Assembly (NCBI GenBank): GCA_028826165.1
Contig: JAPDFW010000067.1
Location: 62,001-126,000, forward strand
Length of the DNA: 64,000 nt
Reading direction: 5' to 3'
Source: Anaeramoeba ignava BMAN
Taxonomy: Eukaryota > Protista > Anaeramoebae
A model generated the notes under the pieces. The model worked only from the letters and a program-made list of their open reading frames with translations, made no database searches and had not been told where the DNA came from. Below are positions 1 to 64,000 of this stretch, in pieces (positions within the stretch are counted from its first letter, which is position 1; every line of letters begins with the position of its first letter). The position numbers and the translations under genes were made by a program.

Positions 1-2930
1 TTAAATATAAAAATATTTAATATAATATAAAATAAATATAAATATTTAAATAAAAAAATAATATTTAATATAAAATAAAATATTTAATATAAAAATAAAA
101 TATTTTAATATAAATAAATATATATTTAATATAAATAATATATAATAATATATATATTTATTTAATAATAAATAATATAAAATATTAATATAAATTTATT
201 ATGTATTTTAATACAAAAATAATATATTTAATATAATTAATATATTTAATATAAAATATTTATAATTAAAATATTTAATACAAAATAACATATAATATAT
301 TTTAATATAAATAAATAAAATAATATAAAAAATAATAATATATTTAAACATATAAACTAATATATTTTAATATGGAAAAAATAATATAAATAATATAAAT
401 AAAATTTAAATAATTAATATAAATATTATATTTTAATATAAATAAATAATATAATATATTTAATATAAATAAATTAATATAAATAAACAATGTATAAAAT
501 AATATAAATAAATAAAATAATATTAATATTTAATAAAATAACATAAAATAATATATTTAATATAAAATAATATATTTAATATAAATAATATATTTATTAT
601 AAATAATATTTATAAATAATATAAATAATATATTTAATATAAATAATATATTTAATATAAAATATACAATTTAAATATAAATAATATATTTAATATAAAA
701 ATATATAATTTAAATAATATAAATATAAATATATTTAAATATAAATAAATATTTAATACAAAAAAATAATATATTTAATATAAATAATATATTTAATATA
801 AATAAAAAAATACATTTTAATATAAATAAATTTAAAATAATATATTTAATATATTTTACAAACAAATATCAAACAATATAACAAATATATTTTATTATAA
901 AAAATACAAATATATAAAAATACATAAATAATACAAATAATATAAAATAATGTTTTGAATATATAATAACATGTTTATTATAAAAATACAAAATATGCAA
1001 AATATAAATATAATATTTAATAATGTATAATTACAACAAAATAAACAATATATTAATATAAACAATATAAAATAATATATTTTTAATATATTTAATATAA
1101 AATAATATATTTATTTATATATTTAAATACAAAATAAATAAATATACAATATAAAACAATAACATTTTAATATAAAATAATATATTTAATACAAACAAAT
1201 AAATAATATATTTAATATAAATAATATAAAATTATATTTTTAATATAAATAATATAAATAATTTAATATATATTTAATATAAATAATATATTTAATATAA
1301 TTAACATATTAAAATAATATAAATAAATAAATTGTTTAATATAAATAATATATTTTAATACAAATAATATAAATAATATATACATTTAATATAAATAACA
1401 TATTTTAATACATTCAAAACAAATAAAATATTTAATATAAATAATATATTTAATATATTTTAAATTGATAATAAAAAATAACATAAACAATAAATATAAA
1501 ATATTAATAATATAAATATAATACATTTATATATAATATAACAAATAAATATTTTTAATACAAATAATATATTTATATAAATAATATATTTAATATAAAT
1601 AATATGTTTAAATAAATAAATATAAATATTTAATATAAATAATATAATCATAAATAATATAAACAATAAAATATATGTTTAATATAAATAATATATTTAA
1701 TATGTTTAATAAAAAATAATATAAATATATATCCAATAAAATAATTTATAATATAAACATATAAATATGTTTAATATAAATAATATAAATTAATATATAT
1801 TTAATATATTTAATATAAATAATATATTTTATATATAAACAAATATATTTTAAAGCAAATAATAATATATTTAATATAAAATAAATAATATAAATAATAT
1901 AATTAATATGTTTATAAATAATATAAAATAATATAAACAATACATAACAAAACAATATATTGCCATGTATATTTAATAAAAACAATATTATAAATAATAT
2001 ATTTAATATAAATGGAAATATTTTAATACAAACAATGCAAAATAATATAAAATAATATAAATAATATTTTATTACAAATAATATAAATAATATATTTAAT
2101 ATGTATAAAATATTATATAAATAATATAAATATTATAAATAATATAATTAAATAAATAAAAAGTATAAATAATATAAATAATACAAACAATATAATATAA
2201 TATATTTAATAATATAAATAATATATTTAATAAAACAAAAACATTATATTAATATATAAAAATAATATAATTTAATATAAAAAATAAATAATAAATATTT
2301 AATTATTTAATATAAATATAAACAATACATATATAATTTAATATATTTAATATATTTAATATAAATAATATAAAACAATATATTTTAATAAATAATATAT
2401 TTAATATTTAAATAATATATATTTATATATTTAATATAAAATGTAATGTAAATAATATAAACAATATAAAATAATATATTTAATATAAAATAATATAAAC
2501 AATATATTTAATATATTTAATATGTTTAATATATTTAATATAAATAACATAAATTTAATATACAATATAATTATAATATAAACAAAATAATAATATAAAA
2601 ACAATATATAAATAATATAAATAATATATTTAATATAAAATAAAATAAATAATAATAAATTTAATATATTTAATATAAATAATATAAATAATATATTTAA
2701 TGTAAATAATATATAAATAATATATTTAAATATATTTAATATAAATAATATATTTAATATAAATAATATGTTTAATATAAATAATATATTTTTAATATAT
2801 TTAATATAAACAATATATTTAATATATTTAATATAAATTAATATATTTAATATATTTAATATAAATAATATATTTAATATATTTAATATAAATAATATAA
2901 ATATATTTAATATTTAATATATTTAATATA
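1..2930. repeat. Near-pure AT satellite (9/18-bp based, AATATAAAT/AATATATTT); intron 1 of the left-arm PheRS-beta copy
   Basis: Repeat visible directly; reverse-complement counterpart of 28,170-31,035; ends at acceptor AAAAG|ATTATTGAA (2951/2952). Confidence 0.9.
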
Positions 2931-2951
2931 TTTTTTATTTTGATATAAAAG

Positions 2952-5900
2952 ATTATTGAAAACCAAGATGGAAATGATGTTACAATTTATAAAATTGATG
3001 TACCAGCAAATAGGTTAATATTTTATTTTTCAGAAAAAAATATTCGTTTTATCTAGAAATTAATAATTAAAATTTGATTTAATAATACAAAGATATGATT
3101 TATTATGTTTAGAAGGATTATCACAAGCACTTAATTGCTTTCTTCAAAGAAAAAGAAATCTCCACATTTCATAAAAAAGCCAAAACTATCAGAAAATCAT
3201 GTTATAACAGTCAAAGAAGAAGTAAAATTAAATTAAAATTGAATTCAAAAATAATTCAAATTAAAATTAAATTCAAAAATAGACAAAACAAATTAGACCA
3301 TTCATTGTTTCTGCAGTTCTTAAAAATATTGTCTTCAATGAAGATAGATTCCAAAGTTTTATTGATTTACAAGATAAATTACATCAAAACATCTGCAGAA
3401 GAAGAACATTAGTAGCGATTGGAACACACGATTTAGATACATTAACACCACCATTCACTTATGAAGCATTAAAACCAGAAGATATTAAATTCATTCCGTT
3501 AAATCAAACAAAGGAAATGAACGCAAATGAATTAATGGAATTTTATGAAAATGATCTTAAACTCAAACATTTTCTTCATATAATTAGAGATTCACCTGTT
3601 TATCCAGTTATTTATGATTCAAAAAGAGTTGTTTTATCTCTACCTCCAATTATAAATGGTGATCATTCCAAAATTACTTTAAATACAAAAAATGTTTTTA
3701 TTGAATGCACTGCAACTGATATTACAAAAGCTAAGATTGTTCTTGATACAATAATTGCTATGTTTTCTCAATATTGCGAAGAACCATTCAGGTATTTATT
3801 TCAAAATTTATTTCAAAATTTGTTTATAAATTGATTTCAAAATTTATTTCAAAATTTATATAAAAATTTATTTCAAAATTTATTTCAAAATTTATATAAA
3901 AATTTATTTTAAAATTTATTTCAAAATTTATATAAAAATTTATTTCAAAATTTATTTTAAAATTTATTTATAAATTTATTTTAAAATTTATTTTAAAATT
4001 TATTTAAAAATTTATTTAAAAATTTATTTATAATTTATTTAAAATTTATTTTAAAATTTATTTCAAAAATTTATTTCAAAATTTTATTTTAAAATTTATT
4101 TATAAATTTATTTCAAAAATTTATTTCTAAAATTTATTTATAAATTTATTTAAAATTTATTTAAAATTTATTTATAAATTTATATAAAAATTTATTTAAA
4201 ATTTTTATTTCAAAAATTTATTTTAAAAATTTATTCAAATATTTATTTAAAAATTTATTTAAAAATTTATTTCAAAATCGGATAAAAATTTATTTTTAAA
4301 ATTTATTTATGAATTTATTTCAAAATTTATTTCAAAATTTATTTTAAAATTTATTTAAATTTTTATTTATAAATTTATTTAAAATTTATTTTAAAATTTA
4401 TTTAAAAATTTATTTAAAAATTTATTTAAAAATTTATTTATAAATTTATTTATAAATTTATTTAAAAATTTATTTCAATTTATTTAAAAATTTATTTAAA
4501 ATTTATTTAAAAATTTATTTAAAATTTATTTAAAAATTTATTTCAAAATCGGATAAAATTTATATAAAAATTTATTTAAAAATTTATTTCAAAATTTATT
4601 TAAAAATTTATTTAAAAATTTATTTAAAATTTATTTTCAATATTTATTTAAAAATTTATTTAAAAATTTATTTATAAATTTATTTTCAAAATTTATTTAT
4701 AAATTTATTTCAAAATTTATTTTCAAAATTTATTTCAAAATCTATTTATAAATTTATTTTAAAAATTTATTTATAAATTTATTTAAAAATTTATTTATAA
4801 ATTTATTTAAAAATTTATTTATAATTTATTTAAAAATTTATTTATAAATTTATTTAAAATTTATTTATAAATTTATTTAAAATTTATTTATAAATTTATT
4901 TAAAAATTTATTTAAAAATTTTATTTAAAAATTTATTTAAAAATTTATTTAAAATTTATTTATAAATCGGATAAAAATTTATTTAAAATTTATTTAAAAA
5001 TTTTATTTAAAATTTATTTATAAATTTATTTCAAAATTTATTTCAAAAATTTATTTAAAAATTTATTTTTAAAATTTATTTATAAATTTATTTCAAAATC
5101 GGATAAAAATTTATTTTAAAATTTATTTATGAATTTATTTCAAATTTATTTCAAAATTTATTTTTAAAATTTATTTAAAAATTTATTTATAAATTTATTT
5201 AAAATTTATTTTAAAATTTATTTAAAAATTTATTTTAAAAATTTATTTTAAAAATTTATTTATAAATTTTATTTATAAATTTATTTAAAAATTTCAATTT
5301 CAATATTTATTTAAAATTTATTTAAAAATTTTATTTTAAAATTTATTTAAAAATTTATTTAAAAATTTAAAATTTATTTAAAAATTTATTTTAAAAATCG
5401 GATAAAAATTTATATAAAATTTATTTAAAAATTTATTTAAAATTTATTTAAAAATTTATTTTTAATATTTATTTTAAAATTTATTTAAAAATTTATTTAT
5501 AATTTATTTCAAAATTTATTTATAAATTTATTTCAAAATTTATTTCAAAATTTATTTCAAAATCTATTTATAAAATTTATTTAAAATTTTATTTATAAAT
5601 TTATTTAAAATTTATTTAAAATTTATTTATAAATTTATTTATAAATTTATTTAAAAATTTATTTATAAATTTATTTAAAAATTTATTTATAAATTTATTT
5701 AAAAATTTATTTAAAATTTTATTTAAAATTTATTTAAAAATTTATTTAAAAAATTATTTATAAATCGGATAAAAATTTATTTAAAAATTTATTTCAAAAA
5801 TTTATTTAAAAATTTATTTCAAAATTTATTTAAAATTTATTTTAAAATTTATTTATAAATTTATTTCAAAATTGATAAAATTTATTTTTAAAATTTATTT

Positions 5901-7170
5901 TCAAAATTTATTTTAAAATTTATTTTATAAAATTTATTTCAAAATTTATTTATAAATTTATTTTTAAAAATGAATATAAAAATTTAGTGCTCATTCAGTT
6001 GAAGTTATTCATTCAGACGGCATTACTAAAACAACTTTCCCCAGAACTCCAATACAGAGAAGTTCCAATTAAAATTTCTTTATATTAACAAAGTTTTGGA
6101 GTTAAATTAACTGCAGACCAAATCTCAACACTTTTTAGAAAAATGATGTTTAGAAGAAAAAAAAGAAAAAGAAAAACAATCCAAAAACAAGACACTGAAT
6201 CACGAACTAAATCTATCATTGTCCCAAACCAACTCGTTCAGATATCCTTCATCCTTGGGTGGATATCGCAGAAGAGGGTAGCTATCAGCTTATGGATACA
6301 ACAATATCGTTCCAACAACCCCAAAATCAAACACTATCGCAACTCAACAACCTCTTAATCATCTTACTGAACTCCCTAGAATTGGTTTCAATGTGGATTT
6401 CAATTGAAGTTTTGAATTTTGCCCTTTCTTCACATCAAGACTGCTTCTTCGAAAATATGAGAATGGAAGATGATGAAAAACAGCTTTGTGTCATTCAAAA
6501 TCCAAAAACAACTGATTTTCAAGTATTTTTTCAAAAACCACAAACAAAACAATTTTCATAATTTATCTAAATTTTCTTTTTCTTTTCATTTAGATTCAAG
6601 AATCTCTTTAATTCCTGGTTTACTCAAACTTATACCTTCAAGAGATGTCAAATTACCAATTAAACTTTTCGAAATTTCCGAAAATTGTTGTTTTAGATGA
6701 AAAAGAAATCGGCAAAAACATTCGTAAATTGGCCGTTTCTATGTTGACAGCAATAGGTCCGGATTTGAAGTAATTAAACTCAATTCAATTTTTATTTTCA
6801 ATTTTTCAAATTATTAATTTTATTATTTTTCCTTTTTAAGTCAATTCATGGTTTTTAGATAGAGTAATGCAAGTTTTAGGAATCAAATGGGATTCTACCT
6901 CAAAAGACCCAAATGCTTATTATCTTAAAGAAACTATTCGTAAAACAAATTTTTCAATTTAAACTAATTATTCCTCTTTTTCTTATTTTATTCTTTTGTT
7001 TTGTTTTTGTTTTTGTTTAGATCCAAGTTTCTTTGAAAAAGATTAAATTTATCATGGAAAAACAGAAATAGGAATTATTGGAATTGTTCATCCACTTGTT
7101 TTGAAAATTTTCAATTTTTAATCCCTGTTCAGCGATTGAAATTGATATAACATTTCCTCCTCAAAAATAG
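2952..7170 (+). pseudogene. FARSB: Frameshifted second copy of PheRS beta subunit (exons 2-8); pseudogene or poorly polished duplicate
   Basis: Exons mirror 23,914-28,155; e.g. ORF 3517-3834 [28 protein letters not shown]; extra AA at ~3150 and many indels from 6000 onward. Confidence 0.8.
3800..5970. repeat. ~12-bp AAAATTTATTT(A/C/T) satellite in intron 4 of the left PheRS-beta copy
   Basis: Repeat visible; interspersed AAATCGGATAAAA variants mirror those of 25,140-27,310. Confidence 0.9.
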
Positions 7171-7287
7171 AAAAATAATAATCAGAATTTTTCTTTCTTT
7201 TTCTTTTCTTTTTACATTTTCATTTTCTTTTCCATTCAAAAATTTTTCAATAAAAATAAAAAACAACTAAAAATTTTGTTTTCTAAA

Positions 7288-10200
7288 TTAATCTTTTCTT
7301 TTTGTAATTTTAAATTATCTTTAAATTATAAGTTGATTAATATTTTCTTGTATTCACTTTAATCAAATCTATTAGCTCCTTTCTTTTTATGAAGAATTTT
7401 AGTCGATCCCATTTTTCTAAATCCTTTTTTTCTGCATTCATTTTAGCCAGAATACCCCATTTTCTAACTCATTCGCTTTCTTTCATTTACACTTGCCTTT
7501 CAACATCTTCAAGTGAAATTTGTTTTCCAAATTTTGAGAGTTGCAATTTCTTTTTAATTTCTTTGTTTTCATTTCACAATCAATTTTTCTGAATAAACTC
7601 TTTTCATTTCAGAATATTTTTCTCACTTCATTGAACCCAATAAAAATTTTGATTCCTCCTTTTGTAAATTTTGATAATTTGTTTTTGAATTTGGAAAATT
7701 TCTTCTTGAATAAAACCCACTTTCGGCGAAACCATCTCCTTCAAAAATATTCCAAAGGATTGAACTAGAGTCTTTGATTTGGCTTGATTTAATTGCAAAA
7801 GAAAATGAAACATTGTTTGTTTTCTGTTTTTCAGCTGCAGTTGTTGATATTCTTGTTCAATTTTTGTGATAATTTTCGTTAAAAAGATAATTTCTGCATT
7901 TGATTTTGCTTTTCTTTCTCAAAAATCCATTTGATGCTGCATTTTTTCATTTCTTCTACACAATCCAACTCTTTTTTCGTTCCAAAATGTAATTAAAAGT
8001 TCGATTTCACATCCTTCTGATGATCCTTGAGTTTACATTGAAAATTCATTTTAATTTCAAAATCGGAATATTTTTATCTGAAAAAGAATCACTACCGATT
8101 CCATAAAGATATTTTCTTTCATTTTCATCTTTCACTTTTTATTTGATTTTTCTTTTATTTTTTGTAGATTCTTGTTAAATCCATGAAACATTCATCATTT
8201 TTCATGAACTTTTTGAACTTTGTTTCCTCAATTTTTGTTTTTCATGAATAGTTTTTCTTCAACTTTTCCCTTCTAAATAATCACCATCTTCTTCTATCCC
8301 TTTTTTTTTTGTTTCTTCGAGTTTTTTTGGTTTCCTGATCAACATTTTCCATTTCTCTTTCGGTAAGAATCAATTTTTCTTTTTCCTTTTTCAAATCCTT
8401 TTGCATTTTTCAATAACTGCTTCGCTAATCTGTTCTTCAAGTTTGATTTTTCTACCAATTCTTCCAAATTTTTCAACATCTTCAAGACTTTTCTTGATTC
8501 TTTTCACACATTTCAATTTTCTTTCAAATCGTTTTTGCATTTTTCAATTCCAAAATTTGTTTGATTTCTCATTTCTATTTCCTCATTAAGTCGTCCCTTT
8601 TGCCTTTTAAATTGCGGGAACGAGCATTTTCATGCCTTTTCCAAATGATTGATTTGTTTATTTTTGAGTTGAAATCTTGAATTTTGTTGTTGAATAATTT
8701 CTTCAATTTACAATTTTTAGAATACTTATTGATTTGTTTTTCTTTTTCGATAATTATTTTGAGGAAAATTAGATCCTTCAGTTTTAAATCGAAAAACTCA
8801 GCACCAATATCTTTCTCAGCAGCCAAAATAGCTTTTTGGATAGGTTTTAAAAGATTTCTTGGTTTCTTCATTAAATTTTCCCCAAAATTTCATAAACTTG
8901 TGGCTCACATTCTCTGCGCGTGCAATTATTTTTAGATTCTTCCAGTCAGAATATTTGTTGTACCAAATGGACAAAATTGTTTTGAGGCTGTATTTCTAAT
9001 TCAGAAAGATAAGATCCAATTTCCACTCTTTTCTAATTTGATTTTAGGAAAATTTAATCCACTTAAATTTCTTTTTGAATATTCTCTACTTGTGTTTTAT
9101 TTATTATTTTATTTTCATCGCTTTCATTTGTGCTTATAAATCTTTTCCTCATTTGCTTTCTTCCGATTTTGTTAAAAGGAAATGATTGAATTTTCTTTTT
9201 ATCCTTTGATCAAAATTTCATCTTTTTTATACTGATATTCGCGTCAATAAAATTCTCAAAAAGTTTGAATTTTTGGAAATCATCCAGATCTGATTCCAAA
9301 AATATTCACAACTTTTTATTTGTTTCTGCTCTTTCTAACCTATCCCAAGTTTTGAATTCCAAAATGAATAATGTTGATCAACTATTAGCCCTTCTTCCAT
9401 CTTGTTTTTGAAGTTATCCAAAGTTCCAATTTATTTATTTATTTTGATTTTTGAGCTCTTTCTTTCTGATTCTTTTTGCTTGCCTGCTTCTGCTCAAGAT
9501 TTTGTTGATACTTAAATTAAGCTTTTCATCTTCAAGACTACAACCAGAAGAAGATCTTCAACTTCACAATCACTATTTTGTGGAAACCAAATTTGTTTTG
9601 TTCCCAAACATATCCATCTTCTTTCAAATCACACAATAACTGCTCCATCTTCTTCCAAAAATATCAAAAACAACCAAAATCTTCCTGGCATGGATAGTCA
9701 TCTTTTACAAATTCATCCTTCTTTTCTTGATAAAATTATCGTTTCTAACAATCCACTCATCCATTTTAACAATAAATGATTTGCTTTCTTCCAAATTTAA
9801 ATCTATTTTTCATCATTTTCTTCACATCCATAATTTGATTAACTTTTGAATGATATCTCAGCACTATTTTTGGTGTCATTGTTTAAAAAATAGATAGATA
9901 TTTCTGATAAAGCAATCATTCCTAAAAGTTCCATCTTTTCAAAATTGATTGATATTCCGAAAAACAAAAGTGAATTTTCATCTTCACAAAAACTCAAACA
10001 AAAATCTTTCCTGATTCAAATTAATTGAGTAGTGAGAAAGGAAGTGAGGGTTGAAAACACTTATTAATTCTGAAATTTTCAGAGCTCAATTTGAGTATTC
10101 TCACAACTCCATCCACAAAAATCCACTCACAATCACTGTTCCATAATTATCATCTTCATTTCCAGAAAAACTTCAAAAAGATGACATTGAATCTAGTTTG

Positions 10201-10681
10201 TCTTGAATAAATGATCTTTTTGCTTTTTGTAAATTGAAAGTAATCTAAATGTGTTTTGATTATCAGAAAGAACACAAATAGGATTTTTGGATGAAATAGA
10301 TGATTGTGTTTTTCCTCCTTGAAAAGTAAGTATAATATGTTTTTAACATTTTTCTTCCGTTTCTTTGATTTGACTCAATTCCAGAAATTTTCCATAAATA
10401 TCCTGAATCATCTTGAACACCAATTTTCTTTTCCCATTTTTTCATGTTGCTAATGCAGCTCTTCAAGAAAAGACGAATTTCCTTGAGGCAAAAAATCATT
10501 CGGACAATCTTGAAATCTTCCATTTTCCATTCTAATCACCCCCATCTTTTTCCAGGAAGAAAAAATTTCTTTTCTTTCTCTAAATCTGAATAATCGATTT
10601 CCTTTGAATGGCAAGAAAAAGTGCTCCTTTTCCATTTGAAATTCCCGGTCAAGCCAAAAAGATCCTCTGTCAGTTCCTGAC
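7288..10681 (-). pseudogene. CFAP44: 5'-truncated, indel-riddled copy of CFAP44
   Basis: Reverse complement of 20,277-23,796; fragments such as MKKPRNLLKP and DDSGYLWKISGIES; starts abruptly at LSGTDRGSF. Confidence 0.85.
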
Positions 10682-13600
10682 AGAAGAAAGAAGAATGAAA
10701 GAAGAAGAAATTGGTGGATTTTCAAGACATTGTGTTTTATCTTCATTTGGATGAGTTCCTGGTTCACAATATTCACAATAACTTTTTCCAATAAATGGAT
10801 TAAATTTTCCATCTTCACATTCAATGCAACATTCTTCACTTGTTTGTGTTGTTTTTGGATTATATGTTCCTGCTGGACATCCAATACATTCTCCTGATCC
10901 TTCACTTGAATAATATCCTGATGAACATGAAATACATCCTGTATGATTTTCATTTGAATAATATCCTGCTGAACATGGAATACATTCTTTTGAATAGTTA
11001 AATGAATAATATCCTGATGAACATAAACAACATTCTGTGTGATTTTCATTTGAATATGTTCCTGCTAAACAAGGAATACATTCATTTTTTTGTTTCAATG
11101 AATAATATCCATCTAAACAATCTAAACATTCTGTATGTTCTGGATTTGAAAATGTTCCTGCTGAACATCCAATACATTCTTCTGATCCTTCACTTGAATA
11201 ATATCCTGATGAACATAAAATACATTCTCCACTATTTTCATTTGAATAATATCCTGCTGAGCAATTTATACATTCTGTATGATTTTCATTTGAAAATGTT
11301 CCTGCTGAACATCCAATACATTCTCCTGATCCTTCACTTGAATAATATCCTGATGAACATGAAATACATCCTGTATGATTTTCATTTGAATAATATCCTG
11401 CTGAACAATTTATACATTCTGTGTGATTTTCATTTGAATAACTTCCATTATAACATGAAATACATTCACTTTTATTTTCATTTGAAATAGTTCCTTCAAA
11501 ACATTCTAAACAATATTTCCATCCTTCATTTGAATAATATCCTGATAAACATGGAATACATGATTCACTTGAATTTTGTCCTGTTTTGTTATTGAATGTT
11601 CCTGATAAACATTTAGAACATGAACTTGAACCATTTTGTTCTGAATATTCTCCATAATTACATTCTAAACATTCACTGCTTCCTCCTGTTGAATATGTAC
11701 CAGCTAAACATTCAATACATTCACTCCAACTTATTCCTGAATATCCTGCTTGGCAATTTTTTATTCTAATTAAAATACAATCTTGATTTCCTCCACTTTC
11801 TTCTTGATAACTTCCATTTGTTGTAATTAATGAATTTATTGAATATCCAGTTATTATTGGATTGTTTTCTTCATCAACATATATTTGATTAATAATTCCT
11901 CCAATACTTACATTTCCCAAATTTTCTTTTCCAAATTTATCAAAAATTACAAAAAATCCTCCTATTCCAAAATTATAGATTACATTTTCTAAATCAGGTA
12001 ACGTTCCACTTCCTGAAATTATAATTCTTTCTAATGTATCAATTTTTAATGAATTTATTTCAAAAATTTGTGTTGGATCTGGAGAAAAGAATGATGAGTA
12101 AAGTAAACTATTTCCATATTCATTAATTCTAAAAAATATTCCATTTATGAATCCACTTGATTCTTTTTGATATGCATCAGGTGTAGTTGGGAAATAAAAT
12201 GAACTTGTTTCACCTCCAACCCAAATTGTATTATTAGTTTTATCAATATCAATTGAATAACAATAATCATTTGAAGTACCTCCAAGAAATGTTGACCATT
12301 CAATTTCTAAATTGTTTGAATTAATTTTCATTATAAAACAATTTGAATATGAAGTACTTCCTGAAAAAATTGGTTGAATTACTGTTGAATTTGTTGGAAA
12401 ATCTTGTGATGTTGTATATCCAGTAATTGCTATATATTCTTTTTCTTCATAATATTTAAGACTCATTGGAATATCATCATAAATTCCTCCAAAACATCTT
12501 GTTTCAATTAATTCTTCTCCATTATTTTTTAATTCACAAATAAATCCATCATAAAAACCTTTGAAATCACATTTTGTTTGATTTTCTTCAGGAAAATAAC
12601 CATTTGTTTGACCAATAATAAATATATTATCATTTGAATCAATTTCAATTCCATTTGAATGAACAGCACTTTCACCACATAATAAAGTAGACCAAATAAT
12701 TGATTCTCCACTTGAATTAAATTTAGTAACGAATCCTGATTCTTGTTGACTTATACATTCTTTTTTATATGCATTTATTGATGTTGGGAAAATATCTTCA
12801 TCACTTGCATTATTTTTGAATGATTTTTCAGTATAACCAGTAATTATTGGATTTCCTTGTGAATCTAATTGGATATCAGATGGATATTCATTTAAACTTG
12901 TTCCAAATACAATAGACCATTCAGTTTCATTTCCAAATTCATTCATTTTCAAAAGAAAAATATCAAAATTTCCTTGAATATTTGTTGATTGATTATAAGA
13001 ACCATCAGTTATTGGGAAATCAATACTATTTGTATATCCTGTAATAATTGATTTTCCATTTAAATAACTTATTGCTTTTATTCCAATATCTGATGATGAT
13101 TTTCCAATATAAGTTGAATATTCTGGATCAATTATTAATATTTCTTTTGGATTTATTTCATCAAAATTAATTTGATATTTGATTTCAAATTGATTTGAAT
13201 TGTTTGATTTATGAATATCAAAATTTGCAAATGAATGAATATTTTTTTGATAAAATATTGGTTGAGATTCAATCAAAATTATTTCATTTCTTTCATTTTT
13301 AAGATACATTTCTCCATTTTTAACTTCAATTTTAAATTCTTTTTCTTTTTTTATCTTTTCATTTTGATTTTGAATTTGATTTTGATTTTGATTTTGATTT
13401 TGATTTTGATTTTGATTTTGATTTTGATTTTGATTTTGAATTTGATTTTGATTTTGATTTTGAATTTGAATTTGATTTTGATTTTGATTTTGATTTTGAT
13501 TTTGATTTTGATTTTGAATTTGAATTTGAATTTGATTTTGATTTTGATTTTGATTTTGAATTTGATTTTGATTTTGATTTTGATTTTGATTTTGATTTTG

Positions 13601-14552
13601 ATTTTGAATTGAGTTGGATGTTGATTTTGATGTTGATTTTGATGTTGATGTTGATGTTGATGTTGATGTTGATGTTGATGATGTTGATTTTGATTTTGAG
13701 AAAAATGAATAATTCCAAATGATATTTCGAAAATCAAATGGATTTTTGATAACAAATTTACTTTTTAAATTATTTGAATTTGAAATGAAGAAATGAAGAT
13801 CAATATTTGGATAAACATTTGAATAAATAATTTCTGAATAAGTTTGTAATCCAGTTTGATAGTTTTGATTATTTATTCCTTTGAAAATATTTGCTTTTGT
13901 TGAAGAAATATTAAAAGATTTTAAATTTTGTAAAGAAGAATTTTGAAGATTCATTTCAATAATTCCATTATTCATATCAAATATAATTTTTTGATTTGTA
14001 AAAAAAACATTTCCTCTTCCAAACATAATTGCTTGATATTTTATTTCTTTTGGTAAATTTCCTTCATTTTGAATTATTATTGTTGATAATTCTTTTTTAT
14101 TTTTTTGATTTTCTAATTTTTGAGAATGATTTGATGATTGAATTTGTTTTAATTTTCTTTAATTTAATCAAAAAAAAAAAAATGAAAATTAATAAAATTG
14201 AAAAAAATTAAAATCAAAATCAAATTTGAACAAATTCTTACAAATTAAATGAATCAAATGAATTAAATGAATTAAATGAATTAAATGAAGAATTAAATGA
14301 ATTAAATGAATTAAATGAAGAATTAAATGAATTAAATGAATCAAATGAATTAAATGAATTAAATGAATTAAATGAAGAATTAAATGAATTAAATGAATTA
14401 AATGAAGAATTAAATGAATCAAATGAATTAAATGAATCAAATGAAGAATGAAAGAAAGATAAATTCCAAAAAATATTCAAAATGAAAAATAAGAAGAATA
14501 AATTGTTAAAATTAAAAAGATCAAATAAAGATTTAAATTGAGATTTGTTCAT
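10670..14552 (-). CDS. Secreted/surface protein, ~1265 aa: signal-like N-terminus, (SFN)n repeat, SBBP-type beta-propeller, Cys-rich CxxCxxGxYS repeats; C-terminal hydrophobic tail truncated. Exons 14,552-14,242 and 14,156-10,670
   Basis: 1118-aa ORF plus 104-aa upstream ORF joined in frame by an 85-bp GTAAG...AAAG intron; IIDPEYSTYIG and ITGYTxSxDFP motifs; Cys-rich repeats. Confidence 0.85.
14244..14450 (-). repeat. Coding 9-bp TCATTT(A/G)AT repeat (SFN/SFD), ~68 aa
   Basis: Visible tandem repeat inside exon 1. Confidence 0.9.
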
Positions 14553-15285
14553 TTTTAAAAAAAAATTGAGAATAACTTTTCCTAAAAAATAGAAAAGAAA
14601 TTAAATTCCAAAATAGAAAAGAAAAAGAAATAAAAAAGAGAAAAAATAAATTTTTTTTTCTTTTAAAAGAAATATTTTATTATTTTATTGATCAAAATGA
14701 TCAGAAGAAAAAAATAGTTTTTAGTTTAAAATAGATTGTTTGTTTGATTATTTGATAATTTCTTTTTCTTCATTTTAATTCATTTCCAATTATTATTATT
14801 TTTATTATTTTTGAATTTTGATTTGGAATTAAACTTTTTTATTAGGAAATCCAACTGGAAGCAAAAAAAAAATGGATCAAATGATCTTTTTAAAATTTAA
14901 TTTGATTTTTTATTTTGATTATTTTATTTTTAATTTTTTTTTAATCAGAAAAATGGATCAAATGATCTTTTTATTTTTTTTTTTGGAATTATTGATTTTT
15001 TTTTTTTGGAATTATTGATTTTTTTTTTGATCTTGTTCAAAATTCAAATTTAAAAAATAAATTTAAAAAATAAATTTAAAAATAGATTTAAAAAATAGAT
15101 TTAAAAATAGATTTAAAAAATAAATTTAAAAAGATCGTTAAAGATTTTTTTTGTGATCAAATTATCAATAAAATAATAAAATATTTCTTTTAAAAGAAAA
15201 AAAAATTTTTATTATTTTTCATTTCTCTCTTTTATTTCTTTCCTTTCTATTTTATAGGAAAAGTTATTCTCAATTTTTTTTAAAA
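14553..15285. promoter_or_regulatory. Divergent promoter region between the two surface-protein paralogs; central ~430 bp unique
   Basis: Head-to-head ATGs at 14,552 and 15,286; short direct repeats ATGGATCAAATGATCTTTT x2, GGAATTATTGATTTT x2 and (A/G)ATTTAAAAAATA x~6. Confidence 0.6.
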
Positions 15286-18200
15286 ATGAACAAATCTCAA
15301 TTTAAATCTTTATTTGATCTTTTTAATTTTAACAATTTATTCTTCTTATTTTTCATTTTGAATATTTTTTGGAATTTATCTTTCTTTCATTCTTCATTTG
15401 ATTCATTTAATTCATTTGATTCATTTAATTCTTCATTTAATTCATTTAATTCATTTGATTCATTTAATTCATTTAATTCATTTAATTCATTTAATTCTTC
15501 ATTTAATTCATTTAATTCATTTAATTCTTCATTTAATTCATTTAATTCATTTAATTCTTCATTTGATTCATTTGATTCATTTAATTCATTTAATTCATTT
15601 GATTCATTTAATTCATTTAATTCATTTGATTCATTTAATTCATTTAATTCATTTAATTCATTTGATTCATTTAATTCATTTAATTCATTTAATTCATTTA
15701 ATTCATTTAATTCATTTAATTCATTTAATTCATTTGATTCATTTAATTCATTTAATTCATTTAATTCATTTAATTCATTTAATTCATTTAATTCTTCATT
15801 TAATTCATTTGATTCATTTGATTCATTTGATTCATTTAATTCATTTAATTCTTCATTTAATTCATTTGATTCATTTGATTCATTTAATTTGTAAGAATTT
15901 GTTCAAATTTGATTTTGATTTTAATTTTTTTCAATTTTATTAATTTTCATTTTTTTTTTTTTGATTAAATTAAAGAAAATTAAAACAAATTCAATCATCA
16001 AATCATTCTCAAAAATTAGAAAATCAAAAAAATAAAAAAGAATTACCAACAATAATAATTCAAAATGAAGGAAATTTACCAAAAGAAATAAAATATCAAG
16101 CAATTATGTTTGGAAGAGGAAATGTTTTTTTTACAAATCAAAAAATTATATTTGATATGAATAACGGAATTGTTGAAATGAATCTTCAAAATTCTTCTTT
16201 ACAAAATTTAAAATCTTTTAATATTTCTTCAACAAAAGCAAACATTTTCAAAGGAATAAATAATCAAAACTATCAAACTGGATTACAAACTTATTCAGAA
16301 ATTATTTATTCAAATGTTTATCCAAATATTGATCTTCATTTCTTCATTTCAAATTCAAATAATTTAAAAAGTAAATTTGTTATCAAAAATCCATTTGATT
16401 TTCAAAATATCATTTGGAATTATTCATTTTTCTCAAAATCAAAATCAACATCATCAACATCAACATCAACATCAACATCAACATCAACATCAACATCAAC
16501 ATCAAAATCAACATCAAAATCAACATCCAACTCAATTCAAAATCAAAATCAAAATCAAAATCAAATTCAAAATCAAAATCAAAATCAAAATCAAATTCAA
16601 ATTCAAATTCAAAATCAAAATCGAAATCAAAATCAAAATCAAAATCAAAATCAAATTCAAATTCAAAATCAAAATCAAAATCAAATTCAAAATCAAAATC
16701 AAAATCAAAATCAAAATCAAATTCAAAATCAAAATCAAATTCAAAATCAAAATCAAAATCAAAATGAAAAGATAAAAAAAGAAAAAGAATTTAAAATTGA
16801 AGTTAAAAATGGAGAAATGTATCTTAAAAATGAAAGAAATGAAATAATTTTGATTGAATCTCAACCAATATTTTATCAAAAAAATATTCATTCATTTGCA
16901 AATTTTGTTATTCATAAATCAAAAAATTCAAATCAATTTGAAATCAAATATCAAATTAATTTTGATGAAATAAATCCAAAAGAAATATTAATAATTGATC
17001 CAGAATATTCAACTTATATTGGAAAATCATCATTAGATATTGGAATAAAAGCAATAAGTTATTTAAATGGAGAATCAATTATTACAGGATATACAAATAG
17101 TATTGATTTCCCAATAACTGATGGTTCTTATAATCAATCAACAAATATTCAAGGAAATTTTGATATTTTTGTTTTAAAAATGAATGAATTTGGAAATGAA
17201 ACTGAATGGTCTATTGTATTTGGAACAAGTTTAAATGAATATCCATCTGATATCCAATTAGATTCACAAGGAAATCCAATAATTACTGGTTATACTGAAA
17301 AATCATTCAAAAATAATGCAAGTGATGAAGATATTTTCCCAACATCAATAAATGCATATAAAACAGAATGTATAAGTCAACAAGAATCAGGATTCGTTAC
17401 TAAATTTAATTCAAGTGGAGAATCAATTATTTGGTCTACTTTATTATGTGGTGAAAGTTTTGTTCATTCAAATGGAATTGAACTTGATTCAAATGATAAT
17501 ATATTTATTATTGGTCAAACAAATGGTTATTTTCCTGAAGAAAATCAAACAAAATGTGATTTCAAATTAAGATATGATGGATTTATTTGTGAATTAAAAA
17601 ATAATGGAGAAGAATTAATTGAAACAAGATGTTTTGGAGGAATTCATGATGATATTCCAATGAGTCTTAAATATTATGAAGAAAAAGAATATATAGCAAT
17701 TACTGGATATACAACATCACAAGATTTTCCAACAAATTCAACAGTAATTCAACCAATTTTTTCAGGAAGTACTTCATATTCAAATTGTTTTATAATGAAA
17801 ATTAATTCAAACAATTTAGAAATTGAATGGTCAACATTTCTTGGAGATATTTCAAATGATTATTGTTATTCAATTGATATTGATAAAACTAATAATACAA
17901 TTTGGGTTGGAGGTGAAACAAGTTCATTTTATTTCCCAACTACACCTGATGCATATCAAAAAGAATTAAGTGGATTAATAAATGGAATATTTTTCAGAAT
18001 TAATGAATATGGAAATAGTTTACTTTACTCATCATTCTTTTCTCCAGATCCAACACAAATTTTTGAAATAAATTCATTAAAAATTGATACATTAGAAAGA
18101 ATTATAATTTCAGGAAGTGGAACGTTACCTGATTTAGAAAATATAATCTATAATTTTGGAATAGGAGGATTTTTTGTAATTTTTGATAAATTTGGAAAAG

Positions 18201-19477
18201 AAAATTTGGGAAATGTAAGTATTGGAGGAATTATTAATCAAATATATGTTGATGAAGAAAACAATCCAATAATAACTGGATATTCAATAAATTCATTAAT
18301 TACAACAAATGGAAGTTATCAAGAAGAAAGTGGAGGAAATAAAGATTGTATTTTAATTAGAATAAAAAATTGCCAAGCAGGATATTCAGGAATAAGTTGG
18401 AGTGAATGTATTGAATGTTTAGCTGGTACATATTCAACAGGAGGAAGCAGTGAATGTTTAGAATGTAATTATGGAGAATATTCAGAACAAAATGGTTCAA
18501 GTTCATGTTCTAAATGTTTATCAGGAACATTCAATAACAAAACAGGGCAAAATTCAAGTGAATCATGTATTACATGTTTATCAGGATATTATTCAAATGA
18601 AGGATGGAAATATTGTTTAGAATGTTTTGAAGGAACTATTTCAAATGAAAATAAAAGTGAATGTATTTCATGTTATAATGGAAGTTATTCAAATGAAAAT
18701 CATACAGAATGTATAAATTGCTCAGCAGGATATTATTCAAATGAAAATCATACAGGATGTATTTCATGTTCATCAGGATATTATTCAAATGAAGGATCAG
18801 GAGAATGTATTGGATGTTCAGCAGGAACATTTTCAAATGAAAATCATACAGAATGTATAAATTGCTCAGCAGGATATTATTCAAATGAAAATAGTGGAGA
18901 ATGTATTTTATGTTCATCAGGATATTATTCAAGTGAAGGATCAGAAGAATGTACTGGATGTCCAGCAGGAACATTTTCAAATCCAGAACATACAGAATGT
19001 TTAGATTGTTTAGATGGATATTATTCATTGAAACAAAAAAATGAATGTATTCCTTGTTTAGCAGGAACATATTCAAATGAAAATCACACAGAATGTTGTT
19101 TATGTTCATCAGGATATTATTCATTTAACTATTCAAAAGAATGTATTCCATGTTCAGCAGGATATTATTCAAATGAAAATCATACAGGATGTATTTCATG
19201 TTCATCAGGATATTATTCAAATGAAGGATCAGGAGAATGTACTGGATGTCCAGCAGGAACATATAATCCAAAAACAACACAAACAAGTGAAGAATGTTGT
19301 ATTGAATGTGAAGATGGAAAATTTAATCCATTTATTGGAAAAAGTTATTGTGAATATTGTGAACCAGGAACACATCCAAATGAAGATAAAACACAATGCC
19401 TTGAAAATCCACCAATTTCTTCTTCTTTCATTCTTCTTTCTTCTTTTCCATTCTTTTTTCTTTTCTTTTTCTTTTAA
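15286..19477 (+). CDS. Secreted/surface protein, ~1368 aa: signal-like N-terminus, long (SFN)n repeat, SBBP-type beta-propeller with ST/QN insert, Cys-rich repeats, hydrophobic C-tail. Exons 15,286-15,890 and 15,976-19,477
   Basis: Intron 15,891-15,975 (GTAAG...TAAAG) joins the 202-aa ORF in frame to LKLKQ...IIQNEGNLPKEIKYQAIMFGRG; C-end SSFILLSSFPFFFLFFFF. Confidence 0.88.
15391..15888 (+). repeat. Coding 9-bp TCATTT(A/G)AT repeat (SFN/SFD), ~166 aa
   Basis: Visible tandem repeat inside exon 1. Confidence 0.9.
16435..16765 (+). repeat. Coding hexamer repeats (ACATCA)n = ST and (CAAAAT)n = QN; mirrored at ~13,365-13,700
   Basis: Visible in sequence and ORF translation. Confidence 0.9.
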
Positions 19478-19582
19478 TCAAATTTCTTTTTCTTTTTCTT
19501 TTAAATCAAAGTCAATTAAAATCATTTTTTTAAAAGAAAGAAAAAATCAAAAAAGGAAAAAAATTATTTTTTTTTTGAAAAA

Positions 19583-22500
19583 ATGGAATTTGAAAAATTT
19601 ATGGAAAAAAAAGAGAAATTTTAGTAAGTTTTGATAAATTAATTTAAATTTAAACAAAAATAACAAAATGAATTAGCTTTTTTTTTGGTTTTCCTTCAGG
19701 AAAGCAAAATAACTTAATATCAGTAGATAAAAAAACCATATTATATTCTGGAAAAACAAGGCTTATTTGGCAAAACATAGAAACAGAAGAACAAGAGCAA
19801 ATGGAAATTAGAGAAAAAAAAGAAGAGAAAATCGAGATCAAATCAATTGACATTCATCCAAAAAAGAAGAACATACTTGGATTAGCAGAAACAACAGGGA
19901 TAAAAATAATTGATATTGAAAAGAAAGTATGTGTGAATAAGATGAAGGAAAATCAAGAGAGAATAAGTTGTATAAAATTTAGTCCGAGCGGAGAGATACT
20001 TGCAAGTATCGGCTCAGAACCTGATGTGATTTTATATCTTTGGGATTGGCAGAAAGGAAATGTTCTACTTCTTTCTCAGGCATCCTTTCAGCCTGTTCTT
20101 GGAATATCCTTTATCAATGAACAAAATTTTGTGACTTATGGTGTTGCTCATTTGCGTCTTTGGGAAATAGCAAATACTTTCACTGGACTTAAACTCAAAT
20201 CAAAGAATGGGAAGTTTGGCAGTAGTGATATTGCAAATATCCTTGTTTGTGTTGGTCTTCCAAATGGAAATGTCCTGTCAGGAACTGACAGAGGATCTTT
20301 TATTGTTTGGACTGGAAATCATGTGAAAAAGGAGTACTTTTCTTGCCATTCAAAGGAAATCACGATTATTCAGATTTTAGGAGAAAGAAAAGAAATTCTT
20401 TCTTCTGGAAAAGATGGGGTGATTAGGAAATGGAAAATGGAAGATTTCGAAGATTGTCCGAATGATTTGGTTTGCCTCAAGGAAATTCGTCTTCTTGAGA
20501 AGAGCTGCATTAGCAACATGACAAAAATTGGGAAAGAAAATTGGGTTGTTCAAGATGATTCGGGATATTTATGGAAAATTTCTGGAATTGAGTCTGATCA
20601 AGAAACGGAAGAAAAAAATGTTGAAAAGCATATTATACTTAATTTCCAAGGAGGAAAAACACACAATCATCTATTTCATCCAAAAAATCCTATTTGTGTT
20701 CTTTCTGATACTCAAAACACATTTAGATTACTCAATTTACAAAGCAAAAAGATCATTTATTCAAGACAATTTAATTCAATGTCATCTTTTTTGAAGTTTT
20801 TCTCTGGAAATGAAGATGATAATTATGGAACAGTGATTGTGAGTGGATTTGTGGATGGAGTTGTGAGAATACTCAAATTGAGCTCTGAAAATTTCAAATT
20901 AATAAGTGTTTTCAAGCCTCATAACTCTCCAATTACTCAATTAATTTGGAATCAGGAAAGATCTTTGTTTGTGAGTTTTTGTGAAGATGAAAATTCACTT
21001 TTTGTTTTTCGGAATATCAATCAATTTGAAAAGATGGAACCTTTAGGAATGATTGCTTTATCAGAAATATCATCCATTTCTTTTAGTAATGACTGGGAAA
21101 TAGTGCTGAAATATCATTCGAAAGCTAATCAAATTATGGATGTGAAGAAAATGATGGAAAAAATAGATTTAAATTTGGAAGAAAGCAAATCATTTATTGT
21201 TAAAATGGATGAGTGGATTGTTAGAAACGATAATTCTTATCAAGAAAAGAAGGATGAATTTGTAAAAGATGACTATCCATGCCAGGAAGATTTTGGTTCT
21301 TTTGTGATATTTTTGGAAGAAGATGGAACAGTTATTATTGATTTGAAAGAAGATGGATATGTTTGGGAACAAAAAACAAATTTGAGTTTTCCACAAAATG
21401 ATGGGATTATTGAAGTTGAAGATCTTTCTTCTGGTTGCCTTAGTCTTGAAGATGAAAAGCAATTTAAATATCAACAAAATCTTGAGCAAGAAGCAGACAA
21501 ACAAAAAGAATCAGTGAAGAAAGAGCTCAAAAAAATCAAAAATAAATATTCAAATTGGGTTTTGGATAACCAAAAACAAGATGGAAGAGGGCTAATAGTT
21601 GATCCAACATTATTCATTTTAGATTCAAAACTTGGGATAGAGTTAGAAAAGGAAGAGCAGAAACAAATAAAAAGTTGTGAATATTTTTGGAATCAGATCC
21701 TGGATGATTTCCAAAAAAAAATTCAAACTTTTCGAGAATTTTGTGACGCGAATATCAGTATAAGAAAAGATGAAATTTTGAGAATCAAAAGGATAAAAGA
21801 AATTCAATCATTTCCTTTAACAAAATCGGAAGAGAAAGCAAATGAGGAAAGATTTATAAACACAAATGAAAGCGATGAAAATAAAATAGATAAAGAAAAC
21901 ACAAGTGAGATATTCAAAAGAAATTTAAGTGGATTAAATTTTCCTAAAATCAAATTAGAAAGAGTGGAAATTGGATCTTATCTTTCTGAATTAGAAATAC
22001 AGCCTCCAAAACAATTTTGTCAATTTGGTACAACAAATATTCTTGCTACTGAAGAATCTAAAATAATTGCACGCAGAGAATGTAGACACAAGTTTATGAA
22101 ATTTTGGGAAAATTTAATGAAGAAACCAAGAAATCTTTTGAAACCTGCTGAAAAAAAAGCTATTTTGGCTGCTGAGAAAGATATTGGTGCTTTGATTTTT
22201 CGATTTAAAACTGAAGAGGATCTGAAATTTTTTTCCTCAAAACCAATTTTTGCTATCGAAAAGAAAAACAAAATCGAGAAGTATTCACAAAAGATTGTAG
22301 AATTGAAGAAATTATTCAACAACAAAATTCAAGATTTCAACTCAAAAATAAGCAAATCCCAAATCATTTTGGAAAGACATGAAAATGCTCGTTCACAATT
22401 TAAAAGGCAAAAGGGACGACTTAATGAGGAAATAGGAAATGAGAAATCAAGCAAATTTTTGGAATTGAAAAAAATGCAAAACGATTTGAAAATTGAAATG

Positions 22501-23796
22501 TGTGAAAGAATCCAGAAAAGTCTTGAAGAAGATGTTGAAAAAAATTTGGAAGAATTAATTTGTGAAAAAATCAAACTTGAAGAACGAATTAGCGAAGCAG
22601 AGTTGAAAATGCAAGGATTTGAAAAGGAAAAATTGATTCTTACCGAAATGGAAAATGTTGATCAGGAAACACAAAGAAAACTCGAAGAGAAACAAAAAGA
22701 AAAGAAAGGGATAGAGAAGATGATTGAAGATTTAGAAGGGAAAGTTGAAGAAAAAAAAGAGCTATTTCGCGAAAAACAAAAAGAATTGGGGAATTTGGAA
22801 ACAAAGTTCAAAAAAGAAATTGAAGAAAAAAATGATGAATGTTTCATGGATTTAACAAGAATCTACATGAAAAATATAAAAAGAAGAAAAGAATCAAACA
22901 AAGAAAAAGAAATTGAAGATGAAAATGAAGAGAATCAAGATATCTTTATGGAATCTGGTGATGATTCTTTTTCAGATGAAGAATATTCCGATTTTGAAAT
23001 TGAAAATGAGCATTTTTCCAATGTAAACTCAAAAAAGGATGAAATACCAGAAGGATGTGAAATGGAACTTTTTAATTACACAATTTTGGAACGAGAAAAG
23101 AGATTGGATTGTGTAGAAGAAATGAAAGAAATGCAGCATCAAATGGATTTTTTTGAGAAAGAAAAAGCAAATCAAATGCAGAAATTATCTTTTTTAACGA
23201 AAATTATCACAAAAATTGAACAAGAATATCAACAACTGCAACTGAAAAAAAAACAGAAAACAAACAATGTTTCATTTTCTTTTGCAATTAAATCAAGCCA
23301 AATCAAAGACTCTAAGTTCAATCCTTTGGAATATTTTGAAGGAGATGGTTCGCAAAGAAATTGGGTTTTTATTCAAGAAGAAATTTTCCAAATTCAAAAA
23401 CAAATTATCCAAAATTTACAAAAGGAGAATCAAGAATTTTTATTGGAGTTCAATGAAGTGAGAAAAAAATATTCTGAAATGAAAAGAGTTTATTCAGAAA
23501 AAATTGATTGTGAAATGAAAACAAAAGAGAAATTAAAAGAAGTGCAACTCTCAAAATTTGGAAAACAAATTTCACTTGAAGATGTTGAAAAGGCAAGTGT
23601 AAATGAGAAAGCGAATGAGTTGAAAAGTAAATTGGCTAAGAATGAATTAAGAAGAAAAAAGGATTTAGAAAAATGGGATCGTAAAATTCTTCATAAAAGA
23701 AAGGAGCTAATGAATTTGATTAAAGTGAATACAGAAAATATTAATCAGCTTGCCAATTTAAAGATGAATTTAAAATTACAAAAGAAAAAAGATTAA
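19583..23796 (+). CDS. CFAP44: Cilia- and flagella-associated protein 44 (WD40 + coiled coil), ~1386 aa. Exons 19,583-19,623 and 19,677-23,796
   Basis: Motifs recalled from CFAP44: WEIANTFTGLKL, LPNGNVLSGTDRG, CHSKEI, C-terminal KFGKQISLE; 53-bp GTAAGT...TTAG intron extends the ORF in frame to MEFEKF. Confidence 0.8.
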
Positions 23797-23913
23797 TTTA
23801 GAAAACGAGAATTTTTAGTTGTTTTTATTTTGTGAAAAAATTTTTGAATGGAAAGAGAGAAAAGTAAAAGTAAAAAGAAAGAAAGAAAGAAAGAATTCTG
23901 ATTATTATTTTTT

Positions 23914-26900
23914 CTATTTTTTGAGGAAATGTTCAATATCAATTTCAATCGCTGAACAGGGATTAAGAATTGAGAAATTTTTCAAAACAAGTGGATGAAC
24001 AATTCCAATAATTCCTATTTCTGTTTTTCCATGATAAATTTGAGCGCATCTTTTTTCAAAGAAACTTGGATCTAAACAAAAACAAAAACAAAAACAAAAA
24101 GAATAAGAATAAGAAAAAAAAGAGAATAAATTGGATTTAGAATTGAAAAATTTGTTTACGAATAGTTTCTTTAAGATAATAAGCATTTGGGTCTTTTTGA
24201 GTAGAATCCCATTTGATTCCTAAAACTTGCATTACTCTATCTAAAAGACCATGAATTGACTTAAAAAGGAAAAATAATAAAATTAATAATTGAAAATTGA
24301 AAATAAAATTGAATTGAGTTTAATTACTTCAAATCCGGACCTATTGCTGTCAACATAGAGAGCAGCCAATTTACGAATGTTTTTTGCGCCAGTTTCTTTT
24401 TTTTCATCTAAAACAACAATTTCGGAAATTTCGAAAAGTTTAATTGGTAATTTGACATCTCTTGAAGAGGTATAAGTTTTGAGTAAACCAGGAATTAAAG
24501 AGATTCTTGGAATCTAAATGAAAAAGAAAAGAAAAATTTAGATAAATTATGAAAATTGTTTTGTTTGTGGTTTTTTTTTTGAAAAGAAATACTTGAAAAT
24601 CGGTTGTTTTTGGATTTTGAATGACACAAGCTGTTTTTCCGTCATCTTCCATTCTCATATTTTCGAAGCAGTCTTGATGTGAAGAAAGAGCGAAATTCAA
24701 AACTTCAGTGAAACCACATTGAGAAACTTCAATTCTGAGGAGTTCAGTAAGATGATTAAGAGGTTGTTGAGTTGCGATAGTGTTTGATTTTGGGGTTGTT
24801 GGAACGATATTGTTGTATCCATAAGCGATAGCTACATCTTCTGCGATATCGCAAGGATGAAGGATATCTGAACGAGTTGGTGGGACAATGATAGTTAGTT
24901 CGTGATCGATAGTGTCTTGTTTTTGGATTGTTTTTCTTTTTTCTTTGTTTTCTTCTAACATCATTTTTTCTAAAAGTGTTGAGATTTGGTCTGCGGTTAA
25001 TTTAACTCCGCAAACTTTGTTAATATAAGAAATTTGAATTGGAACTTCTCTGTATTGGAGTTCTGGGAAAGTTGTTTTAGTAATGCCGTCTGAATGAATA
25101 ACTTCAACTGAATGAGCACTAAATTTTTATATTCATTTTTAAAATAAATTTATAAATAAATTTTGAAATAAATTTATAAATAAATTTTTAAATAAATTTT
25201 GAAATAAATTTTAAAATAAATTTTTATCCGATTTTGAAATAAATTTATAAATAAATTTTAAAATAAATTTTTAAATAAATTTTGAAATAAATTTTTAAAT
25301 AAATTTTGAAATAAATTTTTAAATAAATTTTTATCCGATTTATAAATAAATTTTTAAATAAATTTTTAAATAAATTTTTAAATAAATTTTTAAATAAATT
25401 TTTAAATAAATTTATAAATAAATTTTTAAATAAATTTATAAATAAATTTTTAAATAAATTTATAAATAAATTTATAAATAAATTTTTAAATAAATTTTTA
25501 AATAAATTTATAAATAAATTTTTAAATAAATTTATAAATAGATTTTGAAATAAATTTTGAAATAAATTTTGAAATAAATTTATAAATAAATTTTGAAATA
25601 AATTTATAAATAAATTTTTAAATAAATTTTTAAATAAATATTGAAATAAATTTTTAAATAAATTTTTAAATAAATTTTTAAATAAATTTTTTATATAAAT
25701 TTTTATCCGATTTTGAAATAAATTTTTAAATAAATTTTTAAATAAATTTTTAAATAAATTTTTAAATAAATTTTTAAATAAATTTTAAATAAATTTTTAA
25801 ATAAATATTGAAATAAATTTTTTAAATAAATTTATAAATAAATTTATAAATAAATTTTTAAATAAATTTTTAAATAAATTTTTAAATAAATTTTAAAATA
25901 AATTTTTAAATAAATTTATAAATAAATTTTTAAATAAATTTTAAAATAAATTTTTGAAATAAATTTTGAAATAAATTCATAAATAAATTTTAAAATAAAT
26001 TTTTATCCGATTTTGAAATAAATTTATAAATAAATTTTAAAATAAATTTTTAAATAAATTTTGAAATAAATTTTGAAATAAATTTATAAATAAATTTTTA
26101 AATAAATTTTTAAATAAATTTTAAATAAATTTTTATCCGATTTATAAATAAATTTTTAAATAAATTTTTAAATAAATTTTTAAATAAATTTTAAATAAAT
26201 TTTTAAATAAATTTATAAATAAATTTTTAAATAAATTTATAAATAAATTTTTAAATAAATTTATAAATAAATTTTTAAATAAATTTATAAATAAATTTTT
26301 AAATAAATTTATAAATAAATTTTTAAATAAATTTATAAATAAATTTTTAAATAAATTTATAAATAGATTTTGAAATAAATTTTGAAATAAATTTTGAAAT
26401 AAATTTATAAATAAATTTTGAAATAAATTTATAAATAAATTTTTAAATAAATTTTTAAATAAATATTGAAATAAATTTTTAAATAAATTTTTAAATAAAT
26501 TTTTAAATAAATTTTGAAATAAATTTTTAAATAAATTTTTATATAAATTTTTATCCGATTTTGAAATAAATTTTTAAATAAATTTTTAAATAAATTTTTA
26601 AATAAATTTTTAAATAAATTTTTAAATAAATATTGAAATAAATTTTTAAATAAATTTATAAATAAATTTATAAATAAATTTTTAAATAAATTTTTAAATA
26701 AATTTTTAAATAAATTTTAAAATAAATTTTTAAATAAATTTATAAATAAATTTTTAAATAAATTTTAAAATAAATTTTGAAATAAATTTTGAAATAAATT
26801 CATAAATAAATTTTAAAATAAATTTTTATCCGATTTTGAAATAAATTTTTAAATAAATTTTTAAATAAATATTGAAATAAATTTTTAAATAAATTTTGAA

Positions 26901-29900
26901 ATAAATTTTTAAATAAATTTTTATATAAATTTATAAAATAAATTTTTAAATAAATTTTTAAATAAATTTATAAATAAATTTAGAAATAAATTTTGAAATA
27001 AATTTATAAATAAATTTTTAAATAAATTTTGAAATAAATTTTGAAAATAAATTTTAAATAAATTTTTAAATAAATTTATAAATAAATTTTTAAATAAATT
27101 TTTAAATAAATTTTAAAATAAATTTTAAAATAAATTTATAAATAAATTTTAAAATAAATTTTGAAATAAATTTTTATATAAATTTTGAAATAAATTTTAA
27201 AATAAATTTTTATATAAATTTTGAAATAAATTTTGAAATAAATTTTTATATAAATTTTGAAATAAATTTTGAAATCAATTTATAAACAAATTTTGAAATA
27301 AATTTTGAAATAAATACCTGAATGGTTCTTCGCAATATTGAGAAAACATAGCAATTATTGTATCAAGAACAATCTTAGCTTTTGTAATATCAGTTGCAGT
27401 GCATTCAATAAAAACATTTTTGTATTTTAAAGTAATTTTGGAATGATCACCATTTATAATTGGAGGTAGAGATAAAACAACTCTTTTTGAATCATAAATA
27501 ACTGGATAAACAGGTGAATCTCTAATTATATGAAGAAAATGTTTGAGTTTAAGATCATTTTCATAAAATTCCATTAATTCATTTGCGTTCATTTCCTTTG
27601 TTTGATTTAACGGAATGAATTTAATATCTTCTGGTTTTAATGCTTCATAAGTGAATGGTGGTGTTAATGTATCTAAATCGTGTGTTCCAATCGCTACTAA
27701 TGTTCTTCTTCTGCAGATGTTTTGATGTAATTTATCTTGTAAATCAATAAAACTTTGGAATCTATCTTCATTGAAGACAATATTTTTAAGAACTGCAGAA
27801 ACAATGAATGGTCTAATTTGTTTTGTCTATTTTTGAATTTAATTTTAATTTGAATTATTTTTGAATTCAATTTTAATTTAATTTTACTTCTTCTTTGACT
27901 GTTATAACATGATTTTCTGATAGTTTTGGCTTTTTTATGAAATGTGGAGATTTCTTTCTTTGAAGAAAGCAATTAAGTGCTTGTGATAATCCTTCTAAAC
28001 ATAATAAATCATATCTTTGTATTATTAAATCAAATTTTAATTATTAATTTCTAGATAAAACGAATATTTTTTTCTGAAAAATAAAATATTAACCTATTTG
28101 CTGGTACATCAATTTTATAAATTGTAACATCATTTCCATCTTGGTTTTCAATAATCTTTTATATCAAAATAAAAAATATATTAAATATATTATTTATATT
28201 AAATATATTATTTATATTAAATATATTAAATATATTATTTATATTAAATATATTAAATATATTATTTATATTAAATATATTAAATATATTATTTATATTA
28301 AATATATTAAATATATTATTTATATTAAACATATTATTTATATTAAATATATTATTTATATTAAATATATTATAAATATATTATTTATTATTTACATTAA
28401 ATATATTATTTATATTATTTACATTAAATATATTATTTACATTATTTATATATTATTTATATTAAATATATTATTTATTTATATTATTTATATTATTTTA
28501 TTTATATATTATTTATATTATTATTTTTATATTATTTTATATTTTTAAATATATTAAATATAATATATTTATATTAAATATATTATTTATATTAAATATA
28601 TTATTTATATTATTTTATATTAAATATATTATTTATATTAAATATATTATTTTTATATTAAATATATTATAATATTTATATTATTTATATTAAATATATT
28701 ATTTATATTAAAATATAAATATTTATATTTTTATATTAATTTATATTATTTTATATTATTTATATTATTTATATTATTTAACATTTTTTTTTTAAATAAT
28801 ATATTTATTTTATATTAAATATTATTGTTTATATTAAAATATACATTTATATAAAATATATTATTTTTATATTATTTTATATATTTACAATTAAATATAT
28901 TATTTTATATTATTTATATATTATTTTATTTTTTATATTAAAATATATTTATATTGTTTTATTATTAAATATTTTATATTATTTTACATTATTTATATTA
29001 AATATATTATTTTATATTAATATTTTATATTATTTAAACATATATTATTTTTATAAATATATTATTTTATATTAAATAATATTTTTATATTAATGTATTA
29101 TTTTAAAATATTTTTTATTTTATAATAAATATAATATTTATTTTATAAATATTTATTAAATATAATAATTTATATTATTTTTATTATTTATAATAAATAT
29201 ATTATTTATGTTATTTATATTTTATGAAACAAATATATTTTTATATTAAAATATTTATTTATACATTTACATATTTATATTATTTTATATTAAAATATTA
29301 ATATAATACAAAATTATATATTTTATAATAAATATATTATTTATATTAAATATGTTATTTATTTATTGTTAAAATATATAAAAATATATTAATTTTTATA
29401 TTATTTATATTTTTATATTATTTTATATTAAAACATATATTAAATTATATTATTTATATTATTTTTATATTATTTTATATTAATATTTATAATTATGTTT
29501 ATTTATATTTTTTATTAAATATATTATTTACATTAAATATATTTAAATATATTATTTATATTAAATATATTATTTATGAGCATAAATATATTAAAAATAT
29601 AAATATATTATTTATATTAGTTATATTATTTTATATTAAATATATTAAATATATTATTTATATTAAAATTATTTATATTAAAATTTATTTATATTAAAAT
29701 AATATTTATTATAAATATATTATTTATATTATTTATTAAATATATTATTTATATTAAATATATTATTTATATTATAACATATATTTATTTTATATTTTAT
29801 ATTAAAATATAATTAAATTAATTATATTAAATATATTATTTATATTAATTATATTATTTATATTATTTATATTAATTATATTAAATATATTATTTATTAA

Positions 29901-31177
29901 ATATATATTAAATATATTATTTTATATTAAATATATTATTTTATATTAAAATATATTTAAATATATATTATTTTATATTAAAATATATTATTTATATTAA
30001 AATGTTAATATAATATATTTTTTTATTTGAAATATTATTTTTATATTAAATATTTTTATATTATATTATATATTATTTATTTATATTAAATATATTATTT
30101 TATTTTAATTATATATTATTTTTATATTAAAATATATTATTTTATATTATATTATATTATTTTATATTAAATATATTATTTTATATTAAATATATTATTT
30201 TATATTAAACATATTTAAAATATGTTATTTTATATTAAAAATATATTGTTTTATATTAAAATGCATTGTTTATGTTATTTTTTATATTATTTTATGTTAT
30301 TTATTTATGCATTATTTATTCATGCATTTTACATTATTTTATGTTAAATATATTATTTATATTAAATTATATTATTTATATATTTATATTTATGTTTATT
30401 TACATTATTTGCTCATTAAATATATTATTTATATTGTATATTAATTGTTTTTGTATTTTTATATTATATTTATATTATTATACATTATTATTTTATATTA
30501 TATTATATTAAATTATATTATTAATTATATATATTTATATTTATATTAAAATATGATATTAAATATATTATTTATATTAAATATATTAATTATATTAATC
30601 AAAATATATTATTTATATTAAAAATATATTATTTTATATTAAATATATTGTTTATATTAAATATATTATTTATATTATTTATATTATTTATATTTATTTA
30701 TATTAAATATTTTATTTTATATTAAATATTTTATTTATATTAAATATATATTGTTTATATTAAATATATTATTTATATTATTTATATTATTTATATTATT
30801 TATATTAAATATATTATTTATATTAAATATATTATTTATATTATTTATATTAAATATTTTATTTATATTAAATATATTAAATATATTATTTATATTAAAT
30901 ATATTAAATATATTATTTATATTATTTATATTATTTATATTATTTATATTAAATATATTATTTATATTAAATATATTATTTATATTATTTATATTATTTA
31001 TATTATTTATATTAAATATATTATTTATATTAATAATTAAAATCTCTCTCTAATTGTATTTACAACATCATCAAGTTCTATTCCAAACTCAAAACAAAAA
31101 TCTGCAAATTCTTCTTGAGTAAAAGTTTTTCCAAGTTCTTTAAAAAGTGAATCTCGAGTAACAGAAACAACTGGCAT
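23914..31177 (-). CDS. FARSB: Phenylalanyl-tRNA synthetase beta subunit, 593 aa. Exons 31177-31064, 28155-28094, 28014-27888, 27826-27318, 25118-24593, 24513-24328, 24259-24160, 24071-23914
   Basis: MPVVSVTRD...[81 protein letters not shown]; all introns GT-AG; exon sum 1782 nt in frame. Confidence 0.95.
25140..27310. repeat. ~12-bp satellite filling PheRS-beta intron 4 (2199 bp), with ~824-bp higher-order duplication
   Basis: Unit AAATAAATTTT(T/G/A); rare variants recur at 25,541/26,366 and 25,978/26,801. Confidence 0.9.
28170..31035. repeat. AT satellite (AAATATATT/ATTTATATT 9-mers) filling PheRS-beta intron 1 (2908 bp)
   Basis: Bounded by GT at 31,063 and AG at 28,156 on the minus strand. 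Confidence 0.9.
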
Positions 31178-31598
31178 TTTATTTTTAATTAAATTTTAAT
31201 TTTAAATTTATAATTAAATTTATAAAATTTATTTGAAATAATTTTGAATTTGAATTAGAATTTGAATTTGAAAATTTAGGGAAAAATGAAAAATGAAAAA
31301 TGAAAAAAAATTTTGTTTTGATTTTTTTTAAATGACGAAAAAATTATTAATTTTTCATAATTAAAAATAATTTAGAAAAAAATTAGTAAAAATAGAAAAA
31401 AAATTAATAATAATTATAAAAAAATTAGTAATAAAATGTTTATTTGTTGTTTTTAAATTTAAAATTAAATGATCTTATTTTATTTTATTTTATAAATAAA
31501 ATTAAAATTTAAATTTAAATTAGGGGAGATTAAAATTAAATTAAAATTAATTTAAATAATAAATTAATAATAAATTTTTAAAAGAAATAATAGTTAAC

Positions 31599-31615
31599 TG
31601 ACGTCATTGACCAAT
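31599..31615. promoter_or_regulatory. TGACGTCA palindrome plus CCAAT box in the divergent FARSB/EF-1alpha promoter
   Basis: TGACGTCA at 31,599-31,606 and CCAAT at 31,611-31,615 in a ~90% AT intergenic region. Confidence 0.4.
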
Positions 31616-31922
31616 AAAATTTAATTCTATTAATATTTCTTTGATAATCTCTTATTAAAAATTAATTTATTTAAAGTAAAAAGTTAAATAAAAAAAATAA
31701 AAAAAAAAAAATTTTTTTTCTGTTGAGATTTAAATAAAAGATCAATTAACAAAAATTTTTCATTTTTCATTTTCGTATTAAAAACGAAAAGTAATTAATA
31801 ATTTAATTTAATAATTTTAAAAAAATTTTTTTTTCTTTTTATTAATATAATTTATTTATATTTTTAAATTAATAGTTTAAATATAGATAATAGAAGTTTG
31901 TTTTTAAACTCAAAAAAAAAAA

Positions 31923-33264
31923 ATGGGAAAAGAAAAACACATATTAATATTGTTGTTATTGGTCACGTTGATTCAGGAAAATCAACAACTACTGGACATT
32001 TAATTTACAAATGTGGAGGAATTGATAAAAGAACCATTGAGAAATATGAAAAAGAAGCACAAGATATTGGAAAAAGTTCATTCAAATATGCATGGGTTCT
32101 TGACAAATTGAAGGCAGAAAGAGAAAGAGGAATCACCATTGATATTTCACTTTGGAAATTTGAAACATCCAAATATTACTTCACAATCATTGATGCCCCT
32201 GGACATAGAGATTTTATCAAGAACATGATCACAGGAACATCACAAGCAGATGTTGCCATTTTGGTAGTTGATTCAACAAAGGGAGGATTTGAAGCCGGAA
32301 TCTCAAAAGACGGACAAACAAGAGAACATGCACTTTTAGCTTATACACTTGGTGTCAGACAAATGGTTGTTGTTGTTAACAAGATGGATGATAAATCAGT
32401 CAAATATTCTGAAGCTCGATTCAACGAAATCCAAAAAGAAGTTTCTTCATATATCAAAAGAGTCGGTTATGATATCAAGAAGGTTCCATTTGTTCCAGTC
32501 AGTGGATGGATGGGAGATAACATGATTGAAAAAAGCGCTAACTTGCCTTGGTGGAAAGGACCTACTCTTCTTGAAATTCTTGATTCAGTTGAACCTCCAA
32601 AACGCCCAACTGATAAACCTCTCAGACTTCCTCTTCAAGATATCTACAAGATTGGCGGTATTGGAACAGTCCCAGTCGGAAGAGTTGAAACTGGAATCAT
32701 GCGCCCTCAACAACTTGTTACTTTTGCTCCCTGCATGATCACAACTGAAGTCAAATCAATTGAAATGCATCACGAATCTCTTCCTGAAGCTCTTCCTGGT
32801 GATAATGTTGGTTTCAATATCAAAGGTGTTGCTGTTAAAGATTTGAGAAGAGGATATGTTTGTGGAGATGCTAAAAGTGATCCTCCAGCAGAAGTCTCAT
32901 CTTTCACTGCTCAAGTCATTGTTCTTCATCATCCTGGAAAAATCAAGGCTGGAGTTATCAACCTGTTCTTGATTGCCACACTGCTCATATTGCTTGCAAA
33001 TTCAATAAATTACTCAGTAAAATGGATAGACGTTCAGGAAAAGTTTTGGATGAAAATCCAGAAGAAATTAAGACTGGTGATGCTTCTATGGTTGAAATGA
33101 TTCCTTCTAAACCAATGTGTGTTGAAACTTATTCTAGTTATCCACCTCTTGGAAGATTTGCTGTCAGAGATATGCGTCAAACTGTTGCTGTTGGTGTTAT
33201 CAAAACAATCGAAAGAAAATCAGGAGAAGCCAAACTTACAAAAGCTGCTCAAAAGAAGAAATAA
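31923..33264 (+). CDS. EEF1A: Elongation factor 1-alpha, intronless; two apparent frameshifts (~31,937 and ~32,953)
   Basis: MGKEK(T)[68 protein letters not shown]. Confidence 0.97.
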
Positions 33265-33350
33265 ATTTTAAAAGAGTTTTTTCAACAAAAATAATTCTTT
33301 TTTTTTTCTATTTTCAAAATCTTTTTTTTTTTTCAACAAAGAATAAGAAC

Positions 33351-33381
<31 letters not shown>

Positions 33382-33515
33382 CACAAACAAAACCCATTCA
33401 ACTTAGCTACTCAAACTACAAATAATAAAACGATTTGGAAAATTTTTCAATAATTAAAAAAAATTTATTTTTTTCATTTTTTTCATTTTTTTTCATTTTT
33501 TTTTTAATAATAATA

Positions 33516-36500
33516 ATGAGTGAAAAAGAAAATGGAAATGATAAAGAGAAAGAAAATAAAAATCAAAATCAAAATTTGGGATTTGATGAATTAATTGATT
33601 TATCTAAAAAAATCCAAAAAAGAAAACAAAATCAAACTGAATCTGATCATAAGAATTTTTCTGTTAAAAATTATATCGAAACACCAAAAAGTAAAGTATC
33701 AATTAAAACAATCAAAAATATGTTTCAGTTTATCAACAAAGCGGAAAGACAACGGGTTTCACAAGAGAAACATTCACGAAGACAACAAGATTCATGTCAC
33801 AAGTGCAAAAAGCAATTTACACAAAAGTTTGTGCCGGATAAATGTCAGATTTGCAACTTGAGTTTCTGTCAGCAATGCATGAAACTTGTTTCAGGCGAGA
33901 ATTTAGGGTTCCATTCAAAGCTTCTTGTGTGTAATGAATGTGCAGATATTTTCAAGAACATGGAGCCACAACTCGAGGCAGGAAGGATGCAGATAAGTGA
34001 TTCGCAATCAAGTGTATCTTTAGTTGGGCAGAAGGTTGTTGATGAAGGTATTGAGCAGGAAGTTATTGAAGAAACGAGAAAGCAGAAAGGGGTTTCACGA
34101 GACAAGGATTGTTTTGGTGCTCTTAGTAAGAATGCATGGAATCGGAGGTGGGGAGATAATGTGAAGAATTCTGATGTTGTTGGTGTTGGACAAGAGGAGG
34201 ATTTTAGTGGAATTGAGACTATTGTGACTGATCGGTATCAGTATTTCTCACCTACGTCATTTGCTATTGAGATTGAAAGGAATTATATGAAATGATATTT
34301 ATCAAAAAAGAATGATATTTATTTTCAAAAATATATTTATTTGATATTTATTTTCAAAAATATATTTATTTGATATTTATTTGATATTTATTTAATTATT
34401 AATATTTATTTAATATTTATTTAAATGTATTTTCCTCAAAAGGTTTAATAAAAATGCCAAACGATTCCGAGAATGAAAATTCAAATGAAAATCAAAATGA
34501 AAATTCAAATGAAAACTCAAATGAAAATTCAAATGAAAATGAAAATTCAAATGAAAATGAAAATGAAAATCAAAATGAAAATTCAAAAGAAAATGAAAAT
34601 CAAAATGAAAATGCAAATGAAAATCAAAATGAAAATTCAAATTTAAAACAAAATCTAAATCAAAATCAAAATGAAAATTCAAATGAAAATCAAAATCAAA
34701 ATCAAAATGAAAATTCAAATGAAAATCAAAATCAAAATCAAAATCAAAATCTAAATCAAAATCGAAATCAAATTCAAAATCAAAATCAAAATAAAATCAA
34801 AAATCAAAACAAAACTAAAGAAAAAGAACAAAAAACAATTCTGGAAAAAATGCACAAAAAACATCTACACGATGTGGAATATGCACATCTAGTTGCAGTG
34901 ATCCGACAAGCATTAAAAGAACAAAACTTTGATCCTGAAAAATGGACGCACAAAATCATGAAATTAGCGGAATGCACATGCGATTCACTAGAAAATTTCC
35001 TTGTAGATAAAGAAGAGCGTGAGAAAATGGGGATGAAGATAAGCGGAAGGAAGAGCGGAGATGATAGCATGAAGGGAGGAGGCGGAGACGAAACAAAATA
35101 CGCGATGCCATTGAACATTTTGCAATGCATCAAGATCAAGAAAATCGCAGGAAAAGATCCCGAAGCATCAAGCTTTGTGAAAGGGATTGCATTCTCACGA
35201 AACGTGCTTCATCGGAGCATGCAGACGGTATTTGAGGATGCGAAGATATTATTTGTAGATGGAAACATTGATTTTTACAACTCACAATTCCACGCAAAAC
35301 GGAAGAAGAAAAAGGAGCAGAACCAGATGCGTATATACTCTCTGGAGCATGTGCTGCAGAACGAGCAGAAGTTGCTAAGACCATTTTTGGATCGTGTCGG
35401 TAGTCTGGATCCTCATGTTCTGTTTGTGACTGGAGTTGTGTCTCGATTCGCTCAGGAAATACTTCTTGAGAAAAAAATCACTGTTGTCTGCAACGTCAAG
35501 AAGGAGGCAATGCAGCAAATTGCGCAAATGACTGGCGGCGATATTTGCAGTCAATACAACCGCCATGCAAAGGCACCTGTTCTGGGTGTTTGCGAGAATT
35601 TCAGCGCAACCATTTATGATTTAGATGATCATGAAACAGCCAATGAAAACAACATAACAAATCTCAGTACAAAAAACTCCATCAGTAATCCCAACTTCTC
35701 TTTTCGAGGAATACTCGTTTGATTCCGATTGGGTGGATCCGCAAGCGCCCAATAAAAAATCTATTATCGCAATCACAACCAAAAATGCGATGACAAGTTT
35801 CGTCACAATTCTTCTTCGCGGAGATTCTTTTATGCGATTGTCTCAGCTCAAAAAGCTGCTTAAACTCGCAATATTCGGGCTGTGGAATTCGCGGCTCGAG
35901 ACAAAGGCGCTGCTGGATATGAGGCGCCATTTTTTCATCCGCAGCAACCTGCAAATAGCAGCATGTCTGTTCTCATTGAATCCCCTGGAAATCTTCTTTC
36001 CATATCTCCTCATATGGATTTTGTGTCTCATACTCCTCGGTTCCAAAAACCTCTTGAGGAGAGCGATCGTGCTGAAACAGATAGTGAGATTGAGTTTGGC
36101 AATGATTTTGGAGATGAAGATGAGCAGAATGATAATGTTGCTGATAAGGATGATGCTCTTGATCAAGATATGAAGCAAGAAAGTGATTTGGAGGTGAATG
36201 AGATTGAGATTGAGAATCGAGAGCAAGAGTTAATTGCTGAAAAGGAGAAGGAGTTACTTGAGCAACGGGAGCAAGAAGAGCAGAGTATCAAAGAAAAACA
36301 AGAAATAAATGAAGATACAAATGAAGATATTAAAGAAAATCCAAATGAAGATCCAAATGAAAATATTAAAGAAAATCAAGAAATAAATATAAATGAAAAT
36401 CAAAATATAAATGAAGATATTAAAGAAGATATTAAAGAAGATATTAAAGAAAATGAAAATATAAATGAAAATCAAAATATAAATGAAGATATTAAAGAAG

Positions 36501-39500
36501 ATATTAAAGAAGATATTAAAGAAAATCAAAATACAAATGAAGATATTAAAGAAGATATTAAAGAAGATATTAAAGAAAATCAAAATACAAAAGAAGATAT
36601 TAAAGAAGATATTAAAGAAGATATTAAAGAAAATGAAAATATTAATGAAAATCAAAATATAAATGAAAATACAAATATAAATGAAAATACAAATATAAAT
36701 GAAAAATAAACAAATATAAATGAAGATATTAAAGAAGATATTAAAGAAAAATGAAAATATAAATGAAAATCAAATTATAAATGAAAATACAAATATTAAA
36801 GAAAATGAAAATATAAATGAAAATGAAAATATTAATGAAATTAAAGAAAATATAAATCAAAATATAAATGATATAAATCAAAATCAAGAAATAAAAGAAA
36901 ATGAAAATATATATGAAAACAAAGATATAAAAGAAGATAAGAATCAACAAAAACATCCAAAAACATCCAAACAACACTACCAATCACAAATACTCGAAAT
37001 AGAAACACGCAAAAAATTCAAAACACCCAAATATCGCAAACAACACGTATACTCTCTTCTGGATCTTGTTGTTGTCGAAGCACGCTCTCGGAAATATCAT
37101 TTCAAGGAAACAGAGCTCAAAATGCGATCCCTAAAACTATACCGAAAAGGGGATACAACACTAGGGGAATTCCTGATGAACGAATGCTTCTCAAAAGATC
37201 AAGAAAAAAAACTGAACATAATTCATCGGGAAAGCACAACAAAAAACGCAGAAGACAAGAGCAAACATGGGATGGCATTTCTTGCGTATCTCCACAATCA
37301 AGGATGCGTGGCGATCTCCATCCAGCTCCAGAGCGCACAGACAACGATCGACGGAAGCGACGAAGGGATCCAAACATGGACAAGTTGCGGAGTGTGCCAC
37401 CAAACAACACGACCCAAACGATTAGGACGAAAGGCACAACTACTCTCCTTCGCAAAATTTCTCGAGATTATATTCTACCAACAAAACGGCGTTGCCCGCG
37501 CAGAACATGCGCTCAAGCCGCTGTGTATGCATGCGCTTCATGCAAATTCAACGCGTTTTTTTGCGCACAAAAAAATGATTGCCTGCTTCGAATACAGTCG
37601 CATCGAGGCAATGAAGATTGAGCAACTCCCAAAGATGGTTCAATATCATGAATCAAAAGACACCTCCTTCCTGCGACAGATGATGAATCTTCTGCAGAGA
37701 ATAATCAACAACGCATTCGAACATATCCGCGTTCATCTTGATCAGCTCTGCGCATCTGTAAAAACCCACCAGCAAACACAGCACCAACAGCGCTCGCAGG
37801 ACAAGAAAATTGCGAATATGCTCGAGACGTTTCTGAGCGAGGGCTGGGAATCAAGCGCAAAAACAGATGAAGATGCAAAGAGATCAAGGATGAAATTTTG
37901 GATCTCGAAAAACCGCTCGATATTTTCGGTTTGAACAGAGTAAAACAGAACTTGTTCACAAAAATCCTCGATCACAGCGCAAGACTGACCCAGCTTGACG
38001 AGCGGTTGAGGGAGATTGGCAGGGGTGCAGGGAACAGACAAGAAACCCAGCAGCAAGAAAAACCGAAAGCATTCCAAATCAACTTCTCAATTTGATCGAG
38101 GACATAGTGAATCTTCACGAGCACAACACAGACAAAGACTTGGCGCATTGCGACTTGTCACGAGATTTACAGAGCATCACACGCAAACGCAGAGTGGGAT
38201 GCGTGCGGAAAAATCTGCGAGATACATGGGTACTTTTACCGCCAACCGGAGGCGATTTCTCCCACGAAAGAAACCTTTCCGGAGGAGCACAAACTCCTCG
38301 AGGGTTTCGGCAACGAATCAGGACAATCACGGCGGTTATTCGGGATTGACGGGGTTGAGACAACGGAGAAAACAGGAAGAAGGATCACATCCATCATCAT
38401 CGCGCATTTCAAAAACCTCGCAGATCATTTCCAACGGGAATCGCGTTCATGGGGTCTTTGTTCCAACAGGCATTCTCCGCCGCGTTGTTTGCGTCTGAAG
38501 ACGAGCCCAGCTCAATCATTGCTCACTCACTCAACTCAAAGATTACATCGAAGCTCCACGCGCTCGGCGATCCCCAGATCAATCTACGCGAGCCCAACGA
38601 TCCCCGCGTTCTCGAAAAGCATTCTCCAAAGCAAAAAACGCAAAGCCAATCACCATCCAAATCGCGTATCCTGAGATCCACAGCAAAATTGAATGCACAC
38701 TTTTCTATCCCAAGAAATTCGAGGCTCTGCGTCGTTTCTGTTGTATCGATCCCTACGCCTCTGACACCCTCTTTTTCCAGTCAATCTCAAGATGCAGACG
38801 CTGGGAAAGCAAGGGAGGCAAATCAGGCTCCACTTTTGCCAAAACCTTTGATGACCACTTCATCATCAAAAAAATATCCAAAACAGAATTCGAATCCTTC
38901 AATTTATGCGCTCCTTTCTACTTCCGTTATATCTCAAACAACTTATTCCACAACCACCCCTCGGCGCTCATCAAAATCCTCGGTTTATTCCGCATCACAA
39001 TCACAACTCAAACCAATCGTGTTTCAAGTCAAGCTCTTGTTTTAATGGAAAATTTATTTTATGGCCGCGAAATCTCCAAAATATTCGATCTCAAAGGATC
39101 AACACGAAGCCGCTATGTTGATGTTCCTCATGCGCATATACTCTCCTCCAAAAACTTCCTGCACAACATCTCTCCCACTCCCCACTACAATCAACTCCCC
39201 AGTTCTTTCAGAGCAACGCAAATCATCCTCCAAGCTCCGTCCTATTCTCAACGAAAATACTCCCACACAGCCTGCAAATACAGAGATCCTCCCAGAAAAC
39301 ATCCCTTCAAACAAGCACTCTCTTCATCTCGAAAACCCCACACAGACCCAGTTTGTTCTCCCAGGACGAGAATCTCAAGGACTTTATTTACGGAACTCCC
39401 TTTTTGTGATGAAAAATCAAATCCGAAATCATGAACGCCATTTATAAAGACTCGTATTTTCTTTATCTTATGAAAGTCATGGATTATTCCCTGCTTGTTG

Positions 39501-39757
39501 GTATCGACGACAAAAATCATCAGATCATCATCGTTGTTATTGATTATTTGAGGCAGTACACTTGGGACAAGCAACTTGAATCTTGGGTCAAGCGTACTGG
39601 GCTTGTTGGTGGTGGTCAAAAGGCAAAACCCCAACTGTTATTTTCTCCAGAAGACTATAAAAATAGATTCCAAAAATATATCCAGAAATATTTCCAAATT
39701 CTTCCTACAAAATTTACTGTTTTTGATCCTTCTGAAAAATTTGAAAGAAAAAAATAG
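33516..39757 (+). CDS. FAB1: PI(3)P 5-kinase Fab1/PIKfyve (FYVE-like, CCT-like, Cys-rich and PIPK domains); probable intron ~34,294-34,442 and several frameshifts
   Basis: IKIKKIAG...VKGIAFSRNV, LSFAKFLE, EDEPSSIIAHSLNS, GGKSGSTFAKT (alternative frame), MENLFYG...FDLKGS, VMDYSLLVG, IDYLRQYTWDKQLESWVK. Confidence 0.9.
34470..34810 (+). repeat. Coding NE/NQ hexamer repeat in Fab1
   Basis: (GAAAAT/CAAAAT)n visible. Confidence 0.85.
36300..36940 (+). repeat. Coding EDIK/ENIN repeat in Fab1
   Basis: GAAGATATTAAA 12-mers visible. Confidence 0.85.
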
Positions 39758-39929
39758 ATTGGTTATTTTCTTCTTTTTAAAATTTTTCTTTTTCCATTTT
39801 TTGATTTTTGGTTTTCTTTTTCCATTTTTTTGAGTGAATCAAAATCATAAAAATTTTATTTAAAAAAGAATGTGATTTTTATTTCTTAATTTTTCAAAAA
39901 AAAAAGCAAAGAACAAAAAAGAAAATTAA

Positions 39930-40670
39930 GAAAATTAATTTTATCAATAATTTTATCATTAATTTTATCAATAATTTTGTAATTAATTTTATATTTAATT
40001 TTGTAAATAATTTTGTAATTAATTTTGTAATTAATTTTATATTTAATTTTATAATTAATTTTGTATTTCATTTTTGTATTTCATTTTTGTATTTAATTTT
40101 ATAAATAATTTTATCATTAATTTTGTAAATAATTTTATATTTAATTTTATATTTAATTTTATAAATAATTTTATAAATAATTTTATAAATAATTTTATAA
40201 ATAATTTTATATTTAATTTTATATTTAATTTTATCATTCATTTTATAAATAATTTTGTAAATAATTTTATATTTAATTTTATAAATAATTTTATATTGAA
40301 TTTTATATTTAATTTTATATTTAATTTTATATTTAATTTTATATTTAATTTTATAATTAATTTTATAATTAATTTTGTAAAGAATTTTATATTTAATTTT
40401 ATAAATAATTTTATATTTAATTTTATAATTAATTTTATAAATAATTTTATAATTAATTTTATATTTAATTTTATAAATAATTTTATATTTAATTTTGTAT
40501 TTAATTTTGTAATTAATTTTATATTTAATTTTATAAATAATTTTATATTTAATTTTATATTTAATTTTGTATTTAATTTTATATTTAATTTTATATTTAA
40601 TTTTATATTTAATTTTATATTTAATTGTTGAATTTCATTTTTGTATTTCATTTTTGTATTTAATTTTTGT
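39930..40670. repeat. Intergenic 12-bp satellite (ATTTAATTTTAT/AAATAATTTTAT) between convergent FAB1 and RPB9
   Basis: Visible tandem repeat. Confidence 0.9.
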
Positions 40671-40674
40671 AATT

Positions 40675-41022
40675 CTAATTATGATCATGAATTAATTTTT
40701 TTCCACATCCAACACATCTAAATTCTAATTCCATTGTTTCTTCTCCTTTACGATTTGGAACTTGAAAAAAAACAGCTTCTGTTTGTTGACAACTATCACA
40801 TTCCCTATCTGTTCTTGGAAGAGTTGGATCACTTCCATAATCTAAATGAAGATCTGTTTCTTCTAATTGATATGTTTTAATGTGATTTACATAAATTCTT
40901 GCATTTTCTGAATATTCTGAATGATGACAATTATCACAAACATATCTTAGTTTTTTTTCTTTTCGATCTTCTGCTGGTCGAAGCATATTATTACATTCTG
41001 GACAAAATTTAATTCCACTCAT
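40675..41022 (-). CDS. RPB9: RNA polymerase II subunit RPB9
   Basis: FCPECNNML...CDNC and DPTLPRT...CDSC...AVFFQ...C..C zinc ribbons. Confidence 0.93.
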   Translation of the reverse strand: MSGIKFCPECNNMLRPAEDRKEKKLRYVCDNCHHSEYSENARIYVNHIKTYQLEETDLHLDYGSDPTLPRTDRECDSCQQTEAVFFQVPNRKGEETMELEFRCVGCGKKLIHDHN

Positions 41023-41189
41023 TTTATTGAAAAATAAAAAATAAAAAAATAAAAAATGAAAAAATAAAAAATGAAAAAATGAATTTTTTTTTCAAATTAA
41101 TTTTTTTTGTTCATTTAATTAAATTAAACCAATTCCCTTTTTTTTAATTTCTTTTTAATATTTTTCGATTTAATCCAATTAAATCAATT

Positions 41190-42720
41190 AAATTCTTTTA
41201 TAAATTCTTTTATAATTTCTGTTATAAATTATTTTATAAATTCTGTTATAAATTATTTTATAAATTCTGTTATAAATTATTTTATAAATTCTGTTATAAA
41301 TTCTGTTTTAAATTCTGTTATAAATTCTGTTATAATTTCTTTTATAAATTATTTTATAATTTCTTTTATAAATTCTGTTATAAATTATTTTATAAATTCT
41401 GTTATAAATTATTTTATAAATTCTGTTATAAATTATTTTATAAATTATTTTATAAATTCTATTTATAAATTATTTTATAAATTATTTTATAAATTCTGTT
41501 ATAAATTATTTTATAAATTCTGTTATAATTTATTTTATAATTTCTTTTTATAAATTATTTTATAATTTCTTTTATAAATTATTTTATAATTTCTTTTATA
41601 AATTATTTTATAATTTCTTTTATAAATTATTTTATAAATTCTGTTATAAATTCTTTTATAAATTCTTTTATAAATTCTTTTATAAATTATTTTATAAATT
41701 TATTTTATAAATTTATTTTATAAATTCTTTTATAATTTCTGTTATAAATTATTTTATAAATTCTGTTATAATTTATTTTATAATTTATTTTATAAATTAT
41801 TTTATAATTTCTGTTATAAATTCTGTTATAAATTCTTTTATAAATTCTTTTTATAATTTATTTTATAAATTCTTTTATAAATTCTGTTATAAATTATTTT
41901 TAAATTCTTTTTTAAATCTTTTATAATTTCTTTTATAATTTCTTTTATAAATTCTTTTATAATTTCTTTTTAAATTATTTTTAAATTATTTTTATAATTT
42001 CTTTTTATAAATTATTTTATAATTTCTTTTTAATTTATTTTATAAATTCTTTTTATAAATTATTTTATAAATTCTGTTATAAATTCTGTTATAAATTATT
42101 TTTATAAATTCTGTTATAAATTCTTTTTATAATTTCTTTTATAAATTCTTTTTATAATTTCTGTTATAAATTCTTTTATAAATTCTTTTATAAATTATTT
42201 TTATAAATTCTTTTATATTCTTTTTTATTTTATAATTTATTTTATAAATTCTGTTATAATTTCTTTTTTAATTTCTTTTATAAATTCTTTTTATAAATTC
42301 TTTTATAAATTCTTTTATAAATTCTTTTATAAATTCTTTTATAAATTCTTTTTATAATTTATTTTATAAATTATTTTATAAATTCTTTTATAATTTCTTT
42401 TATAAATTACTTTATAATTTCTTTTTATAAATTACTTTATAATTTCTTTTATAAATTCTTTTATAAATTCTGTTATAAATTATTTTATAATTTCTTTTAT
42501 AATTTATTTTATAAATTATTTTATAAATTCTGTTATAAATTCTGTTATAAATTATTTTATAATTTCTTTTATAATTTATTTTATAAATTATTTTATAAAT
42601 TCTGTTATAAATTCTGTTATAAATTCTGTTATAAATTCTGTTATAATTTCTGTTATAATTTCTGTTATAATTTCTTTTATAATTTCTTTTATAAATTCTT
42701 TCATAAATTCTTTTATAAAT
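41190..42720. repeat. Intergenic 12-bp satellite (TAAATTCTGTTA/TAAATTATTTTA/TAAATTCTTTTA)
   Basis: Visible tandem repeat. Confidence 0.9.
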
Positions 42721-42724
42721 TAAT

Positions 42725-45700
42725 TTAATTAAACATAGTTAAATCCTCTCCAATCGAAATTAAATATAATGATTTCAATTTCTTCAAAGCCTCTTTATCA
42801 CCATTTTGAACAACACAATCAAACAAAGAATCAACATAAACCTTCAAACTATCTTGATCAAAAAGCTCAATAACAACCATTTCAAATAACTCTTTTGTAA
42901 TCGGAAACTTCAATGTTTGAGACTTGCCTTGAATTTGGTCAACTTTAATCTTCTCAAAGAATATATTGCTTTTTCCAAAAGCATTTTGAACTGCAAATTC
43001 AATACAGTTCGCGTGATGTGTTGAATTTGCTCCAAAACATTATCCTCCTCCATATCCTTCAGAATCTCAAGAGCACTTTGGTAAAAATCATTCGCCTCCA
43101 AAAATTCGCTCAAGTTCTCATGAACATAAGCAACTTGAAGAATATTCTTAACAAAACACGTTGATTTCGGAATCGTTGTATTTCTTCTCACATCCTCGAA
43201 AAACATCCTCAATTTGCGCCTGGTTTCTCTTCAAAGACTGGTTTTCCAAGCTGTCCTTGAAAGTAGAAACAATTCCATTTGTCCTCAATTGATTTGATTC
43301 TTGAACCAATTGATTCACATATTTTTGTGTCTCAAGTGATTTCATACTATGTTCTTTTGCCGTTGAAAGATCTCCCTTCTTGATCAATATATCCGCCGCA
43401 TAGAAATGAAAGATGGAGGTAGCAAGACGCTTCTCTCCAAACAAAGAGCTTATGATAACAAGTCCATTTTCCATCATGACTAACGCCTCCTGGAAATTTG
43501 TGGATTGCGAATGGCATCTTCCAACATTGAAGAAACACCACGCAGTTTTCCAATGTCCTCCTCCAAGCACTTTTTTGCAGAGCTCAAGTGCCTTTGTGAA
43601 GAATTTGAGCGCGTATTGGATGTTCCCATCGCGCTGATAAAGATGCGCAATTTCATTATAAGAATCAATCAAAAGCGGATGATTTTCAGATAAATGATAA
43701 TGCAAAATATTCATTGAGTATTTGAAACATTCAAGCGCCGATTTCATGTCTCCAGACTGGTATTTTGCCTTCATAAGAGCTAAATAAGTGACGGCAATAT
43801 CGCCGTAGAATTTCCTTGAAGCGCCGAGTGCAGCATTTGCGCAAAGAACCGAGTTTGAAAGATCCTTTTTTTGGAAATAAATTGCCGAAAGTTTCGTTAA
43901 TATTCTTGATACTTGCATCGTTCGAATCCCGTAAACCGATTTTTGGATCGCAAGCTCAACATTGAGCGATTGGATCAGGTGTTATATTCGTTATTCAACG
44001 AAAATTTGTCGTATTTTTCGCAAATTTGATGAAAGCATTTTTGGTTGTAAAAATCTTTTTAGTTTTGGATGAATCGCAACAAAATCATTCCTTTCAATAG
44101 GATTTTCCTTGGAGAAATCGTATTCATCCGTATCAACAAATTCAACACCGCTGTGGAATTGTAGAGCTAGAAACAGCGCTGGTTTGTGAATCATTGAGAA
44201 ATCTGCTTTGAATCCAAATTTTTTCAAAACTCCAGGAATTAGCACTACATCCCAATACATTTCACATTCTTCAGATGATCCAAGAACAAGGTTGAAGAAA
44301 TCAATTATGATTGAGGCCATTCTCTCGTTAATTCGAGCAACAACTCTGTGGTTTCTTGGCGAATCCAATTCTGTGTGCCCACTTTTCTCAATACTATCAT
44401 TTATCAAATCTATATCTGTTGTTTTCTTTTTTAAAATCCGTTTTTTCGGCGTTTGGAATCCATATTCTGGTTTTCTTTCCTTTATTTCTTCATTTCCATT
44501 TTGTATTTCATTTTCATTTCCATTTTGTATTTCATTTTCATTTCCATTTTGTATTTCATTTTCATTTCCATTTTCATTTTCATTTTCATTTTCTATTACT
44601 TCTTTATCTTCCTCTTTTGCAACCAAATTCGCAAATTCTGTTGATTCAATATTCTTGATTCTTTTGCTTGTTTTTCGTAATTGCTCGTATAGGCTTTTCT
44701 TGCAAACTCGAGCAATCATTTCAATCACAAGCAGCTGTCTTACATGCGGTATTTTTGTTAAATTGGCGAGAACACCAAGATGCCTTATGTTGATTCCATG
44801 CAAATGCAATTGATCTTTTAATTTTTGTGAATCAACAACAATAACCTCGAGATTATCCATTTTGGAAATGAATTTGGGCAACGAATAAGAATATAAATGG
44901 TCTCTTGCAAATTGAGAAATATCAATATTTTTTTCATTATCAATATTTTTCATTCTTATTTTCCCTATTTTTCTTAACAATTCGGGTCTTATCCTTGAAA
45001 CCATCTTGTATTCCTCCTTTTTCTAAGTCTTTTTCAATAAATTGATTATCGGATCTTCGTAATTAAACTTTTCTGTTGGGAAAAGTTGTTCCACATTTAA
45101 TAAATAAACTTCATTTTCCGATATTTCAAGAACTTCCAATAAATCAACATTTTCCATATCCAAATTAAGACAATATTTCTGCAATAAATCTTTCAATTTC
45201 TTCTTAATTTTGGGACTAACCACTTCACCTAATTTAACTCTTCTTTTATTATTAGGCAATTGTGCTGAGACATGAATACGGAATCCTTTATAATCAACGA
45301 TGCATTGAAGAGGAACATAAACTCCGATTATATTTGCCTCCTGAATAAATTTTCCATTTTGGACTAAATGATTAGCCATCTTCATAGAAAGCTCTGTGCT
45401 TTCTAGCTTTCCAGGATATCTGTGATAGAATCTAAAAATCATATTGGATGTTTCATATTGAATTCCTGGGATTTGATCTTCTTCAAAATGTTCTTTTTCC
45501 ATCAAAAAATTCTTTTGTTTTGGATCGCAATTTTCATTAAAAATTGGTTTGATAATTTTTTGAGATTTCTTGAGTGGATATTCATCAATAAGAATTTGTG
45601 CACAATAAGCTGCTGTATGAAGGAAGTTTCCAAGTAGTTGCAAAATACTAATTTCATGTTGAACATTTTCGTGAATTTCATAAAATTTTTCATATGTTCT

Positions 45701-46459
45701 TTGTGGAGGTAATTGTTGCAATAATAGACGAAGTGTTTCATTCCAATCCATTTCATCTTCAATGAAATTTGGGACTTCTTGACCAAATTCACTTTCATCG
45801 TCTGTATAATCCAAAGCTGTTTTAGAAGTTGATGTTGGTGAAACTGTAGTACTTTGGTTATTCTGATTATTCTGTTGTTTTGAATAACTATTATAATAAA
45901 AAAATAATTCAAAATAATTTATAAAATTAAAATTAATTTATAATAAAAAAATAATTTATAAATTTAAAATTCATTTATTAAATTAAAACTAATTTATAAA
46001 TTTAAAATTCATTTATAATAAAAAAATAATTAAAATTAAAATTAATTTATAAATTTAAAATTACTGCAGTTTGATTGAACTCGGTGATAAACTTTGTAAA
46101 GATTTCAAAGATAAACTCGGTCGATAATTATCTTGCCTCTTATGTAATACATTGTTTATCATCTCAAGCCAATCATTCTTCTCCTTCTCACTACTACAAG
46201 AAAAATATATTTTTTTCTTTTTTCCTTTTGAAATATTCATCCCAAGAAAAAATACATTCTGCTTTTTAAATTTGGAAACGGGAACTGTTTTTACTTCATA
46301 ATTCGTTACATCCATTTCATGTTTTGTTTTTGTATCGTTTTTATCTTTAAAAATTAATAATTTCCCGTTTTTCGTTAATTTTACAAATCTTTTATTCCAT
46401 CGATTAAAAACTGCTTTTTGAAATAGGAATCCTGAAAATTCTATTTGTTTTTCTTCCAT
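42725..46459 (-). CDS. PH domain + CLU (clustered mitochondria-like) + CLU-central + TPR protein; intron 46,064-45,888; several frameshifts
   Basis: PH exon (GFLFQK...WNKRFV...EKNDWLEMI) splices in frame (CA|GTAA...TAG|T) to CLU-type PLQCIVDYKGFR; LHLHGINIRHLG...EMIARVCK; TPR motifs HPLLIDSYNEIA, GGGHWKTA. Confidence 0.75.
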
Positions 46460-46851
46460 ATTTTAAAATTTTTTAATAATAAAGAAATAAAGAAATAAAG
46501 AAATAAAGAAATAAAAAAATGAAAAAAATTTTTGGAATTTATTTTAAAAAAAAATCTTGTTATTTTTTTATTTAATTAAGAATGATTTTTTTTCCGAATT
46601 TAAACTAGGAATCAAAAAGAAAGAAAATGGAAAAAAAAAAAGTAAAAAAAAAAAAGGAGAAAGTTATCCAAAAAGTAAAAAAGTAAAAAAGTAAAAAGAA
46701 TTAATTTGTTTTGGAAAAGAAATTGAATTTGGATCGTTAACTAACTAAGAAAATAAGAAAATAATAGTAATAAAGTTAAAATTTAATTAAATGAATATTT
46801 TTGATAATTTCTCAAATTAAAAAAAATTTTTTTTCACCTTTTGATCAAAAT

Positions 46852-48601
46852 TTAAATTTTGCCTTCTCTTCTCATAACATCATGCATAACATAACCAATC
46901 TCATTAGGGAATTTAGAGATTTTAACACCAACAGATTCAAGAGCACGAATCTTATCTTGAGCACCACCTTTTCCACCAGAAACAATAGCACCAGCATGAC
47001 CCATACGTTTATTTGGGGGAGCAGTTAACCCAGCAATAAAACTAACGACAGGTTTTCTGTTTTTTCCAGTATTATGTTTTGCAAGAAATTCAGCAGCATC
47101 TTCTTCGGCATTACCACCGATCACCGATCATAATGATACCCTCTGTTTGAGGGTCTTCCAAAAATCGAGAAAGAACGTCAACAAAATTAGTTCCGTTAAA
47201 TGGGTCTCCACCAATACCAACGCATGTGCTTTGGCCAAGTCCTGTCTTTGTTGTTTGAGCAACTGCTTCGTATGTCAACGTTCCTGATCGTGATACAACT
47301 CCGATCTTTCCTGGCTTGTGGATGTGTCCAGGCATGATTCCGATCTTGCATTCGCCTGGTTTGATGATTCCGGGACAATTTGGCCCAATCAATCTTGAGT
47401 TTGGATGCTCTTTTAACTTACGCTTCACTTTGATCATGTCGTGTTGTGGAATGTGTTCTGTAATGCACACAATTAATCCCATGTCTGCTTCAATTGCATC
47501 GATTAATGCTTTTCCTGCAAATTTTGGTGGGACATAAATTACTGTTGCATCAGCATCTGTTTTTTCTTTTGCTTCTTTCACGTCTGAGAAAACTGGTAAT
47601 CCTAAATGATAGGTTCCGGCTTTGTTTGGTGATACTCCTCCAACCATTTTGGTTCCATATTTGATGGCTTGATCTGTGTGGAATGTTCCCTTTAAATTAA
47701 TTTAAAAATTCATTTAAAAAAATAAAATTGAAATTAAAATTGAAATTAAAATTGAAATTCATTTATAAAATTAAAATTAAAATTAAAATTAAAATTGAAA
47801 TTAAAATTAATATTAAAATTGAAATTAAAATTAAAATTGAAATTAAAATTCAAATTAAAATTAAAATTAAAATTAAAATTAAAATTAAAATTAAAATTAA
47901 AATCAAAATTCATTTATAAAATTAAAATTAAAATTAAAATTAAAATTAATTTATAAAATTAATATTATAATTAAAATTAAAATTAAAATTAATTTATAAA
48001 ATTAATATTAAAATTCATTTATAAAATTAAAATTAAAATTAAAATTAAAATTAAAATTAAAATTAAAATTAATATTAAAATTAAAATTAAATTTAAAATT
48101 AAAAATTTATAAAATTAAAATTAAAATTAAAATTAAAATTAAAATTAAAACTAAAATTAAAATTAAAATTAAAATTAAAATTAAAATTAAAATTAAAATC
48201 AAAATTAAAATTCATTTATAAAATTAAAATTGAAATTAAAATTAAAATTAAAATTAAAATTAAAATTAAAATTAAAATTAAAATTAATATTAAAATTAAT
48301 ATTAATTTATAAAATTGAAATTGAAATTAAAATTAAAATTAATTTATAAAATTAATATTAAAATGATTTATTCTGGTTTTCTTGATTTGTTTTTTTTTGA
48401 ATTTATTTCTATTAAAAACTATAATTGTTTAAAAAAGAACCTAAATATAATATTTACTTGTTTTCCTGTTAAACCTTGACAAATAACCTTTGTGTCTTTG
48501 TTGACAAAAACATAAGGTTTAGATGAGAAAAGTCGTGATGTAATAACTGGAAGAACGTTTATTGGTTTCTTTGGTTTGAATTTTATATTTGATAAAGACA
48601 T
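46852..48601 (-). CDS. SUCLG1: Succinyl-CoA synthetase alpha subunit with N-terminal presequence. Exons 48,601-48,458 and 47,689-46,852; one frameshift at ~47,120
   Basis: [12 protein letters not shown]|[34 protein letters not shown] active-site His. Confidence 0.96.
47700..48360. repeat. (AAAATT)n hexamer satellite filling the 768-bp SCS-alpha intron
   Basis: Visible; lies within GT(48,457)...AG(47,690). Confidence 0.9.
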
Positions 48602-48941
48602 GCTGAGTCTGATTTATTATTAATTTTATTTTTTAATTTTTATTATTTTTATTATTTTTATTATTATTTTTATTAATTACTATTTTTTGAAAATGAAAAA
48701 AAATGAAAAAAAAAAAGAAAAAAAAAAATTTTTTTTAATTAAAAAAATAAAAAAAAAAAGAAAAATGAGTTGGAAAAAGAATAAATGAGTAAGAAATTTA
48801 AAATAATTAATAATTAAAAATAATTTATTAGTAATTTTGATTTTTTATTTTTTAATTTAATTTAATAAAAACAAATTTCATTTTTTCATTTTTCTTCTTT
48901 TTCTTTTTCTTTTTCTTTCTCTTTTTCTTTTATTGTAAAAT

Positions 48942-51900
48942 ATGAATCCACAAAATCAAAATCAAAATTTAAAAAATTCAATTCAAAAATCATTTGGAAA
49001 TTCGAAAATAAATTTAGAGAGGAATAATAAAACAAAATTTGAGAAAAATTTCAATCAATCATTAATAAATAATAATAATAATAATAATATAAATAAATCT
49101 CCTCAAAATAATTCAAATAAAACATTTAAAAATAATATAAATAAATCTCCTCAAAATAATCCAAATAAATCATTTAAAAATAATAATTCAAATAAAACAT
49201 TTCAAAATAATTCAAATAAATCATTTAATAATAACATAAATAAATCTCTTCAAAATAGTCCAAATAAAACATTTAAAAATAATAATTCAAATAAAACATT
49301 TAAAAATAATTCAAATAAATCATTTAATAATAACAATATAAATAAATCTCCTCAAAATAATCCAAATAAAACATTTAAAAATAATAATTCAAATAAAACA
49401 TTTAAAAATAATAATTCAAATAAATCATTTAATAATAATCCAAATAAAACATTTCATAATAATAACATAAATAAATCTCCTCAAAATAATCTAAATACTC
49501 CATTTAAAAATAATCCAAATAAATCTCCTCAAAATAATCCAAATAAAACATTTAAAAATAATATAAATAATCAAAATAATCCAAATAAAACATTTAAAAA
49601 TAATCCAAATAAATCATTTAATAATAATCCAAATAAAACATTTAATAATAATAATAATAATATAAATAAATCTCCTCAAAATAACCCAAATAAATCATTT
49701 AAAAATAAACCAAATCCTTTATCAAAAGCAACTTCACTTCAATCACATTCAAATTTAAATAATCTAAATACTCCATTTAAAAATAATTCAAATCTCCAAA
49801 ATCAAAATAATAATAATCATAACATAAATAAATCTCCTCAAAATAATCTAAATAAATCATTTAAAAATAAACCAAATCCTTTATCAAAAGCAACTTCACT
49901 TCAATCACATTCAAAATCAAATTTAAATTCAAATAAATCAAATCAAAATAATAAAAATAAATCATTTAATAATAATAATAATATAAATAAATCATTTAAT
50001 AATAATAATATAAATAAATCTCCTCAAAATAATCCAAATAAAACATTTAAAAATAATATAAATAAATCTCCTCAAAATAATCCAAATAAAACATTTAAAA
50101 ATAATATAAATAATCAAAATAATTCAAATAAATCATTTAAAAATAATCCAAATCTCCAAAATCAAAATAATAATAATAATAACATAAATAAATCTCCTCA
50201 AAATAATCTAAATAAAACATTTAAAAATAAACCAAATCCTTTATCAAAAGCAACTTCATTTCAATCATATTCAAATTTAAATAATTTAAATACTCCATTT
50301 AAAAATAATTCAAATCTCCAAAATCAAAATAATAATAATAATAAAATAAATAAATCTCCTCAAAATAATCCAAATAAACCATTTCAAAATAATATAAATA
50401 AATCTCCTCATAATATAAATAAATCATTTAAAAATAAACCAAATCTTTTATCAAAAGCAACTTCACTTCAATCACATTCAAACTCAAATTTAAACCCAAA
50501 TAAATCATTTAAAAATAAACCAAATCCTTTATCAAAAGCAACTTCATTTCAATCACATTTAAATCAAAATAATCTAAATATTCCATTTAAAAATAATAAT
50601 AATAATAATATCCAAAATCAAAATAATAAAAATAATCTAAATAAATCATTTAAAAACAATCAAGAAATTAACCTCCAAACTGAAACTGTTGAAACAGATG
50701 GAGAAGAAGATATTGAAAATGAAAACGAAAACGAAAATGAAAATGAAATACAAAAACAAAAACAAATACAGCTCCAAAATCTCACAAAAACAAAATCAAC
50801 ACTAAATATTTTGGAACAGATCCAAATCAAAAAAAATGGATGGCTCAAAAAACAAGGAGCAGTCCACAAAAATTGGAAAACGCGCTTCTTCATTCTCACC
50901 AAAGAATGCACAATGATTTATTTTAAAACAGACAATAATTTCACAAACCCACTTGGAGTAATATCACTTATCGGAGCATATTGCTTCAAGCATAAGAAAA
51001 AAAACCGATTCCAAATTTATCACTCAGAAAGAAGAACATTCTATTTCCAATGCGAATCAGAAGAATCGCGACAGAGCTGGATAGATTCGATTCAACAAAC
51101 AATCCTCGAATCTCAGCCATTCAGAAAAGGAAAAGATGTATTCCAAAAATTCAAAGGATACATCCAAAAGCAGGGATTAACATACAAAACTTGGAAAGTC
51201 CGCTATTTCATTCTATATGACTATGTTTTATGTTATTATAAAAACGAATTTGAGCTGGAAATCCCTTTTGGAATGATTTCACTTGCGGGAATGCAGATCC
51301 AAGAAGAATACAACGAAGAAATCAAACAAAAAATCATACGTTTGCATCATCCACTTTCACGTGATTTCTTCCTGTTTCCCTTAACAGCACCATTGGCGCA
51401 AAACGCAGACTTGGATCATCTGAAAACACAAATTGATCTCGCAAAAGATGCGACCCAAAAGGAAAGTTTACGGCAGATTTTCAGACAAAAATACGAGGAC
51501 TTCATGGTTGCTTCATGGAAACAAGTATTGATTGAGCAGATCGAGATCTCAAACTCAGCTCAACTCCACATAGCACCGAATTTGCCAATCAATTTCGACT
51601 CACAACCCAAAGAAGCCGTTGATGGATTCATGATCTTGAGGGAATATGGAAATAAACAGCCTTATGGAAGAAAATCGCTCTGGTTCGTTCTCAACGGCTC
51701 ATATCTTTGTTACTCGCTCAAACGAAAGGCTAAGAATAAGATGAAGGGTGCGTTTTCTTTGCAGGACGTCCAGATCATCGGCACTCGTTCTCGAGTCGCA
51801 AAACCGTTCTTGATCACAATTACTCATCCAAGAAGAAAAAAAATTGTTCTCGAAGTCGATGAATATTCCGACTATTCAAAATGGATCAAATCCATCTCAG

Positions 51901-52977
51901 AAGCCGCTTTCAGATCCAAAAGTGATTCCCGTTTTTGGAAGGACTTCAAAATGGAGGGTTTTGTTTCCAAATTTTTGAAGAAGAAAAAAATTTTCGCAAG
52001 AAGATTTATGAAGATCCAAAACCACTGCATTTATTACTATTCTCCCCCGTTCGACACCCTTAGAAACCCCTCTAACATCATCAAACTCAACGGTGCAGAA
52101 CTTATTCCCTTTGACACAATAGTAAACAAACATCTCTCTTTCAATTATCCCCCCAAACTGAAAATCGCGAGTACATTTTTCTTCGCTGAATCCCAACAAG
52201 AATTTTATCCAGTGGATCAAGGCAATCGAAGTATCCATCACAAACGCAGATGGTATTGATTTCAATGATCTTGATATTCTAAAGAATCCTGAAGATTTTC
52301 TCCCAAACGACTCATCCAATAACCCGAATGAGGATCATTTCCATCATTCAGAAAACACTGATTTGGAAACAGATTCAAATAGCGAGCAACAAAACAACAC
52401 TTCTGATACCAACACAAATAATCCTCAAAACCCGTTTTCTTTGTCTCAAAACACCATTGAGAATTTTATCGCAATCACTAATTTTTCAGAATACGAATTG
52501 AAACTTATGTTCTCAAGATTCTCTAAAAAATTCAAACAAGAAACAATGTCCCGAAAGCAATTCAATGTTCTCGCAAAAGAAATGGGTATATCTCTTCAGC
52601 CCAAAATCGATCTCCTTTTTGCTGGTTTTGATCGGTTCAAAAAAGGAAAAATATCTTTTGAAGATCTTGTCATCGCTTTAAATTCCTTAACAAGAGGATC
52701 TATTGATGACAAAATTCACTTTTCTTTCTGTGTTTATGATCGCGCAAATCTCGGCAAGATTGATTCCAAAAGCTTTTCTGAGACTGTCAAAATTCTTTTT
52801 TCTTTAAGATTAGAAAAGGATAAAATTTCCAAATCTGAACTTAAAAAACAATCTCAACAAATTTTTTCAAATTTTGATAAAGATCAGGATGGTTTTTTAT
52901 CTTTTGAAGAATTTAAAAATGCTGTTTCCTTAAATCCTGTAATTGTAGAATGTTTAGGTTTCTTTCGTCTTTATTGA
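48942..52977 (+). CDS. Asn-rich repeat + four PH domains + NCS/calcineurin-B-like EF-hand domain; one +1 frameshift at ~52,205
   Basis: GWLKKQG...WKTRFF, GYIQKQG...WKVRYF, two further PH-like blocks; removing one T gives EFIQWIKAIE reading open into ORF 52,363-52,977 (FDRFKKGKISFED, DKDQDGFLSFEE). Confidence 0.75.
49060..50660 (+). repeat. Coding repeat of NKSPQNNPNKTF and KPNPLSKATS(L/F)QS modules
   Basis: Visible in DNA and translation. Confidence 0.85.
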
Positions 52978-53059
52978 ATTATTTATTTATTTATTTATTC
53001 ACAAAAAAAAAATGTGATTTTTTTTTCTATGAAAATTGAAGAAACAAAAAACAAAAAAC

Positions 53060-54377
53060 TTAATAATTTCTTTTTCTTATTTTACAAATCTCAAAAATAT
53101 CATCAATTTCATTTTTGTTTCTGTGGTTGTTGAGTTTAACAAGATTTTCAAATCTTTTGTTTTTACTTTTTTTTCTTTTCTTTGAGATTTGTTCATCAAT
53201 TTCAATTTGTTGAGGAAGAGAATTAATAATTTGATTTTGAGGTTGTTGAATATTAATTGAGAAAGAAAAGGAGTTTTTATTTTTATTTTGATTTTGATTT
53301 TGATTTTGATTTTGATTTTGATTTTGATTTTTGATTTTGATTTTGATTTTCATTTTGATTTTCATTTTGATTATTTGTTGAAATATTCCATTTTTCAATA
53401 GTCTTTTCCTGTTTGATTGAATCTTCCTTTTTCATAATAGATTCTTCTTTTCTCATTTCAAATTCCCCCAAATCTTCGTTTTCTGTTGAAAAAACATGGT
53501 TATAAACAGAGGAATTTCCATATTTAATTGCGCAATTTTTCAATTGCAAAAGATTCTTTTTGCGTTGGAATTCAGTTCCTAAAAATCTTTCAAGTGGCAT
53601 TTCTATTATTTGCATAAATTGTTGTTTGAATAAAAAAAGTTCTTGAAAAGAAGAAGGTTTTTTTTTGTTCTTCAAATTTTGGTTTGATTGAAGTTGATAA
53701 TTCAAGCATTTTGAAGCCTCTCCAAGCAAATAAAAAGAATCCACAAAATCCATTTGCAAAGTTTTTGATTTGTTGATGAATTTGAGATAAAACTGAAACA
53801 CAAACTAGTGAAAAAATGCCATAAAATGTGTTTGTCGAATTAAAAATTTCAAATCTTTGAAACGAATCAATAATTGATTCAATAAATTTTTCATAAGAAG
53901 AGCTCCTGAGAAAGCAATTTGATTCGAAATAACTTCACAATATATAAATCTGGTGTTTGTAAATTTGTGTTTTTCGAATCACTTCATTTTCTTGAAATAT
54001 TTTTGTATTTTAACTGCAAATTCAGAAATATTCAACTCAAATAATCTTTGGAGTGTTTTTTTAACTTCAGTTAATTTTTGAAGATGCTTTGTTTTTTTAT
54101 GTTGGTTTTTTTTTGTGTAAATTAGTTTTTTTATTAACTGGAAATTTCCTTCCAATTCATTTATTTTTTGATTTGTTTTTTCTTTAAATTCAAAAAATAA
54201 TTCTTTTAAAAAAATGTAAAAAATATGAAAATCTTTTCTTTTCAATAATTTTTTTGGATGAAAAGATAAAATTTGAGGTTGAAATAAATATTGGGAATTA
54301 TTTTGAATAAATTCCCAATTAAATTTTGATTCAATTGAATTTAAAATTGAATAAAATTGCAAATCATTTGAATTCAT
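53060..54377 (-). CDS. NEPRO/RMP64 (yeast Rmp1-like, DUF4477) RNase MRP subunit-like protein; frameshifted
   Basis: FQLIKKLIYTKKNQHKKTKHLQKLTEVKKTLQRL resembles the Rmp1/NEPRO NKNQH motif; manual reframing gives LLSGALLM...QTHFMAFSLVCVSVLSQI, like the second conserved block; 3' end uncertain. Confidence 0.55.
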
Positions 54378-54461
54378 TTTAAAAAAAAAAAGAAAAAAAT
54401 GAAAAAGAAAAAAAATGAAAAAAAAAAAAAAATTTTTTTTATTTAAATAATTTAATAAATA

Positions 54462-54760
54462 AATTATCACAACCACAAGGCTCGAAATAAGGTTTAAAAA
54501 CTTATTTCGCTTCCTATTTTTAATGTAGATTGTTTTTGTTTACGCTCAATATTATGTGTGTATATTTGTATTTTGTTTTGGCAGATACTCAATTATTGAA
54601 TAATAAAGTATCTGTGGCAGTTGAGCGATTTCATTTCTGATTCTTCATCCTTCACGGCTCTATTTAAAAACAAACAAAACAAAGAAAATTAATTAATTTT
54701 TTTATTTAATTTATTTTTATTATTTTATTATTTAATTAATTAATCTACCTGTGAAGAATA
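54462..54760 (-). ncRNA. Candidate structured RNA (or structured 5' leader) with an 89-bp GT-AG intron at 54,748-54,660
   Basis: GC-enriched island with no long ORF; helices CGCTCAA/TTGAGCG, CAGATACT/AGTATCTG, CGAAATAAG/CTTATTTCG; CAG|GTAGAT...pyrimidine tract...TAG| splice signals. Confidence 0.55.
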
Positions 54761-54829
54761 AAAAAAATTAAAAAAAATTTTTTTTTCTTTTTAAATTTAT
54801 TTACACGTGTTTTAATCCTTTTTTATTTA

Positions 54830-57800
54830 TTAATTAATACTATTTTAATTTAATATTTAATTATAAAATTAATTTAAAAATTAATTTTATTAATTATTTT
54901 TTATTAATAAATATTTATTATTATTATTAATTTTTAATTAATTATTTAATAAAATATTTAAATAAATTTATTTTATTAATTAATATTATTTTAATTTAAT
55001 ATTTAATTATAAAAATTAATTTAAAAATTAATTTATTAATTATTTTATTATTAAATATTTATTATTATTAATTTTTGATTAAATATTTAATTAAAATATT
55101 TTAATAATTTTATTTTATTAATTAATACTATTTTAATTTAATATTTAATTATAAAATTAATTTAAAAATTAATTTATTAAATAATTTATTATTAAATATT
55201 TATTATTATTGTTAATTTTTTTTGATTAAATATTTTAATAAAATATTTTAATAAATTTATTTTAATAATTAATATTATTTTGATTTAATATTTAATTATA
55301 AAATTAATTTAAAATTAATTTATTAATAATTTTATTATTAAATATTTATTATTATTATTAATTTTTGATTAAATATTTAATAAAAATATTCAAATGAATT
55401 TATTTAAATAATTAATATTATTTTAATTTAATATTTAATTATAAAATTAATTTATTATTAATTTATTAATTAATTTATTATTAAATATTTATTATTATTA
55501 TTAATTTTTGATTAATTATTTAATTAAATATTTTAAATAATTTTATTTTATTAATTAATATTATTTTTAATTTAATATTTAATTATAAAAATTATTTTAA
55601 AATTAATTTATTAATTATTTTATTATTAAATATTTATTATTATTATTAATTTTTGATTAAATATTTAATAAAATATTTAAATAATTTTATTTTAATAATT
55701 AATATTATTTTAATTTAATATTTAATTATAAAATTAATTTAAAATTAATTTATTAATTATTTTATTATTAATTACTTATTATTATTATTAATTTTTGATT
55801 AAATATTTAATTAAATATTTAAATAAATTTGATTTTAAATAATTAATATTATTTTAATTTAATATTTAATTATAAAAAATTAATTTATTATTAATTTATT
55901 AATAATTTATTATTAAATATTTATTATTATTATTAATTTTTGATTAAATATTTAATAAAATATTTTAAATAAATTTTATTTTATTAATTAATATTATTTT
56001 GATTTAATATTTAATTATAAAATTAATTTAAAAATTAATTTATTTATTAATAATTTTATTATTAAATATTTATTATTATTATTAATTTTTGATTAAATAT
56101 TTAATAAAATATTTTTAATAAATTTATTTTAATAATTAATACTATTTTAATTTAATATTTAATTATAAAAATAATTTAAAATTAATTTATTAATTATTTT
56201 ATTATTAATTACTTATTATTATTAATAATTTTTGATTAAATATTTAATTAAATATTTAAATAATTTTTATTTTATTAATTAATACTATTTTTAATTTAAT
56301 ATTTTTAATTATAAAATTAATTTAAAATTAATTTATTAATTATTTTATTATTAATTATTTATTATTATTATTAATTTTTAACTAAATATTTAATTAAATA
56401 TTTAAAATAAATTTATTTTATTAATTAATACTATTTTAATTTTTAATAATTAATTATAAAAATAATTTAAAATTATTTTATTAATTATTTTATTATTAAA
56501 TATTTAATATTATTATTAATTTTTGATTAAATATTTAAATAAAATATTTTAATAATTTTATTTTAATAATTAATACTATTTTAATTTAATATTTAATTAT
56601 AAAATTAATTTAAAATTAATTTATTAATTATTTTATTATTAATTATTTATTATTATTATTATTAATTTTTGATTAAATATTTAATTAAATATTTAAATAA
56701 ATTTATTTTATTAATTAATATTATTTTTAATTTAATATTTAATTATAAAAATAATTTAAAATTAATTTATTAAATAATTTTATTATTAAATATTTATTAT
56801 TATTATTAATTTTTGATTAAATATTTAATTAAATATTTTAATAATTTTATTTTATTAATTAATACTATTTTAATTTAATATTTTAATTATAAAAATAATT
56901 TAAAATTAATTTATTAATAATTTATTATTAAATATTTATTATTATTATTAATTTTTGATTAAATATTTAAATAAATATTTTAATAATTTTATTTTATTAA
57001 TTAATATTATTTTAATTTAATGTTTAATTATAAAAATAATTTAAAATTAATTTATTATTAATAAATTTATTATTAAATATTTATTATTATTATTAATTTT
57101 TTTTGACTAAATATTTAATAAAAATATTTTAATAAATTTATTTTAATAATTAATATTATTTTGATTTAATATTTAATTATAAAATTAATTTAAAAATTAA
57201 TTTATTAATAATTTTATTATTAAATATTTAATATTATTATTATTAATTTTTAACTAAATATTTAATTAAATATTTTAATAAATTTATTTTATTAATTAAT
57301 ATTATTTTAATTTAATATTTAATTATAAAATTAATTTTAAAATTAATTTATTAATAAATTTTATTATTATTTACTTATTATTATTATTAATAATTTTTGA
57401 TTAAATATTTAATAAAATATTTAAAATAAATTTATTTTTAATAATTAATATTATTTTTAATTTAATATTTAATTATAAAATTAATTTAAAATTAATTTAT
57501 TAAATAATTTATTATTAAATATTTATTATTATTATTAATTTTTAATTAATTATTTAATAAAATATTTAAATAAATTTATTTTAATAATTAATACTATTTT
57601 TAATTTAATATTTAATTATAAAAATAATTTAAAATTATTTTATTAATAATAATTTTATTATTAAATATTTATTATTATTATTAATTTTTGATTAAATATT
57701 TAATAAAATATTTTAAATAAATTTATTTTAATAATTAATATTATTTTTAATTTATTTAATATTTAATTATAAAATTAATTTAAAATTAATTTATTAATTA

Positions 57801-59250
57801 TTTTATTATTAAATATTTATTATTATTATTAATTTTTGATTAAATATTTAATAAAATATTTTATTAATTTTATTTTATTAATTAATATTATTTTAATTTA
57901 ATAATTATAAAATTAATTTAAAAATTATTTTATTAATAATTTTATTATTAAATATTTATTATTATTATTAATTTTTGATTAAATATTTAATAAAAATATT
58001 TTAATAAATTTATTTTAATAATTAATATTATTTTAATTTAATTTTTAATTTAAAATTAATTTTAAAATTAATTTATTAATTATTTTATTATTAAATATTT
58101 ATTATTATTATTAATTTTTGATTAAATATTTAATAAAATATTTTATTAATTTTATTTTATTAATAATTAATATTATTTTAATTTTAATATTTAATTATAA
58201 AATTAATTTAAAATTAATTTATTAATAATTTTATTATTAAATATTTATTATTATTATTAATTTTTGATTAAATATTTAATAAAATATTTAAATAAATTTA
58301 TTTTTATTAATTAATATTATTTTTAATTTAATTTTTAATTTAAAATTAATTTATTAATTATTTTATTATTAATTTTTATTATTAATTACTTATTATTATT
58401 ATTAATTTTTGACTAAATATTTAATAAAAATATTTTAATAAATTTATTTTTATTAATTAATACTATTTTAATTTAATATTTAATTATAAAAATAATTTAA
58501 AAATTAATTTATTAATAATTTTTATTATTAAATATTTATTATTATTAATTTTTTTGATTAAATATTTAATAAAATATTTTAATAATTTTATTTTAATAAT
58601 TAATATTATTTTGATTTAATATTTAATTATAAAAATAATTTAAAATTATTTTATTAATTATTTTATTATTAAATATTTATTATTATTATTAATTTTTAAC
58701 TAAATATTTAATAAAATATTTAAATAAATTTATTTTTATTAATTAATATTATTTTAATTTAATATTTTAATTTAAAAATTAATTTATTAATTATTTTTTT
58801 ATTATTAATTATTTATTATTATTTTACTTATTATTATTATTAATTTTTGATTAAATATTTAATAAAAATATTTAAATAAATTTATTTTATTAATTAATAT
58901 TATTTTAATTTAATATTTAATTATAAAATTAATTTAAAAAATTATTTTATTATTAATTTTATTATTAAAAATATTTATTATTATTATTAATTTTTGATTA
59001 AATATTTAATTAAATATTTAAATAAATTTATTTTAATAATTAATATTATTTTAATTTAATATTTAATTATAAAATTAATTTAAAATTAATTTATTAATTA
59101 TTTTATTATTAAATATTTATTATTATTATTAATTTTTTTGATTAAATATTTAATAAAATATTTAAATAATTTTATATTATTAATTAATATTATTTTAATT
59201 TAATTTTTAATTATAAAATTAATTTATTAATTATTTTATTATTAATTATT
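54830..59250. repeat. ~144-bp unit, ~99% AT satellite, about 30 copies
   Basis: Landmark TTTTTGATT G at 55,077, 55,224, 55,367, 55,510, 55,655, 55,797, 55,942 (spacing 142-147). Confidence 0.9.
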
Positions 59251-59362
59251 TAAAAAAGATCAAAATCGGAATAAAATTTTTTGAGTTTTTTTTTATTGAA
59301 AAGAATTGTTTTCTTTTGTTGAAAATATTTCTTCAATTATTAATAAACCAAATTAATTTCAT

Positions 59363-59780
59363 CTACATTTTGAATCTATTCATCACTTTCTAAAAAGAAA
59401 AAGAAAAAGAAAAAGAAAAAGAAATTACAAAATTAATCATTTTTTTTTTTGAAATGTGATTTTATGAAATAAAAGTAAAAATTAGTTACAGGAAAAACTG
59501 AATCAACAGATTCTTTTGTAATTTTCTTTTCTTCATTTTTTTGAGCATCATGTTCACATTCTTTTGCTAATAATTTCAAAAAATATAAATATTCAACCAA
59601 ACACTAAAACAAATTTAAAAAAATAAATTTAAAAAAATAAATTTTATTTTGATTTCTTTCTATTTTACTAAAACATCATCAATTTTTTGAAGGGAGTTTC
59701 TTCATTTAAAATTTTAAATCATAACTTTTTAAAATTTGACGGATTTTTAAACTTGGAATTTGTCCTTTAAAAGTTTCCAT
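59363..59780 (-). CDS. Small histone-fold protein, CENP-W/Wip1-like (~84 aa). Exons 59,780-59,669, 59,603-59,490, 59,389-59,363; exon 1 needs a net +2 indel correction
   Basis: IPSLKIRQILK...DDVL|CLVEYLYFLKLLAKECEHDA...KITKESVDSVFP|KVMNRFKM*; two GT-AG introns; absent from the ORF track. Confidence 0.6.
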
Positions 59781-59933
59781 TTAAAAAAAGAAAAGGAATT
59801 AAAGAAAAAAATGAATTAAAAGAATTAAAAGAATTAAAAGAAAATTGTTTTATTAAAATTAATCGTTAAAACGTTATAAAAAAAAAAATTTATTTTAAAA
59901 ATATTTTTTATCCGATTTTATTTCTTTTTTTTT

Positions 59934-60295
59934 TTATTTTGTTTTTGATATTTTTTCATTTTTAATTGGATTATCTTTTTCAATCATTAATTCTTCAAAT
60001 TTTGTTTCTTTTTTTTCACTTTTTAAAGTTCTTTTTAAAAATTAAAAAGAAAAATATTTTAATAAAATTTTTCAACAATAATTAATTTAAAAAAAATATA
60101 CCTTGATTCAGAAATTACTTCTTCAAATAAATCTAAATCAATTCCTTTAATTTCTTCCCATTGAAGTCCTTCTGAATTTTTATTTTCAATTATCATCTCT
60201 TTTTTTTTAAAATTTTTTTTTGAATTTTTTTGATTTAAAAATTTTTCAAGTTTTTTAAATCTTTTTCTTTCTTTTTTTTCATCAAATTGAAACAT
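59934..60295 (-). CDS. Small Lys/Glu-rich hypothetical protein, 96 aa. Exons 60,295-60,102 and 60,030-59,934
   Basis: AG|GTATA...AAAG|A intron joins MFQFDEKKER...SESR to TLKSEKKETKFEELM...KTK* in frame. Confidence 0.5.
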
Positions 60296-60364
60296 AATCA
60301 AATAAAAACAAAAAAAATATAAAAAAAGTGGAAAGTAAAAAAATTTTATTCTTTTTATTTTTTT

Positions 60365-61695
60365 TTATAAATTTTCGATATTCCATTTTGAATTTGAATT
60401 TTGTTTTGAATTTGAATTTTGTTTTGAATTTGAATTTTGTTTTGAATTTGAATTTGAATTTGAATTTGAATTTGAATTTTGTTTTGACTTTGAATTTTGT
60501 TTTGACTTTGAATTTGAATTTTGTTTTGACTTTGAATTTGAATTTGAATTTGAATTTTGTTTTGAATTTGAATTTGAATTTGAATTTGAATTTTGTTTTG
60601 ACTTTGATTTCTTTGGTTTTTTTAAAGGTTGTTTTAAATCATCTTGTTGAGGAACTTGAATTAGATAATTATTTATTTCATTCTTTTGTTTTTGTTGAGA
60701 ATTGGCATTGATATTTTGACGAAAATTTTTGTTAAAACCATTTTTAATTTTATCAATCTTCTTTTTGGAAATTGGATTTGAATTTTTTTGAGAAGGAGAT
60801 TGACTTTGATTGGAAAAATCTTCTTCTTTTGGAGGAACAAAAATTTGATTAAATTTTCTCCTTTTCTCTTCAGAAATTTGTTTTTTTTTTTGAGCTTTTT
60901 TTCCATTTCGATATTTTTGCTTTTCAGAAAGAAAATATTCTCCACTTTCCATTTGCAAGTCAATTTTACGAGGAAGTTGAGGAGGAGGAAAAGGAGAATA
61001 ATCTTTTTTTTCGATCTTCTTTTTTTTTTTTTTCTCCTTTCTTTTCAAATTTCTTTTTTGGAAGTGAGGCAAATAACGGTCCCAATTTTCATTTTGAAGT
61101 GAGGGATCCTTTGCAAGCTCTCGCTTAATCATGAGTTCCTGGATATGATAAACGGGATGGATGTTATTCATACAGTCTTCAACGACTCGCTGGACTTGTT
61201 TCAACCCTTTGTAGTCTCCCATAACGCTAACCGTGTTTCCCTGGACAAGAATGTAGCAATTAGTCAAGAGTTCAAGTGCCTTGAGTGTCTGCGAACGCGG
61301 TCCTATTAGCCGTTGCCTTCTTTTCACAAACCGTTCTTTATTTTTCACCATTTTCCCGATTTGAATGATTTCGCATGCCATTCCGTCTTCTAGTATTTTG
61401 ACAGCTTGTTCATATGGCATACTCCGTGAAAGCAACTTGATCATATCTCGTGCTTTCAGGATTATGTATGGATCATATGTTTTTTCTGTTGTTGATACAG
61501 ACATTGTTCCGTGAATTAAATCTAATTCGCAATTTATTTTAACTGCTTTTAATGATTGTGTTACTTTCCCCCAAATGGATTGCAGGTATTTTTCTCGGTA
61601 TTTTGGGAATATTACTGAAAATGTGCTTACTTCGAGAAGTCCATCCGGATTATCTTCGGATGTAAATTTTTCAATTTCCCAAGGATTTATTTCTT
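60365..61695 (-). CDS. KRR1: KRR1 small-subunit processome KH protein (last exon; upstream exon beyond the window) with SN-repeat C-tail
   Basis: TAG|..[10 protein letters not shown]...FPKYREKYL...[59 protein letters not shown]. Confidence 0.95.
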
Positions 61696-61704
61696 CTAAA
61701 GAAA

Positions 61705-64000
61705 TAAAATTAATTATAAAATTATTAATAAAATTAAATATAAAATTATTTATAAAATTAATTATAAAATTATTTATAAAATTATTTATAAAATTATTTA
61801 TAAAATTAATTATTAAATTATTTATAAAATTATTTATAAAATTATTTATAAAATTATTTATAAAATTATTTATAAATTTATTATAAAATTATTTATAAAA
61901 TTATTTATAAAATTATTTATAAAATTATTTATAAAATTATTTATAAAATTATTTATAAATTTATTATAAAATTAATTATTAAATTATTTATAAAATTATT
62001 TATAAAATTATTTAAAAATTATTTATAAAATTAAATATAAAATTAATTATAAAATTAATTATAAAAATTATTTATAAAATTATTTATAAAATTAATTATT
62101 AAATTATTTATAAAATTAAATATAAAATTATTTATAAAATTATTTATAAAATTATTTATAAAATTATTTATAAAATTAATTATTAAATTATTTATAAAAT
62201 TATTTATAAAATTAAATATAAAATTATTTATAAAATTATTTATAAAATTAATTATAAAATTATTTATAAATTTATTTATAAAATTATTTATAAAATTATA
62301 TATAAAATTAAATATAAAATTATTTATAAAATTATTTATAAAATTATTTATAAAATTATTTATTAAATTATTTATTAAATTATTTATTAAATTATTTATA
62401 AAATTATTTATAAAATTATATATAAAAATTATATATAAAAATTAAATATAAAATTATTTATAAAAATTAAATATAAAATTATTTATTAAATTATTTATAA
62501 AATTAAATATAAAATTATTTATTAAATTATTTATAAAATTATTTATTAAATTATTTATAATATTATTTATAAAATTATTTATAAAATTATTTATAAAATT
62601 ATTTATTAAATTTATTATAAAATTAATTATTAAATTATTTATAAAATTATTTATAAAATTATTTATAAAATTATTTATTAAATTATTTATAAAATTATTT
62701 ATAAAATTATTTATAAAATTATTTATAAAATTATTTATAAAATTAATTATAAAATTATTTATAATATTATTTATAAAATTAATTATTAAATTATTTATAA
62801 AATTAAATATAAAATTAAATATAAAATTATTTATAAAATTAAATATTAAATTATTTATAATATTATTTATAATATTATTTATAATATTATTTATAAAATT
62901 ATTTATAAAATTAAATATAAATTTATTATTAAATTAATTATAAAATTATTTATAATATTAATTATAAAATTATTTATAATATTAATTATAAAATTATTTA
63001 TAAAATTAAATATAAAATTATTTATTAAATTATTTATAATATTATTTATAATATTATTTATAAAATTAATTATAAAATTATTTATAAATTTATTATTAAA
63101 TTAATTATAAATTTAATATAAAATTAATTATAATATTATTTATAAAATTATTTATAATATTATTTATAATATTAAATATTAAATTAAATATAAAATTATT
63201 TTATAAAATTAATTATAATATTATTTATAAAATTAATTATAAAATTATTTATAAAATTAATTATAAAATTATTTATAAAAATTATTTATAAAAATTATTT
63301 ATAAAATTATATATTAAATTAAATATAAAATTATTTACAAAATTAATTATAAAATTATTTATAAAATTATTTATTAAATTATTTATAAAATTATTTATAA
63401 AATTAATTATTAAATTATTTATAAAATTATTTATAAAATTAAATATAAAATTATTTATAAAATTATTTATAAAATTATTTATAAAATTATTTATAAAATT
63501 ATTAATAAAATTATTTATAAAAATTATTTATAAAATTATTTATTAAATTATTTATAAAATTATTTATAAAATTATTTATAAAATTATTTATAAAATTATT
63601 TATAAAATTAAATATAAAATTAATTATAAAATTAATTATAAAAATTAATTATAAAATTAATTATAAAATTATTTATAAAATTATTTTATAAAATTATTTA
63701 TAAAAATTATTTATTAAATTATTTATTAAATTATTTATAAAATTATTTATAAAAATTATATATAAAATTATTTATAAAATTATTTATAAAATTATTTATA
63801 AAATTAATTATAAAATTATTTATAAAATTAATTATAATATTATTTATAAAATTATTTATTAAATTATTTATAAAATTAAATATAAAATTATATATTAAAT
63901 TAATTATAAAATTATTTATAAAATTATATATAAAATTAATTATAAAAATTAAATATTAAATTAATTATAAAATTAATTATAAAATTATTTATAAAAAAAT
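61705..64000. repeat. 12-bp satellite (ATAAAATTATTT)n filling a >2.3-kb KRR1 intron
   Basis: Visible; begins next to the acceptor AG at 61,696-61,697. Confidence 0.9.

Follow-up and report, generated by a model that had tools for sequence, protein, structure and literature searches.

A candidate intron-containing gene for a small structured RNA upstream of a NEPRO (RMP64)-like gene in Anaeramoeba ignava

Introduction

The yeast U3 genes SNR17A/B and the U6 gene of Schizosaccharomyces pombe are small RNA genes that carry a spliceosomal intron near their 5' end. Structure and introns are likewise combined in the yeast RPL30 and RPS14B pre-mRNAs, whose structured, intron-containing leaders are autoregulatory. 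Other structured RNAs are recognized by the order and spacing of their parts. In box H/ACA RNAs, a spacing of 14-16 nt separates the top of the pocket from the H or ACA box, and the ACA is 3 nt from the mature 3' end. Ciliate telomerase RNA, the product of a Pol III gene, has an enclosing helix, an internal hairpin, a single-stranded stretch and a long 3' hairpin. The Anaeramoebae are a deep branch of metamonads and, to our knowledge, almost nothing is known of their non-coding RNAs.

The genome of Anaeramoeba ignava BMAN is 80.65% A+T and 19.36% G+C and holds 32,108 introns, or 0.74 per kb, which implies a genome of about 43 Mb (PMC11550330). Here we analyze a window of 64 kb, the whole stretch of DNA considered, in which an earlier note had singled out a small island on the minus strand as an unannotated structured RNA with an intron. 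We tentatively read this island as a gene in its own right, interrupted by one intron, whose product would be a small non-coding RNA, structured and about 210 nt long once spliced, an interpretation drawn from sequence and predicted folding to which we give somewhat less than an even chance.

Results

Within a window of 19.8% G+C, the minus-strand interval 54760-54462 is a G+C island, with 26-29% G+C measured over 54450-54650. This compares with 0-3% from 54850 upward, upstream of the candidate, and with 9-15% in the spacer below the island. Neither strand of the candidate has an open frame, and peptides that start with ATG reach no more than 5 and 13 aa, as befits the description of an island free of long ORFs in near-pure A+T surroundings. 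Two upstream ORFs are present, encoding MKNQK-stop and MKSLNCHRYFIIQ-stop. All sequences quoted in the earlier note were found at their minus-strand positions, and its description of the sequence is accurate.

Read in the direction of the minus strand, the locus opens with promoter-like elements at 54818-54796, comprising GGATTAAAA (54818-54810), CACGTG (54809-54804) and a TATA-like TAAATAAA (54803-54796). A tract of A9, T8, AA and T7 (54795-54761) lies between the TATA-like element and putative exon 1, TATTCTTCACAG (54760-54749), which would provide the 5' strand of the first helix and whose true start may lie a few nucleotides further upstream, within the T-run. A putative spliceosomal intron (54748-54660; GTAGAT...TTTTCTTTGTTTTGTTTGTTTTTAAATAG, ending in AAATAG) separates exon 1 from putative exon 2 (54659-54462), a structured body of 198 nt that begins with AGCCGTGAAGGATG. 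Next come a spacer that resembles a core promoter when its layout is compared with histone H2B promoters (54470-54378) and, on the same strand, a NEPRO (RMP64)/RMP1-like gene (54377-53080), identified by Pfam.

On the upstream side, a 4.4-kb satellite of near-pure A+T (window 54822-59241; period about 146 bp, 30 copies, 89% identity) directly adjoins the promoter-like elements, ending at GGATTAAAA-CACGTG-TAAATAAA. A+T repeat stretches resembling this satellite were matched on contigs C77, C142, C64, C104, C101 and C82.

The putative intron is 89 nt long with GT-AG boundaries, contains only 7 G/C bases (7.9% G+C) and has a T-rich tract ahead of AAATAG. Published A. ignava BMAN introns have a modal length of 76 nt and a mean G+C content of 8.14%, and 99.8% of them are GT-AG (supplement of PMC11550330). 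In boundaries, length and G+C content the candidate intron is typical for the genome, and the clean minus-strand splice signals described earlier are borne out. Introns are so frequent here that their presence in a leader, or in a non-coding RNA made by Pol II, would be unsurprising. A crude intron-consensus scan of the 64-kb window found too few introns to be of use.

Across the intron, exon 1 is complementary to the beginning of exon 2, with UAUUCUUCAC pairing with GUGAAGGAUG (54655-54646) in a helix of 10 bp (helix 1). Such a match was reached by 0.2% of shuffled exon 1 sequences (P about 0.002), and the helix could be extended to 15 bp into the upstream T-run if transcription starts there. 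This pairing had been presented as a hairpin created by splicing. The 10-bp helix across the junction stands, but the same helix forms with or without removal of the intron, and it is therefore an argument for a transcript that includes both sides rather than for splicing.

Exons 1 and 2 were joined by window coordinates, for folding only, into a spliced RNA of 210 nt, and fold significance was expressed as z against dinucleotide shuffles (n = 300). Searches, by contrast, used the exons individually. On the minus strand, three hairpins form in the spliced RNA, with an energy of -44.1 kcal/mol (z = -4.44), and none of the 300 shuffles was equally stable. Its reverse complement, representing the plus strand, gave z = -2.58, and exon 2 alone gave z = -2.65. 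Several G-U pairs in the fold are workable on the minus strand only, which fixes the RNA strand as minus and agrees with the strand-limited U-G pairs noted before.

Beyond helix 1, the MFE and centroid folds both contain hairpin 2 (54627-54543), whose CA-rich 3' loop strand measures 32 nt, a 9-nt hinge, UAAACAAAA (54542-54534), and hairpin 3 (54533-54469), after which the sequence runs into the tail GAUAAUU (54468-54462). Five separate helices of 7-10 bp make up the candidate fold. Folding of the spliced minus-strand RNA reproduced exactly the arrangement that the earlier note had drawn, with a cross-junction helix, a long hairpin, a hinge and a second hairpin. Two finer points of that drawing hold only in part. 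AAACAA is indeed present in the hinge as an ANANNA match, but one is nearly expected by chance in nine A-rich nucleotides. The proposed 3' end of AUA plus 3 nt does have AUA at 54467-54465, but the end at 54462 was picked to fit the 3 nt, and AUA is not the canonical ACA.

A search of the whole window against Rfam 15 at gathering thresholds, covering families such as the snRNAs, U3, SRP, 7SK, Y and vault RNAs and riboswitches, gave no matches. With E values of up to 10, the region 54300-54900 and exon 2 alone returned chance hairpin matches only, of at most 22 bits compared with thresholds of 50-90, consistent with the reported absence of known-family hallmarks. The test for RNase P/MRP RNA (the P4 pseudoknot from CR-I and CR-V, and the Rfam model) likewise produced nothing in Rfam with E values of up to 10. 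The genome's RNase MRP RNA lies elsewhere (C2:716055-716341, 54.4 bits in Rfam). Local alignment of the candidate to it gave no significant similarity, and the idea that the candidate mimics MRP RNA was rejected on this result. U2, U5 and a U3-like gene are also located elsewhere, the last at 30.6 bits, below the Rfam cut-off. Words that look like a C/D box, an Sm site, a K-turn, U1, U6 or U6atac (for example ACAGAG at the junction, and AAGGAUGAA) were dropped by eye, as their arrangement is wrong and Rfam is silent.

Relatives of the candidate were sought with a covariance model (R1; 169 nt, 42 pairs) and by a DNA search of the 42.8-Mb assembly, which together found only the two arms of an inverted duplication, described below. 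When metagenomes were scanned with a 20-mer taken from hairpin 2, two matches came up, both G+C-rich, only 20-21 nt long and attributable to chance. Word-index protein searches with the intact-arm NEPRO-like protein yielded no usable orthologues.

The candidate starts with UAUUCUUCAC and carries UGAAGAAU, and the MRP RNA (C2:716055-716341) starts with CAUUCUUCUAG and ends with CUAGAAGAAU. An AUUCUUC/GAAGAAU terminal helix is common to the MRP RNA and the candidate (54760-54638). We regard it as a curiosity only, because 7-mers shared by these two RNAs are expected by chance.

A full-length U2 gene lies at C13:508571-508783, and two identical 127-nt U2-like genes (52 bits; C57:254345-254471 and C67:346616-346742) keep the 5' half of U2 and have no 3' domain. 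All three are preceded by CCATAA about 55-68 nt upstream; this snRNA-type upstream motif is absent from the candidate. The nuclear rRNA (L011:367-6601, C26) is extremely A+T-rich, with an SSU of 2266 nt at 27.8% G+C and an LSU of 3638 nt at 26.9%, and the internal spacers of the rDNA are very short, at about 76 and 82 nt.

Histone genes of the genome share a common layout, in which a TTGGATAAT-type motif is followed by TATA-like TTTAAATAAAA, T-runs broken by CATTTTT, a short A/T leader and the ATG. The spacer before the NEPRO-like ATG reads GTGATAAT, TTATTTAAATAAAAAAAA, T15 CATTTTTTTT, further T-runs, AAA and then ATG, and it overlays the H2B promoters nearly element for element, with the motif at -93 versus -91. 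Upstream of the candidate, GGATTAAAA lies at -58, followed by the TATA-like element and T-runs. The order of GGAT(T/A)A motif, TATA-like element and T-runs is found at the candidate, at the histone H2A, H2B and H3 genes and at U2, although promoter comparisons made in near-pure A+T DNA are soft evidence.

We infer that the elements at 54796-54818 are the promoter of the candidate. The NEPRO-like gene very probably starts transcription below the candidate, to judge by its spacer. With a complete TATA and T-run layout in the 85-nt spacer, this gene could do without a leader supplied by the candidate, and the two layouts favor tandem transcription units over a 5' leader. As the spacer shares the histone promoter layout, the supposed AUA plus 3 nt tail sits in a promoter-like motif, overlapping GATAAT of the NEPRO-like gene. 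The same spacer contains AATAAA, which might in addition provide the candidate with a poly(A) signal.

Among the H3, H2A and H2B genes themselves, an upstream motif, AAATTATTGGATAATATTTGATTAA, is common to all, and a 3' flank motif, AATTTGAAATAAAAA, is found in most. AAATTATTGGATAATATTTGATTAA is likely a histone promoter element and AATTTGAAATAAAAA is likely a histone 3'-end signal.

The earlier identification of the neighbor as RMP64-like is confirmed, with the NEPRO_N domain scoring 42 bits in the intact arm copy, above the Pfam cut-off, and the ATG at 54377. In the window arm, the gene has frameshifts and in-frame TGA (53981-53979) and TAG (53807-53805) codons; the copy in the other arm (L002:1903-3189) has an intact 429-aa frame. 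The frequency with which indels in the gene restore the frame is about that of a random walk and gives no indication of selection.

These arms, each more than 30 kb long, belong to an inverted duplication in which window 30754-62499 has its mirror image at C68:61992-31064, with about 95% identity and differences that are mostly single-base indels. The candidate has its second copy at C68:38599-38938, inverted and 98-100% identical. We rejected this copy as a sign of selection, since it is the other arm of the duplication and not independent. Between the arms, the RNA exons have 0 differences in 210 nt versus about 1.7% in the NEPRO-like gene, an identity that mainly indicates that the sequence is reliable. 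The identical copies may represent a single locus. The A. ignava assembly is Nanopore-based, with the 1D2 kit included (PMC11550330), which makes a fold-back artefact possible, and the inverted duplication may be either a real palindrome or an artefact of this kind. The center of the duplication lies near window 15066, between head-to-head SBBP-propeller genes (10670-19477) with identical upstream regions.

Discussion

The original proposal, that the minus strand encodes an unannotated RNA with a structure and an intron, is supported by base composition, fold statistics, strand asymmetry, the features of the intron, the promoter-like region upstream and the lack of a matching Rfam family. The more specific identities offered with it fare less well, as the H/ACA interpretation fails most of the informative tests and the leader interpretation is weakened.

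From the sequence features, fold statistics, strand bias and promoter-like layouts described above, we infer a model for the transcription, splicing, ends and possible function of the RNA. Pol II would transcribe the candidate as a unit of its own, and one 89-nt spliceosomal intron near the 5' end would be removed to leave about 210 nt. The mature RNA would consist of a 5' hairpin across the junction and two long hairpins joined by an A-rich hinge, the first of them with a large CA-rich single strand. It would most likely work in trans by scaffolding a small nuclear or nucleolar RNP, and would be snoRNA-like in outline while having no demonstrable part as a pseudouridylation guide. Its 3' end would abut, and may overlap, the promoter of the NEPRO/RMP64-like gene. 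The closeness of the ATG, 85 nt away on the same strand, would still allow read-through or an alternative isoform with a long leader.

A long isoform of this kind is the basis of the main rival to a separate gene, which we consider unlikely, though a serious contender. The candidate would be the spliced, structured 5' leader of a long NEPRO/RMP64-like mRNA, with uORFs and hairpins that control translation or stability, possibly as feedback in the RNase MRP pathway. As the earlier note had it when suggesting a leader of the RMP64-like gene, the two share a strand and the ATG at 54377 is only 85 nt below 54462, across an A/T spacer. At 0.74 introns per kb (PMC11550330), introns in 5' UTRs are to be expected, and the two short upstream ORFs would suit a regulatory leader. 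This reading is weakened by the complete core-promoter layout that lies in between, where the histone-like TATA and T-runs predict a start site downstream of the candidate, and by the AATAAA between the candidate RNA and the ATG. Two uATGs and a structure of about -44 kcal/mol would also strongly inhibit translation, and the RNA has no significant similarity to the genome's MRP RNA. It is improbable, in turn, that the island yields no stable RNA, being instead a DNA-level element, for instance an enhancer or insulator where the 4.4-kb satellite ends, or a decaying exon remnant, with folds that are incidental. The locus is unique, having no paralogues, and the window has other ORF-poor G+C islands, both of which are in keeping with such an origin. 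However, an RNA is favored by the z of -4.4 and the strand asymmetry of the fold, by its five separate helices of 7-10 bp and by the cross-intron pairing (P about 0.002), and under the extreme A+T pressure of this genome an unconstrained island should decay.

If an RNA is made, it could in principle belong to a known class. We think it quite improbable that the candidate is a true box H/ACA RNA (snoRNA or scaRNA) extended at its 5' end by a spliced segment, bound by Cbf5/dyskerin and acting as a pseudouridylation guide or as a chaperone of the snR30/U17 type. The likeness is mostly one of shape. It comprises the hairpin-hinge-hairpin-tail outline in the MFE and centroid folds, the AAACAA and ACAAAA words in the hinge UAAACAAAA, whose match to ANANNA carries little information in so A-rich a stretch, an AUA one nucleotide beyond the 3' hairpin, and a 3' pocket 15 nt from AUA that, as read from the sequence, exists only if the 3-bp AGG/CCU helix opens. 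Against it, no ACA follows hairpin 3, only the AUA at 54467-54465, which lies inside the promoter-like GATAAT of the next gene, and the pocket of the 5' hairpin is 40 nt from the H box, beyond the 14-16 nt range. Targets were sought in the genome's own rDNA (SSU of 2266 nt, 5.8S, and LSU of 3638 nt), and no bipartite guide target of at least 8 bp was found in the SSU, 5.8S or LSU. When one mismatch per arm was allowed and the U2, U5 and U3-like RNAs were included with the rRNA, matches equaled those of shuffled guides. A search for a long antisense match to the rDNA unit gave nothing beyond chance, and the m1/m2 motifs of snR30 are absent from the candidate. We do not file it as an H/ACA RNA; on the predicted fold, it may act as a two-hairpin RNP scaffold. 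An identity as telomerase RNA is very improbable indeed. The CA-rich strand CCAAAACAAAAUAC... (54577-54546) after a boundary hairpin would then be the template, with CGCUCAA/UUGAGCG enclosing it and hairpin 3 in the role of ciliate stem IV. The order of elements is like that of ciliate telomerase RNA. A TERT gene family is listed for Anaeramoeba (supplement of PMC11550330). Yet none of the 40 contig ends searched has a telomere repeat against which a template could be matched; arrays of (TTTTG)n, which is complementary to CAAAACAAAA, occur only at internal positions and are as common as a reversed control; and the candidate has no C-runs and no predicted pseudoknot. The telomerase interpretation has no positive support.

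A bolder form of the separate-gene interpretation would make the candidate the first of a lineage-specific class in the Anaeramoebae. In this form, a spliced Pol II RNA of nucleolar type, whether an H/ACA derivative that is no longer a guide or a new scaffold, would be functionally coupled to NEPRO/RMP64, for example by shared regulation or by the AUUCUUC/GAAGAAU terminal helix shared with MRP RNA. We give this only a small chance.

At present the locus is only a well-formed computational candidate. If it is a true small RNA gene, it would add to the few known with an intron, be sited beside a gene for an RNase MRP-specific protein, and could point to a new nucleolar RNP. If it is instead the long leader of the neighboring mRNA, it would be an ordinary 5' UTR, though an unusually structured one.

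Among known systems, box H/ACA snoRNAs and scaRNAs resemble the candidate in having two long hairpins, an A-rich ANANNA hinge and a short tail, here with an AUA triplet, and in the size of that part, about 170 nt; a spacing of 15 nt between pocket and box in the 3' hairpin would be a further likeness if the AGG/CCU helix opens. Unlike them, the candidate lacks an ACA, has its 5' pocket at 40 nt and its 3' pocket shut by a 3-bp helix, and bears a 44-nt 5' extension that contains the intron, and no rRNA or snRNA target was found for it. With ciliate telomerase RNA it shares a similar size and the order of its parts, in which a helix encloses an internal hairpin and then a CA-rich single strand, and a long 3' hairpin comes last, but it differs in its intron, in a promoter-like region of Pol II type and in having no predicted pseudoknot.

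The RPL30 and RPS14B leaders are comparable in that a helix lies beside splice sites and that the gene downstream, on the same strand, encodes an RNA-binding nucleolar protein. Here, however, the downstream gene has a promoter layout of its own, the helix links two exons and does not hide the 5' splice site, and the candidate bears no resemblance to MRP RNA, the known RNA partner of the NEPRO-like protein. For the separate gene that we tentatively propose, SNR17A/B and S. pombe U6 offer a parallel. The candidate is unlike yeast U3 in having no boxes A, B, C, C' or D, and unlike S. pombe U6 in having no ACAGAGA/AGC/ISL arrangement. Like these genes, it would combine a very short exon 1 with a GT-AG intron of mRNA type, a structured body and a promoter-like region of its own.
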